A stretch of 64,000 nucleotides of DNA, from the IMG/VR virus record IMGVR_UViG_2585428004_000001, positions 55,987-119,986 of that record; one strand, written 5' to 3'. Source of the stretch: a virus (Duplodnaviria; Caudoviricetes). This document shows positions 1-64,000 of the stretch, one piece after another. How positions within the stretch are numbered: position 1 is the stretch's first letter; each line of letters starts with the position of its first letter. The notes under the pieces were generated by a model. It searched no databases, was not told the DNA's origin, and saw nothing but the letters and a program-made list of their open reading frames with translations. The position numbers and the translations under genes are program-made.

Positions 1-45
1 GATGACTTTGCATTCCCTTGGTTAGATGAAGAGGACGACATTTAA
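1..45 (+). CDS. 3' end of an upstream gene (..DDFAFPWLDEEDDI*), possibly ribonucleotide reductase beta subunit
   Basis: Open frame from base 1 to TAA at 43-45. The acidic/aromatic tail is like NrdF C-termini, and a thioredoxin-like gene follows. Confidence 0.4.
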   Translation, partial: DDFAFPWLDEEDDI

Positions 46-60
46 AACTAAACAAACAGA

Positions 61-339
61 ATGGAGAATACGATGAAATTAATTAAATTTGAACAATCAG
101 ACTGCACACCTTGTAAGATGTTAAAAGAGTTTATGGAAGGATTAGGAGTTGAGGCTGACAAAGTAGTTAACCTTACAACTGCTACAGAAATGGAAGACTT
201 CATGTTGGCAAGTAAGCATGGTATTGAGAAGACTCCAGTTCTTCTAATTGAAGACGACAATGGTAAAGAGATTGCTCGCTATAAAGGTGTAGGTCAAACT
301 GGAGTTAAAGCAATCCTTGTTCAACGTGGCTTAATATAA
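61..339 (+). CDS. Thioredoxin/glutaredoxin-like redoxin (NrdH-like)
   Basis: CTPC motif and cis-Pro motif (KTPVL). The start may be the second Met at 73, after GGAGA. Confidence 0.85.
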   Translation: MENTMKLIKFEQSDCTPCKMLKEFMEGLGVEADKVVNLTTATEMEDFMLASKHGIEKTPVLLIEDDNGKEIARYKGVGQTGVKAILVQRGLI

Positions 340-406
340 AACAAAACCATTAAAATAGGGGAGCTTATCTCCCCTTGTACATAACAAACAAGGAGGATTA
401 CCAATC

Positions 407-703
407 ATGGCAAGAAGAACAATTCGACAAAACGTAGAGTCAATTTTAAGCAGGAATGAACGTGCAAGAGGGGATGACAAAGCCCTATTAGTAGCTTATT
501 GGAAAGAAATCGATGGCATTAACTTCAATAACTTTGAAGCAGAGTTTGTCCAAAAGGGAACTATGGCAGAGTCTATTCGTAGACAACGTCAATTAATTCA
601 AGAGGATGGTCGCTTCTTGCCAAGTGAGGAAATCATCGAGAAGCGCAAGGGAAGAGAGTTTGCCATGAGAGCATCCATTCTTCATAAAAGAGAAGCAATC
701 TAA
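407..703 (+). CDS. Hypothetical phage protein
   Basis: 98-aa ORF with AAGGAGG RBS. Confidence 0.8.
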   Translation: MARRTIRQNVESILSRNERARGDDKALLVAYWKEIDGINFNNFEAEFVQKGTMAESIRRQRQLIQEDGRFLPSEEIIEKRKGREFAMRASILHKREAI

Positions 704-716
704 AGGAGGATTTACA

Positions 717-971
717 TTGATTAAATTAATGAAGTGTAGATGCATAGAGGGTATCCGTGTAAGAAAGAATGGCACTTTTACCTTTGGCAAGGCTTATTGG
801 GGAAGAGTTGCAAAAGATGGAAGTGTAATGATGTTAAGCGATGAGAAGCAGTGGATTAGAGTATTTGAGCCTAAGATGAATACAGCTTTCCAACCTGTTC
901 TTAACTTTAGACTTCTATACAATAAGTTCCCAAAGAACAAAAAAGAACTAAAAGAATTAATCAGAAACTAA
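717..971 (+). CDS. Hypothetical phage protein
   Basis: TTG start with AAAGGAGG RBS, in operon order. Confidence 0.75.
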   Translation: MIKLMKCRCIEGIRVRKNGTFTFGKAYWGRVAKDGSVMMLSDEKQWIRVFEPKMNTAFQPVLNFRLLYNKFPKNKKELKELIRN

Positions 972-998
972 AACATACAAATCAGGAGGCAATTTATT

Positions 999-2030
999 AT
1001 GACAAACAGAACAGTTAAGGTATTAGATTCAATTAAGGTAAAGTTATTCACTCACACAGATTTAGATGGTATTGGTTGTGAAGTAGTAGGTCGTTTAGCA
1101 TTTAAGCAAATTGATGTAGAGCATTGTGACTATCATAACGTAGATGACAAGGTTAAGAACTTCTTAACAACTGGTGAGCATAAACGTTACGATATGGTTA
1201 TTATCACTGATATCTCAGTTAAAGAGCCAGTTGCAGATATGATTCAATCTACAATTGCTGAGAAGGTTGTTCTTCTAGACCATCATGAGACAGCTAAATG
1301 GATGAATCACAAGTATGAGTGGGCTAACGTTAGAGTAGAGGGTCGTAAAGGCAAGGATTCTGGAACAAACCTATTATTCGAACATCTATCAATGCACTAT
1401 GGTATGTTCCGCAATGAGAAGTATTACGATGCTCTATCAATCTTCGTTGAAAAGGTTCGTAGATACGATTGTTGGGAATGGAAGACAGCCTACAATGACA
1501 CAGATGCATTGTTATTAAACAATCTGTTGTATCTAATTGGTAGAAAGTCATTTGCAAATAAGTTCTATAATAAGTTCATGTACTCATCTCGATTTGTTTA
1601 CATGAGTGGTGATTGGACTGAGATGTTCGATAGTGCTGATAAAGCTGTTCTTGAAGTGGATAGAGAGAAAGCTAAAGCATACTTCGATAAGAAAGAGAAG
1701 CAAATGTTTACTGCTAATCTATTAGGACATAAAGTAGGGGTAGTATTCGCAGAGCAATATATCTCTGAATTAGGCAACATCTTAAATGAGCGACATAAGG
1801 ACTTAGACCTTATTGCAATCGTTGATATGGGTAGTAAGAAGGTCTCTTACAGAACAATTCACGACCATGTAAATGTATCTGCACTAGCTAAGACATTTGG
1901 TGGAGGCGGTCATGTAAAAGCCTCTGGTAGCGAGTTTGAAGTATCTCTTCAGAAACATATGTTTAAGTTAATCTTCGGCATTGGAGCGCTTTCAAAAGTT
2001 CGAAAATTGGTTGACATGTTCACTAAATAA
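999..2030 (+). CDS. DHH/DHHA1 family phosphoesterase (NrnB/oligoribonuclease-like)
   Basis: Motifs HTDLDG, ITD, DHH and C-terminal GGGH; AGGAGG RBS. Confidence 0.9.
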   Translation: MTNRTVKVLDSIKVKLFTHTDLDGIGCEVVGRLAFKQIDVEHCDYHNVDDKVKNFLTTGEHKRYDMVIITDISVKEPVADMIQSTIAEKVVLLDHHETAKWMNHKYEWANVRVEGRKGKDSGTNLLFEHLSMHYGMFRNEKYYDALSIFVEKVRRYDCWEWKTAYNDTDALLLNNLLYLIGRKSFANKFYNKFMYSSRFVYMSGDWTEMFDSADKAVLEVDREKAKAYFDKKEKQMFTANLLGHKVGVVFAEQYISELGNILNERHKDLDLIAIVDMGSKKVSYRTIHDHVNVSALAKTFGGGGHVKASGSEFEVSLQKHMFKLIFGIGALSKVRKLVDMFTK

Positions 2031-2039
2031 TGGTATCAT
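2011..2039 (+). promoter_or_regulatory. SigA-type promoter
   Basis: TTGACA-17-TATCAT with TG extension; a copy of the 13-bp motif follows at 2075. Confidence 0.6.
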
Positions 2040-2137
2040 TTAGAGTGAGGTAGGAATCTTTTTACTTCACTCTAAAACAAAACCATTGAAATTTTGAGTG
2101 AGGAGGATGATGTGTAAATAACAAAAGGAGAATGAAG

Positions 2138-2305
2138 ATGAACGTAACTAAAGAATGGACAACTACAGAGTTGATGGAGTTTTTAAACACATACAATAGA
2201 GTTCTTAAAACAAACCCACAGAATGCAATGCGATTGAAGTCACTGTATGTGAGCGCATTTGATGAGTTATCTAAACGTAGCAAGCTTTTAGCTATGCTGT
2301 ACTAA
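2138..2305 (+). CDS. Small hypothetical protein (55 aa, MNVTKEWTTTELMEF...)
   Basis: Read manually; AAGGAG RBS 7 nt upstream; below the ORF-track cutoff. Confidence 0.7.
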   Translation: MNVTKEWTTTELMEFLNTYNRVLKTNPQNAMRLKSLYVSAFDELSKRSKLLAMLY

Positions 2306-2322
2306 GGAGTGGGTTACTGATT

Positions 2323-2391
2323 ATGAAATTTATTGTTATGACTATTATAGGAATGCTGTTATTTATATCAAGTTGGTGTGTTAGAGACTAA
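2323..2391 (+). CDS. 22-aa hydrophobic peptide (MKFIVMTIIGMLLFISSWCVRD)
   Basis: Fills the gap between genes; single TM-like stretch; RBS spacing is long. Confidence 0.4.
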   Translation: MKFIVMTIIGMLLFISSWCVRD

Positions 2392-2403
2392 GGAGGGCTA
2401 AAG

Positions 2404-2685
2404 ATGAAAGTAGCGATTTGTGAGGCGAAGAGTAATTATACGATTGAAGCAGGTGATTTAATTATTGCAAAGCATATCAAAGGACATATTCTAAACTATT
2501 TAGTTATCAAGGAGAGAGATGAGTTAATGCCTAAGTATAGACTTCTAAATGTAGACTCATCTTTTATAATGGCTACCTTTTCTTCTGGGAGAACGAGTGA
2601 CGTTGTAACATATGTTACTAAGAGTCTTAAATGCGAAATCTTGAGTGTCATTCCTGCAAGCAAACTACAATTAGGATTAAAGTGA
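2404..2685 (+). CDS. Hypothetical phage protein
   Basis: 93-aa ORF with AAGGAGG RBS. Confidence 0.8.
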   Translation: MKVAICEAKSNYTIEAGDLIIAKHIKGHILNYLVIKERDELMPKYRLLNVDSSFIMATFSSGRTSDVVTYVTKSLKCEILSVIPASKLQLGLK

Positions 2686-2733
2686 CAACTAATAAAAGTT
2701 AAGTTTTAATAACTATTACAGAAGGGTAGGAGT

Positions 2734-3009
2734 ATGACGATGGGGAGTCCAATAGACGATATGCTTGCTAAGCAAAGAGAGATTGATGAAAAGCTATCTC
2801 CAAGCAAATATGAAATGCGTTATATTACTGACTATGCAAGAGTGATTTATGACAAGGCTCAACTTGTAAACAATGCTTCTGAAATGGCTCACCAAGGATT
2901 GATTGATTTTGAACTTGCTCAAAAAATCATGGATACGCAAAAGGAAAACATTAAAAGTGATATTAAGTATCTGCAAATTTACTTAGGAATTGACGAAAAG
3001 GATAATTAA
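2734..3009 (+). CDS. Hypothetical phage protein
   Basis: 91-aa ORF with RBS. Confidence 0.75.
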   Translation: MTMGSPIDDMLAKQREIDEKLSPSKYEMRYITDYARVIYDKAQLVNNASEMAHQGLIDFELAQKIMDTQKENIKSDIKYLQIYLGIDEKDN

Positions 3010-3036
3010 ACAAATCCATTAAAAGGAGGTGATACG

Positions 3037-3285
3037 TTGAAACTACAAGACCTTAATAAAGTATTTGAAGAGGCTAGAAAGGTTAATGCAAGTTACGCTG
3101 GAATAATAGTATTGCCAACAGAAGAGGCTATTATCTTCAGTAGCAAAGTATTCGATTACAAACAAGAATACATTAATGACGTTTACAATGAAAACCTGCA
3201 ATTAAAGCATGCTAAGCATGTTCAGATTGTTGATTGTGCTTATGGTAAGACTTATCACGATATTCAAGTTAAATTGAAACGATAG
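3037..3285 (+). CDS. Hypothetical phage protein
   Basis: TTG start with AAGGAGGTGA RBS. Confidence 0.8.
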   Translation: MKLQDLNKVFEEARKVNASYAGIIVLPTEEAIIFSSKVFDYKQEYINDVYNENLQLKHAKHVQIVDCAYGKTYHDIQVKLKR

Positions 3286-3294
3286 GAGATGCCT

Positions 3295-3402
3295 ATGAGA
3301 AAGAGAAGAATGAAAGCACGAAAGAGAGATTTTATCCTAGGAATGTTCGAAGGAGTATGGGACTTCTTATTCATAGTGATATTTGGGTGGTGGATGGGTT
3401 GA
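3295..3402 (+). CDS. Small basic/hydrophobic membrane peptide (35 aa, MRKRRMKARKRDFILGMFEGVWDFLFIVIFGWWMG)
   Basis: Read manually; AGGAG RBS; stop overlaps the TTG start of the next ORF. Confidence 0.6.
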   Translation: MRKRRMKARKRDFILGMFEGVWDFLFIVIFGWWMG

Positions 3403-3548
3403 AAACAGAATTTACTAGAGAAGAGTTAACATCTATGTTCAATGCTCTTATTAAACAAAGCGCTTCAAATATGGCGGTTGACAAGAACTTAGAGAGCGCT
3501 ACTAAGAAAGTAATGAATCTAATAACAATTATGGATTCAACAAAATAA
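3399..3548 (+). CDS. Small hypothetical protein
   Basis: Frame of the 3357..3548 ORF; the TTG at 3399 is coupled to the upstream stop. Confidence 0.55.
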   Translation: MKTEFTREELTSMFNALIKQSASNMAVDKNLESATKKVMNLITIMDSTK

Positions 3549-3565
3549 GAAAGGATGGGTAGTTC

Positions 3566-4135
3566 GTGAGTCGATTCTTAATCAACTATGATGAATTACC
3601 CATTTCAGTAAATAACTATATTAAACCGAGTGCAAGTGTTATAGGCGGTAAGGCAATCGTGCATATGTACGAAACAAGAGAGAGCAAGGATTGGAAAAAG
3701 AGATTCCAAGCTTATTTAAAGCGAGAAGTAGTTAAGCAGAAATGGGATAAGGATTCAACATCAAAAGGACATTGGTATCTAGACTGCGTATTCTATCAAG
3801 CTAGAACCAATCAAGATAATAATAACTATTATAAAATTCTATGTGATGCTCTTAGTGGCATTGCAATAGAAGATGACAAGAATATCTTGGTTCGAACACA
3901 ACGAATATTCTACGATTCGAAACAGCCAAAATTCGTTGCTGTATTGAGGCAAGTTGACTATAGAGGCGTATGGAAAGATGAGGAACACTATTCTAAATTC
4001 TTTGCAGATAACTGTATGCAATGTAAGAAGAATCATGAGAAGTGTACGATTCTAAAGAAGGCAAAGGAAGGTCGTATACAGACTGAATTGAAACAAGAGA
4101 ATATGTTCCAGACTTGTGAGAAAAGGAAGGTATAG
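3566..4135 (+). CDS. rusA: RusA-family Holliday junction resolvase with C-terminal Cys cluster
   Basis: D-x-x-N-x-x-K-x3-D-A-L..DD signature (QDNNNYYKILCDALSGIAIEDDKNI). Confidence 0.8.
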   Translation: MSRFLINYDELPISVNNYIKPSASVIGGKAIVHMYETRESKDWKKRFQAYLKREVVKQKWDKDSTSKGHWYLDCVFYQARTNQDNNNYYKILCDALSGIAIEDDKNILVRTQRIFYDSKQPKFVAVLRQVDYRGVWKDEEHYSKFFADNCMQCKKNHEKCTILKKAKEGRIQTELKQENMFQTCEKRKV

Positions 4136-4226
4136 TTCGTCTATAGCTTCCTTTTTATTATTTACTTATTTACTGTAACACTGTATAATGGTTACATAAG
4201 ACTTATACCATACACGGAGGATATAT

Positions 4227-4724
4227 ATGAAGAAAAAGATACTGATAGGGATTTTAATTGTAATCGCTGTCATAGGGGTTACCCTTGGGTTCTTAGTGAA
4301 CAAAGCAAGCAATATGAAGAATGAATTTACAAGCTTTAGAGAAGAGTTGGATAAGGACTTCTTTCCATTAATAGAGGATACTCATACGTACTTTGAAATT
4401 GTAATCAAAAAAGGCGAGTCTCATGGATTGGAGAGTTGGTATATTACAGGGGATGGAATGACTGAAAACCTCAAATACAATACGAGAATAAAAGAGATAA
4501 GAGATAAAATTATAAACAAAGATATTGAGAATAAAGATGCACTTGAATTGAAGAAGAATGTTCTAAACACACTGTCCTTAACAGAGTCAGCTTTAAAGGA
4601 TGTAAACACCTTCTACAAAAATGAAAACTCTCATTTATTATGGGATAAATTAAACGAAGATTTGGATAAGTTAACCAAGAACATAGATGAACAGAACAAG
4701 ATATTAGGAAAATATTACAAATAG
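4227..4724 (+). CDS. Membrane-anchored or secreted protein (moron-like)
   Basis: N-terminal basic + hydrophobic segment; preceded by a terminator hairpin and its own TTTACT-17-TATAAT promoter. Confidence 0.8.
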   Translation: MKKKILIGILIVIAVIGVTLGFLVNKASNMKNEFTSFREELDKDFFPLIEDTHTYFEIVIKKGESHGLESWYITGDGMTENLKYNTRIKEIRDKIINKDIENKDALELKKNVLNTLSLTESALKDVNTFYKNENSHLLWDKLNEDLDKLTKNIDEQNKILGKYYK

Positions 4725-4745
4725 AAGTTAGTAAAGGAGCAAGTC

Positions 4746-5171
4746 ATGATAACTGAACACAAAATAAACATTGAACTAACAGAAGAAGTATATGAGACTT
4801 GTTCCCATGCGATACAGACTAAGATGTGTTACAACAATGTGTTCAATGTCATGGGTTATTTCATGGATAAGTTTAGAAGTGGTGAGTGGAAAGTAGCATA
4901 TGGTTATTACACTGTAATTGAAAACATCATGGCAAGACATGCTTTCATTGTGGTGACTGAAACTGGAGATGCTATTGACCCAACTGCTCCAACACTGTCA
5001 TCTGGATATGAAGATAGGAAGTATATCTCATTTGCATTACTAGATGTAGATGAGTATCTAGACCTTATAGGAAAAGAAGATAGAGAGCCTGCGCTTTACA
5101 TGTCTCTAAGAGAGAAAGACAAGGAAGCACAAGAATGGGGTAGAGGACAAAACCTATTCATGTGTTCTTAA
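4746..5171 (+). CDS. Hypothetical protein
   Basis: 141-aa ORF with AAGGAG RBS. Confidence 0.8.
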   Translation: MITEHKINIELTEEVYETCSHAIQTKMCYNNVFNVMGYFMDKFRSGEWKVAYGYYTVIENIMARHAFIVVTETGDAIDPTAPTLSSGYEDRKYISFALLDVDEYLDLIGKEDREPALYMSLREKDKEAQEWGRGQNLFMCS

Positions 5172-5182
5172 TATAAAAATAA

Positions 5183-5215
5183 AAAGAAGAGGAGTCATTA
5201 AGACTTCTCTTTTTT
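5183..5215. terminator. Bidirectional intrinsic terminator
   Basis: Hairpin AGAGGAGTC-ATTAA-GACTTCTCT flanked by A and T runs. Confidence 0.7.
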
Positions 5216-5297
5216 GGCATTCGTACAATCGAAGTTTCCGCATCGATTGTACCCAATAGATTGTGTGTTTAGTGACACCGATTACCAGTATCTCTGA
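5183..5297 (-). ncRNA. Candidate sRNA (~110 nt)
   Basis: Minus-strand TTTACA-18-TACAAT promoter with TG extension (-10 at 5303-5308), internal hairpin GTACAATCGA/TCGATTGTAC, ends at the terminator, no ORF with RBS. Confidence 0.4.
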
Positions 5298-5626
5298 TAA
5301 GGATTGTAACATTTAACTATTACCAATGTAAATATGTTTTTCATATTTGTGAACTTTTTTCAATCGTTATAGAAAATGCGTTCACAATTAATGTGATTTT
5401 AGTCACACATCATTGACAACATTTTCCATCACATCTCAAAAGACAAGAATACTTTTCATAAAGAGACATGATACTTGAAGCATTCAAGCTCAACAACATT
5501 TATAAAAATCCATTTCATCTCATAATTATGAGTAATGTTAAGTAATTGAGATGGGATTTTCTTACATTTTACAACTGCCGATAATAAAGCTTATGTAAAC
5601 TAATTAAAAGTAAGTTCTAAAACAAA

Positions 5627-5747
5627 GTAAAAGCCTCCTGCGTTAACAGGAGACTGTTTTTATAATATGCATATTCTATTAATTGTTCAATTATCTAACT
5701 ATCCCTAACCTTGCGCAACCAGAGCGTCCTCTGGTGAATCGATTCCC
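5627..5747 (-). ncRNA. Candidate sRNA (~120 nt)
   Basis: Minus-strand TTGTAT-17-TATAAT promoter (5752-5780), hairpin ACCAGAG-GACG-CTCTGGT, terminator AGTCTCCTG/CAGGAGGCT-TTT. Confidence 0.45.
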
Positions 5748-5863
5748 AAACATTATATCATTTATGAGAGGAGTATACAATCCCCTTTTTACTGTATTAA
5801 TCTTCCAGTGGTGGAGTGTGATATTTCTTGCAATGTTCAGAATAGACATGTTACAATTAGCAT

Positions 5864-6000
5864 ATAATAAAAAGAACTCGATGCGCTAACATCGAGCCTT
5901 CTTACAACTAATCATAGCAGAGTGGTTAGTTCATCTAATAATTATTTGGAATCAGAAGAAGAACCATCGGCTTGGTCGGCAGAGTGGTTCTTTTTCTTTT
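5864..6000 (+). ncRNA. Putative antisense antitoxin RNA
   Basis: TTGCAA-18-TACAAT promoter with TG extension (5828-5857), convergent with the peptide gene; GAACCA..TGGTTC hairpin + T run near 5960-6000. Confidence 0.5.
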
Positions 6001-6082
6001 CCTGTTTTTCTAGGAACTTCACTGTGATGAATTGTGTCACACCTCTAGTTATTCCTTCGATAATCCAGTTAAAGAAATCCAT
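5942..6082 (-). CDS. Putative type I toxin peptide (46 aa, MDFFNWIIEGITRGVTQFITVKFLEKQEKKKNHSADQADGSSSDSK)
   Basis: Strong GGGAGGTGA RBS, own TGnTATAAT promoter (~6158), hydrophobic/amphipathic N-terminus with charged tail, convergent antisense promoter. Confidence 0.6.
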   Translation of the reverse strand: MDFFNWIIEGITRGVTQFITVKFLEKQEKKKNHSADQADGSSSDSK

Positions 6083-6390
6083 ATAGGTCACCTCCCTTCT
6101 CTTAAATTACAAGAAAAGGTAGATAATCCTTCCACCCTGCCAAAAGTTGTTAATTAATTATACCATAATATACTAAGACGTACTAGATATTCCAAGACAT
6201 TTAAGCGTATGGTACAATAGTAACGATTCGTCATTTAGATTTAGTTCTACACAAGAGCATCCTTTTGAGTCAAGGATGCTCTTGAATTTACATAATATTC
6301 AGAAATATCTTGAAAAATAAAACTCCTCCTCTTCATATCTAAATTCTATTATATAATTGAAGAAAAACATATATGGATGAGGAGGATACT

Positions 6391-7485
6391 ATGAACGTTT
6401 CAGTCAAAGGGAATGAACAGATTACTAATTTGTTAAACGACTGGTATGTAGAAATTCGTTCAAGGAATATTAACAGTGCTCACCGCTTAAAGTTAGAAAT
6501 CGACAAAAAGATTGATGATGTAGAAAATGACCAGTATCTACTATTATATTACTCTTTATTAGATTTTAGATATCAATATGTAATTGACAACCTAGGTGTC
6601 TCTGAAAATAGCTTTGATAAAATTGAATCCTTTGAAATTCCTACAGATAGCTTTCTATCCTATTATTATCATTTCTTTAAAGCAATTCATGCTAGTGGAA
6701 TTGGCAACTACATGATTGCGAGAGAGCATTTTGATAAGGCTGAGTTACTTTTAGAAACTATACCAGATGAAGTAGAAAAAGCTGAGTTTTATTATAAATT
6801 AGGAGCGTTTCATTTTGACATCTGCGAATCTCTTCAATCATTTAAGTACACAACTAAAGCGAAAGAGATGTTCTTACAACAAGGAAACTATGAGCGTAAT
6901 ATTGGTTTCTGCGAGAATCTTTTAGGAATGTCATGCGTTAGATTGAATGAATGGGCGTTGGCAGAGGAACATCTTGTTAAAGCAATGGATATATTCCAGA
7001 AGCTTAAAGAGGATACGTATATCTTGATGGTTCGCCACAACCTAGGATTTATGTATTCAAGTCAAAACCTTTCGGAATTAGCTATTAGATATTTGTCTGA
7101 GGTAACAAGTCAAAATCCTAGACATATTAAAGCCCTGTACCTTGAATCCAAAGAACGCTACAAATTAAATGAATTAAACATTGCAGAAGAACTTGCCAAT
7201 AAAGGGCATAGTATTTGTTGTGAATTAGGAAACATAGAGTATAGACATCATTTCTCTATTCTCAGAAATCTTATTAAAGATACATCTGCAGAAGAGTTAG
7301 AGACTGTAGTTTTGGAAGGAGTTTCTTATTTCAAAGACGAAGAATTATATGATTATATCCAAGAAAACCAAGAATATTTAGCTACTAAGTTTTACAAGGA
7401 AGATAATCACCTTAAAGCAAGCAAATACTTCTACCTAAGTTCACAGGCACGGCACAAGTCTAAGGAAAGGGAGGCTTTAAAATGA
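6391..7485 (+). CDS. rap: Rap-family response regulator aspartate phosphatase (TPR, RRNPP family)
   Basis: Rap N-terminus (LLNDWYVEIR..DQYLLLYYSLLDFRY) and TPR repeats (HNLG). The start at 6391 follows GAGGAGG; the ORF track gives 6373. Confidence 0.9.
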   Translation: MNVSVKGNEQITNLLNDWYVEIRSRNINSAHRLKLEIDKKIDDVENDQYLLLYYSLLDFRYQYVIDNLGVSENSFDKIESFEIPTDSFLSYYYHFFKAIHASGIGNYMIAREHFDKAELLLETIPDEVEKAEFYYKLGAFHFDICESLQSFKYTTKAKEMFLQQGNYERNIGFCENLLGMSCVRLNEWALAEEHLVKAMDIFQKLKEDTYILMVRHNLGFMYSSQNLSELAIRYLSEVTSQNPRHIKALYLESKERYKLNELNIAEELANKGHSICCELGNIEYRHHFSILRNLIKDTSAEELETVVLEGVSYFKDEELYDYIQENQEYLATKFYKEDNHLKASKYFYLSSQARHKSKEREALK

Positions 7486-7616
7486 AGAAAATAGCATTAG
7501 GCTTAATGGGCATTCTAACAGTTTTAACTATCACAGTTAGCGCTTATAGCTCAACAGATGGCACTCAGAACATAACTACTGTTATGAGAATGGAACACGG
7601 AGACCATGGCGGTTGA
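7482..7616 (+). CDS. phr: Phr signalling pre-peptide (44 aa, ends MEHGDHGG)
   Basis: ATGA overlap with the rap stop; signal-peptide N-terminus; C-terminal GDHGG resembles B. cereus-group Phr peptides. Confidence 0.85.
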   Translation: MKKIALGLMGILTVLTITVSAYSSTDGTQNITTVMRMEHGDHGG

Positions 7617-7623
7617 TAGCCCT

Positions 7624-7655
7624 AAAGCCACTCTTAATACTAAGAGTGGCTTTAT
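7624..7655. terminator. Bidirectional terminator between convergent phr and late genes
   Basis: AAAGCCACTCTTA-ATAC-TAAGAGTGGCTTT. Confidence 0.75.
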
Positions 7656-7683
7656 TTGTCTCGTGTCGTAAATTTTCAGAGGT

Positions 7684-8169
7684 CTATTTGGAAGATATAT
7701 ACTTTAGGAGATCATACAATTGGTTAGGAGTCATATCGATTCCATAAGAACCACCTTTGATACATAACTCTTCTAGAACTCCTGCTTCTTCCAGAACAGC
7801 AAAGACCAGTTCAGAGCATATATAGTTATTAGGATTATTAAATCTATTCTTCCCTTTCAATCTCAATAACTTGCTAATCATGTACCAGATGATTTGCATG
7901 TAATCATACTTCTTACCTACCATCTTTGAACCCATAGCAACTACCTTGCTTCTCTCTTCCTTATTGAGACCTAAGTCAATTACTTCTATTATATTAAACT
8001 GAGTCTTATCAAATGGAACGATAGCTACTCTTGTATCAAAGTCAGCTTCTAAAATATGAGTTCCAGACATAGCAATTGCCACATGACTGAATGTTCCCTT
8101 GTCAAATAATCTAACAGCTTTTGATATAAAGCTTTTACCTTGTAAAAATACTACGTCACCTTGTTTCAC
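7684..8169 (-). CDS. Permuted papain-like NlpC/P60 enzyme (YaeF/YiiX family)
   Basis: GDVVF, FSHVAI, GKKYD and YICSELV motifs. Confidence 0.85.
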   Translation of the reverse strand: MKQGDVVFLQGKSFISKAVRLFDKGTFSHVAIAMSGTHILEADFDTRVAIVPFDKTQFNIIEVIDLGLNKEERSKVVAMGSKMVGKKYDYMQIIWYMISKLLRLKGKNRFNNPNNYICSELVFAVLEEAGVLEELCIKGGSYGIDMTPNQLYDLLKYISSK

Positions 8170-8240
8170 TTGGATATCTCCCTTCTATACAAATAAATGG
8201 AGAGGCGCATTCACCTCTCCATTTCAATGGTTTCGTTTTA

Positions 8241-8522
8241 TTATTTGCGCTTACGATACTTTAGCAATAGCATGAATTCAGTTGTACATAGGCTTAATGC
8301 AATCGTATTTGTAATCATAAATGCTCCTGCTGTGTGTAGCACGAACCACATATAGATAGCATAAGATTCCATGAACGCTACTCCAAGGCAGATAGAACCT
8401 AAGTACATGACACTGAAATCATCTACTGATTTTGTTTTAATGAATTTAATGATTTGAGGAATATATCCAAAACTTAGGATTAGTCCTCCGATTAGCTGTA
8501 AAATGTTGAATAGTTCTGTCAA
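8241..8522 (-). CDS. PQ-loop/SemiSWEET-like 3-TM membrane protein
   Basis: YIPQIIKFIKTKSVDDFS motif and three hydrophobic helices. Confidence 0.8.
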   Translation of the reverse strand: MTELFNILQLIGGLILSFGYIPQIIKFIKTKSVDDFSVMYLGSICLGVAFMESYAIYMWFVLHTAGAFMITNTIALSLCTTEFMLLLKYRKRK

Positions 8523-8599
8523 ATTAATTCTCCTCTGCTATATCATGATGAATGGGTATGAGCATGGCTTTAGCCACACTCATATAAGTTTATTTCTTA

Positions 8600-9622
8600 T
8601 TACTTTACAGTTACGAACTCTGGGTTAGCAGTGATGTAGAAGTATGCACATTTGTACATCTTAGAACCATTAACAGTTAACTCTTCAAGGATTGTAAATG
8701 CATCACCTTGTTTAACAATCTTCTCTTTAGCGTTCCAGTCTGGAGCAGAGTATACCCATAATTCTGGTGTAGTTACCACAACTAATCGACCTACATTGCT
8801 AAGCTGTCTACGAGCAAAACGAAGGAATGAAGAGTCATTCTTAACCCAAGAGTTACCTAGGTTCAGCCAACCATCTTGCTCTGCCCACACTACATAAGAA
8901 TCTGGTTTATTTAGTTGACGAATGATTTCGCCACTTGTGCTTGGAGTCTTGCGAAGGTTAACACCAGTTCCAGTGATATAAGCAATACCTAATCCTTGAG
9001 TTCCTGCATCACCATTGTCTACTGGAGGAGTTACCGTTCCGCCACCTACTGTTCCACCGCCAGAAGTTCCACCGCTGTAGTTAACTCCCAAGTAAGCGCA
9101 AATAGCTTTTGTGTAAGCCTTAGCTAGTAATCGCAACACTTCATCCTTACGAATGTGAGTCATATCTGTTGCATTATCAATGAATCCATTCTCTGTTAAT
9201 ACCGCAGGCATTCCAGTTTCACGAAGTACAGCATAGTTAGCTGTTTTAATTCCTCGGTCTTTGAATCCTAGAGGTTTTAACACTTTCATACCTTCAGCAT
9301 GAACTAAATCTTGTAATCGATTTGTACTTGCATCGTTACGGTTGTATACGAATGTCTCGTAACCTGTACCGCCACCAGAGTTCAAGTGATTTGAAATAAA
9401 CACTTTCGCTCCATGAGCATCAGCTTTATCAGCACGAGCAGATAATTCTACGAAGAAGTCTGAATTACGAATTAAAAGTGTTGAAACACCATTTGCTCGT
9501 AGTTCTTCGTCCATCATTAGAGTAAGTTTTAATGCACGTTCTTTTTCTAGCAATCCATTACCAACTGCACCAGAATCTTTGCCACCATGTCCTGCATCTA
9601 AAGCTACTAAATTGTTTGTCAT
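8600..9622 (-). CDS. Endolysin, N-acetylmuramoyl-L-alanine amidase (Amidase_3) with SH3-like cell-wall binding domain
   Basis: DAGHGG, E, SNH and ENGF motifs; Gly-rich linker; VNLRKTPS SH3b motif. Confidence 0.92.
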   Translation of the reverse strand: MTNNLVALDAGHGGKDSGAVGNGLLEKERALKLTLMMDEELRANGVSTLLIRNSDFFVELSARADKADAHGAKVFISNHLNSGGGTGYETFVYNRNDASTNRLQDLVHAEGMKVLKPLGFKDRGIKTANYAVLRETGMPAVLTENGFIDNATDMTHIRKDEVLRLLAKAYTKAICAYLGVNYSGGTSGGGTVGGGTVTPPVDNGDAGTQGLGIAYITGTGVNLRKTPSTSGEIIRQLNKPDSYVVWAEQDGWLNLGNSWVKNDSSFLRFARRQLSNVGRLVVVTTPELWVYSAPDWNAKEKIVKQGDAFTILEELTVNGSKMYKCAYFYITANPEFVTVK

Positions 9623-9734
9623 AAAATCTCCTTCTCTTGCCTTCTGGCAAGCTTTTATTTTTATATATATAATGGAAGAAACTCGATTGGAGAACCCTCA
9701 TTAATATCAATCATTGCAATGGTTTTGTTTAATG

Positions 9735-10376
9735 TTATTTTGTATAAGTGATGCGTAGTTTTGGGGCTAAGCTTCCATCCCACATACCACTAAATATTCC
9801 ATAGTATTCTCCTGCTCCACTATTAGCAAAGACAGAGACACCTTTGTAATATCCATCTCTTATACCTGCTCCTAATGAGTTAGGTAGTGTAATCCATTGG
9901 GACTGTCCACGAGATGTAAACTTCTGTGTTTTAGCCCCATACTCAGAATGACTAAATAAGTCTGGTTCATTTGCGTGATTATGATAGCCGACATACAGCG
10001 TACCGCCTGCGTAATAATACCAGTGTTCATTATGAAGGAATAACTCTACTCTATCGATTCTAGCACCTTGAAGTTCATCTTTGATTCTAGAACCATTATC
10101 GAATCCAATTAAAGACCTCATAATTCCCCAAGGTTCATAAACATATCGACCTTGGCAAATCTTATCGGCACGATAGTCAGTTCTTCGTGTGCCTGCTTCA
10201 CGATAAGTTTGAGTGAATGAACAGTCCCAAGTCTTAGATTGCTGTTGATTACTTATATTATTCCATCCTTGACCATTGGATGTCTTAACATCTGCGTTAA
10301 TCCAACTCGAACCATTGTATTTTTTTACACTGGCATCTATCCAGTTAGAACCATTCCATTTCTTTACTTTTCCCAT
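9735..10376 (-). CDS. Tail-tip/receptor-binding associated protein
   Basis: KKWNGSNW repeats, C-terminal PKLRITY, position after the fibre gene. Confidence 0.6.
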   Translation of the reverse strand: MGKVKKWNGSNWIDASVKKYNGSSWINADVKTSNGQGWNNISNQQQSKTWDCSFTQTYREAGTRRTDYRADKICQGRYVYEPWGIMRSLIGFDNGSRIKDELQGARIDRVELFLHNEHWYYYAGGTLYVGYHNHANEPDLFSHSEYGAKTQKFTSRGQSQWITLPNSLGAGIRDGYYKGVSVFANSGAGEYYGIFSGMWDGSLAPKLRITYTK

Positions 10377-10389
10377 CTAATGCCCCTTC

Positions 10390-11751
10390 CTACACTTGAA
10401 TCCAAACATCCCCAACGGAAGCACCAGAAGGAGCATCTGAACGAATGTGAAGTCTCTTTCCTTGGATTTTGATTTGATTAAAGAAGTGAACAGAAGATTC
10501 ATTTCTATCGGTTGCAAAGAAGAATCTATCATTGTGCCAGTCATATAGTCCCATTTGTCTTGTATTGTTATTCATATAAAAGCCCATACCTCTGTCGTTA
10601 TCATCCGCTCTAAACTTAAGGTCAGTCTCTTTTGTTTTACTATTGAACTCCATTCCATGTTCAGAAGTGATTACTCCATCGTATCGAACTTTCATATCTC
10701 CATAGTATTGTGAGCGCATAACCAAGCTACCACTCTCGTTAACGAATACACGACCAATTTCACCATTTCCACCTTCTGCGAATACAAGGTCTCCAGAGTT
10801 CATAGAACCTGCAGGCGCACGAAGGATAATATCTTTACCTTGTGTCATGATAAGATTTTCTTTAAAGTTAGGTTCTACATCGACTCTAGCAAATGAACTA
10901 GCTTGAAGTCCATCTAATTTATCAGCATCTAATCCACTTTCTGCACCAACGTTTCCTGTGTGCCATACTGAATGGTTATATTCTCCATCATTAAAAATCA
11001 GCATCTTCTTTGTGTTGGTGTGGATAATTGTTTTTGCCTTTGTGTCACCAAGAACAACATCATTGCTTGTAGTAACTTTACCAATGTTCAAGTCAGTTCC
11101 ACCAGTATTTTTACCAAAGAATGACTTGTTGTTTGCTACAGAAACACTACCTGTTAATGAGCCACCAGACAACTTAAGATAAGAACTATCATGATTATGA
11201 CTAGTCATATCTGATTTAAGCTTAGCGATATCTGCATCATTAGAAGTTACTTGAGTCTGAAGACCATCTACTTCTGTTTGAACCTCATTCACTGCATTTA
11301 CAATGCTAGTTTTTACAGTAGTTTTTAAGCTTGTCAATGAACCAACATTCTTGTTGATATCAGCAATTGCATCATTTGTTGCTTTGCCGCCTGCACTCCA
11401 TGTACCAATTGTAGAACCTACGATTGCCCTTTGATGAGTATCGTTTCCTGTGTGGTCATAGAAAGTTTGTAGAACAACTGTGTCAACAGTATCTACTTTC
11501 ATAAGATATACTGTCGTAGCTACCATACCAGATGGAGCATTTGTACATCCTTTAACACGATATAAGCCATTGTCTTTAATCGTGTTTAGATTAATACCTT
11601 GTAACAGTTTACCTTTAAGGAACATTTCATCAAAATCTGATACGATGCCACTAGCACCCATGATTTTAACTTGTCCTGCTTGCGTTTCATAGTGGAAAGT
11701 ATCATAGTCTGTTCCATTATGAAAATTTGCTCTTGTTTTCTTGATTGCCAA
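10390..11751 (-). CDS. Tail fibre/spike protein
   Basis: Fibre-type motifs (LNTIKDNGLY, HNHD, GLDADKLDG), coiled coil, C-terminal GDVWI. Confidence 0.75.
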   Translation of the reverse strand: MAIKKTRANFHNGTDYDTFHYETQAGQVKIMGASGIVSDFDEMFLKGKLLQGINLNTIKDNGLYRVKGCTNAPSGMVATTVYLMKVDTVDTVVLQTFYDHTGNDTHQRAIVGSTIGTWSAGGKATNDAIADINKNVGSLTSLKTTVKTSIVNAVNEVQTEVDGLQTQVTSNDADIAKLKSDMTSHNHDSSYLKLSGGSLTGSVSVANNKSFFGKNTGGTDLNIGKVTTSNDVVLGDTKAKTIIHTNTKKMLIFNDGEYNHSVWHTGNVGAESGLDADKLDGLQASSFARVDVEPNFKENLIMTQGKDIILRAPAGSMNSGDLVFAEGGNGEIGRVFVNESGSLVMRSQYYGDMKVRYDGVITSEHGMEFNSKTKETDLKFRADDNDRGMGFYMNNNTRQMGLYDWHNDRFFFATDRNESSVHFFNQIKIQGKRLHIRSDAPSGASVGDVWIQV

Positions 11752-11780
11752 GGCAAAGTCATCTCCTTTTGTTTAGTCTT

Positions 11781-12164
11781 CTATTCTATTTCAAATACAA
11801 CATGAATTTCTTGTTGCAATTCCTCATCCCATAACTGTTCAATAGAACTTACGATTCTATCCTCTACAGTGTCATAGATATGGAACATATCTCTATTAGT
11901 AGAAGAGATTACTCCTTGAACAATCTTTTGAGACTTTGTATTAGAAATATCTTGAACGATTACGATATCATTTTTCCCGATGTAAGAAGATAAGTTCTGA
12001 GGTATAATACAATCAGAATTACTTCCATTAATCTCGACAATCGCTTGAAGACCATTGACCTCTATTACTATTCCAGTAAATGACTTTGTGAAGTTTATAT
12101 TTTTTAGCCTCTCGCCTGCTAATATCTGAATAGATTCTATAAGACTTTGTTGAACATCATTCAT
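11781..12164 (-). CDS. Small tail-tip protein (paralog of 12161-12436)
   Basis: Visible similarity to the adjacent ORF; tail module context. Confidence 0.65.
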   Translation of the reverse strand: MNDVQQSLIESIQILAGERLKNINFTKSFTGIVIEVNGLQAIVEINGSNSDCIIPQNLSSYIGKNDIVIVQDISNTKSQKIVQGVISSTNRDMFHIYDTVEDRIVSSIEQLWDEELQQEIHVVFEIE

Positions 12165-12436
12165 GTAGTTTCACCAATTTTACACTGAACAAACTTATGT
12201 GTATTGTCATTGTATAAATCCTGTACAACTACAATGTCTCCAACCTTAATCTGTGTATGCATATGTTCAAGTAGCTTGCACTCTGTGTCACTACCATAAA
12301 CTTCTACAGTACAATCAAATCCATTCACTTTCTTAACCTTCCCAACATGGGAGGAGGTGTAAGAGGTCTTGCTGAGTTTCTCACCAACAATAATGTCGAT
12401 GGCTTCAAGTAAGCTGTCTTGAACACTCTTCTTCAT
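12161..12436 (-). CDS. Small tail-tip protein
   Basis: Beta-rich with IKVGDIVVV motif; tail module context. Confidence 0.65.
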   Translation of the reverse strand: MKKSVQDSLLEAIDIIVGEKLSKTSYTSSHVGKVKKVNGFDCTVEVYGSDTECKLLEHMHTQIKVGDIVVVQDLYNDNTHKFVQCKIGETT

Positions 12437-12449
12437 CCTCTACACCGCC

Positions 12450-13139
12450 TTAGTCAAGTAACTCAATCCATAATAAGCCTTGTTGTGGCGTTGTTGGAGC
12501 AGTTGCACTAACAATGGTCTTATCAAATAAGAACCAGTATGTTGCATTTGTTGGCGCTGTTCCTGCAGTAGTATCCTTTGCACAATAGAATATATTCCCA
12601 TTGTAACTAACTGCATCTCCCATTACATATGCTGTTGTTGCACCGTATAACCCTCTATAATGGGTATTTAATCCAACGTCACCCTTATCTCCTTTTGTGG
12701 AGATTTTCTGCCAGTTTGCCGTGTTAGTAGGTACAATGCCTTTTGCATCTTTTGTACAAAGATAAAGGTCTCCATTGTACGTTACCATGTTTTGAAACTT
12801 GTACTGCGTTGAAGTGTTATAAACTCCCTTATGAACGAAGTCGTTGACATAAGTTGCCCATAAAGCTTGCTTAGCTTCAATGAACTCCATTACTTCTTGC
12901 GTAAAGAATGTCTCTACATTTACTAGAGCATCAGCAAATTTATTCCAAGTTTCTGGTGTGATGATATAGTTTCCTAATGAAATCACTAGGTTATTCAATT
13001 CTGTTTGCTCTGTAGCATTCAGAGTAGGCTTCATCTTCAACTCTTGGAATCGTTTTGCTTGTGCAACTTTACTTGGAGGTAAATCAAAGAGTTCAACGAA
13101 ACTATCGATTTGCTCTGGGAATGTGCTTCGATTTGCCAA
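12450..13139 (-). CDS. Tail/baseplate protein with two CBM5/12-like carbohydrate-binding repeats
   Basis: Two repeats of Y..GD.V.YNG..Y/F.C....G..PTN...W. Confidence 0.7.
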   Translation of the reverse strand: MANRSTFPEQIDSFVELFDLPPSKVAQAKRFQELKMKPTLNATEQTELNNLVISLGNYIITPETWNKFADALVNVETFFTQEVMEFIEAKQALWATYVNDFVHKGVYNTSTQYKFQNMVTYNGDLYLCTKDAKGIVPTNTANWQKISTKGDKGDVGLNTHYRGLYGATTAYVMGDAVSYNGNIFYCAKDTTAGTAPTNATYWFLFDKTIVSATAPTTPQQGLLWIELLD

Positions 13140-13256
13140 AGCTACCCTTCCTTTCTCATTGCAATGGTTTTGTTTAATATCTCCTTAATCAACTCTACTA
13201 CCCTATTCTACCACATTTAAAAAACGGTGTCAATAAATTTTAATGAATTTGTTTTA

Positions 13257-15335
13257 CTAAATTCTATCAAAATTTACATTAAAACTTTCCAATGCTTTTC
13301 CTTGTACGGCTTTAGAGTTATCGAAGATAGCCTCTGCATTTAATGCCGTTGTACCTCTATGGTCGTATCCTGCGATAGAACCAGTATCAATCTCGTCTCC
13401 AGTAAGATTTAATCTAATGGACTTTACGTAGTTGACTGCATTGGCTGTAAAATCATTTATGAACGCATCATAAGTTGTGAACGCTGTGTTAGCAATGATA
13501 GCATCTTTCACTGCCTCTCCTCCACTCTTAGTAGAGGATTTAATAGAGTTCATTACAGACTTCATATCTTTCCCATCAACAATCTTCTTATCAAGGTACT
13601 TCATGATAACATATCCTGCACTGTAACTATCACTAGTATCTTCCCAATAATTATCTTTTAGCATTCTTGTTGCAAGGCTAATGAGATTGTTTAACTTTGT
13701 ATTGTTGATTACTCCATTGTCTACTATAGAAAACTTTAATCGTTCATCAGCACCATGAAGTAATTCTGCACTACCCTCTGTAAACCAAGTAGGCATAAGT
13801 CTTGTCTTCTCTACCCCAAACACATCGTTCATAAGTAAATGGACTACTTCGTGACCTAAGATGCGGTCGCTGTACTCTTCTTTTCCTGCTCCAGTATTAC
13901 CATTGTCGTCCCCATTTGATTTAAAGTCTGCTAGGTCAATGGTTAACACCTGTCTCTTAGTTCCCATATATCCTGCAACATAGGCTGTTACTCCATGCTT
14001 TTCTCCATTTTCGAATCTAACAGTTACATCTGCACCAGAACCAACTAAGCCATAGTAGTTCTTTATGCGTTGCTCAGATAGCGACAGCCATCCTTTATTC
14101 ATAATCCCATCTTCTACTATAGTAGCAATCTCTCTTGCCTCTGTAAGTGAACTGTCCACTTCAATAGTGTCATAGTACATCTTATGAGCATTAATGGTCA
14201 TATTATCCTTAACTCCTAGACCTGTAGAGATAGAATCTATAATGTATCGTTCTACCTTTTTGGAAACGAAGTTATAAACTTCTATAATGTCATTTCCATC
14301 TAGGAAGTAAACTGGAACAGAAGTGATAGCTAACTGCTCTTGGAAATTGCTTGCTTTAAACAACTCATATCTGGCACTAGATTCACATTGAGAAAGAGTA
14401 GTTAACTTTGTATCTACAACAACTTTCTTTCTAACCTTAATCTTTGACTCATGGAATGGAGAGTCTTCTTTTGCTAGACTAACCTCTGCTTTTGGAGTAA
14501 GACCTGTTTTGTCATCCATTCTACCAATAACAACTACCTTATTCTTAACATTCTTATAAGTGTAGTTCTCACCAAAGGTAGTGATGTGATTTGATTCACC
14601 ATTAAATACCCAAGAAACAGGTTCTCCATCTTCTCTCTGTATTTGCATCTTTCTGAATACGAAAGTGCCATCTACATCGTAGTATGCTTCCCAATCCATA
14701 TACAAATCTCTTAGAGTCTCGATTATATCTAAGACAGTGTCTCCTTCATTAAACTCTAGCTTATATGGAACTGTTAGTGTAGTGAACTGTATGTCTGCCT
14801 TCCATTCCCCATACAGATGTAAGATTTCTGTTATAGCTGTATGGATTGGCGTATCTGCATCAATTACAATCTTATTCTCTAATTGCTCCATTTCCCATCT
14901 CATCATATTATCCTGTAGTGCAATGGTTGTAGTACGATTCTCTGGGGATATATCTACACTAGGTTCAGTAATATAGAATGTTCCCAAACAGAAGTGTGTT
15001 ATCGTTCCATCTGATGATGTTAAGTCTTCAATCCCTGCATACACTCTAATTCTATTGGTCATCCATAGTAGGCTTCCCTCTGTTGGTCTCAAAGAATCAA
15101 GTAGCACAAAGGACAGATTGCCTGTCCTTCTGATTAAGCTACTATTTGAGATACTTATATCTCCACCTGTAGAGAGACCTTGAATGGTTTCAATAGTATT
15201 CATTTCTTCATCTAATACCTCTACAGTGATATACAGCTTTCTAATTGACTGAAGATGGAGGTCTGCGTAGTTAGCGATGTTTGGTATATTCTTACCAGAC
15301 ATAACGATGTTACCTTTAATATAATTATCAGCCAC
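13257..15335 (-). CDS. Tail hub-type protein with C-terminal gluzincin metallopeptidase domain (flagellinolysin-like)
   Basis: N-terminal phage tail hub-like region; C-terminal HEVVH..PTWFTEGSAELLHGADER. Confidence 0.75.
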   Translation of the reverse strand: MADNYIKGNIVMSGKNIPNIANYADLHLQSIRKLYITVEVLDEEMNTIETIQGLSTGGDISISNSSLIRRTGNLSFVLLDSLRPTEGSLLWMTNRIRVYAGIEDLTSSDGTITHFCLGTFYITEPSVDISPENRTTTIALQDNMMRWEMEQLENKIVIDADTPIHTAITEILHLYGEWKADIQFTTLTVPYKLEFNEGDTVLDIIETLRDLYMDWEAYYDVDGTFVFRKMQIQREDGEPVSWVFNGESNHITTFGENYTYKNVKNKVVVIGRMDDKTGLTPKAEVSLAKEDSPFHESKIKVRKKVVVDTKLTTLSQCESSARYELFKASNFQEQLAITSVPVYFLDGNDIIEVYNFVSKKVERYIIDSISTGLGVKDNMTINAHKMYYDTIEVDSSLTEAREIATIVEDGIMNKGWLSLSEQRIKNYYGLVGSGADVTVRFENGEKHGVTAYVAGYMGTKRQVLTIDLADFKSNGDDNGNTGAGKEEYSDRILGHEVVHLLMNDVFGVEKTRLMPTWFTEGSAELLHGADERLKFSIVDNGVINNTKLNNLISLATRMLKDNYWEDTSDSYSAGYVIMKYLDKKIVDGKDMKSVMNSIKSSTKSGGEAVKDAIIANTAFTTYDAFINDFTANAVNYVKSIRLNLTGDEIDTGSIAGYDHRGTTALNAEAIFDNSKAVQGKALESFNVNFDRI

Positions 15336-16278
15336 TAATTACCCCTCCATCATCATCGAATGTCATTTTCTGCATATGAGCAGGAGCGATAAGGTCATTC
15401 TTAATCATTGCTCCAAAGTCAAGTTTACCAATCTCAAGGAAGTCGAATGAGATGTTTGCCAAGTCTCTTAACAGGTCTCCTTCTTTATGCTGTACGTTTG
15501 CATTCTGTGTTACAACTAACATCAGTACACCACTATCCATACGAAGGACTTTTGCTTTGCCATTATTTAAGAAGTCCACCCAATCTTGACGATTGACTTG
15601 TTCAGCAAGCTTATCAATTGCTCCTCCTGCCAGTGCCACTGTATTATTAGATAAAGGTAATACAGATAAGTTTCCACTTCTGTAATTACTATTGCCAAAG
15701 ACAACAATAGGGAACTGACCATCGATTGGTTGGTTTACACTTGATGATTGATTGTATGTGATATCGCCAAGTTGAATGTCATATTCAAATCGCTTGTTCT
15801 CATACTTATCTGTTAAAAAAATCCCCTCATACTCTGATTTAACTTCGTCAGAGATAAGCTTATCTCCTAGCACTTCATTTGCCACTGGAACGATTGCATA
15901 CTGATATAAAGCGCCATTCTCTGTGTATCTATCTACATAGTCATACACATTGTATTCTGGGTCATAGTCGAATTCTGCTACAGCCTCCCACTTAAATGTC
16001 CCTACAACAGAGCGATATAGAAGAATCTTCGTCACTTTAAATCCATCAGCGCCAATCGAACCTGCATCTAAATCACCTGTGAACTTGGCATCCATAAGCG
16101 TTTGCAATGTCCAGTTAGTAGGCTTAGCTGTGCTGTCAACAACATTAGTATCTAATGTAACGAACGCTTCATCGTATATACCCTCGTTTAACTGTAATTC
16201 ATCCATATGGTCTGTACAAATAGGAGTATCCCAGACACACCCTTCTGCATAGCCAAAGAAATTGTAGTCTATAATCAC
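15328..16278 (-). CDS. Tail/baseplate protein
   Basis: 316 aa, downstream of the tape measure gene, overlapping starts/stops. Confidence 0.65.
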   Translation of the reverse strand: MIIDYNFFGYAEGCVWDTPICTDHMDELQLNEGIYDEAFVTLDTNVVDSTAKPTNWTLQTLMDAKFTGDLDAGSIGADGFKVTKILLYRSVVGTFKWEAVAEFDYDPEYNVYDYVDRYTENGALYQYAIVPVANEVLGDKLISDEVKSEYEGIFLTDKYENKRFEYDIQLGDITYNQSSSVNQPIDGQFPIVVFGNSNYRSGNLSVLPLSNNTVALAGGAIDKLAEQVNRQDWVDFLNNGKAKVLRMDSGVLMLVVTQNANVQHKEGDLLRDLANISFDFLEIGKLDFGAMIKNDLIAPAHMQKMTFDDDGGVISG

Positions 16279-16291
16279 GTTATCACCTCTC

Positions 16292-17377
16292 TTATAGGAT
16301 TTTTATAGACAAGTCTATTCGATGTTCAATCGCTTTTGCATATAGCATAAACGGTGAATCGTATGGAATGGTAACGACATTAGAGCAATGTCTAGATACA
16401 ACTCGACCATACTTCTTAACTGCAATTACTTTGTTTGAATACTTCCAGAATTCAATTGCAATTCCTGTATTATCTACAGGGCTTAAATCCAAGAATTTTG
16501 TACCGTTTGGAATCTTCTTGCACCATACTTTCATTACAAAGTCTGATGCTCTATTCATCCCTAAACCTTTGAAGATAACAGGCTTCCCTTTGGGAACAAT
16601 AACCCATTCATCCCCTTCGTATTTATAATCTTCCTTGATTTGACCTTCTGATTTTTCTGTCCGTGCGCCACTAGTTACTTGAGTACCTAATAACTGCTTT
16701 AAGTTAGCTGTTACTTTAACTACTCCTTCATCTGAATCATTTCTGGTATTGATAACACCGTTGACACTAGGAACGATATATAAAGGGATAAACCTTTCTC
16801 TGTGAGTCCACACTACTCCATTGACAGTTTCAATTGAACACTCAATAAAGTAACCCTTCCCCTTCTCTAACCCTCTTACAACCTCAGTTAAGGAGTTTGG
16901 TGCGCTAGGAACTCTGATTGGATAGTTCTCAATTAAATCTTCATTCTCATCGAAAAGACTAAATCGATAAGTCTTAACTGACTCTCCTTCACTCTGAGAA
17001 TAGATGGCGATGAATGTTACATCTGAGTTGTAAACATATCCTTGACCATCAATATTATCAATGTCTAATACAGGATTACTAAAAGTTTTAAACTGCACTT
17101 CGTTTGAATAAGGAGACTGGTCTCCATCAGAAGAGATTGCTCGTATCTTGGCTTTATATGACTTCCCATTCAGAAGGATATTAGGTGGAACATGATGAAC
17201 CTTCTCATACGAAGAATATTCAAAGCTGTATACAATCTCATTTGTCTTAGTATCTGTGACAACCAGTTGATTCTTTAGAGACTGTTTACTACCTGTGTAA
17301 GTATAATAGATACTTGCTCCTTTAGTGGCATCAAACGGTTGAATAACCAAAAGACTTGGTTTAATATCTACTACCAC
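16292..17377 (-). CDS. Tail protein with FN3/Ig-like region
   Basis: LLNGKSYKAKIRAIS..SPYSNEV FN3-like motif; directly after the tape measure gene. Confidence 0.65.
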   Translation of the reverse strand: MVVDIKPSLLVIQPFDATKGASIYYTYTGSKQSLKNQLVVTDTKTNEIVYSFEYSSYEKVHHVPPNILLNGKSYKAKIRAISSDGDQSPYSNEVQFKTFSNPVLDIDNIDGQGYVYNSDVTFIAIYSQSEGESVKTYRFSLFDENEDLIENYPIRVPSAPNSLTEVVRGLEKGKGYFIECSIETVNGVVWTHRERFIPLYIVPSVNGVINTRNDSDEGVVKVTANLKQLLGTQVTSGARTEKSEGQIKEDYKYEGDEWVIVPKGKPVIFKGLGMNRASDFVMKVWCKKIPNGTKFLDLSPVDNTGIAIEFWKYSNKVIAVKKYGRVVSRHCSNVVTIPYDSPFMLYAKAIEHRIDLSIKIL

Positions 17378-17477
17378 TAGAACACCTCATTTCTTATTAC
17401 ATTTTATCATTTAAACATTATAATTGCAATGGTTTTGTTTAAGAGGAGTTTTATAGACTCCTCTTAAACCTTTCCAT

Positions 17478-20400
17478 TTACTTTTCCTTGCTCTTTTGAA
17501 GAGCAATTTTTGGAAGAGACAAGATAGCTTCTTCAAGTCCATTGGCATTCTTGACGTTAGGGAACTCAAGTTTGCCAAGGTGAATGCTAACTGATTTACT
17601 TTGACTACTATTATTGGCTTGACCAAAACTCGGAATCTTGGCAATCAGTATTTCAGCGAAGGCTTTAGCCATGCTATCACCAATTCCCTCAAACGCTTTT
17701 GCTAGTTCTTTATTCAAATCTTCAACCTTGCCACCTACTGGAGTCTCTGGAGAAATGATGTTCTCTAGGATGTCACCATTCTCTTTGATGTACTTGCTAT
17801 AAGCATCAACCAGTTCGTTTAGGTACTCCTCTTTGATTTTAGGGAAGTCACCTAACATAGAATCATAAGCACCTGTTAAATCATCAATAGCTTCTTTGAA
17901 GTCTTCGATGTTTTCGAACTGCCCTTTCTCAGCATCTTCAAGGATTTTGTCAAGCTTGTTAATGTATTCCTCACGAGCCTTTTGCTCTGCCTCTTGAAGT
18001 TTAAGTTCAGCATCAGCAATCTCTTGCTCTGTTTCCTTAATTTTATCAGCATCTGCTGTGTACTCCCAATCCCAAGTACCATCAGCTTGCTTCTTAAGGG
18101 CTTGGATATTCTTTTCTTTGTTCAAGTTCTCTAACTTCTGTTGAAGTTCGATAATATCCAATTGCTTATTAAGGTAGTCCATTTCAAATCGACTTAGCTT
18201 TTCTTGTTTATCAAGGAGTGCCATCTTCTCATCGAACTCTTGAGTTTTCAAATCAGATATCTTCTGGTACATCTCTTCAAGGGCAATCTCTCTTTCGAGT
18301 CCAGTTATCCAGAGGTCATGATAGTCCTTGAACTGTTTGATAGTTTTACCTTCGAACATTCCTCTTTCAAGCTTGCCCATAGTTGTATCGAATGAATTAG
18401 ACATGATATTCTTATTCATTTCGATAAGCTGTAAATTACTATCTTCTAACAGTTTGTTATACTCTTCAACCTCTTTATTGATAAGATTCCACTCGAAGCC
18501 ACCTTCCTCATACATAACAAGTTGTTTCTTTAAGTTGGCAAGCGTATTTTGAAGTTCTGAGTTTCTAGATTTTTCAACATTCAACATGCTGTCCATAAGA
18601 GCGCCTTTAGCTTCGAATTTATCTCCACCTAAAGATTTAAGCACCTTCATAGAGTAATCTAGACTCTTGCTATACTTATCGTACTCTTTAATTGCCTTAT
18701 CAAGTAAGCTGAATTCGAACTCAAATCTCTCTTTGACAGTTTCTTTAATCTTGTTTTGAGAATCGATATTCTCCTTCTCCATATTGGTGATTTGTTGCTT
18801 TATCTTATCCTCTTGTTCATCAGTTAACGTTGAATCCTTTAACTGATTCTTGAGTTCAAGCATTGCATCATTGTTCGCTTTAATGGATGCTTTGTAAAAT
18901 TTCTCTTGCAATTTAAGATTGTCAATAATGTACTGATTTGTTAGGCTTTCTCTTTTCTCTGGGAATAAATCCATAAAAGCGTCATACTTTTCTGCTAGTA
19001 ACTCTTGCTCTAGACGTAAGTAATCAAAAGCCTCAGTAAGTCTTCCTGCAAACTTATCTAAGTCAGTACTACTATTAGATATATTATTGAATTCTCCTAG
19101 GATTTGTTCAAAGTTAGTAGATAATCCTGCAGTGTAGTTTTGTGACATCTTTAGCATCTGGTTATACTTATTAGCTTCAATAGTAAGCTGTAAATTAGCA
19201 ACCCCTGCTTGTCTATCAACGTTCTTCTTAGCAAATGCATCCATAGCTTGCTGAACTTCTTCTTCAAGTCTGATTCTATCTTTGGCAGACTGTTCAAATT
19301 GATTGTCTCGACCAAAGTCTAATCCAACACCATTTGATGATACGAGGTCTGAAAGGTCAGTCCCACTCATTAAACCTTCTTTTAGATTCTTGATATTGTT
19401 ATCAAGTCTACTTAGGTTTGTATCTACAACTCGTCCAAATTCATCCATATCATGTGTTACACGACTAAATTCGATATCATTAATCGCTTTTTGATATTTA
19501 ATGATGGAATCAGCTTGAGATAAAATCTCTTTACCTAGCTTGTCTAGTGTAGACTTCAATGATGTACCATTCTTATCATAAGCAACGTTAGCTTTAGAAA
19601 GTTGGTTAAACTCATTGATTAGGGAAGACATGCTACTCTTAGCATTATTCATAGCTTGTTCGTTTGCATTAAGAGCCAGTTCTGTGTCGTTACCAGAGAT
19701 GAATCCAAGTGTCTTAGAGTAAATGTTGTCTGTGTTATTAACACTAGTTAATAGAGCATCTATTCTCTTAAGGACTCCCTCGAAAGACTTCATTTCTTCT
19801 GCGATTTTAGCCTGTTCAATCTTATCAGTAATATCAGATACTTGATTGCCAATGTCCTGCATCTTATCATCGATTCCCTGTAACTCATTCTTAAGAGATT
19901 TCCAAGTGTTTAATAACTCTTCTGCCTCTTTAGCTTGGTCTCCAGAAAGACTCTTGGCATGACCAAGATTGCCAATTGTATTGGTATTAGTATTGGTACT
20001 AAAACCATATCCTCTCAGCTTGTTTAAAACCTCATCTATATGGCTTTCCTTCTGACCTTTAAGAGTTCGAAGTTCACCCTGTTCTTGCTTTAGGAGTTGA
20101 ATTTGTTGACTATATAGGCTAATCATTTTCTCATAGTCATCTTTAACTGACTTAAGAGTTCTATCAAGGTCTTTGATTGAGTTATCTAATACAGCAACAT
20201 TATCATCTGTATTCCAGTATCTCCATACATTCTCATTTACCTTTGCAGGAGGAGTATTATTGGTAGACTCAGACTTATTTATAACTCCATTAGTGTTGGC
20301 AGGGCTTGCACTTGTATTCATGGATTTAAAGGATTTACTGATAGAAGCATTACCCTTAGATACACTCTTAGCAGTTCCATCCTTGCCCGCTACATCAACG

Positions 20401-23400
20401 TTAACAGTTTTACTCCAACTTCTACTAAAGAAGTTAATGACCTTATCTAACCATTTGATACCAGTAACTTCTACATCAACATTCGTTTTCTTACTAGCAG
20501 GAATGTCTTTAACTTTAGTTCCTAATTCTTTAGCGGCATCACTAGCTTTTTTAATGGCTTTCTCATTGGCTTCCATTGCGCCTTTACCTTCACCAGTTTT
20601 ACGAATCTGACCTTCCATAGCATTTACAGCTTTTTGTCCAGAATCTACAGAAGCTTGAGCCTTTTCATTTTCCTTCTTAACTAACTCATTTAACCCATTA
20701 CGAATCTTGCCACTGTCGTTGACGTGCTGAACACTGTAGTTACCATATTTCTTTTGAGCCTCTGGAACATTCTTAAGAATCTCTTGGAACTGGTCATTTG
20801 TAAGCTTAGTATTTCCTGTTAAGGTAGTTTGTGCTGAACTTGTCCTGCCAAGAGCATCCTTCAATCTGTTATGTTCAACATACATTGCTGTTAACGTAGA
20901 GACTTGGTCTTGTTGCTTAACTTTAACGTTAGCCATGTTGTCTCCTAGTTTTAACAACTCTGCACCTTGCTTCTGGATTGCAGTTTGAGATTGCTTATAT
21001 GCCTTCTCTTGGTTTTTAAGAGTAGCCTCTACATCTTTACCTCTACCTTCAACATATGAAAGTTGGCTTGCCCAATATTGATATTGTTGCATGTTCTCTG
21101 GCTTAATGTTGCCATTCGCATCTTTCAGCTTTTCAATTTCTTGTTTCGCTCTATCAGCCGATGCTGATAATTGGTCTTGCTCAAATCTTAAACCTGCAAT
21201 TTGCTCTTGAGCCTTTTGAGCCTTTGAAACATCTCCAACAATTTTTTCAGTGATATTAACAGCTTCTTTTGCTTTAAGTTTCTCCATCGCTTCATCAATA
21301 GCTTTAAGTTGTCCTTGGATATGACCAGTATCATTCATACTAATCTTAAGGTCTGCTCCAAGTTTGAATTTCTCTACTTGAGCATTAACCTCGTCTGCGA
21401 ATGCCTTAAATTCTTCTGGAGACATGTATCCTTGAATACCTTCTGTGTTTGCATCAGTATCTGTTGCTTCAAACTTCTTATGAAGTCCACTCATAGTGCT
21501 TTGACCTTTTTCCATGTCGCCATTCATAAGAAGGTTTTTGTCATTGAATTTTTTATTCAATTCATCCTGCTTATCGATTGCCTCTTGTTGAGTTTCAACC
21601 AGTCCATCAAAGAATGAACCCATCTTCTCGAACACAGGAACTCCCATGATGTCTAATAAGATTAAGGCATCTCCAAGTAAAGGAACTAATGAGATAGCTT
21701 TCCCTAAAGTTTTTGCAAAACCTTTCAACTTGCCATCTGCTCTATCCGCAGCTTCTGAGCCTCGGTCTAAGTTCGATGCTAAATCCCCTGCAGTATCAGC
21801 GATATCTGCTCCTCTGTTTCTTCGGCTACTTCTTGTTTCGCCTCCAACATCATTAGGGTTTCTATTGCGGTCACGGTCGATATCAACGTCAACACTGCCA
21901 CGATTGCCACCAAGGTTACTTGCTGAGTTTGCAGTCTGCTGTCTACGTTGAGACTCGGTTAAATCATCTGTATCTCTTCTCAGTCCTCTAAGAGCGTTAC
22001 CTACATCTTTTGCATTTTGTATTGCTCTTCCAAAGCTAGTCATTACAGCATCTCCAAATCGGAGCGCACCATTTGTTAAAGCGTGGAATGCTACACCTAA
22101 TGCAACGAGTTTAACAGCACTCATTACTTCATCATTTTGTAACATACTGCTGATGCCTTGTAAAGCACTAGAAAGACCACCAAGGATTTTAGACATCATA
22201 CCATCAGATTCGCCAATGGTATTCATCAATTCCATCCAAGCGTTCTTCACTTCTGCTACTTGGAATCGAACAGATTCTTTCTGTTTCCCAAATTCTTCGT
22301 AAGCTGAACCTTCTGTACCCTTACCCATCTCTGCATTAGCCTCTGAGATAGATTTCTTAACTGTACCCCATTGGTCAAGGATACCAGTGACAATATTGGA
22401 ATGCTCTTTACCTGCTAGGTAGAATAGAGATGTTGCTTGGTCTTCTTGACTTAATTCTCCCCATTTGCCTTTTAGCTTATCTAAAGCATCTGTCAGACTT
22501 GACGTGTCTTTCAAGTTAATCCCAATGTTATCGAAGAAGGCAAACTTTTTCTTCTGGTCTTTCGTCATCTGAGACTGAATTAAATTGTAGTTTAATGATA
22601 CAGTCTTTAATGCTGTACCAATTCTTTCCCCACCTTGACGTGTAGCTTCTTGCGCACCAGTGATTAAACCTGTTAACTCTTCGAATGAAACCCCTGCAGT
22701 TTTTACTGTAGTAGCAGAACGCATGTAGGCTTTACCTAGTTCTTCCATCTCAACAGCGTTATTGTTGGCAGTTTCGTTCATTACGTTGATGATGTCGTTA
22801 GCTTTAAGACCATCTGTTTCAAATGCCTTTAAAGGAACAGACATCCATTTAACCATTAAGTCTGGGTCAATGTTACCTACGAAAGAACCGATAAGAGATG
22901 TTTTAGCTAATTCTTGAGATTCAGCGAATGTTTCCCCTGCTGTTACCCAAGTTTCCACTGCTTTCATATAGTTATCAGCAGTTACACCTAGTTCAGAAGC
23001 AGTATCATAAGATTCTTTTTTGAATGACTTAAGTGAATCTGCAGATGCATCAGCAACTTTTGCTACACGCATATAAGCTTCATCAATTAACACCATTTGC
23101 TCAAGGATTTCTCGACCTGCTTGCTCCCCTGCCATAAATGCTGAATAAGGGTCAACTAAGCCACCTGCTTGAGCGCCACCAAATGCTTGGTCTTTTTCAC
23201 GAGCCTCTTGACGTAAACGATTCAGTCGCTGTTGTTCTTGTTGCGCTCTTTCAATCTGAGCAATTTCTTGTCTTCTCTCTTGAGTAAGTGCGCCTGCCGT
23301 TTCAAGTTCTTGTCGTAATGCATTAAGCTTTCTTTCTTCATCTCGAATTGCATCTTGAATTACACCTGCTTCACGTTGCCCTGCATAAATTAGGTCACGT

Positions 23401-24908
23401 TGAAGTTGAGCAATACTACGTTGGAGCGCTTCTTGTCTTTGTAGCTTTTCATTAATCTGGTCATGCTCAGCTTGGATTCGAGATGCCTCTTGAACACGTT
23501 CTCTTTCAGCTTGATTAACCTGCTCTTGAGTTCGTAACTGGTCTCTCATTGCATCTGTTACTCGACCTTCGAACGTATAAACTAATTCAGTCTCACGTTG
23601 CATCTGCCTCATAGCAGTTAATTGATTTTCTAAGATTTCAAGCTTTGCTCTGTCAGCATTAGATACATTGCCACCGTTATCCATTCTCTCTTTAATCTGC
23701 AAGATTTGCATTTCTAGAGCATGGACTTTTCTAAGGTTGTCCTGCATATCACGTAGAGCCTCTGCTTCTACCCTTTGTGCCTCAGTGGCTTGCTGTTTTG
23801 CTTCAATTCTCTGTCTCTCAAGTTGTCCAATTCGTCTAATGTTTTCTAACTCTTCTTGCTGAGTAGAATTCATTCTTTCACTTAAATTGTACTTCTCTTG
23901 AATTGAATTTTGAATTCTTTCATGATGAGTTAGCTGAGATTGCAATGCTTCTTTCTCAGCTTCTGTAGCACTAAGCATCTTAGTTTGAAGCTGTTGCTTT
24001 TTATTCTCCAATTGAGCAACCCTTGATATAGCCTGTTCAATCTCTTTCTGCTCTTCTTTTACCTTTTGAGCATTTAAAGCCTGTTCTTTCATAGCTCTAT
24101 TCACTTCTTGAACACGTTGTAATTCTTGGATACTATTATCTTCAAGAGCATTCATTTTATGCTTTTCATTATACATCTGTGAAAGCACGTCTCTTTGCTG
24201 TCTTTGAATCTGTAACTCTTGATTCATTATTTGAGATTGCTTTTCATCTGCTCCCATCAGTTGTATTTCAAGCTGATGAATTCGCTTCATTACATTTTCA
24301 ATCTCTTTTAAATCAGCCAGTCTGTTATTGGTAACACTTGTGTCAATGCCACCATCTGGTCGTTCAGTTCTAACAACTGTATCTCCATTGTCATTAGTGC
24401 TAGTTGTTTTCTTTGTAACAGCATAGCTACCATCTTTTAATTGTTTGGAGATTTCTTGAATCTTACTGTACTTTGCAATTGTAGTGTTAAGTTCAGCATT
24501 CGTATCCTTGACAGCATTCTTATTGCCATCCATGGCTTGCTCAGCCTTTTTAGCACCGTCAATAAGGTCTTTCATTGTCTTGTTCATTTCATCAAGATTG
24601 AACCCAACCTTAACTTCACGAACCTTTTTCAAGTCTGCATCAAGCTGACTGATTTTATCCTGTAGCTTTTCAATTCCTAGTAAAGCCTGCTTATATTCTA
24701 CATCAAGCTTGACCTTGAACGCCTCTTCCCCCAAGGCGCTCTTAATCTTAGCTTTTGCAGAGCGTAGACTATTGCCATCAATATCGATATTGATTTTAGC
24801 ATCAAAACTATTCTTTACACCTTTCCATCGTTCAGCTAACTGCTGTTGCAGTTCTCTTACTGTAGGAAATTCAACTTGTACCTCAATACCAATCTTATTT
24901 CTAGACAC
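17478..24908 (-). CDS. Tail tape measure protein (2476 aa)
   Basis: Very long helical/coiled-coil protein with a TP901-type tape-measure core (NETANNNAV..LGKAYMRS..GERIGTALKT). Confidence 0.92.
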   Translation of the reverse strand: MSRNKIGIEVQVEFPTVRELQQQLAERWKGVKNSFDAKINIDIDGNSLRSAKAKIKSALGEEAFKVKLDVEYKQALLGIEKLQDKISQLDADLKKVREVKVGFNLDEMNKTMKDLIDGAKKAEQAMDGNKNAVKDTNAELNTTIAKYSKIQEISKQLKDGSYAVTKKTTSTNDNGDTVVRTERPDGGIDTSVTNNRLADLKEIENVMKRIHQLEIQLMGADEKQSQIMNQELQIQRQQRDVLSQMYNEKHKMNALEDNSIQELQRVQEVNRAMKEQALNAQKVKEEQKEIEQAISRVAQLENKKQQLQTKMLSATEAEKEALQSQLTHHERIQNSIQEKYNLSERMNSTQQEELENIRRIGQLERQRIEAKQQATEAQRVEAEALRDMQDNLRKVHALEMQILQIKERMDNGGNVSNADRAKLEILENQLTAMRQMQRETELVYTFEGRVTDAMRDQLRTQEQVNQAERERVQEASRIQAEHDQINEKLQRQEALQRSIAQLQRDLIYAGQREAGVIQDAIRDEERKLNALRQELETAGALTQERRQEIAQIERAQQEQQRLNRLRQEAREKDQAFGGAQAGGLVDPYSAFMAGEQAGREILEQMVLIDEAYMRVAKVADASADSLKSFKKESYDTASELGVTADNYMKAVETWVTAGETFAESQELAKTSLIGSFVGNIDPDLMVKWMSVPLKAFETDGLKANDIINVMNETANNNAVEMEELGKAYMRSATTVKTAGVSFEELTGLITGAQEATRQGGERIGTALKTVSLNYNLIQSQMTKDQKKKFAFFDNIGINLKDTSSLTDALDKLKGKWGELSQEDQATSLFYLAGKEHSNIVTGILDQWGTVKKSISEANAEMGKGTEGSAYEEFGKQKESVRFQVAEVKNAWMELMNTIGESDGMMSKILGGLSSALQGISSMLQNDEVMSAVKLVALGVAFHALTNGALRFGDAVMTSFGRAIQNAKDVGNALRGLRRDTDDLTESQRRQQTANSASNLGGNRGSVDVDIDRDRNRNPNDVGGETRSSRRNRGADIADTAGDLASNLDRGSEAADRADGKLKGFAKTLGKAISLVPLLGDALILLDIMGVPVFEKMGSFFDGLVETQQEAIDKQDELNKKFNDKNLLMNGDMEKGQSTMSGLHKKFEATDTDANTEGIQGYMSPEEFKAFADEVNAQVEKFKLGADLKISMNDTGHIQGQLKAIDEAMEKLKAKEAVNITEKIVGDVSKAQKAQEQIAGLRFEQDQLSASADRAKQEIEKLKDANGNIKPENMQQYQYWASQLSYVEGRGKDVEATLKNQEKAYKQSQTAIQKQGAELLKLGDNMANVKVKQQDQVSTLTAMYVEHNRLKDALGRTSSAQTTLTGNTKLTNDQFQEILKNVPEAQKKYGNYSVQHVNDSGKIRNGLNELVKKENEKAQASVDSGQKAVNAMEGQIRKTGEGKGAMEANEKAIKKASDAAKELGTKVKDIPASKKTNVDVEVTGIKWLDKVINFFSRSWSKTVNVDVAGKDGTAKSVSKGNASISKSFKSMNTSASPANTNGVINKSESTNNTPPAKVNENVWRYWNTDDNVAVLDNSIKDLDRTLKSVKDDYEKMISLYSQQIQLLKQEQGELRTLKGQKESHIDEVLNKLRGYGFSTNTNTNTIGNLGHAKSLSGDQAKEAEELLNTWKSLKNELQGIDDKMQDIGNQVSDITDKIEQAKIAEEMKSFEGVLKRIDALLTSVNNTDNIYSKTLGFISGNDTELALNANEQAMNNAKSSMSSLINEFNQLSKANVAYDKNGTSLKSTLDKLGKEILSQADSIIKYQKAINDIEFSRVTHDMDEFGRVVDTNLSRLDNNIKNLKEGLMSGTDLSDLVSSNGVGLDFGRDNQFEQSAKDRIRLEEEVQQAMDAFAKKNVDRQAGVANLQLTIEANKYNQMLKMSQNYTAGLSTNFEQILGEFNNISNSSTDLDKFAGRLTEAFDYLRLEQELLAEKYDAFMDLFPEKRESLTNQYIIDNLKLQEKFYKASIKANNDAMLELKNQLKDSTLTDEQEDKIKQQITNMEKENIDSQNKIKETVKERFEFEFSLLDKAIKEYDKYSKSLDYSMKVLKSLGGDKFEAKGALMDSMLNVEKSRNSELQNTLANLKKQLVMYEEGGFEWNLINKEVEEYNKLLEDSNLQLIEMNKNIMSNSFDTTMGKLERGMFEGKTIKQFKDYHDLWITGLEREIALEEMYQKISDLKTQEFDEKMALLDKQEKLSRFEMDYLNKQLDIIELQQKLENLNKEKNIQALKKQADGTWDWEYTADADKIKETEQEIADAELKLQEAEQKAREEYINKLDKILEDAEKGQFENIEDFKEAIDDLTGAYDSMLGDFPKIKEEYLNELVDAYSKYIKENGDILENIISPETPVGGKVEDLNKELAKAFEGIGDSMAKAFAEILIAKIPSFGQANNSSQSKSVSIHLGKLEFPNVKNANGLEEAILSLPKIALQKSKEK

Positions 24909-24941
24909 TTAATCTAACACCTCTCTTTGCAATGGTTTTGT

Positions 24942-25985
24942 TTAACCTTCTTTGTTTTGATTCTTTTTCTCTCTAAGCTTCTTCATCTTCTCACGAATTT
25001 CAGCTTTAGATTTAGGCTTAACATAGTGTTTCTGAGTAGTAGAAACATCACTGTGATTCAAGAACTCTTGAGCCATTGTTAAATCACCAGTTTCTTCAAC
25101 AATAAGATTACCTTTTGTTTTTCGTAAACAGTGAGGATGTAAATCTGTTAATCCCAGAATTGTACCCATCTTTCTTACTCGCATATAGATTGAAGTCTGA
25201 GACATCTTTCTATACTCTCCATTGTATTTAATGACGAAGAAAGCATCACACTCAAGGTTATCCATGCTCTTGCGCATCTCTAACCACTGCTCAATCAGTT
25301 TCTTTGTGCCTTCCTCAAAGGTAACCTCTACTCGTTTACCACGTTTCTCACGGATGTCTACAAACATCATTTCCTCTAAGTCTAGGGAAGATATAGTTAA
25401 CTTAGAAATTGCTCCATTTCTATTTGCTGATTCAATAGCGATATTCCAAATCAATAGGTCTTGGAAGTCAAACTTTCTACCCTTTGGTTTCTGAATATCT
25501 TCTACAAGAACCTTGGAGATAACATCAACTTGCTCTTGGGTTAAGAAATAGTGGTTAATAAGGCGCTCGTCATTAGCACCCTTCATTCTATCTAGTTTCT
25601 TGTCAAAAGGATGAATGTCAATAATTCCCCTCTTAACTGCCCATACATAGTATGTAGAAACAGCAGAAAGCTTTGTGTTAATAACCTTCTTGTTATTTCC
25701 AAGCGTATCTTGACAGAATCCAATGAACCCTTCCATGATATCTACGCCATTCTCCATTAACTCATCGTCATGAATGAAGATGTTCTCCCATTCTTCTTCT
25801 AAGTAAACAAGAAATTGATTAAAGTAGTTTTGATACACTTTGTACGTTGTATCTTTTACATCTTTATTTTTAATGATGTTCGACTTCAGATACTTGTCGT
25901 AAGCCTTTATATTCTTAGGGTTAATTCTAGCTTTCTTTTCTTTTGTAAAATATCGCTTATAAACCCTCTTTAGTTGTTCTGCCAC
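24942..25985 (-). CDS. Tyrosine recombinase/integrase family protein
   Basis: Catalytic R (ANR), K, HxxR (HPHCLR), H (LNH), Y (KHY). Confidence 0.9.
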   Translation of the reverse strand: MAEQLKRVYKRYFTKEKKARINPKNIKAYDKYLKSNIIKNKDVKDTTYKVYQNYFNQFLVYLEEEWENIFIHDDELMENGVDIMEGFIGFCQDTLGNNKKVINTKLSAVSTYYVWAVKRGIIDIHPFDKKLDRMKGANDERLINHYFLTQEQVDVISKVLVEDIQKPKGRKFDFQDLLIWNIAIESANRNGAISKLTISSLDLEEMMFVDIREKRGKRVEVTFEEGTKKLIEQWLEMRKSMDNLECDAFFVIKYNGEYRKMSQTSIYMRVRKMGTILGLTDLHPHCLRKTKGNLIVEETGDLTMAQEFLNHSDVSTTQKHYVKPKSKAEIREKMKKLREKKNQNKEG

Positions 25986-26029
25986 TTATATTCACCTCTT
26001 ATTTTAAGATGTCACAGTAGCCTCCTTAA

Positions 26030-26524
26030 TTAAATAACCTTTACTTCCCAACCTTGTCTGCGCAACTCTTGTGCGAGCGCTTGATACAAGCTTTTATCCA
26101 ATTCAGTAGTAGATTGTTCCATATAGTGAGCGCCATTTCTATCCCATAAAGAACCGCTTGTGCCTTCCTCAACCCACATTGGGATATAGTCTGACACGTC
26201 TTCTTCATAATCAACATCAGCATGTTGATTCCAGTTGTCCTCTTCTGTTTCATAAGCGCCAATCTTTTCTGTATCCATATAGATTTCAAACGTTGCATAC
26301 TTTGTCCCCAATTTAAAGTTGCCAATGGTTACACTGTTCATCAGTTCGTTGGTTCTCTCATATGCATAATCACCTTTTGGCATATATGCTTGATAGACCT
26401 TTTTATCAACCATCTCTTTAACAACCTTTGTACACAAATCTGCTATTGTTCCTTGGATGGACTGATAAATATCTCTCTTTAGCTGAACTTGCAGAGCAGA
26501 GACATCTTTAAATATCTTACTCAT
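26030..26524 (-). CDS. Tail completion/neck-type virion protein
   Basis: YERTNELMNS motif typical of HK97-gp10-like proteins; context. Confidence 0.55.
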   Translation of the reverse strand: MSKIFKDVSALQVQLKRDIYQSIQGTIADLCTKVVKEMVDKKVYQAYMPKGDYAYERTNELMNSVTIGNFKLGTKYATFEIYMDTEKIGAYETEEDNWNQHADVDYEEDVSDYIPMWVEEGTSGSLWDRNGAHYMEQSTTELDKSLYQALAQELRRQGWEVKVI

Positions 26525-27140
26525 ATTCAGTCTTTGTTACTACAGTTGGAATCTCAGTTGCTGTCACCGTAATCTCAGACTGTACTCCACTAATCTTTGA
26601 CTCTACATCTGCAACTGCAACTGCAACTCGTTTATCCAGTTCTTCTGTTGAAGCTTCTACTTTTCTAGCAATATCAGCTAATTCTGGATTTCGTTTTGCC
26701 TGTTCTACAATCATAGTAGGAATTGAATTGATGATTTCAGTTTGAGCAAGCATGCTGTCTGCTTTAGCAATCTCATCTTTAATATGTTCTACATATAGCT
26801 TATTTACTTCTGATACGATTTGAGATACAAACTTCTGTGCAAGTAAGAAGTGAAGAGATGGGTTTTCAATAACATCTTCTAATTCTTCATCTGACATACC
26901 TTCAAGACTAATGTTTGTTAACATAGGGAATAGATGTTTTAAAACTACCTTTCCACTAAGTCGTAATGTTTGACTGTCTACAAGGTTAGGATTCTCTCCT
27001 CGTTGTAAGTCAAGGATTAAATCTGCATCCTGCATAGTAGGTTCATATATTTCAATCATTCCCTGTGGGGATTTGAAGACCTCACGAATCTTTCGCTTCT
27101 CTCCTTGTGGTACATGTAATTCTGATAATTTAATAGCCAA
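26517..27140 (-). CDS. Hypothetical protein, possible tail assembly chaperone
   Basis: Frame of the 26517..27206 ORF; the likely start is TTG at 27140 after AAAGGAG. Confidence 0.6.
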   Translation of the reverse strand: MAIKLSELHVPQGEKRKIREVFKSPQGMIEIYEPTMQDADLILDLQRGENPNLVDSQTLRLSGKVVLKHLFPMLTNISLEGMSDEELEDVIENPSLHFLLAQKFVSQIVSEVNKLYVEHIKDEIAKADSMLAQTEIINSIPTMIVEQAKRNPELADIARKVEASTEELDKRVAVAVADVESKISGVQSEITVTATEIPTVVTKTEYE

Positions 27141-27302
27141 GATATCCAATCTCCTTTTTAATGGTTTTGTTTTAAACCGACTTTTAATTGCAATGGTTTT
27201 GTTCAATCATTGGTAATACTAGATTAACATAAAGAGAGACTAGTGTCAATACTAGCCTCTCTTTTTTTAATGGTTTTTTTAATAAAATCCATATTTTAAT
27301 AA

Positions 27303-27845
27303 TTATTTTGATTCTTCGTCTTTTACGAATTTACCATCTTTAAACTTAGCACGAATACCGACAGTGTCGTTAATCTGCTCCATGCGGTCAACTAAGAACT
27401 TTGGGACTGGTACTCCTAAGTTTGCTAGGTTCTCAAGAATTGAACTTCCTTCAACATAAATGTAAAACCAAACAGATGCAGTTCGTAAAATAGGGTTCTC
27501 TTTGAAAAATACCATATCCAGTAGGTTACATAATAAGATTACGATTAAGTAACCTAGTTTTGTTCCAAACCCTTTTCTTAATCTGTGACTAGAAAACTTC
27601 TTGTCAATAAAGAATCCTTTTAGAACACCTGTGACAATATCGATTAGGATACACCAGATTAACACCTGCAATGCAGTATCCCATCCTCCTAACCAATATG
27701 TTATTCCTGTCATTCCTGCTGTGAAGTACATTGCGAACTCATTTGTGTATTTCGCTACCCCTTCAATATGACGAGCCAAAGCTTCTGTTTTCAATACTTT
27801 TGACACCCTTTCATTATGAATTTGACATAATAATTGCGATGTCAA
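27303..27845 (-). CDS. Holin (phage holin family 4-like)
   Basis: LGGWD..DIVTG..EGSSILENLANLGVPVP signature with TM helices. Confidence 0.88.
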   Translation of the reverse strand: MTSQLLCQIHNERVSKVLKTEALARHIEGVAKYTNEFAMYFTAGMTGITYWLGGWDTALQVLIWCILIDIVTGVLKGFFIDKKFSSHRLRKGFGTKLGYLIVILLCNLLDMVFFKENPILRTASVWFYIYVEGSSILENLANLGVPVPKFLVDRMEQINDTVGIRAKFKDGKFVKDEESK

Positions 27846-27869
27846 TTTACCCCAGTCCCCTCTGGGAGA

Positions 27870-28037
27870 TTACTCTGACCTCTGTTGTTGACTCTGCATT
27901 AACTGTTGTTTCTCTATTTCAGATTGCATTAACAACGACTTAAGCATAATGTTTTCTGACGTTAGCTTATGGACGGTTTCTTCGTATTGCTTTATTACTA
28001 TATCTGCACTGACATTAATATTTTGTTGATTTTCCAA
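27870..28037 (-). CDS. Small coiled-coil protein (55 aa, MENQQNINVSAD...)
   Basis: Read manually; TTG start with GAAAGGAGG RBS; promoter TTGCAA-17-TATAAT upstream. Confidence 0.65.
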   Translation of the reverse strand: MENQQNINVSADIVIKQYEETVHKLTSENIMLKSLLMQSEIEKQQLMQSQQQRSE

Positions 28038-28113
28038 TAAGAAAGCGCCTCCTTTCAGTCTATTTTCCTTATTACATTATAAATCACAAACAATTAAATT
28101 GCAATGGTTTTGT

Positions 28114-28647
28114 TTAAGATTGTTCAGTTTCTTCTTTAGGAGTCTCTAATGGCTTATCCCAATCTACTGCAACAATCTCCGTATGAGTCTTTGCATCTGC
28201 AATTTTTCTTTTTAATAAACTGTACTTAAATAGTTGAGTTCTTTTATGCTTGAAAGCCTCTCTGTACACTTGATTGAGCCATTCGTCTCTTGTATGCTCG
28301 GTATAATCTACATCTTCAGTTTTCCATTGTACTGTTTGTGATTCTTTATCAAAGAACAGCAGTTCAAGAGCCTGCCCATAAAAATTGACTTGGTCATCTA
28401 GTTTCATTCTATAAATATGACCATTGGTAGATTTAAATCCTGTAACAATAACCTCGTCACATTTCTCAGATAGCATATCGCTCTTCAGTTTCTTATGGTG
28501 ACCTAGAATATACTCCTCTGTGATTTGGGAGAGAACTGCCCCCTCCCTTTTCGCCAATGTCGTAATAAGTTCATTCTTTTGTTCCATGGTCATTCTGTCG
28601 AAGCCAATGTCTACTAATAGTTTTTCAATTTGAGAATCGAAAATCAC
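28114..28647 (-). CDS. Tail fibre assembly protein (DUF4376-like)
   Basis: Follows the fibre gene; DDQVNF..WKTED..IVAVDW pattern. Confidence 0.6.
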   Translation of the reverse strand: MIFDSQIEKLLVDIGFDRMTMEQKNELITTLAKREGAVLSQITEEYILGHHKKLKSDMLSEKCDEVIVTGFKSTNGHIYRMKLDDQVNFYGQALELLFFDKESQTVQWKTEDVDYTEHTRDEWLNQVYREAFKHKRTQLFKYSLLKRKIADAKTHTEIVAVDWDKPLETPKEETEQS

Positions 28648-28659
28648 TTAATCATCTCC

Positions 28660-31600
28660 TTATCTGTTATTTAATTGGTTTTTTAGATATCTCACTTGTT
28701 CCGATAATTCTTGAATTGCCTTCCATGCAAGAGTAGTCATACCATAGTTATCAACTGTCTTCTTGTCTGCTCCTTGTACTAAGAATGGTGCTTCCTCCGC
28801 AATCAATCCAATACTTACTCTTTCATCTTCGCTCTGAGAAGTGTATCGATATTGCTTTGGAGTGGCAGAGTTAATGATATCAAGTGCGCTACCATCAAAC
28901 TTATCAATATCTTTCTTATAATCCCTAGACGAAACTGTATCCCAGATTCCTGCAAGATGCGCCCAATCAGTGTCCGCAAAATTACGGAACTCAAAACGAC
29001 CCACGTTATGTTGCCATTTTATCGAGCCACCATCTCCAAATCGTATGAATCGGTTCACGCTGTCGCCCCAGAATGACATGAAGCGATATCCTTGCCAGAA
29101 CAAGTCAAGACCGCCATATGGCGCTTTTAATTCCATTACTCCTCTTGTACCTTTTCCAACAGGAACTAATAATCTAACTTGACCATCTGCATCCTTGATA
29201 GACCATGTAGCTTCAGAGCCTGCGCTTGAACCAGTGAGGATATTACCATACTGGTCAAACTTTACAGAGCCAGCATTTGGGAAGTCTAATGCTACACCAT
29301 TAGCATCTGTCTTCTGGATATGTGGGCGACCCTTTAGAATTAAGTCTCCTCCATTCGGCTCTAACGTTATCTTCCCAACAGACCATACGTTTAAATTGTT
29401 TTGAGCAAGGTCTGTAGCGTGGCTATAGTAAGAAATCTTTCCATATCCACTTTTACCCAATGCAGATATTGATAAATAATCTGGTGTAATCGTATTCTGA
29501 TATACTCCATTTCTTACCCTTATAATACCTTCATCTATCCAAGTCTCAGTGCTATCAACCTTAGACTTGGAAGCTATAGAGCCACCACTCATATAAGAGA
29601 AAGAGTTAGTCCCATCTGTCCGTACATAAATACCTCTTAATTCTCCAGTAGTTATCTTGGAAGCATCAATTTCCATAGCTTTGAACTTGGCGATAAAAGC
29701 ACTATCTGCAAATAAGTTGTTAATATTAATTTGTCTAGCAGTAACAGAGTCTGTCTTAATCTTGCCACCGTCAATAACAGTTACATTGCTCTCTGTAGTT
29801 GTAACAGAGTCAATCTTATTTTGAGCATTGTTAGCTAACGACTTAGCTGTTTCATTAATCTTTTTGATTAACTGAGCCAGTCTGTCATAATAGTCGTCAA
29901 ACTGCGCACGGAATGTAGCACCAACAACAGTAGAAGTAGTGGTCATATTTGTAAGTATTCCACCAGTTCCATTAAGAGCAGTGTTCAGAGTGTTATAAGC
30001 ATTAACGTAGTTTGTCTTCTCTGTTGTAATCCCATATGTCGTAGCTAAAGCCTCGTATTGTGGCTTTTCAGCTACCATTGTAGCCCATTCCTTTTTCAAT
30101 TGGACTTTTTCTACAGGAGTAATTTTACTATCAGAGGACATATCTGCGATAGCACTTTTAGCCTCTTGAGCCTTCGTGTCTGCGTTAGTACCAATAGTTC
30201 TAGACAATTCATTAATCTTTTTGATTAATTGAGCCTTTTTGTCATAATAGTCGTCAAAGGTATTTCTGAACGTAGTTCCATTAATATCGCTTGTCACTGT
30301 TGTATTAGTAAGGAATGGAGAGATAAATGTATTCAATGCATTGTAAGCATTAACATAATTTGTCTTCTCTGTCGTTACTCCATATGTTGTGGAAAGCGCC
30401 TCATACTGTGGCTTCTCAGCAGAAATCGTTGCCCACTCTTTCTTGAGCTGTTGCTTTTCGATTGGAGTAAGCTTACTATCGTTTGCCATGTCAGCAATAG
30501 CATTTTTGGATTCTTGAGCCTTTTTGTCAGCATCGTTAGCTAATATTCTAGCAGTCTCATTAATCTTTTTGATTAGCTGAGCCTTTTTATCATAGTAGTC
30601 ATCAAAAGTGCTTCTAAATGTCGCTCCGTTGATATCACTTGTGGTAGTCATATTAGAAATAATAGGAGTAACTGCTGTATTCAAGGCATTATAGGCATTA
30701 ACATAGTTTGTTTTCTCAGTAGTAATTCCATAAGTAGTAGACAGTGATTCATACTGAGGTTTCTCAGCAGTAATAGTTGCCCATTCCTTTTTCAATTGGA
30801 ATTTCTCTACTGGAGTGACTTTATTATCGTTAGACATATCAGCGATAGCTTTCTTAGACTCTTCTGCCTTTTTGTCTACATCAGAAATAATTTGGTCAAT
30901 ATCCCCTTGAGATAATCCCCAAGATGTTGCAACGTTCCCCTCCTCAATTTTTAAATTGTTGACACGAATCCAAGCATAACCATTTGAGCCTGTTAAGTCT
31001 CGTTTTGTCGCACCTGCTATAAGGATATAAGCGTTGTCATCATCTCTATCTGCTTTAAAGGTCAGTTTCACTTTATAATAGTATACCGTTGCTCCAGTAT
31101 AAACTGGTGCTACTTGTGGGAAATCTGTGACTTTAATGTCTCCAAGTCTGCGATTGCCACCTTCTACTGTGTACATGAGGTACATGTAGTCAAGGATATC
31201 TCCCAACTCACTTGTAGCGACATTCATAGATAGAGTATACTCTTGTCCTTTTTTAACAGAGAACTTTCTTCCGTTACCTTGAAGACCTACAGTAGCGCCT
31301 TTAGGAACAGCCAGTTGAGCGCCTGCATCATCTTTTGTTTCTACGTAAAGACTTCTTCCAATTGGAGCGATGATTCCATAAGCACCAACCTTGCCATAAG
31401 CTCCCCAACGAGACCAACCACTAGCACTTAAGAACTCTGTACCAGATACTAACTGATTTCCACCGATAACCATTCCATCAATCTTATTATTAGCACTGTC
31501 GCCAATAGATTTAGATGTTTCATTTACCTTTCTGATTAACTTGGATTTTTTATCATAGTAATCATCAAAGACACCTCTAAAGGTTGTTCCATTGATAGCG

Positions 31601-34600
31601 CTTGTTACTTGCATATCTTTTAAGTAACCATTAGTTCCATTAAGAGCGGTATTCAATGCATTGTAAGCATTGATGTAGTCAGTTTTCTCTGTTGCAACAG
31701 CGTAGCTGTTTGCCAAAGCTTCATAAGAAGGTTTTTCACTAACCATTGTCGCCCATTCTTTTTTCAATTGAACTTTTTCAACTGGAGTTAACTTACTGTC
31801 GCTCGACATATCGTCAACTCTATTAGTTACATCTTGAGCCTTTTTATCGGTATCGGAAACCATTTTGTCAATATCTTCTTTGGCATTAGACCAATCAGCT
31901 AGAACATCTCCAAAGTTTACTAAAGAACCTGCAAATGTCGCATCTACTGTTGTAGCCCCATTTGTAGCAAGGGTGATTCTAGCCTCTTTAAGAGTTCCTG
32001 TATATCCTGTTGTATCAAATTTAACGAACACACGAACCCATTTACCATTTGTAACAGTAGCCTGTTCTCCTATTGCGTAGAAGGTCTTGTCTGTTCCATT
32101 TTGGTCATAAATAAATCTCATGTAGACACGAGGATTTTCTTTAGGAGTAACAAGTGTTTTTACATTGATAAAAGCAGAAGCATAACCTTTAGCTTTTTCA
32201 AATGGTTCTAATGCTAAGTTTTGAATGATAAACGCTGATGGACTTGTAACTTGAAGACCTTTTAAAATCCCAAACCCTTCAAGACCTGTGACATCCACAA
32301 TCTTTGTTGTTGTGAGATTTGTAATTCCTTCCCATCCTGTATTACCAAGAGCAAACGTTGAGTTTAAGACATGGTTTCTATTTCTTACTGAGAATTCATT
32401 AATTCTTTTATCCATGTCTTCTGGAGCAGGCGAATGGTCTAATGGCTTATTACCTTTATACAGAGCCACCCAATCAACTGTAGCTGACGTTGTATTCTGT
32501 GGGTAATTATATAAGCTTAATTTTCTTTCGTTCCCTGCTGTTGTAGCCAATGCTTTGAATGTCACATAAGTTACGCCATCTACATAAGTTTCAGTTGCAT
32601 AACCAACTCTATTTGCAGAGCCATTCATCCAAACTCCAAACTGCTGTCCTGCAGAAATAGTACCTTTGATTACAAATGTATATTCTTGACCTGCAATCCA
32701 GTCTTCAGAAAGCGTATACGTGCTTACAAGATAACCTGTAGTTGAATAGTCTGTACCAGAATCCAAGATTAAGTTTCTTGAACTAATGTTCAATCCATCA
32801 ATCTTATTCTTGGCATCAGTACCTGCATTGACTTTATCCTTCATACTAGAGTCCAAGCTGTTAAACGTCACTAAACTTGTGATATCCAAATGTTCTCCAA
32901 GGATTTTAATACCCTCTTGACTTGCGTTAAGAGAAGCCATAACATTACCTTTTTTAACAACATTGATTGCAACTTCATCAGAAGTCTGTTGAATCTGAGT
33001 ACCTTGTGCAACCACAGTATCCTCTAAGTCATCTAAGTTGCCCTGCATATTAGTTACAGTTTGAGTAATCTTATCTGTTTCAATCTTAATCTCAGACTTA
33101 GCTTGAGTAACAGCATTGCTTATCTTTCCATCAGCTTCTATTTTTGTGTAAACATTTTCAGCCTCTGCTTTCAAGTTAATACTATCTTTCATCTGTGTAA
33201 TAGATGTGTTATGGCTTGAGATAGTGTTTCCTTGACTCGTCACTGTATTTGTTAAGTTAGTGACATTCTGAGAAATCTTATCTGTTTCAAGCTTGATTTC
33301 AGATTTAGCCTGTGTAACAGCAGTTGAAACCTTGCCATCAGCCTCTGTCTTTTTATAAACATCATTACTATTGGCTTTTAAGCTAATTTCTTCTGCTTGC
33401 TGTATAATTTCAGTCTCTGCATTAGAAACCCTAGATTCTACTTCAATTGAATCTTCTGGAGAGATATTGTGTTGACTAGCTTTATTACCTGCTTCAAGCA
33501 TAATATCCTTTATTTCTACTGATCCTGTGAATGCTCTGGCTGTTGCATATGCTTTTGCACTTGCGATTGGCTTATTAGCGACAGTGTGAGTCTTCGCTAA
33601 TCTTGTCCAGTCATAAGTGCCTTCTTGAACTACATTGTTTCTAATAGAAAGATAGCTTTTGGAATTGTCAGTATGAGTTATTTCAACTTCAAATCCAATC
33701 CAATAACTTGCTGTTCCATTACTTGCTAAATTAGTCGCTTTAATAGAGTAGCTAATTGTAATCTGCTTCCCTACAAACTCTTTCAACTTATCTGATACAG
33801 AGAAGTTAACAGTAGTGTCTTTCCCATTCAAGGCAGATAACTTCTGACTAGACCTATTCAGCATGTTGCTTCCTCCAAGAGCGACGTCATCAATGCTCTT
33901 ATTAACATCCTCTTGAGTTACCTTAGTTGAGATTTGGTTTGCTTGAACTGTAAGTTGAGATTCTGCCGTTTGTAATCTACCATTCGTCTTATCTAGTTCA
34001 GTCTGCTTTGCTCTTAAATTAATAGCTTCTGTATTAAGATTAATTTGAGTTTCAGCATCTGCAACTCGACCATTTAAGCCATCGTATTCTGATTTAGTAG
34101 CTTTTAAATCAATCTCATCAGTTAACTGATTAATACTAGTCTGTTGCTCATTAACAATATCATTTAAAGCATTGTATTCAGTCTTCTCTACCTTTTGGTT
34201 AATCTGGTCTGAATGCTGAATGATTGTACTTTCAGCAACCTCTAATCGACCTGTATACTTATTAAAGTCTTCAGTCTTAACCAGTAACTTAATCTCATCT
34301 TTCATGACATTAATAGAGCCTTCGTTGGCAGTAACCTTATTGCCCATGTTGGTAACGGTAGTGCTTTCTGCCTTTAATAGAATGGCATCTGCATTCTGCT
34401 TGATTTGAGTCTCAGCTTCTACAAGTCGAGTTTCATTCTTGTCACCAACACCGATTACACTAGTCAACTTATCAACTTGTGAAGAAAGTTTTACTCCAAG
34501 AGAAACCTGCTCCACTGCTCCACTATGTTCATAATGAAGGATTTCAACTGTATTCCATCCTGCTCTGAATGTTAAAGGAACAGATAGTCCAGTAGAACTT

Positions 34601-35415
34601 GTAGTTCTCTCATACATCTTTGCACCATTCATGTATATAACAGCACCATCATCATTTGTTACATTTAGTGTAACCGTCTTGGCAACCTTCATATATACAT
34701 TTGTGAAATAGTGACCAATGTAATAGTCTCCTGTAAATGGTTTGATTATAGAGTTATCATCGTAATCAATAATTACACTTGGCTGTTTTCCTTTAATATG
34801 ATTAAAAGAAGGAATAGCCCCTGCAGAACCTATGTTGATGTCATACTTTCTAGCAACCCATCGATTTAAGCCAACAGCACCGTCAAACTCTGTTTTAGTA
34901 ATTTTAGAACCTAATTCACCTTTTACATTGGTAATCTCAGTTTCAACAGTTTCTACTCTTCCCTTAACACCTTCAAAAGCGCTTAAGTCAGCTTTGTCGT
35001 TAAGTCTTCCAGTAACCAACTGGTACTCTTCGTTGTACTTATCGATATTAACCTTGTCTAGGAGTTCTCCTTCTAGCTTCTGATAGTTTGCTTCATAAGC
35101 TTCTTTATCGACAAGTTTATTAACTTGCTCGTCAACATACATCTTCTCTACTTTATCTAAGAGGTCACCTTGAACCTTTCCTAGTTCTGTTTGTACATTA
35201 CCAGTAATAGTTACTAGTTCATTTTGCGTACCTTCAATACCATCAAAGCGATTGTCAACATCGGCTTCTAGTGCGTTGCCATTAGCTATCAACTCATTAA
35301 TAGCTGAGACAATGTCTGTTTTCGATGCTGTCAATAGTTTCTCTAAATCGCCAACGGATTTAACAGATGCATATTTCCAAACTCCATCTTCTAAATATCT
35401 AATTACTCTAGCCAT
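28660..35415 (-). CDS. Large tail fibre/receptor-binding protein (2251 aa) with PA14-like and carbohydrate-binding modules, internal repeats and C-terminal S74 intramolecular chaperone
   Basis: NDDG PA14-like motif, several N-L-L/I..E-x-G-N-K/V modules, 116-aa repeats, SSRDYKKDI cleavage motif. Confidence 0.85.
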   Translation of the reverse strand: MARVIRYLEDGVWKYASVKSVGDLEKLLTASKTDIVSAINELIANGNALEADVDNRFDGIEGTQNELVTITGNVQTELGKVQGDLLDKVEKMYVDEQVNKLVDKEAYEANYQKLEGELLDKVNIDKYNEEYQLVTGRLNDKADLSAFEGVKGRVETVETEITNVKGELGSKITKTEFDGAVGLNRWVARKYDINIGSAGAIPSFNHIKGKQPSVIIDYDDNSIIKPFTGDYYIGHYFTNVYMKVAKTVTLNVTNDDGAVIYMNGAKMYERTTSSTGLSVPLTFRAGWNTVEILHYEHSGAVEQVSLGVKLSSQVDKLTSVIGVGDKNETRLVEAETQIKQNADAILLKAESTTVTNMGNKVTANEGSINVMKDEIKLLVKTEDFNKYTGRLEVAESTIIQHSDQINQKVEKTEYNALNDIVNEQQTSINQLTDEIDLKATKSEYDGLNGRVADAETQINLNTEAINLRAKQTELDKTNGRLQTAESQLTVQANQISTKVTQEDVNKSIDDVALGGSNMLNRSSQKLSALNGKDTTVNFSVSDKLKEFVGKQITISYSIKATNLASNGTASYWIGFEVEITHTDNSKSYLSIRNNVVQEGTYDWTRLAKTHTVANKPIASAKAYATARAFTGSVEIKDIMLEAGNKASQHNISPEDSIEVESRVSNAETEIIQQAEEISLKANSNDVYKKTEADGKVSTAVTQAKSEIKLETDKISQNVTNLTNTVTSQGNTISSHNTSITQMKDSINLKAEAENVYTKIEADGKISNAVTQAKSEIKIETDKITQTVTNMQGNLDDLEDTVVAQGTQIQQTSDEVAINVVKKGNVMASLNASQEGIKILGEHLDITSLVTFNSLDSSMKDKVNAGTDAKNKIDGLNISSRNLILDSGTDYSTTGYLVSTYTLSEDWIAGQEYTFVIKGTISAGQQFGVWMNGSANRVGYATETYVDGVTYVTFKALATTAGNERKLSLYNYPQNTTSATVDWVALYKGNKPLDHSPAPEDMDKRINEFSVRNRNHVLNSTFALGNTGWEGITNLTTTKIVDVTGLEGFGILKGLQVTSPSAFIIQNLALEPFEKAKGYASAFINVKTLVTPKENPRVYMRFIYDQNGTDKTFYAIGEQATVTNGKWVRVFVKFDTTGYTGTLKEARITLATNGATTVDATFAGSLVNFGDVLADWSNAKEDIDKMVSDTDKKAQDVTNRVDDMSSDSKLTPVEKVQLKKEWATMVSEKPSYEALANSYAVATEKTDYINAYNALNTALNGTNGYLKDMQVTSAINGTTFRGVFDDYYDKKSKLIRKVNETSKSIGDSANNKIDGMVIGGNQLVSGTEFLSASGWSRWGAYGKVGAYGIIAPIGRSLYVETKDDAGAQLAVPKGATVGLQGNGRKFSVKKGQEYTLSMNVATSELGDILDYMYLMYTVEGGNRRLGDIKVTDFPQVAPVYTGATVYYYKVKLTFKADRDDDNAYILIAGATKRDLTGSNGYAWIRVNNLKIEEGNVATSWGLSQGDIDQIISDVDKKAEESKKAIADMSNDNKVTPVEKFQLKKEWATITAEKPQYESLSTTYGITTEKTNYVNAYNALNTAVTPIISNMTTTSDINGATFRSTFDDYYDKKAQLIKKINETARILANDADKKAQESKNAIADMANDSKLTPIEKQQLKKEWATISAEKPQYEALSTTYGVTTEKTNYVNAYNALNTFISPFLTNTTVTSDINGTTFRNTFDDYYDKKAQLIKKINELSRTIGTNADTKAQEAKSAIADMSSDSKITPVEKVQLKKEWATMVAEKPQYEALATTYGITTEKTNYVNAYNTLNTALNGTGGILTNMTTTSTVVGATFRAQFDDYYDRLAQLIKKINETAKSLANNAQNKIDSVTTTESNVTVIDGGKIKTDSVTARQININNLFADSAFIAKFKAMEIDASKITTGELRGIYVRTDGTNSFSYMSGGSIASKSKVDSTETWIDEGIIRVRNGVYQNTITPDYLSISALGKSGYGKISYYSHATDLAQNNLNVWSVGKITLEPNGGDLILKGRPHIQKTDANGVALDFPNAGSVKFDQYGNILTGSSAGSEATWSIKDADGQVRLLVPVGKGTRGVMELKAPYGGLDLFWQGYRFMSFWGDSVNRFIRFGDGGSIKWQHNVGRFEFRNFADTDWAHLAGIWDTVSSRDYKKDIDKFDGSALDIINSATPKQYRYTSQSEDERVSIGLIAEEAPFLVQGADKKTVDNYGMTTLAWKAIQELSEQVRYLKNQLNNR
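29800..31810 (-). repeat. Four copies of a 116-aa (348-bp) module in the fibre gene
   Basis: Repeat starts (Met codons) at 31809, 30837, 30489 and 30141; the last three are tandem at exactly 348 bp. Confidence 0.9.
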
Positions 35416-35648
35416 TAATTATATATCCACACTCTCCTTTTAATGGTTTTGTTTAATAACAATATAAGAGAAGTACTCATCTCTTATATATTTTAATGGT
35501 TTTGTTCTAGTTAATTATACTATTATAAGTAGGATTGGTCAACCCTACTTATCTAATAAAATCGTGATTTTAATAACTATTTTTTTTAGATACAAAAAAA
35601 AGGAGACTGTCGCCTCTTGTGAGAAAACAGCCCCCTTTTGTCAGCTAA

Positions 35649-36407
35649 TTACTCACCAATGATTTTGTAAGTAGCCATGTTTTTGTTTTTGTCTGGGAAC
35701 AAGTCGAATGTGATTTCTAACTTAGTTGGTTCAGTCGCAGACATTGTGATTGTGAAATTAGATTGTGGACGAGCCATTGGGTACTCGATTTGGATGAATT
35801 CATCCTTACCAGATTCTTTCTCACGGATTAACGCATCTGCAACGATACGAACAGCTTTAGGGAACTTATCAGCAGAGATATTGATTACTTTTGCTTGAGT
35901 ATCTTTTACTAAGAAGTAAACAGCGTAAGCATCTCCTTCTACAGCATCAGTACCGAAAGTAACGTCAGAACCAGTTACAGAGAATTGAGAAGCAGTTGGA
36001 GCAGTTTCAACTTCTGTTAAAGGTTGTCCAATATGTTCTACTTCGTCAGCGCCAACTTTAATTACAGCTACAGAGCCTTTTAATGGTGCGCCACCTAAAC
36101 TAGCTTTCTTAGTAGAGCCAACCTTAACGATTTCACGTTTTGCAACGTTTGTTTCTCCAGTTACGATTTCAGAACCTGCAACTAAAGCAATCCACTTAAG
36201 GTCGAATACTTCCATCTCAACTTTTAATGTACTCTGACGGTCAGAGTCCCATGCGATTGCGTTAGTACCTTTAGACTTTGCGAAAGTACGCTCAGAAGTC
36301 CATTCATTTGTAGAAACGTTTGCGTAGTCAGAGAATAAATCTGGTACGTTTGTAGCTTTGTCAAACAATGTGATGTTTGCACAGTCTTTAATTCCGTAAA
36401 TTGCCAT
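35649..36407 (-). CDS. Major tail (tube) protein
   Basis: Position, size, strongly biased codon usage, downstream terminator; SPbeta-like gene order. Confidence 0.7.
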   Translation of the reverse strand: MAIYGIKDCANITLFDKATNVPDLFSDYANVSTNEWTSERTFAKSKGTNAIAWDSDRQSTLKVEMEVFDLKWIALVAGSEIVTGETNVAKREIVKVGSTKKASLGGAPLKGSVAVIKVGADEVEHIGQPLTEVETAPTASQFSVTGSDVTFGTDAVEGDAYAVYFLVKDTQAKVINISADKFPKAVRIVADALIREKESGKDEFIQIEYPMARPQSNFTITMSATEPTKLEITFDLFPDKNKNMATYKIIGE

Positions 36408-36484
36408 CTTATAGATGCACCTCTTCTTGTATTATTTTGCAATGGTTTTGTTTAACATTGCATTTGTGATTAAAGGGATTACCT

Positions 36485-37252
36485 TTAATTTCCGATTTTA
36501 AGTGTTTCTAGCCAGTGCTTGATATCATCTTTAACATCAAACTTCTCGCTAAGTTTGTACTGCATTGCAGTACGATAAGTGTCCATTCCAATAATACTTT
36601 TGTAAGCATTGTAGAATTGGAAGTAAGTCATCTCATCTATCTCTCTTGGAGCGATGTATGATGTCCCACCAAAGGATACATAGTTTGCTATATCTTGCAA
36701 ATGAACAGCATCCTTTTCAGCCTTTCTTCTTCTACCCTTTTGTAGCTTCTCCCAGATATCTTTCTGTCTCTTGGTCATATTCTTAGGAGGCTTTTCAACC
36801 TCAATGTCCTTTCGACCTAAGACACCTTGGATAACCTTTCTTAGATTTTCAAACTCATTCTTATCAATAAGATAAGATTTGTTTACAACGATTTTCTGTC
36901 TCTTTTCAAGGACTTTAATATCATCTGCTCTAAGGAAATAGGACAGGCTGTGTTTTAACACTTCTAATGCACCTTCACTATTGAAAACTGCCTTGTCTAG
37001 AATGGTAGTACCTTCGTCTCCTTTTAAGAAGAACAGTTCGAAGATACTCCATTTTCTAACAAGTTCTTCCTCATTGTCAGCGCCAGTGAAGACAGCATCT
37101 GTCGTAAGGATATAGGGCATTATCAACGATTGGAACAAGTCCTCTCCCATATCTACAACCTCTTTCATCGAAGGTTGATAGACATATGTCTGGCTATCTT
37201 CGTCAACCAGAATTGGTCTGCCCATAAATACTCTCATTTTATCTACAGTCAT
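36485..37252 (-). CDS. Virion morphogenesis protein
   Basis: 255 aa in the head-tail module. Confidence 0.6.
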   Translation of the reverse strand: MTVDKMRVFMGRPILVDEDSQTYVYQPSMKEVVDMGEDLFQSLIMPYILTTDAVFTGADNEEELVRKWSIFELFFLKGDEGTTILDKAVFNSEGALEVLKHSLSYFLRADDIKVLEKRQKIVVNKSYLIDKNEFENLRKVIQGVLGRKDIEVEKPPKNMTKRQKDIWEKLQKGRRRKAEKDAVHLQDIANYVSFGGTSYIAPREIDEMTYFQFYNAYKSIIGMDTYRTAMQYKLSEKFDVKDDIKHWLETLKIGN

Positions 37253-37269
37253 CTCTTATAACCTCCAGA

Positions 37270-37794
37270 CTAACTAAAGTCTGATACAGTAAAGCTAACT
37301 GTATATCCACCAAATTTGTTATTGTGAAACCATAATTCGTTGGCATATCGAAGTTTCAACTTACCCATGTTGCCAATATCTGTTGCACCTTCAAATAGTT
37401 TCTCGATTTCACCTAACATTAAATCTTGACGAATTCCACTGTCTGTTTTCATTAAGTCAGTGTGCGTGAAAATATAAAAATATACTTCCCCTGCTTGATA
37501 GTCGTCATAGATATTAAATCCTTCTTGGAGTCTTCTGAATCCACTAAGACCTATAGTAATAAATGATTTCTTCATTTCAACAGGGTCTGGTACAAACCTA
37601 AATGGATAAACCCTGTCATACATTAGAGACATTCTCTGGTCTTCAGATATATCCCTAAATAATGCATCTGTTTCATTAAACAGTAATAGCTTTGTGAGCG
37701 TTTCAGATTCCAAAATCTTATTCAGTATCATCATTTTATACTGAGGTATCTTTTGGATAGCAGACTCTCCACGATTCTTTACAGACTTTGTCAT
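37270..37794 (-). CDS. Putative tail terminator
   Basis: Size and position in the head-tail joining module. Confidence 0.55.
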   Translation of the reverse strand: MTKSVKNRGESAIQKIPQYKMMILNKILESETLTKLLLFNETDALFRDISEDQRMSLMYDRVYPFRFVPDPVEMKKSFITIGLSGFRRLQEGFNIYDDYQAGEVYFYIFTHTDLMKTDSGIRQDLMLGEIEKLFEGATDIGNMGKLKLRYANELWFHNNKFGGYTVSFTVSDFS

Positions 37795-37808
37795 CTAATC
37801 ACCCTCTC

Positions 37809-38828
37809 TTAATATGGACTAATAATTTTTACCGCCTTAGAAGCAAGTACACCATCTGCTGTTTTGCCAACGATAGTAATCTGCGAACCAACCTTTTGGA
37901 AGTTGGATACAATTCTAATAGAAATGCCTTTTGTACTTTGTTCAACAATCGTTGCTATTGCGCTATCATCCATGACAGTCCACTCAGTAACACCTTCTTC
38001 TGGCACGAGCTGACCATTTTCATAGACACTAGCTTCATATTTCACAGTAGAACCAATCTTGGCTTTATCAGAACCAGTGATAACCAACGTTTTCTCTATA
38101 GGATTTGGCTTTTCTTCCTCACCAGTAGATGGCTTTTCTCCATTAATATAGTAATCTGCAATACCAAGTTCGACATTGTCCCTAGTTGGGTCTACAAAGT
38201 CTTCCTCAAGTAAGAACTGAATCATCCCATTACGAGACATCCATTCCTTAAACATGACTTGATATACAGCTCCACTAATGAATACCCTTTGACCAAGTTT
38301 AATTGACCTCGTCTGTGGATTGTCTTGCATGTACATTAACATTTTAGCGTTTACAATCCATGAGTGATGACCAGATGTACTAAGACCAAGTGTATATAAT
38401 GTATTGTTCTTGATTACAGCAGGATGACCATCGCCATCTTTTCCACTGACCTTACCATCAATCATCCACTTGATTCTTCCATTTGATGGTCTGATTTTGG
38501 TTTGCTTATGAGTTGGAACAGACTTTTCTTCATCAGAGAATATTAACCATTCTCTTTCTCGCCACTTCATAATTGAACCAACTTTTAAATTACTCTCATT
38601 CTTTACAACCATATACTTATCATCTGACAAGTCTTTATTGTTGTTTTGGTTTTGGTCATTGATTACTGCGAATTGTTTTACGCCATCAATTTCAACCTCT
38701 TCCTTTGCAAGAGTATTCTCAAACCATAATTCAAAAGACCTCGACATTTTCTTGAAATTTCTCTCATATCGAGTTCCACCTTTGGCATCCATTCGACTTC
38801 TAAATGTTGAGTAACTCACTCTTACCAC
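37809..38828 (-). CDS. Head-tail joining protein with C-terminal Ig-like domain
   Basis: Context and beta-rich C-terminus. Confidence 0.55.
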   Translation of the reverse strand: MVRVSYSTFRSRMDAKGGTRYERNFKKMSRSFELWFENTLAKEEVEIDGVKQFAVINDQNQNNNKDLSDDKYMVVKNESNLKVGSIMKWREREWLIFSDEEKSVPTHKQTKIRPSNGRIKWMIDGKVSGKDGDGHPAVIKNNTLYTLGLSTSGHHSWIVNAKMLMYMQDNPQTRSIKLGQRVFISGAVYQVMFKEWMSRNGMIQFLLEEDFVDPTRDNVELGIADYYINGEKPSTGEEEKPNPIEKTLVITGSDKAKIGSTVKYEASVYENGQLVPEEGVTEWTVMDDSAIATIVEQSTKGISIRIVSNFQKVGSQITIVGKTADGVLASKAVKIISPY

Positions 38829-39256
38829 CCCTCTAACGAGAAGTCTTTGTAAGTGTAAGAAACAGCGTACTCACGAATTTCATCTTTAAGCTTTTCATCA
38901 ATCTTTGATATTTCTTTAAGATATCCTGTACCCTGCACAGCTTTATAGTCTCTGTCACCAATTTCTTTGCTCATTAAATCTGCATTATATAACTTAGAAG
39001 ACAACCATGCCTTCTTCATCCCTAATGCTAAGATGTGCTGTTCCTGTGTAGTTAAGTCTTCATGAAACTCACCTACACCATTTTCCTCAGTGATTAATTC
39101 CAAATTCTTGGTACACTGTGGAAAGTGTAGGCTTCTAGCTTCATCAAGATAACCAAAGAGGACTTCATTCAATTCCTCGTCAGAGACAAGTTTCAATGTG
39201 TAGTCATCTATCATTCCTAGGAACTTCCTGTTAATAGACATGAAAGATGTCGCCAT
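38822..39256 (-). CDS. Putative head-tail adaptor/connector
   Basis: Helical 144-aa protein downstream of the capsid gene. Confidence 0.55.
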   Translation of the reverse strand: MATSFMSINRKFLGMIDDYTLKLVSDEELNEVLFGYLDEARSLHFPQCTKNLELITEENGVGEFHEDLTTQEQHILALGMKKAWLSSKLYNADLMSKEIGDRDYKAVQGTGYLKEISKIDEKLKDEIREYAVSYTYKDFSLEGW

Positions 39257-39267
39257 TGCAACACCTC

Positions 39268-39912
39268 CTAGATTCTTAAGTCTTCGTCAACCTCTGTCGC
39301 TTCAGCATCTTCGAAGATTTCGTCACCAACATGCTTTCTAATAACCTGCATCTTTTGGTAGTCACCAAATTCACCAAGTTTAAATAGACCTACAGCAGTT
39401 TCGATAATCTTCTTAACTAGCTTCGAATCGGAAGTTTCCATGACGTGCTTGAATTTTTGTGTATTTGATTTAAGAATGAATTCTTTAATATCAGACGAGT
39501 CTACCTGTCCACGTTTCCACTCTGGACTAAGAGCGAAATACTCATCATACTTCTTATCTAATCCAAGATAAACAAGTACATCTTCTAATTCATACTCTCC
39601 ACCAACAACCTCTGTAATCAGTAAGCTGAATCCTTCTAAAATCTTTCTGTTAGAGTTTAGAATTACACGAAGGTCGCCAACAGTAATATAGTCTTCATCC
39701 CCACGACTTTCCATATCTAATGCTGTTTGCATTTTTGGATTGTCATAGACAAAGCGCCACAGCTCATTATTCACTACGATTACCTCTGTATTGCGGTCAA
39801 TATTTACACGCTTTCTACGTTGAGGCTTCTCGTCTCGTTTATTTAACTCTGGACGATTATTTCTATTGTTATTTCTTCGATTTGAATGGTTATGTTTTTC
39901 CATCTTTTGCAC
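39268..39912 (-). CDS. Hypothetical morphogenesis protein
   Basis: 214 aa directly after the capsid gene. Confidence 0.65.
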   Translation of the reverse strand: MQKMEKHNHSNRRNNNRNNRPELNKRDEKPQRRKRVNIDRNTEVIVVNNELWRFVYDNPKMQTALDMESRGDEDYITVGDLRVILNSNRKILEGFSLLITEVVGGEYELEDVLVYLGLDKKYDEYFALSPEWKRGQVDSSDIKEFILKSNTQKFKHVMETSDSKLVKKIIETAVGLFKLGEFGDYQKMQVIRKHVGDEIFEDAEATEVDEDLRI

Positions 39913-40037
39913 TCTCCCACTATTTTTGCAATGGTTTTGTTTAATAAAGGAAAGAAGGAGTCGTCTAGGTACTCCTCCCCTCCCTTATATAGATTGTATC
40001 ACAATGACAATGTCATTTCAATGGTTTTGTTTAAAGA

Positions 40038-41027
40038 TTAAGCAGAAATCTTGTAGATTCCGTAGATAGCAGATTGCATTACACCTACACCAAATTGTTT
40101 TTGGATTTGGTATTCCATTTGTTGGTCGTTACGGTCGCCTGCTCCTGCTGTTTCAAGCATGTACGCTTCGCCTTCAATAAGGATTTTTACAATCTTATCT
40201 CCTTCTGGAATTACTAAAAGCATGTTGTCATCAACGAAGAACTCGTCAGTGCCAATTTTGTGAGCCTGTGGAAGTAAGTACATGTCAGTACCGCTTACAG
40301 TGTCGATGTAACCAACTTGGTTCATCTTCTCTTTCATGCCGTCTGATAAGTTAAGAGTCTTAGATACTTTACGAAGTGCTTTCTTAGTGCCGAAGATTAC
40401 AGCTTTCTTACCAGATTTAGCTTCAACGTGCTGTACCATATCGAATAAAGCATCGTCAGCTAGAGTACCAGTTACACCATAAGTTGCATTTAACGCAGTG
40501 TAAGACTCAGCGATAGCTTGGTAGATTTTAGTTCCCATGAAGTGAGCGAATGACTCAGCTACACGGTTAATCATACCTGCCCAATCGATACGACCTGCAA
40601 TGAACATGTCAAGCTCGTCAAAGATTTTAACTCCGTATTTCTCAGTCTCAACTGTGAAACGTTTGTTAAGTAATTTTTGACGGCGTAAATCGTTCGTTCC
40701 ACCTGCAATACGTGCGATACGGAATAGAGATGGGTCATCAACTTTGAATGAGATTTGGTCACCTAATGGTACGTTTTTAACCTCTGCTAAGTTGTCAAAG
40801 TGAGTAGAGATTACTACACCTAAGTTTACATCTAAAGCTTCTTCAAGGATTGCGAATACACGATACATGTTTTCTCCACGGAAGCTCTTTAAGTTGAACT
40901 CTCCACCGCAAGCCTCGTTAATCATATTACGAATAGCATCTTCACCAGATACTTCATTAAACATTACTTGTTTGCCTTCATATACATCTTTTACAAGACG
41001 TTGTAAGTCAGTCATTTTTGCTTTCAC
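40038..41027 (-). CDS. Major capsid protein
   Basis: 329 aa, highly biased codons, position after scaffold and decoration genes. Confidence 0.8.
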   Translation of the reverse strand: MKAKMTDLQRLVKDVYEGKQVMFNEVSGEDAIRNMINEACGGEFNLKSFRGENMYRVFAILEEALDVNLGVVISTHFDNLAEVKNVPLGDQISFKVDDPSLFRIARIAGGTNDLRRQKLLNKRFTVETEKYGVKIFDELDMFIAGRIDWAGMINRVAESFAHFMGTKIYQAIAESYTALNATYGVTGTLADDALFDMVQHVEAKSGKKAVIFGTKKALRKVSKTLNLSDGMKEKMNQVGYIDTVSGTDMYLLPQAHKIGTDEFFVDDNMLLVIPEGDKIVKILIEGEAYMLETAGAGDRNDQQMEYQIQKQFGVGVMQSAIYGIYKISA

Positions 41028-41096
41028 AAATATTCACCTTTTTCTGTTTTATAGTTTATAGTATTTTTTAATGGTTTTGCTTAACACCAAGTGGTA

Positions 41097-41549
41097 TTAA
41101 GCAGTGATACGGATAACTACCATTTTGCCTGCAATAGCATTAACTTCGATGTCAATAACATCGCCGTGTAATCCTGTAACAGCTTCAGTAGCTTTAGCAA
41201 ATCCTGTTGGAGCAGGAACTACTTTGTCGCCTTTTTTAGCGCCACCAGATACAGCAGATTCAGAGATTGAGATAGTATTACCTGTCTCTAAAACATAAGC
41301 ACGTCCTTCTTTTCCTGCCTTTAAAACGAAGTCTAATTCGTTTGTGCGGTCTTCATAAGTTAATGGTACAGAAGCGTGGAACACTAATCCTTTTGTTACA
41401 TCTCCACTTGGAGTTGCTAAACGAGCCTCTCCATCAGCTTGTAATGCACCTAGTTCTAAGAATTGACCATTTTGTAGGTCAACGTTTGCTACGATTGATT
41501 CAATATGAGCAGTTGCTTTAATTTTGTCTAAATTAACGTAAGTTGCCAT
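41097..41549 (-). CDS. Capsid decoration/stabilising protein
   Basis: 150 aa between scaffold and capsid genes; biased codons. Confidence 0.6.
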   Translation of the reverse strand: MATYVNLDKIKATAHIESIVANVDLQNGQFLELGALQADGEARLATPSGDVTKGLVFHASVPLTYEDRTNELDFVLKAGKEGRAYVLETGNTISISESAVSGGAKKGDKVVPAPTGFAKATEAVTGLHGDVIDIEVNAIAGKMVVIRITA

Positions 41550-41585
41550 CGTATTATTTACACCCTTTCGATTTTTAAAAGTTTT

Positions 41586-43085
41586 TTATTTTGAGAAATA
41601 AGTTGATAAGCCACCATATTGGAAGCTATTTTCAGTGTTTGTTACTGGCACACGATTGTGTGTTTCCTCTGGTTGAGCAGAGAAATGGTTTTTCTTAAGA
41701 AGCATAAATCCAATTTCTTTCTCGATGTCATCCATGGAGAAGTTAGTTAGATTGTCCTTAATAGTCTGGAACTCTTCTTTCGATAGAGAAGCAGAGTATT
41801 GTGATAACTTTTGTTCTTTCTCAGCTAGTTCAATATTAGACTTGAACTCTCGTAAGCTAGTTACTTCTGTTTCAAGAGCTTCAAAGTTGTTGCGAGTTGC
41901 ATCAATAGAATTCTTTTCAGAAGCACTTAAGAACATTGGGAATAGCTCTTCATGTTCACCAATAGAAACAGCGTTTTCATGTTTCACATAGTTTACTTTG
42001 AAGTATTTTCCACTATCAGCATCTTCAACGATTGCATGGTTATCATAAACCTTAGAAACCCACATCCAAGAATCTTGGAAATCATTGTGAGAACTTAAAG
42101 CATTGTAGATTCCACTGCGAATGTCATCGTGAGAAAGTTCGAATGTACGAGAGAATTTTTTAGGCTTTTTCTTGCCTTTTTCCTCATCTTCGTCATCATC
42201 CTCAGTTTCTGGCTCTTCTGGGTCTTCATTAGAAGTCTCATCGTCAGTCTCTGAGTCTTTCCCTTTATCCTTGTCTTCATCCTCATCTTTCTTTGCTTTC
42301 TTAGCAAAGTCAGTCTCTGGCTCAAGAGCTACAGGTTCTGTTACCTCTAGTTCTTGAACTTGAGGTTCAGTGTTTTCTGGATTGTCTATAACTTTAGTCA
42401 CTTTTTCACCTTCTTTACTTGTTGTTGTGAAATGAGCGTTAAACTCAGTTAACATTGCGCTTAATTCAGTTTGGAACTTGTCTGCGAATGAGAATTTTTC
42501 GATAGTCGAGCTAATCATTGCAGGGGTAACGCCTTCACCTAAGATACATAATCCTTCGAATTTTGCTTGTGTAAATACAAACAAGCCATGTTCATCTTGA
42601 TATCCCTTAACGCTTGAATGTTGTAATTCCATAGACTGTGACTTAAAGCCACCATCCCTATCAAAGATTTCTTCAACCTCTGGGAACTTTCTCCATAGAA
42701 TACCATCGGCAACGAGATATTCACGTTCAACCCCATCTTCTCCATAACGAGTCTCAAAACGAGCGTTGTTATCTTCTGGAATCACGCCATATGCATGTCC
42801 CAGATACTTAATCTTAAACTCATTGTTTTCTACCATTAAAGCTTCTTCATGACCTTTAAAATCATCATTTCCAAGTTCGTCAACTGCGATGTAGCCAAGA
42901 ATTGGGACATTCGCTAGAGAAGGAATCATGGATTCAAGAATCTCTTTAGTAAAAATACAGCGATTTCTATTTTCGCCTTCGTGAGCAATGTAGATTTTGG
43001 TACGAACAAATCTGTCGTCCAGTACATTGCTCACCTGTTCAAATTTGACTGGCAGTCTTAAAATATCCTTATCCACCAGTTTCAC
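41586..43085 (-). CDS. Prohead protease/scaffold protein
   Basis: N-terminal protease-like domain (NRN, H, QSME, GLCILG..PAM), acidic linker, coiled-coil C-terminus. Confidence 0.75.
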   Translation of the reverse strand: MKLVDKDILRLPVKFEQVSNVLDDRFVRTKIYIAHEGENRNRCIFTKEILESMIPSLANVPILGYIAVDELGNDDFKGHEEALMVENNEFKIKYLGHAYGVIPEDNNARFETRYGEDGVEREYLVADGILWRKFPEVEEIFDRDGGFKSQSMELQHSSVKGYQDEHGLFVFTQAKFEGLCILGEGVTPAMISSTIEKFSFADKFQTELSAMLTEFNAHFTTTSKEGEKVTKVIDNPENTEPQVQELEVTEPVALEPETDFAKKAKKDEDEDKDKGKDSETDDETSNEDPEEPETEDDDEDEEKGKKKPKKFSRTFELSHDDIRSGIYNALSSHNDFQDSWMWVSKVYDNHAIVEDADSGKYFKVNYVKHENAVSIGEHEELFPMFLSASEKNSIDATRNNFEALETEVTSLREFKSNIELAEKEQKLSQYSASLSKEEFQTIKDNLTNFSMDDIEKEIGFMLLKKNHFSAQPEETHNRVPVTNTENSFQYGGLSTYFSK

Positions 43086-43094
43086 CTCCCTTCA

Positions 43095-44573
43095 CTATTC
43101 TGAATCTTTGATTCGAACTGTTGTGTCGGAGGGATTCTTTGATTCTGGTCTTCCTGCTTCCTCTGCCATAGGGTCACCACTAAGAGTGTTAGAGGTTTGT
43201 TTAGCAACCATAAAGTCATCAATTGACAGAACACGTTGTTCAAAGATTAACATGTTAGCAACTTCTATAGGTGTCATGCCTGTATATGCTAGATATTCTA
43301 AGCGAGAACCACCAAAAGTTAATTGGTCTTTAGCTGTCTTAATAGCCTCATCTCTATTAAAGTAAGAGATTGCTAAGAATTTAGCCTTCCAGATTCCACC
43401 CTTTTTACCAACCTTCTTCAACTCGTAGTTGTAGTAGTTAGCATACATAGGTAGAACAAAGCTGTAAAGCCATTGGCAATCTACTTGAATAGAACGCTCT
43501 AAGGCTTGTGAGCTAGAGTTGTCATCAGCGAATAGCTGACCAGAAACACCTGCTCCTTTATATAGACTATCAACAGTCTTATCTAGCAGAGCAAACTTAC
43601 CATCTTTACCAGTTCCATTTAATGAGACACCTTTTGTCTCGAATGGATTTGTAATGGCTACGCTACCTGCAGGAAGCGCTCGTTTTAAAGCATTGTGATA
43701 CTCTAAAACAACTGGAAGTTCCATTATTGGTCTACCCTTATCATCAGTCTGAATTTGAGAGTGAATGATTTTAGAGTTATCCAACTTATCTGTATCTTCC
43801 ATTTGGTCTTTTGCATTCTCAATTTTGATTGCATCGACTATTGCGTTAGCTAATGGTGGTAACGCTACACCGCCTTGTGAAAGGACTTCTGGGTCGATTG
43901 TAAAGGCAACGCCTTTGTCAGATACTTGATACCATTTACCATCAATTAACTTGTCAGAACCACCGTTCTTGTAAGATGCGTGTGCTGACTGTATTTCTTT
44001 TGGATAGGTTAAAATTGCGGTATCTGAAATTTTCGTTATATCCATTTGGAAGCGATGAACGCCATCCTCGATATAAGCAATTCGACACAGGTTAATAGGC
44101 ATCTCTTGATAAGCGACACCTTTTGAATCTTCCAACTTGTATTGGAATGTGATTCCCTTTGTGAACATCTTCTCTGTAAATAAAGGAAGGTTGAATTTAG
44201 GATTCAGCCTGTCCATATAGATAGCTGTTTGTGCGAATGCCATCTGCATAGCCTGTGGGTCTTCTGCAAATGCAATAGGGTTTTCCATAACAGGATAAAC
44301 GAGATGGTCGTATGTTAAGATTGAACTTAAATACTTAATGATACGCTTATACATACCATTGACCTGCTTCATTCCACTTGACAAGCCTGCAACCTGCGAT
44401 GCACTCTTGGCAGGGTCTTGAAGCATCTGTTTTAAACGAGATTCGTTAATACCCCTAATGTTTCCACTAGAACCAGAGCCACTTACTGTAGCTGATGCTG
44501 ATGCAAAGTTTCTATATGCATAGTCATTGTTTACATCGCTATTTCTATTACGATGTTTCTTTTGTTTCGCCAC
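43095..44573 (-). CDS. Portal protein
   Basis: 492 aa directly after the terminase; C-terminal GRP motif. Confidence 0.75.
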   Translation of the reverse strand: MAKQKKHRNRNSDVNNDYAYRNFASASATVSGSGSSGNIRGINESRLKQMLQDPAKSASQVAGLSSGMKQVNGMYKRIIKYLSSILTYDHLVYPVMENPIAFAEDPQAMQMAFAQTAIYMDRLNPKFNLPLFTEKMFTKGITFQYKLEDSKGVAYQEMPINLCRIAYIEDGVHRFQMDITKISDTAILTYPKEIQSAHASYKNGGSDKLIDGKWYQVSDKGVAFTIDPEVLSQGGVALPPLANAIVDAIKIENAKDQMEDTDKLDNSKIIHSQIQTDDKGRPIMELPVVLEYHNALKRALPAGSVAITNPFETKGVSLNGTGKDGKFALLDKTVDSLYKGAGVSGQLFADDNSSSQALERSIQVDCQWLYSFVLPMYANYYNYELKKVGKKGGIWKAKFLAISYFNRDEAIKTAKDQLTFGGSRLEYLAYTGMTPIEVANMLIFEQRVLSIDDFMVAKQTSNTLSGDPMAEEAGRPESKNPSDTTVRIKDSE

Positions 44574-44595
44574 TACCTTACTTCACCGCCTTGTC

Positions 44596-46323
44596 TTAGA
44601 ATAAGCAGAATCCCAACATCTCGTCATCATGCATGTTTGTACGAAGAATGTCTTGCTCCAATAATGTAGCTACATAGTTACCATATCCAATGGATGAATA
44701 TCTATCTTTAGTGGTTGTTCCCACTTCTTCGATTTTGATATATCCACTAACAACTCTGTAAATAAGGTTTACGAGTTCGTTGGTTAATGCAGTAGCCTGT
44801 ACATATGGTTTAAGCAAGTAAACCTTTTCTTCTTCTGATTTTTTCAGATAGCCTTTTGATTCAATCAAATCTTCTTTTGCTTCAATATCATTCATAAGAA
44901 GTCTGATTTTTTGTTTCTCGAATGCGCTTTTTAGACCAGTAGCAACCTTGTGGTTAATTTCTGAGTTAGCTTTGATTGAGTAGATTAGAGGAATAGCATT
45001 CTTATCCATTTTCCTATCATCCATAGTCTCATCATTGATAACTGTCCAAGCAGGATACTCTACATCTCTAGCTTTGTCGTAGAGAATTTTTGTACAAGAA
45101 TCAAAGACTGCTATACCATTTCCGTTGGTATCCATAGCTACATAGTCACCTTCGAAATCATAGTATAGTTGCTTTAAGCGAATAGCCTGTAATTCTGAGT
45201 GCTGTCCAGATAAGCTTTCCATATAAACTACATCTCTTCTAAACTCGTCACCTTCTGGTAGTAGTCTCATAAGAGTGAATGCAGTTGTATCATTTTTAAC
45301 AGATTTGTTAGAACCCATTAACGCTATATCCATAGAAACTATTCTTATTTCGCCTGCTTGTTTAGGCATGTTTGATAGTTTCTTACGAGTACCTTTAGCC
45401 TCAACAAAATCTCTATCCGTTGGTGGATAGAATGCTTTTGGAAGAGTTCTACACTTCTGGATATCATCCAATTTAAAGTAGGCATTTTCATTTTCGCCTA
45501 CGAAGAGAGCCTCATATTCCATCGCCCAAGACATCTCGTCAAAGTCTTCTTCTGTTCTTTGCTGTTCTACACGCTTCTTAGAAAGTAGTCTATGGAAAAC
45601 AGAAAGTTGCCATGGTAAAACTGCAACGAAGTAATCCTTCCCTGCGAGCATCCCATTTAGATAAGATTTAAAGGAATCCCATATCCAATGGTTTTTATAC
45701 CAAGCTGAAGAAATATAAATCTCTTTATTCTCTTCTGATAGATGAGCATATTTTGGGTTTTGTAGATAAGGAGGTGTTCTGTTTACGTTAAGGAATGGCT
45801 TTAATATCTCGTCAATAGTCTTTTTTGAAATTAAACGAAACTCGTCAACTATTAATATATTTGCCCTGTAACCCCTAGCGTTATCCGATGAAGGTACGGC
45901 GGTTATCTTAGAACCATTTGTAAATAGAACATAGGTCTCGTTTGCACTAGTCTTAAACTCTGCTATCTCTCTGGCGACATTTGCCGAGTCGTTCTTGAGC
46001 TTCAATATCTTTTCAGTGATAATTAATCGAGCTTGTCCTTTTGTTCCACTAGCTAAAACAATGTTAGAACTAGGGTACAGGATTGCTCTTATAACGCAGT
46101 ATAAAGCGATTAGGTAGGATTTACCTTGCCCTCTGGCGGCGATATACATAAAGAAGTTGTACTTGTTCATAGCCCAAAGTAACAGCTTCTGATAAAGGAA
46201 TAAGTTAACTCCTAAGTAATCCTTGGCAAACCTGTGAGGATTTGCTCTATAAAAGGCTGTCCATATTTTGAAGCCTTGTCTTAATTTGTCTTGTGGTTGG
46301 GTTTTCTTCTTTTTAACAGCCAT
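44596..46323 (-). CDS. terL: Terminase large subunit
   Basis: Walker A AARGQGKS, Walker B ILIVDE, ISSA motif, C-terminal nuclease (SMDIA..KDRYS). Confidence 0.9.
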   Translation of the reverse strand: MAVKKKKTQPQDKLRQGFKIWTAFYRANPHRFAKDYLGVNLFLYQKLLLWAMNKYNFFMYIAARGQGKSYLIALYCVIRAILYPSSNIVLASGTKGQARLIITEKILKLKNDSANVAREIAEFKTSANETYVLFTNGSKITAVPSSDNARGYRANILIVDEFRLISKKTIDEILKPFLNVNRTPPYLQNPKYAHLSEENKEIYISSAWYKNHWIWDSFKSYLNGMLAGKDYFVAVLPWQLSVFHRLLSKKRVEQQRTEEDFDEMSWAMEYEALFVGENENAYFKLDDIQKCRTLPKAFYPPTDRDFVEAKGTRKKLSNMPKQAGEIRIVSMDIALMGSNKSVKNDTTAFTLMRLLPEGDEFRRDVVYMESLSGQHSELQAIRLKQLYYDFEGDYVAMDTNGNGIAVFDSCTKILYDKARDVEYPAWTVINDETMDDRKMDKNAIPLIYSIKANSEINHKVATGLKSAFEKQKIRLLMNDIEAKEDLIESKGYLKKSEEEKVYLLKPYVQATALTNELVNLIYRVVSGYIKIEEVGTTTKDRYSSIGYGNYVATLLEQDILRTNMHDDEMLGFCLF

Positions 46324-47157
46324 TAGTCTTCACCATCGAGCTTCTTGATGTCTTCGTCTTTGATTCTTCCAAAGACACGTTGCATCTGTACAATGAACCA
46401 TCGTTCAACATACTTATGGATACCATCAACATCTTTAAACTCTTCCTGCTGTTCTGAGATTGGCTCTTTATCCTCAATGAGTCGAATCCATTCTCCCCAA
46501 CTTGCTAATGCACCATCTTGTGATGCTGATTTAACTTGAACTGGCTTAATGTTTGCATCCTGCATCTGTGTGGATAAGGTCTTCATCATCTTTTCATATC
46601 TGTTTGAATCCCCATCTTCTTTGGCTTTGTTCGCCATCCACTGAGTTGTAGCCATGTTCTTGAAGAGTCTTTCTTGGAACGCATCTTCTGCGAATTCTCC
46701 ACCCAAGGCTGTGAACTCTTCTTCAAGGAAGATATAATCTTCTAGTTCGAGGTTTCTACCCCATTTTTTAACTATGGCATCGGTTAATTCGAAGTCATCA
46801 TAGTCAATGTCAACAAGTTCAGCTTTGTTAGTCTTTCCAGTGATATCGTCACTGTCCTTGAATCTTAACTCCTTATTCTGTTTAAGCGAGTTTAAGTTCT
46901 TCAAGTATGTTCCTATTGTTTCTGTATTGGCTTCGTTAGCCATCCTCCAGAATTCCTTGAGATAAGGAATATCCATTGTTCGTAGAAAATCATACAGTGT
47001 GTTCATGTCATCAAGATTGACATTCTCCCTTACACACTTTTTACAGAATCCAAATCTCTCATTAATCAATGAGTTTCTATGAGAATAGAAGCTAGATACC
47101 GCATAGTCATTACCGCATTTCAAACAGGTTTTCTTTTCTGATGTCGTTTTCGCCATC
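46323..47157 (-). CDS. Zn-finger protein, putative terminase small subunit
   Basis: CxxC..CxxC N-terminus, coupled to terL; start at the Met after AGGGG. Confidence 0.55.
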
Positions 47158-47215
47158 GTATCACCCCTTAAATGAAACACGTTAAAAGGAAGGGTTGTCG
47201 CCCTTCCTGCAGTTG

Positions 47216-47641
47216 TTATTTATTGATAATTTCAACCAATGACTGATAAATATCAGTTGGTCGTGTAAGTTCTATTACTTTAAGGCAGTCGCCTTTTTTC
47301 AAAAATTTCTCTCTAATTGCTTGCGGTAAGTAGTACGGTAGAATCAAGATGTCAGTTTCATGAAGTTTAATTCTTCCATCTTCTGTATAGATATTTTCAA
47401 CAAAGAATGCTGAGCATTCTACACTAGAAGAGATGATAAGATATTCACCTTCTGTTTTAATAGAGACTTCCTCATAACCTGACGTATTGATATCTTTTAG
47501 CAACTCAAGCGCATCACGTCTATCTAATACAATGGTTAAATCTTGATGAGTTTCACCAAAGTTATGACCATTGAACAGGTAAGCAATGTGGTTTAGAGTG
47601 TTCTCGATAGAGTTTGATTTTACTTGATACTGTTCCATCAC
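47216..47641 (-). CDS. Hypothetical protein
   Basis: 141-aa ORF with GAGGTG RBS. Confidence 0.7.
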   Translation of the reverse strand: MMEQYQVKSNSIENTLNHIAYLFNGHNFGETHQDLTIVLDRRDALELLKDINTSGYEEVSIKTEGEYLIISSSVECSAFFVENIYTEDGRIKLHETDILILPYYLPQAIREKFLKKGDCLKVIELTRPTDIYQSLVEIINK

Positions 47642-47802
47642 TTAGCACCTCTTAATAGGAATAATGAATAAGTGATATTCTTTTGCATCTCTGTATATCG
47701 TTGTAAATCAGAGATTTGCTTAATGTCTATATTTTTTGTTTGTGTAATTTCGTCAATCTTGTTCTGGATGTAAGCGAAATTATTCAATAGATTTTGTTCC
47801 AT
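47638..47802 (-). CDS. Small hypothetical protein (54 aa, MEQNLLNNFAYIQ...)
   Basis: Read manually; GAGAGGG RBS; stop overlaps the next start. Confidence 0.6.
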   Translation of the reverse strand: MEQNLLNNFAYIQNKIDEITQTKNIDIKQISDLQRYTEMQKNITYSLFLLRGAK

Positions 47803-48117
47803 ATATTCTTGCCCTCTCTCTCAAAGTTGGGTGCGAACTACAGTGCGTTAGGCTGTGTGAAGTTATAAAAACTTCACAACAAGGCAAAAAGGATTTTGCG
47901 AGATAACGAGTGCAACTAAAATAAATAACACTAACACAAAGGAGGCAATGGTGATGTGTCTTCACACACCCTGCCGCACTGTAGCAAGCTGTCATGTCTT
48001 GGTGTCCTTGGACAATCCAAGATTGGTCACTTTTGACCTGTCATTAATGGCTTCTTGAGCCAATCTTCATTCATATTAAATTGTCAAATTCTCGGAGGGC
48101 AGGTAAGCCCATAATAG

Positions 48118-48204
48118 TGGTGGGAAAGGCAGGATTTGAACCTGCAATGTCTCTTACGTCACGGTTTTACAGACCGCTTGCTTCACCAATTTGCATACTC
48201 GCCC
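48118..48204 (-). tRNA. tRNA-Tyr(GTA)
   Basis: Cloverleaf with long variable arm, loop CT-GTA-AA, encoded CCA. Confidence 0.9.
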
Positions 48205-48207
48205 ATG

Positions 48208-48321
48208 TGGCGGTAACAAACAAGAAAAGGAATCTTCTTGTGGGATATCTTCTGTGTCAGACCATTCTTTTCCACTACTACGAATTAGCAGTGCCTTCAC
48301 AGCAAGGCTCATCTAGTTACC
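48208..48321 (-). ncRNA. CCA-ended structured RNA with tRNA-like acceptor stem and non-tRNA interior
   Basis: GGTAAC/GTTACC-G-CCA closing stem, two 5' hairpins and a long stem. Confidence 0.45.
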
Positions 48322-48367
48322 TTTTGATGAGGTAGTAAACTGTCAAATCGAATTACACTAAGGTAAA

Positions 48368-48439
48368 AGGGGTATAAGGGAATCGAACCCTTGTCATCTG
48401 GTTGGAAGCCAGAGATAATAACCTCTATACGAATATCCC
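48368..48439 (-). tRNA. tRNA-Gly(TCC)
   Basis: TCTGG-CTTCCAA-CCAGA anticodon arm, TTCGATT T-loop, no encoded CCA. Confidence 0.8.
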
Positions 48440-48506
48440 GTGGAGGGAGTGACCTACTCCCAAAATCAACGTATTAAAAATAAAAAGATAGTTGGAGACT
48501 ATCAAA

Positions 48507-48578
48507 GGCGGGTGGCAGGATTCGAACCTGCGTTGCCTGCATCCCAAATGCAGTGACTGACCTCTAGCCTACACCCAC
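48507..48578 (-). tRNA. tRNA-Pro(TGG)
   Basis: CTGCA-TTTGGGA-TGCAG anticodon arm, TTCGAAT T-loop. Confidence 0.8.
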
Positions 48579-48679
48579 ATAAAGAGGCGAGCGTTATTCA
48601 ACATTCCCCTCAGACATGTCATTTGAAAATGTGCAATTAAGCACTGGCGACATTGGCGTTAGCCTATGTGCCTTAGATA

Positions 48680-48767
48680 AGGAAAAGACAGGACTCGAAC
48701 CTGCGCCACTAATAATAGTGCTAACTGTTTAGCAAACAGTCCTCTTAACCAACTTGAGTACCTTTCC
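48680..48767 (-). tRNA. tRNA-Ser(GCT)
   Basis: ACTGT-TTGCTAA-ACAGT anticodon arm, long variable arm. Confidence 0.85.
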
Positions 48768-48772
48768 ATAAG

Positions 48773-48848
48773 CTTCGGTGGAAGGGGTCGACCCCTTCCA
48801 CGCTCTAGGGTCAAAGCCTAGCGACTTTACCAATTTGTCTACACCGAA
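48773..48848 (-). tRNA. tRNA-Gln(TTG), atypical T-loop
   Basis: CTAGG-CTTTGAC-CCTAG anticodon arm; T-loop GTCGACC instead of TTCGA. Confidence 0.75.
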
Positions 48849-48854
48849 ATAATG

Positions 48855-48944
48855 TGGCAGAGGGTGTGGGATTCGAACCCACGCAGGCTTTTACACCCCT
48901 GCTAGTTTTCAAGACTAGTCTCTTAACCGCTTGAGTAACCCTCT
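48855..48944 (-). tRNA. tRNA-Ser(TGA)
   Basis: Canonical cloverleaf with long variable arm and CCA. Confidence 0.92.
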
Positions 48945-48983
48945 ATAAAAGCCCTATTGCTAGGGCTTGTCTAATTAAAATTA

Positions 48984-49100
48984 TTAATCACAGCTGCCAA
49001 AGCTACCAGAGTCACATGAACCAGAATCGCTTCCAGTATCATAGATGATAATTGGTGATGGTGATGGTGAACTTGGTCGTGGTCTACGTTTTGTTGTCAT
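48984..49100 (-). CDS. 38-aa Ser/Pro/Gly/Cys-rich peptide (MTTKRRPRPSSPSPSPIIIYDTGSDSGSCDSGSFGSCD)
   Basis: Read manually; AGGAGG RBS; followed by a terminator hairpin at 48948-48968. Confidence 0.65.
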   Translation of the reverse strand: MTTKRRPRPSSPSPSPIIIYDTGSDSGSCDSGSFGSCD

Positions 49101-49113
49101 AGTAGATATCCTC

Positions 49114-49458
49114 CTAGTTCTGAATCTTATCAGTTAATTGGTCGATACTAGCAAAGATTGTATCAGCTTGTTTCAATGCATTTACTACTTGACCTTGATT
49201 ATTATTAATTTGTTGTACCAAATTTTGGAATTGCATAGCAATCATTGGAACTTCTTGCTGTAACATAGAAGCCATTTGAGTAAGTTGACTCTCAATGTAA
49301 TCCAATTGTTGAACTGCCATATTAGCGTTTTGAATAGTTAATCTACCAGAATTCACCTGTGCATCAATCTGGTCTGCTACTCGTGCGCTCTTCATTCCTG
49401 TACCAAACATACCTAATCCATTACTTCCAAACATAGTTATTTCCTCTCTCTCACTCAT
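49114..49458 (-). CDS. Hypothetical Gln-rich helical protein
   Basis: ORF; the start is probably the second Met after GAGAGGA. Confidence 0.7.
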   Translation of the reverse strand: MSEREEITMFGSNGLGMFGTGMKSARVADQIDAQVNSGRLTIQNANMAVQQLDYIESQLTQMASMLQQEVPMIAMQFQNLVQQINNNQGQVVNALKQADTIFASIDQLTDKIQN

Positions 49459-49464
49459 ATAGTT

Positions 49465-49740
49465 TTATTTTAAGAACTCATTAATTTTGTTTTTAAATGA
49501 TACTGCTTGTGATTTCTTAGCTTCTGCTTCACGAATCACATTTTCTAATTCAGCGATTTTTGCTTGTGCTTCCTCGATAACTGCATCAACTTTCTTTTCA
49601 GACAGTTCAGCTTCTTCTAAAGCAGTAGCAAATGATGATTGTGCTGAGTCAATCCATTTTTGTGCTTTAGCAATTTCTTTCGAATGTGCTTTAGCATACT
49701 TTCCTAATAATGCCATCAAAATTGTTTTTAAGTAATTCAC
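49465..49740 (-). CDS. Hypothetical coiled-coil protein
   Basis: 91-aa ORF with GGGG RBS. Confidence 0.75.
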   Translation of the reverse strand: MNYLKTILMALLGKYAKAHSKEIAKAQKWIDSAQSSFATALEEAELSEKKVDAVIEEAQAKIAELENVIREAEAKKSQAVSFKNKINEFLK

Positions 49741-49771
49741 TTAATTCCCCACTCTCTCAGTAAAATTTATA

Positions 49772-49847
49772 TGGCGAGGCTGATGGGATTCGAACCCACG
49801 ACCTTCTGCGTGACAGGCAGACGAACACTCCGCTGTTCTACAGCCCC
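49772..49847 (-). tRNA. tRNA-Asp(GTC)
   Basis: Canonical 76-nt cloverleaf with CCA. Confidence 0.93.
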
Positions 49848-49958
49848 ATGATTAAAAGGCTCAGAGTGTCGTAGGCTCTGAGCCAAGGAGGTAGGAGGTA
49901 TTTCATTAACTATGAAAAAAATAATGTGTGATAAATTTGGTGGGCAATGCCCATAATA

Positions 49959-50061
49959 TGGAGTTCTGTAGGTGGGAGTCGAACCCACATGATAAATACT
50001 TGACCCTTTCTATCCCTTTGGGATTACTCGAACCTTTCAATATCGCTGACCTTCACAGAAC
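49959..50061 (-). ncRNA. tRNA-like RNA with acceptor stem, T-arm and CCA but no canonical D or anticodon arm
   Basis: GTTCTGTG/TACAGAAC-T-CCA and GTGGG-TTCGACT-CCCAC. Confidence 0.6.
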
Positions 50062-50065
50062 ATAA

Positions 50066-50142
50066 TGGCGTTCCAAGTAGGACTTGAACCTACGACCTTT
50101 CGCTTAACAGGCGACTGCTCTAACCAACTGAGCTACAGGAAC
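50066..50142 (-). tRNA. tRNA-Asn(GTT)
   Basis: Canonical cloverleaf with CCA. Confidence 0.92.
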
Positions 50143-50306
50143 AGTAGTTGAAGATGTTGGCGCATCTTCACACTTTCACTTGAAAAGGAGGATTTGCAAA
50201 GGGTTGCCGTTACCCTCTGCGCACACTTCCTATTCATCTACATCCGTCAATGTAGATATAAGGTAAATCAACGAACAATATATTTTGTTAGGAGGAACAA
50301 TAATAT

Positions 50307-50375
50307 TGGGCTGTGCTTGGATTTGAACCAAGATAAGGGATGCCTCCCTTGCATTTTACTTATGCTACACGAACC
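50307..50375 (-). tRNA. Aberrant tRNA (anticodon arm AAGGG-AGGCAT-CCCTT, 6-nt loop; possibly Cys-derived)
   Basis: D-arm GCAT/ATGC, T-arm CTTGG-TTCAAAT-CCAAG, bulged acceptor stem. Confidence 0.5.
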
Positions 50376-50440
50376 ATGTTAAAGGAGAGTTATGCGCTAC
50401 ACATAACTCTCTAAAAGAATAAGTCTAACTAAAAGTTAAA

Positions 50441-50725
50441 TTAGAATTTACGAATTGTTTTTGATAAAGTTGCTGTTGCTTTACGGTGTGCAGGAACTTC
50501 AACTGGTTCACCAGTCTTAGGATTCTTCGCTGTGCGAGCTTCAACTTCTTTAGTTGTGAAATCTACGAAGCCTTTAAGTTTAACATCTTCGCCTGCTTTT
50601 AAAGCATTAACTACTACAGTTTCTAAAGCGTCAACGTGTGCTTTAACTACTTTTTGAGAAGCCTCAATTTCGTGTGTTTCCTTAAGTTCTGCTTGTACTG
50701 CAACTACTACATCTTGTTTTAACAT
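50441..50725 (-). CDS. HU-family DNA-binding protein
   Basis: GEDVKLKGF..ARTAKNPKTGE motif; start at MLKQ. Confidence 0.92.
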   Translation of the reverse strand: MLKQDVVVAVQAELKETHEIEASQKVVKAHVDALETVVVNALKAGEDVKLKGFVDFTTKEVEARTAKNPKTGEPVEVPAHRKATATLSKTIRKF

Positions 50726-50800
50726 AATATCTTTTTCCCTCTTTCTCACTCACATTTAATAAAATGTTTGTTTTAATAATTTTAATGTTTTTGTTTTAGC

Positions 50801-50899
50801 GCTCGAAGGTAGGAATCGAACCCACATCTGTTCGTCTCAAACGACTTATATAATTACCAGTTCACTACTGGTCGCTTTCCCAATTAAGCTACTTCGAAC
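50801..50899 (-). tRNA. tRNA-His(GTG)-like with enlarged variable region
   Basis: 8-bp acceptor stem (G-1 like), ACCAG-TAGTGAA-CTGGT anticodon arm (A33), ~30-nt extra arm, T-arm TTCGATT. Confidence 0.55.
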
Positions 50900-51097
50900 A
50901 TGAAAAAACTAAGCTACCGTTGATAGCTTAGTTTGACTGTGTGATTGGGGAATATAATAAATTGACTAAGGAGGCAATTATTATGACTTGTAGGTAGTTT
51001 TGCAATGGTTTTGTTTAACCCCTACAATATATATAGCAGTAACTGCCTCGATAGTTGCACTTTTTTATTAATTTTTTTAAAAAGTTTTTTCGATGGT

Positions 51098-52132
51098 CTA
51101 TAAACCCTTGTTTTTCTCTACGTAATGCTTAGACACCTTTTTGCCAATTCTTTTAATGATACGAGTCATCTTGTACTGTGGAATATCATATTCCTTAACA
51201 ATGCGCTCTCTAGTATAGCCCTTTAAGAACAGGTTTAAAACCATTGATTCCTCTTCATTTAGCGTGTCGATATCAACAAGTACCTTATCTAATTCTTCTA
51301 TTAAAAGACCAATATCAGATGTCATGTCTACCTTTTCATAATGAGAAATCAATGCTCCAACAACCTTTTCATCATCTAGTTCAATGGAGTTAGTTAAGGC
51401 TCTACCTTGGCTACTGCCAGTATTTCTGAATCTGATTGGCTTCTTGATAGCTTCTTTAATTAAGACTTGATTGTCAGCCATATCTTTAATCCATCTATTA
51501 ACATAGATATCTACGTTTCTTCTAATCTTCTTCAAAGCTTCTCTGTCTTTTTCATCTACTATATTAGGAAGCATTTTGTCGATGCGTTCTGCTAGTCTCT
51601 TTTTATATGAATCCTGTTTCATCATATCAATACTGTCTTGCAGATTAGCAATTTCCTTAATCTCTCTAATGTCTTTAGCATAAAGCTTTTGGCTATCATC
51701 CATTCTGTAGTTCTGGTCGTTTGGGGAGAAGAACATATCTATTACCTCTACTCCCTCTTCCATACCTGCTTGCAGTGTAGATGTATTGATGTTTTGTGAT
51801 TCTTTATAGTTGTTAAACTCTCGTTGAGACTTCCAGAATCGATATACAATTTTACGACTTGATTCAATATCCTTTGCATTCAGTAAGTATGTACCAAGTA
51901 ATTCTAATGTTTTACATACAGCATCCTGCTCTGCCATCCATCCTTTTTGAGTTGGACTAGCATCATAGTATTCTGCAAAGTAAGTAGTTATGAAATCATG
52001 CAGACTACCATCCTCATTATTTAGTAATCCAGTAACCAGTTCTAATCTATCATCAAACTTTGTAATAGAAGCATCGTACTTCTGAAAGTCCACCAGCTTC
52101 TTTCCTTCTATTTCACTTGTAAAGTATTTCAC
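51098..52132 (-). CDS. Protein with C-terminal sigma region 4-like HTH (candidate transcription regulator)
   Basis: LNEEESMVLNLFLKGYTRERIVKEY pattern. Confidence 0.55.
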   Translation of the reverse strand: MKYFTSEIEGKKLVDFQKYDASITKFDDRLELVTGLLNNEDGSLHDFITTYFAEYYDASPTQKGWMAEQDAVCKTLELLGTYLLNAKDIESSRKIVYRFWKSQREFNNYKESQNINTSTLQAGMEEGVEVIDMFFSPNDQNYRMDDSQKLYAKDIREIKEIANLQDSIDMMKQDSYKKRLAERIDKMLPNIVDEKDREALKKIRRNVDIYVNRWIKDMADNQVLIKEAIKKPIRFRNTGSSQGRALTNSIELDDEKVVGALISHYEKVDMTSDIGLLIEELDKVLVDIDTLNEEESMVLNLFLKGYTRERIVKEYDIPQYKMTRIIKRIGKKVSKHYVEKNKGL

Positions 52133-52323
52133 GTTAATGCAACTCCTTTTCTCTTTTTACCTTTGCCTCGTTTGCCTTTTGGTTTATCTGGGACACTGCC
52201 TGTTCTTTCGAAGTCATCATACATTGCATCTAACTTGCCACTTAGATACAATTCATTCATTTCATCATTGCTGTAGTGTCCTAACTCTCTTTCAAATGGT
52301 GTGTAACTGCCCATACCTTTCAT
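52129..52323 (-). CDS. Small hypothetical protein
   Basis: GAGGA RBS; promoter TTGCAA-17-TATAAT upstream. Confidence 0.7.
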   Translation of the reverse strand: MKGMGSYTPFERELGHYSNDEMNELYLSGKLDAMYDDFERTGSVPDKPKGKRGKGKKRKGVALT

Positions 52324-52443
52324 AGTTGCCTATCCTCTTTCTGTGTTTAGTGTTTGTGTTTTGAAATCATTATATCAACAAAACCATTAAATTGCAATGG
52401 TTTTGTTTAATAGAAGAATTAAAGAACCGTATGTAAAGGCTCT

Positions 52444-52836
52444 TTAATCTTCGAGTATATCATTCTCTCTCATCTCTTTTACGTACTTTTCATAGTCGCC
52501 ATCTTCAACACCTGTACTACGATGGAAGTTTTCTTTCCACTTACCTTCCCTTTTCACAAATTTATCAGAACTTCTATTACCAACAAATACATCTGAACTT
52601 CTATATTCAAACACTAATTTATAAACTTGTAATGTTTGTGTCTTTAAATATTCTTCAAGCATTTGTACCATCTGTGGACTTGGAAGGTCTCTCATTGTCA
52701 CACAGTTATTATAGTAGGTATAATTTATTTTAAATGCATAACATAGTTCTCTTTTAGAAAGGTTTTCTGCGATGCGTTTAATCTCGGCTCTCCTTACAAT
52801 ATCCTTTAGCCTTAAGTGTTCTAGTTCTAAACCCAT
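52444..52836 (-). CDS. XRE-like HTH DNA-binding protein
   Basis: NLSKRELCYAFKINYTYYNNCVTMRDLPS resembles an HTH_XRE fold. Confidence 0.55.
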   Translation of the reverse strand: MGLELEHLRLKDIVRRAEIKRIAENLSKRELCYAFKINYTYYNNCVTMRDLPSPQMVQMLEEYLKTQTLQVYKLVFEYRSSDVFVGNRSSDKFVKREGKWKENFHRSTGVEDGDYEKYVKEMRENDILED

Positions 52837-53037
52837 TTGTATTCCTCCGTTTGATTAACTTGTGGATTCAGTATAACACTGTAGTAGTGTTACAGTCAAT
52901 CGTAGCGTTCTTTATAAAGGAAGGAAAGCCCAAAGTCAGAAGTCCAAGGGCGCACGAACCGTGGGGCGCTCTTATCTCTCATCTTTTTACTTTCGTGTCC
53001 TCTTCTTAAATTCTCTCCTCTTTTTACAGTCCCTAAT

Positions 53038-53140
53038 TGAGACGATAATCGTCTCAAAATGGTACTGGTAAAAATCCAATCTGAGACGATTATCGTCTCA
53101 ATTTTCTCTGGCTCTGAAATCTGAGACGATAATCGTCTCA
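53038..53140. repeat. Three 19-bp palindromes TGAGACGAT(A/T)ATCGTCTCA; a fourth at 53886-53904
   Basis: Copies at 53038, 53082, 53122 and 53886. Confidence 0.9.
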
Positions 53141-53149
53141 ATTTGGATT

Positions 53150-53830
53150 TTAGTTATTCAGTTCTGATGTAATGTAGTCGATAGCATGTTGTTTATCGTC
53201 CCATCTACTATATACGTTCTTATCTTTACCTTTACCCTTCTTATATGTTTGGTGGTAAAGGATTTCATTTTCATGTAACTGTTGGACGTATTTCATAATT
53301 GTTTTGCGATTGACTCCTGTACATTCTTCAAGTGTCTCTATATTAGGAAAGCAATAGTGTGGCGATTTCTCATTTACATATATGTAAGAGACTATCTCCA
53401 TGAACACTACGAACATCTTGGCTTTGTTCTTGTCATCTAGTGTCATTATCTTATAAGCTTCCTTCATATAAATCCTTGTATACTGACTAGGCTTCTCGTC
53501 ATTAACTCTTACAAAGTACGTCTTTGACAACTGGATACAATCAACTACGACTGTTCCTAGAAAGTCAGCATAAACCTCAATCATCCCTGCTTCAATTAAA
53601 TTGTCTACAGATTCTTTAATGGAATTCTTGTTTTTAGAGTTTAAGCTAAAGCCAACCATGCTCAAGACCACCTCTGTACTAAATGGTGCTATACCATTAT
53701 ATGACTTGTTGTTTGAGAAAGACATGCTTTTCAATATCATATATACAAACTTATCTTGAGTGCTATGTTGGCTTTCTTTCATGAATTCATTACATATATC
53801 TATGTAAAGATTCTTTACCTCCTTTTCCAT
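53150..53830 (-). CDS. Winged-helix protein, replication-initiator-like
   Basis: CFPNIETLEECTGVNRKTIMKYVQQL (HTH_36-like); flanked by the palindromic repeats. Confidence 0.65.
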   Translation of the reverse strand: MEKEVKNLYIDICNEFMKESQHSTQDKFVYMILKSMSFSNNKSYNGIAPFSTEVVLSMVGFSLNSKNKNSIKESVDNLIEAGMIEVYADFLGTVVVDCIQLSKTYFVRVNDEKPSQYTRIYMKEAYKIMTLDDKNKAKMFVVFMEIVSYIYVNEKSPHYCFPNIETLEECTGVNRKTIMKYVQQLHENEILYHQTYKKGKGKDKNVYSRWDDKQHAIDYITSELNN

Positions 53831-54033
53831 AACACCCCTCCTGCATATTCATTGCAATGGTTTTGTTTAATAACCAGTACCAATTTGAGACGATAATCGT
53901 CTCGTTTTCCATCCTACAATACTTCATAAAAAATTGCAATGGTTTTGTTTAATGTAAAAAAATACGATTAAACGAAAACATTGCAATTCCTTCTATTATA
54001 TGCGAGTTAATTTTTCGCCAAAAATCAAGCTAT

Positions 54034-54087
54034 TTATCCACATGTGGACAAACCCTACTTGTCAAGAGTTTTCAAGTCTGCTAGAAT
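54034..54087 (+). promoter_or_regulatory. Paired DnaA boxes and rep promoter
   Basis: TTATCCACA (54034) + TGTGGACAA (54043); TTGTCA-17-TAGAAT (54059-54087). Confidence 0.7.
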
Positions 54088-54109
54088 GGATTTATACAAA
54101 TTGATACGG

Positions 54110-54218
54110 AAATAGAGCAAACGCCCCATCCTCTCATAGTTTGGCGACCTTGAAGGATAGAGCGTTCAGTGATTAAACCCACATAGAGTGGTTGTTTTCT
54201 GTTTTCTTAATTGCTTAT
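54110..54218 (-). ncRNA. Countertranscript RNA in the rep leader (copy-number control)
   Basis: Minus-strand promoter TTGATT-17-TAAACT (54225-54253); the hairpin at 54119-54166 pairs via G-U on the minus strand; TTGGCG in the leader loop. Confidence 0.55.
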
Positions 54219-54307
54219 GAGTAAAGTTTACCATAGCATTTTTAGAAAATCAACAACTTTATGTGTATTTAGTCCTGCCTTTCCGATGAATAGGGAGGAT
54301 TTTTATT

Positions 54308-55351
54308 ATGGATAAAAAAGATTATTACAAAGATTACAATCATGAGAAGTACGCTCACTTTCGCCTAGTAAAAGTAGGAGGTTTTGATGCTCAAGATGTT
54401 GAGTCTGAGAAAGGTAAGAGAAAGAGATTCAATCCTAGAACTGAAAAAAGAATAATTCCTTTCGAAGAGATTAAGAGTTTAAAACTGGATGAGTATGGGA
54501 CTCTATGTCCACAACTTGATACAGAAGACTACATTGTAATAGGCAACTATCTACTTGACTTCTGGGGAGCTGTTCTTGGTTCAGATGCAGTTCTTTTATA
54601 TCAGCATTTAAAGAGATATGCATTTGGCAAAAAGGATTTCTGTTTCCCAGATTTAGAAATGATTGGCTTGAAGATGGGTAAGAGTCCTAATACAGTCAAG
54701 AAATACTTAAGTATACTAGAAGATAATCATTTTATTGCAAAATTTAATAGATATGATGTGACAGATAATAATAGAGAGGTTAGTCCATTCTTCAAGATAA
54801 GAAGGTATGTTCCATTATTGACACAAGATATGGTTAACGAGCTTCCTCCAAAGCTACAGGAGCTTCATGAGAAATTCATGGATGAATATAGCGGTCTATC
54901 GCTAACGAACGAGCTAACTGAGCAAACTGCAGTGGTTAATGAGATGACTATTGGAAAAGAGATTATAGCAAACAAGCATCAGCGTAAAAAAATACAGGCA
55001 ATATTAAATGAAGAAGACAATTATCAATACATAATAAAGAATTTGGACGATGACTCTAGATACTCCACTGAATTCTTCCATGATGAACTGATTAAACATA
55101 TCTCCAAACCATCCTATGAGACTTGGATTGAGAAATTACTATTTATTCCCAGGAATGGAAAGTGGATAATCGCATGTCCTAATACGTTTATACTAGAGTG
55201 GGTTCAAGGGAACTATCAAGATGTGTTTAGAGAACACCTTTCTACAGTCGAATTGTCAAAGGTTGTAAGTAGTAAATTTGAAAAAGATTCTGAGATGGAG
55301 TTCGTATTAATGGAAGAAGTAATTGAAAAAATGTTTACAAGCAGGGCTTAA
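54308..55351 (+). CDS. repA: Plasmid-type replication initiator (HTH + C-terminal DnaA-N-like domain)
   Basis: CFPDLEMIGLKMGKSPNTVKKYL HTH; ISKPSYETW..PNTFILEWV..Y DnaA_N-like domain; adjacent iterons. Confidence 0.8.
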   Translation: MDKKDYYKDYNHEKYAHFRLVKVGGFDAQDVESEKGKRKRFNPRTEKRIIPFEEIKSLKLDEYGTLCPQLDTEDYIVIGNYLLDFWGAVLGSDAVLLYQHLKRYAFGKKDFCFPDLEMIGLKMGKSPNTVKKYLSILEDNHFIAKFNRYDVTDNNREVSPFFKIRRYVPLLTQDMVNELPPKLQELHEKFMDEYSGLSLTNELTEQTAVVNEMTIGKEIIANKHQRKKIQAILNEEDNYQYIIKNLDDDSRYSTEFFHDELIKHISKPSYETWIEKLLFIPRNGKWIIACPNTFILEWVQGNYQDVFREHLSTVELSKVVSSKFEKDSEMEFVLMEEVIEKMFTSRA

Positions 55352-55382
55352 ATGCCTTGCTTTTTTTATCACCAAAAGCGCA

Positions 55383-55665
55383 TATCAATGATTGATGTGT
55401 GGGTATCAATCATTGATATGCGGTAAAAAATCTGCCTATCAACCATTGATGGGCAGGGTATCAACTATTGATATGGGGTAGTATCAACCATTGATAGGCG
55501 ACTTATCCACAATACCAACACGTCAATTACATATCAATGGTTGATAGGCGAAAAACACACATATCAACCATTGATACCACTCCGTATCAACCATTGATAC
55601 CATAATCATTACAATCTTTTAATCATTACAATCTTTATTCTTTTAATTATTAATTAATATTATAG
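55383..55665. repeat. Replication origin: 8 iterons TATCAA-NNN-TTGAT(A/G), DnaA box and AT-rich region
   Basis: Iterons at 55383, 55404, 55437, 55459, 55482, 55532, 55562 and 55585; TTATCCACA at 55503; TAATCATTACAATCTTT twice, then an AT run. Confidence 0.85.
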
Positions 55666-55977
55666 GATTCTCTCGTAACGGATATTAATCTCACTTTCAA
55701 AAATCACTACCAAAATTTACAGAGAGGTCAATCTCTAAAAATACCCCTCTCGACTCCATACAAGCCCATAGAGAGGTTCTATCTGGATGCTAGACTAATT
55801 ATATCTGTAAAAGAACCGTCTCTGAGAAAGCTTGTACGTCCTCCAGAAGTGATACACCCCACTCCCCTACTATTATATGTAGAATTAGAACGTTTTATAC
55901 ATTATTAAACAAAACCATTGACATCTTAATGGTTTTGTTTTACGATTGTGTCAACGAGGAAATAGGAGGTTTTACCA

Positions 55978-57936
55978 ATGAAATTAACTAATGAGCAAAA
56001 GGAAGCTGTGATAACAGTTGAAGGGAACGTCTCTTGTATTGCAAGTGCAGGTTCTGGAAAGACATCAAGCTTTGTAACACGAATCGCATATATGATTCAA
56101 GAAAAGAATATTGACCCATTAAACATCCTTGCAATTACATTTACCAAGAAGGCTTCAGAAGAAATGAAGAAGCGATTAGCTAAGATGATTGGAAAAGAGA
56201 AAGCTGAGAAAGTCCCAATGGGAACATTCCACTCTATCTGCTATCGATTGCTAAAGGTTCTCGACAAAGACTTTGACAAAATGAAGATTGCTCCAGACTG
56301 GTGGCGCTTTGGTCTTATCAATGACCTTTGTAAAGAAGGAAATGATAAGAATCCAAATGGTCTCAACCTTGGGATTAAAGCAGGAGAACTTGCATCATTT
56401 ATCTCTTATCAAAAGAGCAATGGTATCGAACCACACCAACCTGTACTAATCAATGATGACGTTGATTATGTAGATGGAGTTTCAAGAAGCCTATTACAAG
56501 AAGCTTATGAAACATATGAGCGTGTAAAAGAAGGTTCACGTCAAATTGATTTCGATGACATGATTCTACATATGTACAAGAAGCTGAAAGAAGATGCGAG
56601 TTTCAGAGAGAAGCTTGGTAAACAGTATAAGTACATTATGGTAGACGAGTATCAAGATACAGCGATTATTATCAGAGAGATTATTCGAATGATTAACGAT
56701 ACTAATGTTTTTGTAGTCGGTGATTTTCGTCAGAGTATTTACAAGTTCATTAATGCAAAAGTTGAGAACATCTTAAACTTCAAAGATGACTTCAAGGATG
56801 TAAAGCTAATTGAATTAAATAAGAACTTTAGAAGCACGCAGAATATCGTTGCCCTATCCAATCAGATTATCGCTAACTCCCCTATCGAGAAGTACAAAGA
56901 TTATAAACCATCTGAGTCTGTAGCGGAAGTTGGAGAAGAAGTAAAGTTTACAGCATATCAAAATGAAGACAATCAAATTGAAGGCATTGCTGATGAAGTA
57001 GAGAAGTTGCATGAGCAAGGTGTGCCATTAAAAGAGATTGCCATCCTAGTAAGAACAAATGCACAGACAGCAATTATTGAAGATATATTTGCTGAAAGAG
57101 ATATTCCTTATGAAGTGAGTAAGTCCATGAGTTTCTTTGACAGAAAAGAAGTGTTAGACATTCTGAGTTATGCTCGTGTCGCTGTAGACGAAACTGACGA
57201 TGCTAGTTTCAGACGAATCTATAACACTCCAAATCGATATCTTAGCAAGCGTTCTCTAGAGCAACTAGATTCATTTGCATCTGAGAAAGAGATTGCTTTA
57301 ACAAGTGCTGTGAGATTCACTCCACAGAACAGCGATTGGAAGTTCAAGAGAAACATGGATTCATTAATGAGTATTATCAGTGAACTACGACATCAAGCTG
57401 AGTCCAATGTGAATGCAGGTAGAGTATTGCGTAACATTGTAAATGCGACTCGCTACAGAAACCATATCAATGAGACAACGACTACAGCATCTCAAATCGA
57501 TGAGAAGCTAGATTCAGTTGAAAGACTTTGTGAGATGGGTGCTAAGTTCCCTAACATCAGAGCGTTCCTTGCTCATATCATGAAAATCAAGGAGAAGCAA
57601 AAGAAGGCAAAGGGTACTGATGCTGTACAAATCGTCACTATGCATAGTTCTAAGGGCTTAGAATGGGATGTAGTATTTGTTCCAAACTGTAATGAAGACC
57701 TTATGCCCCACCACATGAACAACGATATCGAAGAAGAGCGTAGATTGTTCTATGTAGCTTGCTCTCGTCCACGTAAGAAGCTTTATATTAGCTACTACAT
57801 TTATGATGGAGAGATGGAGATTCAGAATGAAGGATTGTTTATTACAGAGTTACTTGGTGAGGATAAGACAATGGAGATGAAGAAGACATTGTTTAGAGGC
57901 ATCCGTGAAGTACATACGTACTATCCATTTAAATAA
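55978..57936 (+). CDS. UvrD/PcrA-family SF1 DNA helicase
   Basis: ASAGSGKT, ITFTKKA, VDEYQD, GDFRQSIY, NFRS, HSSKGLE, EERRLFYVACSR. Confidence 0.95.
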   Translation: MKLTNEQKEAVITVEGNVSCIASAGSGKTSSFVTRIAYMIQEKNIDPLNILAITFTKKASEEMKKRLAKMIGKEKAEKVPMGTFHSICYRLLKVLDKDFDKMKIAPDWWRFGLINDLCKEGNDKNPNGLNLGIKAGELASFISYQKSNGIEPHQPVLINDDVDYVDGVSRSLLQEAYETYERVKEGSRQIDFDDMILHMYKKLKEDASFREKLGKQYKYIMVDEYQDTAIIIREIIRMINDTNVFVVGDFRQSIYKFINAKVENILNFKDDFKDVKLIELNKNFRSTQNIVALSNQIIANSPIEKYKDYKPSESVAEVGEEVKFTAYQNEDNQIEGIADEVEKLHEQGVPLKEIAILVRTNAQTAIIEDIFAERDIPYEVSKSMSFFDRKEVLDILSYARVAVDETDDASFRRIYNTPNRYLSKRSLEQLDSFASEKEIALTSAVRFTPQNSDWKFKRNMDSLMSIISELRHQAESNVNAGRVLRNIVNATRYRNHINETTTTASQIDEKLDSVERLCEMGAKFPNIRAFLAHIMKIKEKQKKAKGTDAVQIVTMHSSKGLEWDVVFVPNCNEDLMPHHMNNDIEEERRLFYVACSRPRKKLYISYYIYDGEMEIQNEGLFITELLGEDKTMEMKKTLFRGIREVHTYYPFK

Positions 57937-58043
57937 TCATTAAACAAAACCATTGCAATATTAAACAAGCTGTGTTATTATGAAGCTAGTATTTATGTAA
58001 TAGCACAACTTAAAACAAAACCATTAAGATAAGGAGTTTTAGG

Positions 58044-58328
58044 ATGAGAGATGTTACTCCAGTATTGGCTCAAAGCCTATCTGCTTTTAAAGCCTATATA
58101 GAAGAGCATAAATTAAACATCAGTCATTTCTCCTATATCAACAGCGGTGATAATCTGCGAGGATATCGTGGGCTTATCATTACAGTTGGTCGTTGGTGGA
58201 GAAATGACAGATATAGGTCTATTGAATTCTACGATACAATCAATTCACTTGTATATAATGGACATGTATCTGTTATTCAAGGGACTTGGGAGTCAGAGGA
58301 TTCTCGAATGAAAATGAAATTACTATAA
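58044..58328 (+). CDS. Hypothetical protein
   Basis: 94 aa with AAGGAG RBS. Confidence 0.75.
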   Translation: MRDVTPVLAQSLSAFKAYIEEHKLNISHFSYINSGDNLRGYRGLIITVGRWWRNDRYRSIEFYDTINSLVYNGHVSVIQGTWESEDSRMKMKLL

Positions 58329-58358
58329 AATAATGAAGGGACTGTATGCCGATACATC

Positions 58359-59603
58359 ATGCGTTCATACACAAACCGCAAAGGCGAAATTATAGAAGTT
58401 AACCAAGAGCATCTTGATATGGCTGTTCGATTAAAACTAGAACTCCAGAAAGCTAGTCCATCAAGAAAGATATCTTGGAAATTACACAAAGAGCTTATGG
58501 AAAAAGAAGGATTCTTTGATAGTGAAGCGAGCGAAATATATCGTGTTATGGTTAAAAGCTATCAGAAGTCCATTGGGAAACTCCCTACTGCCCCTACTCA
58601 CGCAGACATGGTTACGAGTAATAAGCTAGAATCAATCAAGGAGCTTGTTGGTGATATAGCTTGGGAGAAACGAGAGAACCAAGGTGTTCTTCGTAAATTA
58701 AACAAGACTAAGCGAGAGTTAATCGATTATGGATTGCTTGTTCAAGAAGTAGTCAGTGCTGTTCGTAAGGAGTTAAGTGATTTAGAATTTAACTTTACTT
58801 TTGAACCTATTACAACTGGCAACTCTAGAATGATTGCTGTGTTTACTGATTGGCATCTAGGAGCATTAGTTGATGTTGAGGGAAATAAATATAATTATGA
58901 AGTTGCTGTGAGACGAATAAATGAGACCTTGAGTAAACTGTATAAGATTGCCGTTGATAACAACGTTAAACAGATTGACGTAGTATACTGTGGCGATATG
59001 TTAGAGCATGCATATATGAGAGAATCTCAATCATATCACGCTGAATTCTTTGTATCAGAGCAAATTGCTCGTGGTGGAAAGGTGTTAATCCAAGTTTTAA
59101 CTGAGTTGTCCAAACACTTTGTTGTTACCTACCAAGGTTTTAGTGGAAATCATGATAGAATAAATGGAAATAAGAATAACAATATCGATGGAGATACTGG
59201 TATGGTAGTTGTCAATGAGATTGTAAAGACATATATTGAAACAGTTAACATTGGTAGCCTATTCTATATAAAATCACACTCCCCTTTCAGCGCACAGTTG
59301 CTAAATATAAATGGAAGAAACATTAAACTGGTTCATGGAGACTTAGAGAAGAAAGCTGACAAAGGTAAGCTTGCCGACCATAGCGACAGAGATAATATTA
59401 TATATGATGCTATTGTTATGGGGCATTTCCATCACTTTGAGGTAATTGAAGTTGGCGATGATAAGTTTGAAATCCTTATTGGAAGCATTAAGGGTTCAGA
59501 TGATTACTCTAAGAAACTTGGATTGTCCTCTTCCCCATCTCAAGGTGCGATACTGGTTTATGAAGATGGAGAAATCAAGGTCGAAAGAATTCGAGTTAAA
59601 TAA
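58359..59603 (+). CDS. Calcineurin-like metallophosphoesterase
   Basis: DWH, GD, GNHD, HGD and GHFH motifs. Confidence 0.88.
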   Translation: MRSYTNRKGEIIEVNQEHLDMAVRLKLELQKASPSRKISWKLHKELMEKEGFFDSEASEIYRVMVKSYQKSIGKLPTAPTHADMVTSNKLESIKELVGDIAWEKRENQGVLRKLNKTKRELIDYGLLVQEVVSAVRKELSDLEFNFTFEPITTGNSRMIAVFTDWHLGALVDVEGNKYNYEVAVRRINETLSKLYKIAVDNNVKQIDVVYCGDMLEHAYMRESQSYHAEFFVSEQIARGGKVLIQVLTELSKHFVVTYQGFSGNHDRINGNKNNNIDGDTGMVVVNEIVKTYIETVNIGSLFYIKSHSPFSAQLLNINGRNIKLVHGDLEKKADKGKLADHSDRDNIIYDAIVMGHFHHFEVIEVGDDKFEILIGSIKGSDDYSKKLGLSSSPSQGAILVYEDGEIKVERIRVK

Positions 59604-59648
59604 ACAAAACCATTAAAAAGAGTGAGGATTATATTCCCCACTCTTTTT

Positions 59649-60302
59649 CTATTTACCAAACAGTCTTCCAAAGAATCCCTTCTTCTTTTCCTGTTCGATT
59701 CTCTTATTATGTTCTCTCATTTCAGATATAAATGTGGTCATCTGGTCATCTCTCTTTTTCAGCGCCTCTTCTATTCTCTCTGCTGTAGCATCTAGCTTTT
59801 GCTGTTGCTCATTCATTTGTTCAGTTAGTTCTTTCTGAATCTCTTCACGAATTGTTAAAGTTAGTTCCTCTCTCAATTCACCTTTCAAACTATTTTGAGT
59901 TTCAGATATTATGATGTTTATGAATTGTTTTACACGTTCACTCTGCATCAATCGCTGAATGTCTTCTTGATTTAGTAAGTCTGCTGTTTTGTTAGATGGA
60001 TTAGATGGTTGTGGTGCATCTTCCCTGCTTCTAAGTTCGAACCTATCCATCTCACGCATCATGTATCCTAAGTCTTTTGTCGTGGTTCTTCTACCATGTT
60101 CTTGTTTGAGGTCACGAAGGAATCCAAATATTTCTAAATCAGTATCATAATAGATTCGTTCATTCCTATTATTCCTCATGACAAAGTGAATATCAAACTC
60201 TTCTAACTGGTCAGTCCAGTTTCTCAATGTTGGTGATGGCACTTCTAATCTCTCAGATGCATCGCCAAGTGTTATGAAATCTACTTCCAGAGCCATTCCC
60301 AT
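59649..60302 (-). CDS. MerR-type HTH + coiled-coil protein (RacA/TubY/DUF3967-like)
   Basis: N-terminal MerR HTH (PTLRNW..RIY), coiled coil, amphipathic C-terminal KKGFFGRLFGK. Confidence 0.8.
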   Translation of the reverse strand: MGMALEVDFITLGDASERLEVPSPTLRNWTDQLEEFDIHFVMRNNRNERIYYDTDLEIFGFLRDLKQEHGRRTTTKDLGYMMREMDRFELRSREDAPQPSNPSNKTADLLNQEDIQRLMQSERVKQFINIIISETQNSLKGELREELTLTIREEIQKELTEQMNEQQQKLDATAERIEEALKKRDDQMTTFISEMREHNKRIEQEKKKGFFGRLFGK

Positions 60303-60543
60303 GCCTCCCTGTCTATGTTATTACCTATATTAAACCACACTTTGACCTATATTTTCAATTGACATACATTATATATTCCACTTCATGACCTATAAAGCCT
60401 TCTGTCCTACAATATAGCCTGCAATTAGAGGTTAAAGGATACGTATATTTTACCTATCAAATCCCCTGCCCTACATTATAATAAGGATATAGAGGGATGA
60501 AATATCATTTTGATAGGACGTATTTAGGTCTGCTGTCCATTAT

Positions 60544-60690
60544 AGCTAGTAGTCTATTACTAGTAATCTAGAAAATGCTACCACATCCCACTTGACACTA
60601 CTGGGTAGCACTGGTAAGATAAGGTACATAAGGGAATTGATTCATTGGTAGCACCTAGTCCTACCTAGTAGGATATAGTGGCATTTTTAC
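60544..60690 (+). promoter_or_regulatory. par promoter and candidate parC centromere
   Basis: TTGACA-17-TAAGAT (~60591-60620) embedded in GGTAGCA/TGCTACC and CTAGTA repeats. Confidence 0.5.
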
Positions 60691-60713
60691 TATAAAAGGA
60701 GGAATTATATTTA

Positions 60714-61619
60714 ATGGGAACATTAACTTTGGGAATCGATGTTGGCTATTCTCATACAAAAACAAAGAGCAAGAAGGGTTTAGATGTATTTAGAAGCACT
60801 GTTAAAGATGGAATTATCGACATCAACACTGGTTCTACTGTAGTTGAGTATGATGGAAGTAAGTTGACAATAGGGGAGAGAGGTCGTATTACAGTTGTAC
60901 CTAATAAGATTTCAGACCCAAACTTTGAACCTCTATTACTAACAGCTATACTTAGAAACGTTGATGATAAGCTGACAGACATAAATGTAAATCTTGTAAC
61001 TGGTCTTCCAGTGGCATGGTATCCAACTCAAAAGGATGAGTTGAAAGAGTTCTTGTTCAATAAGAAGATTACTGTTGGATACAAAGGGAAAGATAGGACT
61101 ATACATATTAAGGACTGCATCGTATTCCCGCAATCTGCAGGGTTAGCCCTAACAAATCCGAAGGAATTTGAAGAGGGAAGGACTAATCTAGTAATTGATA
61201 TTGGCGGTCTCACAGTTGACGTGTCATATTACGAAGGTAGAAGAATGGTAAAATATGAAAGTTATCAACTTGGCATGCTTAAATTCTACTCAACTGTTGC
61301 TAGTGCGATTAATGCTCAATTCAATGTAGAGGTCGATGACCAAGATGTTGAGAGATTCATTGAGGAGAATGCTGTTACAATCTCAGAAGAGCAAAAGGAG
61401 TTTGATTTCCCTAAACATTTCAATAATCATATGGATAGAATTATCACTAAGATTAAAACTGACTTCCCATATGATATCGTTCATAAGAAGACATTTGTTG
61501 GCGGTGGCTCTCTACGATTCAAAGAATATCTTCCTTCAAATAAAGGAATCCAATGTAATGAGATTCAATCCAATGCAGAAGCATTCTATAATGTAGGAGT
61601 TCAGAAGTTTGAAAAATAA
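60714..61619 (+). CDS. parM: ParM/StbA-family actin-like partition ATPase
   Basis: GIDVGYSHTK, TGLP, VFPQ, IDIGGLT and VGGG actin-fold motifs. Confidence 0.88.
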   Translation: MGTLTLGIDVGYSHTKTKSKKGLDVFRSTVKDGIIDINTGSTVVEYDGSKLTIGERGRITVVPNKISDPNFEPLLLTAILRNVDDKLTDINVNLVTGLPVAWYPTQKDELKEFLFNKKITVGYKGKDRTIHIKDCIVFPQSAGLALTNPKEFEEGRTNLVIDIGGLTVDVSYYEGRRMVKYESYQLGMLKFYSTVASAINAQFNVEVDDQDVERFIEENAVTISEEQKEFDFPKHFNNHMDRIITKIKTDFPYDIVHKKTFVGGGSLRFKEYLPSNKGIQCNEIQSNAEAFYNVGVQKFEK

Positions 61620-61878
61620 ACTACCAACAGTCAAACGCTCTGTATCATTTAGAGAAGATGTCTTTGATACTGCAATGGATATGGCTGATAAATACTTTGG
61701 TGGCAATTTTAGCGCATACTTGACTTATCTTGTATGCGCTGATAAACATGGACTATCCAGAGTACAGCAAACTGAGGATATAGTAGAACAGAAGGAAGAG
61801 ATTAAAGAGAATGTAGCCAACAACTATGTTAAAAGTGATGAGAATGAAGATTATATCAATAATATACTTGGTATGTAG
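61609..61878 (+). CDS. ParR-like ribbon-helix-helix adaptor
   Basis: RSVSF beta-strand + two helices, acidic tail, coupled to parM. Confidence 0.65.
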   Translation: MKNKLPTVKRSVSFREDVFDTAMDMADKYFGGNFSAYLTYLVCADKHGLSRVQQTEDIVEQKEEIKENVANNYVKSDENEDYINNILGM

Positions 61879-61889
61879 GAGGAAGTCAG

Positions 61890-62111
61890 TTGAGACCAGA
61901 AACTGTCATTACTTATGAATTGAAGATACTTACTGGAGTAGGGGAGGTAGTGGAGAGATTCACTAAGACCTATGATACTGATGTTTACGATGAGGATAAA
62001 GAGTCTACCGATTGGATGTTCATAAATTTTAAGATGGAAGACTTGAAAGAGAAGCATGGAGATGGCATTGTACTACTAGAAGTTTCCATGGATAGAGGAG
62101 CGTTGAACTGA
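61890..62111 (+). CDS. Small acidic hypothetical protein
   Basis: TTG start with AGGAGG RBS; terminator at 62112-62138. Confidence 0.65.
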   Translation: MRPETVITYELKILTGVGEVVERFTKTYDTDVYDEDKESTDWMFINFKMEDLKEKHGDGIVLLEVSMDRGALN

Positions 62112-62253
62112 GGTCGATGTATAAGCATCGGCTTTTTTGTATTATAGTAGAAGAAACTGGAATAGAAGAAACTGGACTGGATATAGGCTATATATAGCTA
62201 AATATAGGGTTATTTGAGATCAAATTAGGGTGGAATGTTCGTGTTTTGGTGTG

Positions 62254-62392
62254 AAAAGCATTAAAAATATGCTAAAAATGGTCAAAAATGTGTGAAAAAT
62301 GACCGAAAAAGGCTTAAAATTGCTAAAAAACGGCTAAAAATGGACGAAAATTAGTAAAAATAGGGCAAAAAGGGTTAAAAAGGCTTAAAATA
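62254..62392. repeat. 14 helically phased A-tracts (intrinsically curved DNA)
   Basis: A4-A6 tracts starting at 62254 through 62387, mean spacing about 10.2 bp. Confidence 0.85.
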
Positions 62393-64000
62393 GCTCAATT
62401 ATGGGCTATTTACGTTATATAGAGGATATAAAGGTCATTTAGACATACATTACGCTTCGGATGGTTGTTATCGTCATAGGCTATATATATGCTAGTGGGA
62501 GCTATATTTAAGTACCTATTTTGTGTGGTAAATATACCCCTTGTAAGGTAATGGTAAGTAAGGGAATTACTGGTAGGTTCCGATAAGGGTTACGATGAGG
62601 GTAAATATGGAGATTCGTTAGGAAATGGATTTTGGATGAGGTTAGAATCGCTCGTATGGGGCATTTTGGTAGTGTGTGGGTGAATGTACCCATATTCGAT
62701 TTGCTAATAAGTACCTGTAAATATGTGGTAAATACCGCCCCTCATACCGTCCACTAAGAACTATTAGTAGACGTACAAGCGAGCGTTCTATACAAGCTAG
62801 TATGCAAGCGTGACAAGTGCATACCCTTGACGGAACACAAGCTATACAGTGCGGTGAATGTATATGTATACCAATATGCATGACTGTATATTTACTCGTG
62901 TAGGTTGTCTGGTGGCTGATTGGTGGTCTTAGCCTTATAGTGAGTAGGCTTATCGGTTGCTATGCCATGCGGTGTGGATGGTGGAGGTACATTCACAATT
63001 ATACATACATATACATATACACTCAACTCACATCACATATCACCACCTAATTCACCTTACAAACTCACTCACACCAAGCCTTCACAGCCATTATACACTC
63101 ATATACACTAACGACATATTATGCACTATTTCATACATATGCACACTAATATCACATTACCTATTGACAACCGTTCATTCACCTGCCATCAATACCATAC
63201 GTTACACAACAATGTCAACACATTCTTTTATGCACTCATTTATGCACTCATATGCACGACCACATACACCACGTCCCAAGGCTAGGCTTAAGGCAAGTAA
63301 AAGCCTTGTGTCTCTAAGAGTCACACATCACATCACAGGTCACTAGGTCACTGTCTGTCTGCACCTCACTGGCACACTACACGACTGCATATTCATACAC
63401 CATTATGCATACTACATGTATACACACACACAACACCACACTACATGTATACATATATGTACTACCATACTATGCATACCATAGGTAGGTATACTGAAGA
63501 CTGTCATACAAAGGCTTTGCTATACATTCTAGCCTCCTATATGTAGCATGTTAAGGCACGCTAGTCATAGCCCATGAACACTACAGCACCAAGGTTTTAG
63601 CTATCCCCCTATACAACCTATACAATACAGCTATACTACCACATATCATAGGGGTATAGGTATACGACGCTACTATATCCATACCACATTAGTATTATGT
63701 GAGCGCTACCAATCCAATAATATCAAGGGTTCATCCCCATTTACCTATTACCTTTACTGCTATATCCTACCATTCATACCAGTGTGTCCCATATCCTGCA
63801 TGCCTCTATATCCCTTGTATCCATGCTCACACCTTGGTATCACTACATTGTAAGCGCTTATCTAACGCACACCACCTTCCATATACTACCATTCAGCCAA
63901 GTGTGTCCTAATCGTGAGCGTTGTCTGACTACTCTGTCTATTTCATGTAAGCGTATACACCGTTGATGCTCTAAGCTTGCACACACATTTTGTACAAAAT

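Follow-up and report, generated by a model that had tools for sequence, protein, structure and literature searches.

Why do the spacers of a phage tRNA operon repeatedly carry strings that look like Shine-Dalgarno (SD) sequences on the strand opposite to the tRNAs? The question arises in a 64-kb stretch of DNA (hereafter, the window, to which all coordinates refer) from a large, Bacillus-type, SPbeta-like siphophage, in which a tRNA operon, here called the island, occupies the minus strand. A first-pass annotation had pointed to five plus-strand SD-like strings, and all five were recovered: AAAGGAGGCAATG (47938-47950), AAGGAGGTAGGAGG... (from 49885), AAAAGGAGGATTT (50183-50195), TTAGGAGGAAC (50288-50298) and AAGGAGGCAATTATTATGAC (from 50968). 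The two hairpins named with them were likewise present (49858-49884, with AAAA/UUUU at 49854-49857, and 50906-50934). We compared the window with seven related SPbeta-like phage contigs (L001, L050, L149, L051, L053, L061 and L176), and found that the spacers of the island are not junk: they contain five or six CCUCCU tracts that are predicted to be single-stranded. Because these tracts share the CCUCCU core of the host 16S rRNA 3' tail (GAUCACCUCCUUUCU), with longer identity in places, they are complementary to SD sequences.

The tRNA island and its tracts

Between 7.5 and 54 kb of the window, genes and tRNAs all lie on the minus strand, as do the features of the island described below. ARAGORN at default settings called eight tRNAs, all on the minus strand; Rfam returned the same eight and a ninth tRNA-like match (50801-50898), with no family besides tRNA matched at E <= 0.1. 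The island also contains three decayed tRNA-like elements. Just downstream of a sigma-factor gene lies a promoter-like element (51020..51038), a TGnTATATA-type extended -10 followed by GTAGGGG, whose sequence is kept in the window and in all seven relatives; as a putative promoter, it would drive transcription of the island in the tRNA-sense direction. Tract (a), GUCAUAAUAAUUGCCUCCUU (50968..50987), combines an anti-SD with an anti-AUG in the leader and overlaps a sigma-70-like -10 candidate hexamer. Its CCUCC is kept in the window, L001, L050, L149 and L053, degenerate in L051 and lost in L061 and L176. A hairpin followed by a U-run (50906..50934), with hairpins of different sequence at the equivalent position in relatives, stands directly 5' of tRNA-like element 1 (50801..50898). 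This element has an acceptor stem, a T arm and an aberrant anticodon region, and scores 41 bits with the Rfam tRNA model; ARAGORN called it only under relaxed settings or with an assumed intron. The island then includes a gene for an HU-like DNA-binding protein (50441..50749; Pfam PF00216, E = 6e-20; PHROG 379), the true start of which is probably the ATG near 50725.

Tract (b), GUUCCUCCUAA (50288..50298), lies in the 3' trailer of tRNA-like element 3 (50309..50375), a pseudo-tRNA, decayed or miniature, in which a weak acceptor stem accompanies a T arm and whose L061 orthologue is called as a tRNA by ARAGORN. Orthologues of the tract in L001, L051, L053, L061 and L176 read CCUCCUCCU and begin 0-4 nt past the pseudo-tRNA acceptor strand, from the discriminator position onward; the predicted P(unpaired) of tract (b) is 0.94. 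Tract (c), AAAUCCUCCUUUU (50183..50195), lies in this window between a 5' hairpin (50196..50220), in which one G-U pair, as read from the sequence, is possible only on minus-strand RNA, and a hairpin (50149..50170) that separates it from tRNA-Asn (GUU, CCA encoded; 50066..50142; ARAGORN and Rfam). It is partly paired by prediction here (P(unpaired) = 0.07), and an upstream purine run can pair with it; its orthologues in L001, L051 and L053 have the form hairpin-ACCUCCU, ending 0-4 nt short of the point where ARAGORN starts tRNA-Asn. Next comes tRNA-like element 2 (49959..50061), with an acceptor stem, a T arm and NCCA and without a normal anticodon arm, which gave no ARAGORN call at default settings and no Rfam match. 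It is near-identical in L001 and L050, and its acceptor stem co-varies in L053 and L061.

Tract (d), CCUCCUACCUCCUU (49885..49898), is a double anti-SD. A hairpin (49942..49954) whose stem shows compensating changes between L001 and L051 lies on its 5' side, and a hairpin with UUUU (49854..49884) follows directly, 6 nt before tRNA-Asp (GUC; 49772..49847; ARAGORN and Rfam). The spacer is predicted to fold as a 5' hairpin, an open tract (P(unpaired) 0.49-0.58), a 3' hairpin and a U-tail, with z = -5.0. Six more tRNAs (Ser, Gln, Ser, Pro, Gly and Tyr; 48118..48944; ARAGORN and Rfam) have conserved spacers; a weaker CCCUCC site is found inside a hairpin stem (plus-strand positions 48441-48446) and another 3' of tRNA-Tyr, just beyond that span (48093-48098). 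Finally, a conserved structured leader of about 150 nt (47838..47984) precedes the first structural gene and contains tract (e), AUUGCCUCCUUUGUGUUAGUGUUAUU, with its CCUCC part in 47938-47950. A long-range helix of this leader, CUACAGUGCG/CGCACUGUAG, is replaced by CUACAGUGUAC/GUACACUGUAG in L001, which is co-variation. The CCUCC of tract (e) is kept in the window, L051, L053, L061 and L176 and degenerate in L001, L050 and L149. Tracts (a) and (e) may have other roles, since the former overlaps the -10-like hexamer and the latter sits within a structured leader and is degenerate in three of the eight phages. The description of the tracts as bracketed by hairpins holds in the relatives also, where hairpins and tRNAs or tRNA-like elements flank them.

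Conservation, enrichment and predicted accessibility

Retention in relatives had been proposed as a check on the original reading, and tracts were indeed kept at the same relative positions in the seven related contigs, with changing flanks, although the relatives are kin and such counts overstate independence. Tracts (b)/(c) occur in all eight phages, as two tracts in six and as one in L050 and L149. The 13-nt core of tract (d), CCUCCUACCUCCU, is invariant in 8/8 (the window, L001, L050, L149, L051, L053, L061 and L176), with tRNA-Asn (or element 2) on one side and tRNA-Asp on the other in every case; the adjoining hairpin has five different stem sequences among these phages, and neither the length nor the sequence of the upstream linker is constant. 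Tracts lie anywhere from 6 to 159 nt from the tRNA start, and extra tracts were gained at new sites in single lineages (e.g., L051:2824 and L061:3846).

The tracts are enriched on one strand. Of 34 plus-strand GGAGG strings in the window, 8 fall in 47941-50970; the remaining ~43 kb of minus-strand gene territory has only 9, every one inside a long ORF. In the non-tRNA, non-ORF spacers of the window, the sense strand has CCTCC 5 times where 0.6 would be expected, a count reached by 0/300 dinucleotide shuffles, and the window and five relatives show 5-9 observed versus 0.55-1.0 expected (about 10-fold; 0/300 shuffles each). A sixth relative, L055, has the island and no tracts in its spacers. Sense-strand GGAGG is not enriched (0-2 per island), and the motif runs past CCUCC, with U as the next base in 52 of 62 occurrences. 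Such spacers are not a habit of the host, in which free CCTCC was found within 80 nt upstream of 0/89 tRNAs (all 13 matches lay inside neighbouring tRNAs), nor are they a general habit of phage tRNA arrays, with 4 CCTCC in 1713 nt of TsarBomba and 0 in 1874 nt of PJN02.

The claim that the tracts are single-stranded agrees with prediction for most of them. On the sense RNA, 28 of 40 tracts have a predicted P(6 nt unpaired) of at least 0.2, compared with an island median of ~0.05; tracts (a) and (c) are predicted to be paired in this window (P(unpaired) 0.045 and 0.068, respectively). On the antisense RNA, only 9/40 reach the same value. The extension of some tracts over an anti-AUG was borne out: of 37 tract runs, 18 have a CAU (the anti-start codon) 5-11 nt away on the upstream side, whereas the other five A/C/T permutations occur at that spacing in 3-12 of 37 and CAU on the downstream side in 3/37. 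In about half of the tracts, tract and CAU together make up an 'anti-initiation-region'.

Proposed spacer RNAs and competing readings

As the best explanation, which we put forward tentatively and at somewhat below an even chance, the tracts may represent small RNAs that are cut from the spacers by tRNA processing and whose seed is complementary to translation initiation regions. With the 5' end of each tRNA cut by RNase P and its 3' end processed by RNase Z or 3' exonucleases, spacer RNAs of some 50-300 nt would be set free (for the tract-(d) spacer of this window, 109 nt). Each would begin with a hairpin or tRNA-like cap at its 5' side, continue with an open CCUCCU seed and finish in a 3' hairpin resembling a terminator; in some relatives, processing would instead yield an RNA that ends in a hairpin and then a free ACCUCCU-3' tail, as in 16S rRNA. 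Such RNAs could pair with the SD and start-codon regions of mRNAs in competition with 30S subunits, which would damp or re-time translation. That such RNAs are released in stable form, that they act in trans and which mRNAs they would target is what we infer here.

The suggestion of an array of translation-blocking RNAs that shut off early phage or host mRNAs is consistent with strand-specific, enriched, conserved and predicted-unpaired tracts, but the search for a specific target turned up none of extended complementarity in phage or host. The complement of the 13-mer had no other copy at <=1 mismatch in the 5.6-Mb genome, and exact matching of the five pseudo-initiation regions gave 13-16 nt at best, which is about chance level. 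A single match looked promising, that of tract (a) to the DHH gene start region (window 985-1003), but it shows no co-variation in L001, L053 or L050. SD matches of at least 5 nt were found for 82/127 phage ORFs versus 260/492 host ORFs, by a start-picking method that is biased towards finding SDs. Phage genes and host ORFs are about alike in their use of ordinary SDs. This lends no support to a simple shut-off of the host alone, and an anti-SD RNA of a generic kind would also strike mRNAs of the phage itself.

This empty target search also fits an action in cis, which we regard as unlikely and yet the most serious rival: the tracts would serve the tRNA precursor as processing, stability, anti-termination or folding signals, or as sites for phage or host RNA-binding proteins, with no regulators released. 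Every tract adjoins a hairpin and a tRNA or tRNA-like element, several start at a tRNA-like discriminator position or <=4 nt after it or abut the tRNA-Asn RNase P site, tract (e) belongs to a co-varying structured leader, and tract (c) in this window can pair with its upstream purine run. However, a conserved same-strand complementary partner is missing, sense GGAGG being so rare in each island, and most tracts are predicted to be open. Host tRNA operons work without such tracts, and enrichment of the anti-AUG at SD-like spacing lacks an obvious processing meaning.

It is quite unlikely that the plus strand is the functional one, with real ribosome-binding sites on an antisense transcript (mini-ORFs, start-stop elements, STAB-SD-type 5' stabilisers or ribosome decoys). 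An ATG does follow GGAGG by 5-11 nt at 20/52 tracts, spacing and spacer sequence vary as in real initiation regions, and tract (a), read on the plus strand, has the same sequence as a genuine start region, that of a 126-aa gene in G071, and nearly the same as that of the DHH gene of this phage. Nevertheless, nothing else there is conserved as coding, in keeping with the original remark that these sites lead to no real gene: the mini-ORFs exist as strings, yet they are very short or poorly spaced, they span 1 to 31 codons and even L050 and L149, which are near-identical, disagree in length (15 vs 4), and the frame after tract (e) differs between the window and L053. At tract (b), no ATG lies within 5-11 nt in any of the eight phages, and at tract (c) in L001, L051 and L053 a 9-bp hairpin comes directly after the SD and either contains the start codon or stands in its place. 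The AGGAGG is also less accessible on plus-strand RNA, all surrounding genes and tRNAs lie on the minus strand, and promoter candidates on the plus strand stay at shuffle level (14 vs 10.5 +/- 3.7), none of them convincing.

That the tracts are relics, namely 3' acceptor strands of decayed tRNA genes with 5' GGAGG, or DNA-level promoter or operator parts, would suit the class-II tRNAs of host and phage that end in ...CUACCUCCU-CCA or ...CUCUCCU-CCA, a host tRNA 3' end that matches the 13-mer at 11/13 positions, the three decayed elements of the island, the -10-like hexamer overlapped by tract (a) and a -10-like string after tract (b) in several relatives, but appears very improbable, given that 13-nt invariance in eight phages amid changing surroundings is unexpected for a relic, no T-loop precedes tract (d), and the variable tract-tRNA distance comes with no fixed spacing to any -10-like element. 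Nor is the tract a general promoter element, because sense-oriented CCTCC is absent from all other intergenic regions of the minus-strand gene block.

Comparison with known RNAs

Released spacer RNAs, as preferred here, would resemble several known systems in part. Streptococcal csRNAs have two stem-loops flanking an unpaired stretch with a conserved CCUCCU anti-SD and an anti-start codon, with several sibling copies per genome (PMC4438229). The predicted tract-(d) spacer RNA has the same layout as these CiaR-dependent RNAs, and CAU is enriched upstream of our tracts as well. In contrast, csRNAs are free-standing chromosomal genes with their own CiaR promoter and terminator, whereas the RNAs proposed here are phage-borne, and tRNA processing would free them from the tRNA operon in which they lie. 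To our knowledge, csRNAs are known only in streptococci.

An RNA excised from a tRNA-operon transcribed spacer as a by-product of tRNA maturation has a precedent in Escherichia coli 3'ETS-leuZ, a regulatory RNA that sponges particular Hfq-dependent sRNAs in a Gram-negative host. The proposed RNAs would share that origin; unlike them, 3'ETS-leuZ is not known to be an anti-SD tract, to form an array or to be phage-borne. Firmicutes sRNAs with C-rich seeds, such as RoxS/RsaE and the UCCC-motif sRNAs of Staphylococcus aureus, occlude SD sequences by unpaired C-rich motifs, which our tracts are also predicted to be. Those sRNAs come from stand-alone genes, have defined regulons and carry CCCC or UCCC seeds in hairpin loops, whereas the tracts here have the exact 16S-tail sequence (A)CCUCCU(U) and lie in linkers. 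The tRNA cluster of phage T4 includes stable RNAs of unknown function (species 1 and 2) that are co-processed from the same precursor, and are non-tRNA RNAs within a phage tRNA cluster, as proposed here; phage, host and sequence differ, and we know of no anti-SD tract in them. STAB-SD or polypurine 5' stabilisers of Bacillus mRNAs are also SD-like GGAGG strings that start no gene, but there GGAGG acts on the transcribed RNA, whereas here it is opposite in strand to the tRNAs and all the genes.

A further likeness is to the 16S rRNA 3' tail itself, in which helix 45 is followed by ...CACCUCCUUUCU-3'. In L001, L051 and L053, (C)ACCUCCU(UU) comes after a hairpin, and an RNase P cut at tRNA-Asn would leave this hairpin with a free, 16S-like anti-SD 3' tail. 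The likeness does not extend to helix 45 sequence or to a ribosomal context, and the tract of this window is internal, between two hairpins. L051 and the host 16S tail have CACCUCCUUU in common.

Setting and relatives of the tRNA island

The window corresponds to G000:C4:12262-76261, and C4, at 120,096 bp and with an even G+C content of 0.34-0.38, is probably the whole phage genome. The large terminase shares 45% identity with SPbeta YonF and 52% with that of Lysinibacillus phage LC76P1, and the phage is therefore regarded as an SPbeta-like siphophage. All long ORFs between 7.5 and 54 kb lie on the minus strand, as does the 3.2-kb island (47838-51010), which is located between a sigma-factor-like gene (51098-52132, minus; PHROG 5767) and the packaging/structural genes that include the terminase gene (44596-46323, minus). 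A conserved extended -10-like element, oriented in the tRNA-sense direction, is found just after the sigma gene. ARAGORN identified eight tRNAs in the island on the minus strand. Three additional tRNA-like elements on the same strand were not called tRNAs at default settings, and under relaxed settings they yielded aberrant anticodon loops or assumed introns: element 1 (50801-50898) is a ninth tRNA-like match (Rfam tRNA model, 41 bits), and elements 2 (49959-50061) and 3, a small pseudo-tRNA (~50309-50375), are without a normal anticodon arm. The island also carries an HU-like gene (minus; Pfam PF00216) and three small ORFs of 91, 114 and 38 aa with no family above threshold. The units discussed below sit in transcribed spacers between co-oriented tRNAs, inside an operon.

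Relatives were obtained from IMG/VR: L001 via the sigma protein; L041, extended to L050, via a pattern from tRNA-like element 2; L051, L053, L055 and L061 via a terminase alignment; and L149 and L176 via a 14-nt string of the double tract (d), for which, among the 88 matches examined of those listed, three adjoin tRNAs, all three between tRNA-Asn and tRNA-Asp. L057/L159, a fragment near-identical to L053, was not counted separately, and L054, L056 and L058-L060 were left out as having no tRNAs in the stretch compared. Eight phages (the window and seven relatives) bear CCUCCU tracts; these are kin, with L050/L149 and L061/L176 as close pairs, and do not amount to eight independent observations. 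L055 has a related island with no tracts. Megablast of the island against INPHARED returned tRNA-sized matches only (20 records, none covering more than 3%), and a DNA search of 71 host-genus genomes (one unscored) returned host tRNA matches only. None of 147 pattern matches was confirmed in a genome-contig search with the sigma alignment, and the single match to a 22-nt pattern from element 2 in a metagenome scan (L042) was an unrelated coding sequence.

SPbeta has no tRNAs at the island position, where a 1.7-kb non-coding gap is found, and Lysinibacillus phage LC76P1 has none annotated 5' of its terminase gene. Among 89 host tRNAs, none has a free CCTCC in the 80 nt upstream, all 13 matches lying inside the preceding tRNA. 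Spacers of the TsarBomba and PJN02 tRNA arrays (1.7-1.9 kb) contain four and zero CCTCC, respectively, counts that speak against such tracts being common to the tRNA arrays of Bacillus phages. On these comparisons the tracts are specific to this phage group.

Anti-Shine-Dalgarno tracts in the spacers

The first-pass annotation had listed five plus-strand Shine-Dalgarno (SD)-like strings and two hairpins in the island; all were found exactly where it placed them, and the strings, read on the tRNA-sense strand, are indeed CCUCCU tracts. Plus-strand GGAGG occurs 34 times in the 64-kb window, with 8 of the 34 within 47941-50970; the remaining ~43 kb of minus-strand gene territory holds nine, every one inside a long ORF. 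In the non-tRNA, non-ORF sequence of the island, sense-strand CCTCC was seen 5 times against 0.6 expected, and in five relatives tested 5-9 times against 0.55-1.0 expected, with 0 of 300 dinucleotide shuffles as high in either case; these counts are a floor, since spurious ORFs of at least 60 aa masked some spacers, that of window tract (d) included. Sense-strand GGAGG in the island is at chance level. The tracts are therefore more than chance. Across the non-tRNA parts of the eight islands, CCTCC is followed by T in 52 of 62 instances, and no other short motif in the island is as conserved as the one in its spacers, which is the complement of the ribosome-binding site. The question of tract loss in relatives, raised in the first-pass annotation, was answered in favor of retention: CCUCCU tracts are kept at matching positions in seven relatives.

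All five tracts are on the minus strand. Tract (a) (50968-50987; AUUGCCUCCUU) lies in the leader, 5' of a hairpin and tRNA-like element 1; its CCUCC is kept in five of eight phages, degenerate in L051 and lost in L061 and L176, and the 50934-50906 hairpin passes an intrinsic-terminator scan. Tract (b) (50288-50298; CCUCCU(CCU)AA) begins 0-4 nt from the discriminator position of the small pseudo-tRNA (13 nt in the window). Tract (c) (50183-50195) is beside a hairpin just 5' of tRNA-Asn: the arrangement is hairpin-(C)ACCUCCU(UU) in L001, L051 and L053, with the tract ending 0-4 nt 5' of the tRNA start, and tract, hairpin, tRNA in the window, L061 and L176; in L050 and L149 one tract replaces both (b) and (c). 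Tract (d) (49885-49898; CCUCCUACCUCCU) is invariant in all eight phages and is followed by a hairpin, which is immediate in six and 14-23 nt away in L061 and L176, with five different stem sequences, and then by tRNA-Asp. This hairpin has only UUUU, and the U-run is missing in L050, L053 and L061; the position of the hairpins just 5' of tRNAs argues for a role in 3'-end protection. Tract (e) (~47938-47950; AUUGCCUCCUUUGUGUUAGUGUUAUU; CCUCC kept in five of eight) is inside the ~150-nt leader (47838-47984) of the first structural gene, which has a co-varying long-range helix (CUACAGUGCG/CGCACUGUAG in the window, CUACAGUGUAC/GUACACUGUAG in L001). Given the -10-like overlap of (a) and the structured leader of (e), these two tracts may have other roles. 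Extra tracts were gained in single lineages at L051:2824 and L061:3846, where a tRNA-like element ends N-CCUCCU, with N-CCA expected. As a separate observation, CUUCAC(AC) in the 47838-47984 leader (minus) has two competing partners, a distal GGGUGUGUGAAG and a local GUGAAG, with UUAGUUGCACUCGUUAUCUCGCA as the conserved core, and the leader has the appearance of an RNA switch with two states.

The tRNA-sense RNA is favored as the relevant strand on four grounds: transcription, predicted openness, folding and weak plus-strand genes. The tRNA-sense strand must be transcribed because the tRNAs are made from it, and the -10-like element after the sigma gene has the matching orientation. The proposal that the tracts are single-stranded stood, as a prediction, for most of them: on the sense RNA, 28 of 40 have a probability of at least 0.2 that all six nucleotides are unpaired, the island median being ~0.05, and 9 of 40 AGGAGG reach this value on the antisense RNA; in the window, pairing is predicted for (a) and (c). 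Fold z-scores for three spacers were -5.0, -4.2 and -3.4 in sense and -3.3, -3.7 and -0.8 in antisense. The proposed bracketing by hairpins is seen in spacer (d), the RNA between element 2 and tRNA-Asp, with a predicted 5' hairpin, open CCUCCUACCUCCUU, 3' hairpin and UUUU (z = -5.0); at (c), hairpin order varies. A few hairpins (e.g., 50196-50220 and the L001 (a) hairpin) contain G-U pairs that only the minus-strand RNA could form, a weak type of evidence here as most stems are pure Watson-Crick.

Some tracts were also suggested to extend over an anti-AUG. Of 37 tract runs, 18 have CAU at 5-11 nt upstream; the remaining five A/C/T permutations score 3-12, and in a downstream window of equal size CAU occurs in 3 of 37. 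Both the CAU position and the spacer sequence vary among relatives (at (d): ttttaaaATG, ttttaaatATG, ttttacATG and tcttgatATG on the plus strand), so what selection maintains seems to be a generic "initiation region", or the complement of one, and no single sequence. This pattern cuts both ways, being like real ribosome sites and also like streptococcal csRNAs.

Proposed release of spacer RNAs and competing explanations

The usual explanations for tRNA clusters in phages are codon supply and evasion of tRNA-cutting defenses, and the spacers are ignored; Firmicutes depend strongly on SD pairing. We consider it quite possible, if somewhat short of probable, that spacer RNAs are released by tRNA processing and pair with SD and start-codon regions in competition with 30S subunits, with release deduced from the flanking tRNAs and the 3' hairpins. 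RNase P and tRNA 3'-end enzymes would cleave the precursor at each tRNA, and perhaps at the tRNA-like elements too. The spacer RNAs so released would have 3' ends guarded by terminator-like hairpins, and a hairpin or tRNA-like element may cap their 5' ends. If the tract directly adjoins the tRNA-Asn 5' end, cleavage would leave a hairpin that carries ACCUCCU-3' as a free tail, arranged like the 3' end of 16S rRNA. The RNAs would then pair with SD and start-codon regions and rival 30S subunits.

According to PMC4438229, the unpaired stretch that separates the two stem-loops of streptococcal csRNAs carries CCUCCU together with an anti-start codon. Spacer (d), as modeled, resembles this type, with a predicted unpaired CCUCCU, an anti-start codon upstream and two stem-loops; it differs from the csRNA family in having no sequence or structure homology and in its host and genomic setting, csRNAs being discrete sRNAs with a CiaR-type promoter and a terminator of their own. 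A scan of 47000-52000 with Rfam 15 (E ≤ 1) gave only tRNA matches and four weak matches (E 0.1-0.4) to unrelated families. By analogy, the spacer units may work like a csRNA-type anti-SD sRNA combined with a regulator derived from a tRNA-operon spacer, outside the csRNA family. In the STAB-SD stabilizer, GGAGG is on the transcribed strand near the mRNA 5' end; in the island, GGAGG is on the strand opposite all tRNAs and genes. In the full-text literature, most subscription-journal papers excepted, no account of anti-SD tracts between the tRNAs of phage operons was found. If stable, the spacer RNAs would amount to an anti-SD RNA system that a phage encodes in multiple copies and that depends on tRNA maturation for its production. 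This would be a new viral way to tune or seize translation in Firmicutes, and a reason to inspect the "non-tRNA" parts of other phage tRNA arrays.

The complement of the tract (d) 13-mer has no other copy with at most one mismatch in the 5.6-Mb genome, and blastn-short with the five pseudo-initiation regions gave matches elsewhere of at most 16 nt. On its plus strand, tract (a) reads GGAGGCAATTATTATGAC, similar to the start region of the phage's DHH phosphoesterase gene, GGAGGCAATTTATTATGAC (985-1003); this candidate target was rejected, with the DHH starts of L001, L053 and L050 mismatching their own tract (a) without co-variation, and in another genome (G071) this string is found at the start of an unrelated 126-aa gene. 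With no specific target match, the tracts are therefore treated as generic. Avoidance of SDs by the phage as an escape from its own anti-SD RNA was not supported: SD-match length distributions are alike in phage and host ORFs, a comparison in which start-codon choice is biased towards SDs and the host list includes spurious ORFs. With SD use in phage ORFs close to that in host ORFs by this comparison, the phage itself would be struck by generic repression. Against release and action in trans thus stand the absence of a specific target, phage SD use, the tract-free L055, the predicted pairing of (a) and (c) in the window, and the possible other roles of (a) and (e).

The host 16S rRNA ends in GAUCACCUCCUUUCU, with which many tracts share (A)CCUCCU(U); tract (c) of L051 has ten bases in common with the host 16S tail, CACCUCCUUU. 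It is conceivable, if somewhat unlikely, that the phage makes an array of free 16S 3'-tail mimics that serve as a global SD brake or temporal switch, or as decoys for a host factor or nuclease. Each mimic would consist of (A)CCUCCU(U) anchored by a hairpin, in some cases with an anti-AUG, and maturation from the tRNA operon by RNase P and RNase Z would make the mimics as abundant as tRNAs. By vying with 30S subunits for SD sequences they would act as a sequence-generic brake or temporal switch on translation, or else they would soak up a host factor or nuclease that targets the anti-SD tail; the repeated single-lineage tract gains would then reflect selection for dosage.

We regard as unlikely that the tracts are cis-acting processing or structural signals, or protein-binding sites. 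Improbable is the reading of the tracts as real plus-strand ribosome sites on an antisense transcript: the generic initiation region with varying spacers has the look of real ribosome sites, and ATG follows the SD-like string by 5-11 nt at 20 of 52 tracts, but the mini-ORFs are unconserved. The strings lead to no real gene, as first proposed, with ORFs of 1-31 codons in shifting frames: the near-identical L050 and L149 have 15 and 4 codons, respectively, and the frame after tract (e) differs between the window and L053. At (b), no ATG occurs at 5-11 nt in any of the eight phages, and the start codon at (c) is buried or replaced by a 9-bp hairpin right after the SD in L001, L051 and L053. That the tracts are relics of tRNA acceptor strands, or DNA-level elements, is very improbable. 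A promoter reading was rejected on unfixed tract distances to tRNAs and to -10-like strings and a consensus scan at shuffle level.

Other elements in and around the island

tRNA-like element 2 is ~103 nt long (window 49959-50061, minus; L001 9962-10068; also in L050, L053 and L061) and has a perfect T arm and NCCA, no anticodon arm, and no Rfam family match. Its 7-bp acceptor stem co-varies (GUUCUGU/ACAGAAC; GGACAGU/ACUGUCC; GUGCGU/ACGCAC), and it is more conserved than the adjacent true tRNAs. ARAGORN gave a tRNA-like gene at L001 11184-11265 an anticodon of four bases (agcg) and called its counterpart at L050 (rc) 4036-4117 tRNA-Ala (agc); the gene may encode an aberrant tRNA or one of the frameshift type.

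A second C-rich motif, UUCCCCAA (window 50930-50960, minus), is found 15-25 nt 3' of tract (a) in the window, L051, L053, L061 and L176, with UUCCCAA as its L001 counterpart, and is complementary to UGGGGAA in the leader of the 91-aa gene. The genes for HU and the 91-, 114- and 54-aa proteins (window ~50751, ~49758, ~49452 and ~47822, minus) have an unusual purine leader, (U)GAGAGAGAGGG/GAGAGAGUGGGGAA, replacing GGAGG, which is also present in relatives, the tract-free L055 included.

About 70 copies of the motif TTAAACAAAACCATTG(C/A)AA (at most three mismatches allowed) occur across the 120-kb phage, almost always gene-sense and intergenic and often a few bases 5' of an SD; examples in the window are at 51018 (-), 53952 (-), 39944 (-), 36455 (-), 57940 (+) and 55905 (+). 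Some copies show TTGCAA, 17 nt, and then TATAAT-like hexamers, and the motif would therefore be a UP/-35 promoter element; relatives carry the variant TTAAACAAAAGTATTG. At window 6320-6390 (+), CUCCUCCUC (~6323) lies ~50 nt 5' of the SD GAGGAGGA of gene 6373-7485, an arrangement suggestive of an ordinary anti-SD hairpin acting in cis, by which this SD could be masked.

The SPbeta gap (L135, SPBc2, 2622-4304) is unannotated, lies between yonN (HU-like) and yonK, and carries an Rfam DUF3800-VIII RNA match (3982-4047; 47.5 bits, above the gathering score). A ~60-nt spacer element (AUGCAGGUUGCNAUUAACGAU...CCUGCUCCA) is common to L050 (rc) ~3975-4035 and the TsarBomba (L247) tRNA array, and is positioned directly 5' of a tRNA in both the SPbeta-like contig and this unrelated myovirus.

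What the first reader, a model, noticed from the sequence alone, without database searches (positions are those of the whole stretch)
50905..51000. Spacer RNA nearly perfectly complementary to the RBS and start codon of the phage's own DHH phosphoesterase gene
Seen: 50969-50987 reads AGGAGGCAATT-ATTATGAC and the initiation region of gene 999-2030 (984-1003) reads AGGAGGCAATTTATTATGAC, i.e. 19 of 20 nt with one bulge, 50 kb apart. The plus-strand ATG at 50983 gives only MTCR*. The minus-strand RNA ends in a terminator-like hairpin + U run. A weaker match links 50184-50195 (AAAGGAGGATTT) to the RBS of gene 717. Inference: a specific sRNA-target pair silencing an early nucleotide-degrading enzyme. 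Part of the match is generic SD/ATG sequence, so chance cannot be excluded.
Basis: partly seen in the sequence, partly recalled or inferred. Interest (0 to 1): 0.75.

Follow-up and report, generated by a model that had tools for sequence, protein, structure and literature searches.

The report
Phage small RNA with anti-ribosome-site loop
The match is real and lies in a conserved, undescribed small non-coding RNA at the head of a phage tRNA cluster, but related phages do not keep its fit to the DHH gene start, so that silencing remains a hypothesis.

Summary
50969-50987 and 984-1003 match 19 of 20 with one extra T. The plus-strand ATG gives MTCR*. A hairpin plus T run ends the minus-strand stretch.

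The site lies in a single-copy unit of about 121 nt (51023..50903, minus strand). It sits between a sigma-like gene and a tRNA-like element followed by an HU gene, on a circular 120-kb phage contig. Five phage lineages (7 loci) keep the same unit: an extended -10 promoter-like box, a 5' stem-loop, a box (T)CATAATGATTGCCTCCT with CCUCC mostly in a hairpin loop, and a terminator. Rfam has no match.

The DHH start region is the best phage target, 1st of 148 after accessibility correction, and near the top genome-wide. Chance estimates are 0.003 and 2 of 202.

In 3 of 3 relatives with whole genomes the DHH start region lacks extended complementarity. No relative has any near-perfect target.

CCUCC is 6-10 times enriched across the tRNA spacers of all six loci.

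Verdict: a probable new anti-Shine-Dalgarno small RNA or leader. DHH-specific silencing is possible but lineage-specific and unproven. No RNA data were available.

The parts
51030..51038 (-). Promoter-like box P1, an extended -10 (TG-C-TATATA). It predicts a start near A 51023. GTGCAAC lies upstream, at 51060..51054.
   Evidence: Read. CTGCTATATATA(T/G)TGTA(A/G)G is kept in 7 of 7 loci while the flanks diverge. It is unique in the contig. The consensus scan does not list it because the -35 is weak. Promoter function is inferred.
50990..51023 (-). SL1, the 5' stem-loop. Its loop holds one copy of the phage-wide repeat GTTAAACAAAACCATTGCAAA (51019..50999).
   Evidence: All five lineages fold to the same shape with different outer-stem letters: GGGGUU/AACC, AAGGGUU/AACCCUU, GCCAC/GUGGU. 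RNAalifold keeps it with compensatory pairs. The window's own z-score is only -0.18.
50977..51005 (-). Alternative consensus sigma-A promoter P2: TTGCAA, 17 nt, AATAAT. It would start the RNA at about 50970.
   Evidence: 9 of 12 matches. Only L015 keeps the same spacing. The motif-to-box distance varies from 14 to 40 nt in the others.
50969..50987 (-). Anti-SD/anti-AUG box GUCAUAAUAAUUGCCUCCU.
   Evidence: Consensus in relatives is (T)CATAATGATTGCCTCCT. CCUC(C) is kept in 4 of 5 lineages and CAU in 4 of 5.
50954..50984 (-). SL2. The stem is AUAAUAAUUG / CAAUUUAUUAU and the loop is CCUCCUUAGU. The 3' arm (50964..50954) is identical over 11 nt to DHH mRNA 990-1000.
   Evidence: z -2.3. Hairpins with the C-rich word in the loop occur in L016 (GCCU only) and L019. 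In L005 the word lies just 3' of a hairpin. The arm identity was read.
50947..50951 (-). Second C-rich word, UCCCC, in the linker before the terminator.
   Evidence: UUCCCC is also present in L015 and L016, and CUUCCC in L005/L014. It is absent in L019/L020.
50903..50934 (-). Intrinsic-terminator-like hairpin plus U run.
   Evidence: A hairpin plus U run stands at the same place in all relatives with different stem letters.
50801..50898 (-). tRNA-like element, 4 nt after the U run.
   Evidence: Rfam tRNA 41 bits. ARAGORN does not call it. Relatives carry degenerate tRNA-like elements at the same place: L005 29.5 bits, L015 43.7 bits, none called in L016 or L019.
50441..50725 (-). HU-type DNA-binding protein gene, the next gene downstream.
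   Evidence: Pfam PF00216, E 6.3e-20. phrog_379.
51098..52132 (-). Sigma-factor-like gene, upstream neighbour. It was used to find relatives.
   Evidence: phrog_5767 'sigma factor', E 5.8e-28. No Pfam hit. 24-31% identity to Staphylococcus siphophage proteins.
984..1003 (+). SD, spacer and start codon of the DHH phosphoesterase gene (999-2030). This is the proposed target.

Best explanation
The stretch belongs to a conserved non-coding RNA of about 120 nt, on the minus strand from about 51023 to 50903.

Inferred layout: a conserved extended -10 promoter, a 5' stem-loop (SL1), a second hairpin (SL2), a UCCCC linker and an intrinsic terminator. SL2 shows CCUCCU(U), the same word as the 3' end of 16S rRNA (recalled), in its loop.

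Most likely mode of action: the RNA pairs in trans with translation initiation regions. The C-rich loop would contact a GGAGG ribosome-binding site first. Pairing would then spread along the 5' arm of SL2 over the spacer and the AUG, displacing the RNA's own 3' arm. That would block 30S binding and could expose the duplex to RNase III.

In this phage the DHH phosphoesterase mRNA is the best phage partner, with 19 pairs and one bulge. A 178-aa gene is second. This specificity belongs to this lineage only.

What is shown: the sequence layout, its conservation, the structures and the target ranks. What is inferred: transcription, the RNA ends, trans action and any effect on DHH.
For: - The unit is conserved and syntenic in 7 loci of 5 lineages. 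Their sigma-like proteins are 46-76% identical.
- It occurs once per genome: covariance model R1 scores 96-115 bits on the sequences it was built from, and the next hits have E of at least 0.095. The host genome has no copy (best E 0.53).
- Of 14 consensus pairs, 6 show compensatory changes.
- SL1 and SL2 fold alike in all five lineages, and every locus has a terminator hairpin.
- The C-rich word lies in a loop or in a single strand.
- DHH ranks 1st of 148 phage start regions (-20.8 kcal/mol) and the 178-aa gene 2nd (-18.0). The third scores -12.9.
- Genome-wide, DHH and the 178-aa gene rank 2nd and 4th among the 400 re-scored of 5439. With the box region alone they rank 4th and 5th of 5439. 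Phage genes are only 139 of 5439 calls.
- Chance estimates are 6 of 2000 and 2 of 202.
- CCUCC is 6-10 times enriched on the sense strand of the tRNA region in 6 of 6 loci, and none of 1000 simulations reaches the observed count. Host tRNA spacers have 0 in 1391 nt.
Against: - No transcript evidence was available.
- DHH complementarity is not conserved. DHH ranks 117th of 180 and 107th of 179 by raw duplex energy. After correction it ranks 75th of 180 and 25th of 179.
- Each relative's own box comes no closer than 3 edits to any of its own start regions.
- No ortholog group is a convincing shared target. The best is a tail gene with ranks 8, 9 and 1. The product-of-ranks P is about 0.08 after correction for 77 triplets (my calculation).
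- Host start regions score as well as DHH. With the whole RNA and raw energy, DHH ranks only 28th of 5439.
- L016 has lost CCUCC (GCCU only), and L019/L020 have lost the CAU.
- In the window, SL1 is weak (z -0.18).
- The RNA lies directly upstream of co-oriented genes, and the consensus scan lists no promoter for the stretch in between. It may therefore simply be their leader.
- Promoter P2 would cut off the anti-AUG part.
Confidence: 0.4

Rival explanations
1. The unit is a cis-acting leader or processing spacer. It would be the 5' leader of the operon made of the tRNA-like element, the HU gene and the tRNA array. The conserved stem-loops and the terminator would control read-through, by attenuation or by put-like processive antitermination. 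Alternatively they would stabilise a spacer released by RNase P. On this reading the fit to the DHH start is a coincidence between an AT-rich hairpin arm with a CCUCC word and one of 148 start regions.
For: - The terminator ends 4 nt before the tRNA-like element, and one search lists no consensus promoter between it and the HU gene.
- Other tRNAs of the array are also preceded by a CCUCC word, a hairpin and a U run with no room for a promoter. Examples are 49898..49850 before tRNA-Asp and 50191..50143 before tRNA-Asn, both conserved in relatives. These hairpins must therefore be read through or serve processing.
- DHH complementarity is not conserved.
- Other CCUCC sites show no extended complementarity to start regions.
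Against: - It does not explain why the box keeps the layout CAU, 8-9 nt, CCUCC in 4 of 5 lineages.
- It does not explain why CCUCC is so strongly enriched.
- It does not explain the P of 0.003-0.01 for the DHH fit.
- The HU start region is a poor partner of the box, ranking 80th of 148. A simple cis SD-masking role is therefore not supported.
- Leader and trans roles do not exclude each other.
Confidence: 0.35
2. The explanation is at DNA level. The AT-rich half of the match (ATTATT) would be the -10 box of a sigma-A promoter whose -35 is the TTGCAA of the phage-wide repeat. Transcription would start at about 50970. No RNA would then carry the anti-spacer/anti-AUG part, and the match would have no RNA meaning.
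For: - One search lists TTGCAA, 17 nt, AATAAT (51005..50977).
- At least 12 other copies of the repeat in the contig have TTGCAA or a near variant, 17 nt, then TAnAAT (read).
- L015 has the same spacing with AATGAT.
Against: - In the other lineages the box lies 21-40 nt from the repeat, so it cannot serve as its -10. It is conserved there all the same.
- The upstream extended -10 box is conserved in 7 of 7 loci.
- SL1, which lies upstream of this start, shows compensatory changes.
Confidence: 0.13
3. The plus-strand SD and ATG are a real start for a mini-ORF, or a relic of a lost gene.
For: SD, 8 nt and ATG are present on the plus strand in the window, L005/L014, L015 and, with a weak SD, L016.
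Against: - The peptides are MTCR*, MIE* and unrelated longer frames, and L019/L020 have no ATG (read).
- No conserved plus-strand promoter was found.
- The whole block 7684-53830 is coded on the minus strand.
Confidence: 0.02

Closest known systems
Betaproteobacteria 'toxic small RNAs' (Rfam RF02278), double-hairpin CU-rich RNAs of Burkholderia
   Same: [quoted passage not shown] Their predicted interactions centre on start regions (passages of PMC5688073). L019 gives a weak hit to this model (23.8 bits).
   Different: The hit is far below the gathering score of 50 (E 0.78), and the window gives none. The host clade differs (low-GC Gram-positive phage), as do size and layout. This RNA sits in a phage tRNA array. 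It is not a member.
C-rich-loop regulatory RNAs of Staphylococcus (RNAIII hairpins, RsaE-type UCCC motifs). Recalled, not from a call.
   Same: C-rich words in hairpin loops or linkers pair with G-rich SD sequences and block initiation. Long duplexes become RNase III substrates.
   Different: No sequence relation was found (Rfam). Those RNAs are chromosomal and not phage-borne. Here the complement extends over the spacer and the AUG.
Small stable RNAs in the phage T4 tRNA gene cluster (species 1 and 2, also called bands C and D). Recalled.
   Same: They are non-tRNA small RNAs encoded within a phage tRNA cluster and released with the tRNAs.
   Different: As far as I recall, the function of the T4 RNAs is unknown and no anti-SD box has been described. 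No sequence comparison was made here.
tRNA-spacer-derived regulator 3'ETS-leuZ of E. coli. Recalled.
   Same: A spacer of a tRNA precursor has a base-pairing role after processing.
   Different: It acts as a sponge for small RNAs rather than on start regions. It is not phage-borne and has no promoter of its own.
HK022 put RNA (cis-acting antitermination RNA). Recalled.
   Same: It has two stem-loops directly downstream of a phage promoter, ahead of terminators that must be read through.
   Different: No sequence or structural likeness was tested. The put RNA has no anti-SD feature. It is relevant only to the rival reading.

Membership tests
Trans-acting base-pairing small RNA | Own promoter | tested here: inconclusive
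   The extended -10 box TGCTATATA is conserved in 7 of 7 loci. The consensus scan does not list it, and lists a different promoter instead. No mapping of 5' ends was available.
Trans-acting base-pairing small RNA | Rho-independent terminator giving a discrete short transcript | tested here: met
   Hairpin 50934..50906 plus T run. A hairpin plus U run stands at the same place in all relatives. This is evidence at sequence level only.
Trans-acting base-pairing small RNA | Conserved seed in an unpaired region | tested here: met
   CCUC(C) is kept in 4 of 5 lineages. It lies in the SL2 loop in the window and L019, and 3' of a hairpin in L005. L016 keeps only GCCU.
Trans-acting base-pairing small RNA | Detected transcript | not testable with these tools
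   No RNA holder was listed for this stretch.
Trans-acting base-pairing small RNA | Target complementarity that is conserved or co-varies | tested here: not met
   DHH start regions of G071, G072 and G073 do not follow their own boxes.
Rfam RF02278 (toxic small RNA) | Score at or above the gathering threshold (50 bits) | tested here: not met
   L019 4179-4237 scores 23.8 bits, E 0.78. No hit in the window, L005, L015 or L016.
Any Rfam 15 family | A match over 50903-51023 | tested here: not met
   Nothing up to E 1. Nothing in the relatives except the weak RF02278 hit.
tRNA (RF00005), for the element 50801-50898 | Covariance-model score above 29 bits and a canonical anticodon loop | tested here: inconclusive
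   41 bits, but ARAGORN does not call it. The loop reads UAGUGAA with A at position 33, and the variable arm is 27 nt.
Cis-acting transcription attenuator or antitermination leader | Terminator between a promoter and co-oriented genes that lack their own promoter | tested here: met
   No alternative anti-terminator pairing was established.

The most novel reading that the evidence does not exclude
The tRNA array of this phage lineage may double as an array of anti-Shine-Dalgarno small RNAs. Promoter-proximal and inter-tRNA spacers each carry CCUCCU words ahead of a stabilising hairpin. RNase P cutting or termination would release them, and they would bind GGAGG ribosome sites to reshape translation during infection. 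One of them, the unit studied here, would have gained in this phage a 19-pair fit to its own DHH phosphoesterase mRNA, and a weaker one to a 178-aa gene, giving gene-specific silencing.
Probability: 0.15. Interest if true: 0.8.

Novelty: new variant of a known kind. Interest (0 to 1): 0.55.

Why it matters
Regulatory RNAs of phages that infect Gram-positive bacteria are almost unstudied. My literature searches listed no paper on an anti-SD RNA in a phage tRNA cluster. These were listings and abstracts only, and supplements were closed.

If the RNA works as proposed, it would show a phage controlling its own gene by an antisense RNA aimed at the ribosome-binding site. It would also give a function to the non-tRNA parts of phage tRNA arrays. 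The test is simple: a reporter fusion with compensatory mutations.

If it is only a leader, the conserved structure still marks a new cis-regulatory element ahead of an HU gene and a tRNA array.

Tried and rejected
**Searches that found nothing**
- DNA searches of the phage collection: megablast and blastn on 50400-51500, 700-1500 and 50400-52200 gave no match.
- A DNA search of 70 genomes of the host's genus gave no match.
- The sigma-like protein was absent from genome contigs and from the 103 other scored genomes of the family, 0 of 103.
- A pattern scan for the promoter box plus repeat brought two unrelated viral contigs (L021, L025) and 8 chance hits in Pedobacter and other genomes. I set these aside after reading L021 and L025. 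The 8 genome hits were not read.

**Sequencing runs**
- No RNA holder was listed.
- X2 and X3 contigs are identical to the window where they cover it, but none lies on 50951-51159.
- X4 covers only parts of the stretch.
- X10 holds a 102,957-nt contig that covers 50444-51179 with 81 other letters and 33 gaps. The table of differences was cut, so I could not read its box.

**Analyses that did not help**
- Raw RNAduplex over the whole RNA favours odd long-loop duplexes, so I added an accessibility correction.
- The conserved-target screen over 77 ortholog triplets gave no significant shared target.
- The plus-strand mini-ORF was rejected (see rivals).
- A cis pairing of the box with the HU start region was rejected: rank 80 of 148.
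- MAFFT misaligns the box of L005/L014. I therefore made no pair counts for SL2.
- My gene calls come from a simple ORF-plus-SD script, not a trained gene finder. They include a few spurious ORFs, for example 50194-50382 and an antisense ORF in G071 that matched its own site.

Full report
**1. The observation**

50969-50987 is AGGAGGCAATTATTATGAC. 984-1003 is AGGAGGCAATTTATTATGAC. Both lie on the plus strand and differ by one T.

- The second site is the Shine-Dalgarno (SD) sequence, spacer and ATG of ORF 999-2030. This is a DHH phosphoesterase (Pfam PF01368; phrog_4771).
- The ATG at 50983 opens only MTCR*.
- On the minus strand, a 13-pair hairpin (50934..50906) with a T run follows.
- The 12-mer AAAGGAGGATTT is exact at 702-713 and at 50184-50195.

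**2. Setting**

- The window is G000:C4:12262-76261.
- C4 is 120,096 bp with 36.5% G+C. Its ends overlap by 141 nt, so it is circular or terminally redundant.
- It carries phage genes, including tail, sigma-like and HU genes. It lies in the assembly of a 5.6-Mb, 35.5% G+C bacterium.
- Genes from 7684 to 53830 run on the minus strand.
- Read on the minus strand, the locus runs as follows:
  - a sigma-factor-like gene, 52132..51098 (phrog_5767; no Pfam hit);
  - an A-rich tract;
  - the unit studied here;
  - a tRNA-like element, 50898..50801 (Rfam 41 bits; not called by ARAGORN);
  - an HU gene, 50725..50441;
  - eight tRNA genes, 50142..48118.

**3. Relatives**

The phage collection has no DNA match. 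By protein it has only about 25-31% identical proteins of Staphylococcus siphophages, some annotated 'sigma factor'. The sigma-like protein found six further loci in five lineages, counting the window as one:

| Locus | Record | Contig size | Identity to the window's protein |
|---|---|---|---|
| L005 | G071 | 136.6 kb | 72% |
| L014 | metagenome contig | 137 kb | 76% |
| L015 (same as L018) | metagenome / viral contig | 11 kb | 55% |
| L016 | metagenome contig | 54.7 kb | 48% |
| L019 | G072 | 126 kb | 47% |
| L020 | G073 | 127 kb | 46% |

. None was found in 103 other scored genomes of the host's family or in genome contigs.

**4. Anatomy of the unit**

All seven loci share the same order.

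- **Promoter box.** The string is A-rich, then GTGCAAC, about 19 nt, then TGCTATATATA(T/G)TGTA(A/G)G. I read TG-C-TATATA (51038..51030) as an extended -10, with a start near A 51023. This box is unique in C4.
- **SL1.** An outer stem encloses one copy of a phage-wide repeat. The stem letters differ between lineages but still pair: GGGGUU/AACCUU, AAGGGUU/AACCCUU, GCCAC/GUGGU, GGGU/ACCC.
- **Spacer.** Its length varies.
- **Box.** The consensus is (T)CATAATGATTGCCTCCT.
- **C-rich linker.** UUCCCC occurs in three lineages.
- **Terminator.** A hairpin plus U run, whose stem letters differ between the window and the others.
- **Junction.** (T/C)ATG, then the tRNA-like element.

Further structural evidence:
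- RNAalifold on a plain MAFFT alignment keeps SL1 and the terminator. It predicts 14 pairs, 6 of them with compensatory changes.
- In the window, SL2 pairs AUAAUAAUUG with CAAUUUAUUAU and leaves CCUCCUUAGU in the loop (z -2.3).
- L016 and L019 have the hairpin AAUGAUU / AAUCGUU with GCCU or GCCUCCUA in the loop. In L005 the GCCUCCUU follows a hairpin.
- A covariance model built from the seven sequences finds one strong copy per genome (96-115 bits). These sequences match by construction. It finds nothing else below E 0.095 in 362 kb and nothing in the host genome (best E 0.53).
- Rfam has no family for it. The only trace is a sub-threshold hit of L019 to RF02278 (23.8 bits against 50).

**5. 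Which promoter?**

The consensus scan lists a different promoter in the window: TTGCAA (the end of the repeat), 17 nt, AATAAT (51005..50977).
- It would start the RNA at about 50970, inside the CCUCC, and remove the anti-spacer/anti-AUG part.
- L015 keeps that spacing. In L016, L005/L014 and L019/L020 the box lies 21-40 nt from the repeat.
- The box is therefore not conserved as a -10 for the repeat.
- The upstream box and SL1, by contrast, are conserved in all loci.
- I favour the upstream start, but only mapping of 5' ends can settle it.

**6. Is the fit to DHH special?**

Within the phage:
- Of 148 called start regions, only the DHH one has a copy within 1 edit elsewhere in C4.
- By raw RNAduplex energy DHH ranks 3rd of 148.
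- After adding opening energies of both partners it ranks 1st (-20.8 kcal/mol). A 178-aa gene (window coordinates 84147-84683, outside the window) is 2nd (-18.0). The third scores -12.9.

Across all 5439 start regions called in the assembly (139 of them phage):
- DHH is 28th by raw energy with the whole RNA.
- It is 4th with the box region alone.
- It is 2nd after correction of the 400 best.
- Three host start regions score as well or better.

Chance estimates:
- Permuted spacers gave 6 of 2000 trials.
- Natural host 19-mers of the same layout gave 2 of 202.
- Among 5117 GGAGG sites genome-wide, the DHH site is the only one within 1 edit.
- The same box reaches 2 edits against the 180 start regions of G071.
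- Treating the 24 CCUCC sites as trials gives a corrected P of about 0.07.

One structural detail fits a strand-displacement model. The 3' arm of SL2 (50964..50954, CAAUUUAUUAU) is identical to DHH mRNA 990-1000, including the extra U (read). The mRNA could therefore replace that arm and add six pairs with the loop.

**7. Co-variation**

| Genome | DHH start region | Complement of own box | DHH rank, raw | DHH rank, corrected |
|---|---|---|---|---|
| G071 | AGGAGGAAATGAAATGTT | AGGAGGCATTCAATTATGA | 117 of 180 | 75 of 180 |
| G072 | AGGAGGAAATATAATGTC | AGGAGGCAATCATTAATTG | 107 of 179 | 25 of 179 |
| G073 | same as G072 | same as G072 (read) | not run | not run |

- With the box region alone, DHH ranks 125th of 180 in G071.
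- No start region in G071 or G072 comes closer than 3 edits to its own box.
- Among 77 ortholog triplets, the best shared candidate is a tail gene, 13257-15335, with ranks 8, 9 and 1. That is not significant after correction (my estimate is P about 0.08).
- The box is thus ancestral. If the fit to DHH is functional, it arose in the window's lineage alone.
- The DHH start region also closely resembles that of the 178-aa gene, including the first codons ATGACAAAC. The G071 ortholog of that gene starts the same way. Start regions of this type therefore recur in these phages, which lowers the surprise.

**8. A wider pattern: CCUCC in the tRNA spacers**

On the sense strand of the tRNA region, CCTCC is strongly over-represented, while GGAGG occurs only 1-2 times per locus. 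None of 1000 first-order Markov simulations reached the observed count at any locus.

| Locus | CCTCC observed | CCTCC expected |
|---|---|---|
| window | 8 | 1.3 |
| L005 | 8 | 0.9 |
| L014 | 7 | 1.3 |
| L016 | 11 | 1.1 |
| L019 | 8 | 1.5 |
| L015 | 8 | 1.1 |

- Some of these words are tRNA 3' ends, or lie inside hairpin arms.
- Several are free words ahead of a hairpin, a U run and a tRNA. The clearest is the conserved CCUCCUACCUCCU before tRNA-Asp.
- Host tRNA-tRNA spacers have none in 1391 nt. Host CCTCC words near tRNAs all lie within neighbouring tRNAs.
- The other CCUCC sites show no extended complementarity to start regions.

This supports selection for anti-SD words in these transcripts in general.

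**9. Reading**

- **Best reading (0.40).** A conserved small RNA pairs its C-rich loop, and in this phage also the 5' arm of SL2, with translation initiation regions. DHH is the best phage candidate.
- **Main rival (0.35).** The unit is a leader or processing spacer. Its hairpin controls or survives read-through into the tRNA-like element, the HU gene and the tRNA array, and the DHH fit is chance.
- **Third reading (0.13).** The AT-rich half of the match is a -10 box, and the RNA starts at about 50970.
- **Fourth reading (0.02).** A plus-strand mini-ORF. This is very unlikely.

**10. Comparison with known systems**

[quoted passage not shown] The C-rich loop RNAs of Staphylococcus are similar (recalled).
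- Membership in RF02278 was tested and not met.
- By position, the nearest parallels are the small stable RNAs of the T4 tRNA cluster and the tRNA-spacer regulator 3'ETS-leuZ. Both are recalled, not tested.
- Searches for phage-encoded anti-SD RNAs in tRNA clusters listed nothing pertinent. I saw listings and abstracts only, and supplements were closed.

**11. Limits**

- No expression data were available. The RNA ends are inferred.
- There are only five lineages, and only three relatives have whole genomes.
- Gene calls are home-made.
- MAFFT alignments are imperfect in the variable middle of the RNA.

Noticed in passing
whole contig C4; in the window e.g. 336-356(+), 24946..24926(-), 36456..36436(-), 52411..52391(-), 55904-55924(+): A phage-wide repeat with core AAACAAAACCATT has 58 copies with at most 1 mismatch, against 0.6 expected. 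55 of 58 are intergenic, 55 of 58 lie on the strand of the nearest gene, and most sit 15-100 nt before a start codon. Some supply TTGCAA as a -35 followed by 17 nt and TAnAAT, while others abut the SD. At 52411 and 55904 the repeat is followed by its own inverted copy, like an operator. It recalls mycobacteriophage stoperators (abstract of PMC9283540). Run X10's relative carries the repeat at several places too.
   Followed up: partly
47900-51100, minus strand, and the syntenic parts of L005, L014, L015, L016, L019: CCTCC is 6-10 times over-represented on the sense strand of the tRNA region in all six loci. Host tRNA spacers have none. A second conserved spacer unit stands at 49898..49850: CCUCCUACCUCCU, a G+C-rich hairpin, a U run, AUG, then tRNA-Asp.
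   Followed up: partly
50801-50898 (-): An odd tRNA-like element. Rfam tRNA scores 41 bits but ARAGORN misses it. The anticodon loop reads UAGUGAA (GUG, with A at position 33), the variable arm is 27 nt, and a G at -1 faces C73. Relatives have shorter, degenerate versions at the same place. Run X10's relative lacks about 22 nt within it. It may serve as an RNase P/Z processing signal.
   Followed up: partly
50300-50400 (-): A decayed tRNA-like remnant (GGTTCAAATCCAAGCACAGCCCA). Next to it, at 50310..50276, is an AU-rich hairpin with CCUCCU in its loop, built like SL2.
   Followed up: no
C4 ends (outside the window): The first and last 141 nt of the 120,096-bp contig are identical. The phage genome is therefore circular or terminally redundant, and it assembled apart from the chromosome.
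   Followed up: partly
window coordinates 84147-84683 (C4 96408-96944, outside the window): A 178-aa gene has a start region GGAGGCAAAATTATTATGACAAAC, nearly the same as that of the DHH gene, including the first three codons. It is the second-best predicted partner of the RNA. Its G071 ortholog has a similar start.
   Followed up: partly
50727-50800 (-) and relatives: The string TAAAACAAACATTTTATTAAATGTGAG(A/T)GAGAAAGGGAG before the HU gene is conserved across all lineages. It could be a promoter for the phage sigma-like factor or a translational operator.
   Followed up: no
L021 74-100, L025 4447-4473: Two unrelated small viral contigs carry CTATATATAGTGTAAGGGGTTAACAAAA, close to the promoter box plus the start of the repeat. 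There it is followed by coding sequence.
   Followed up: no
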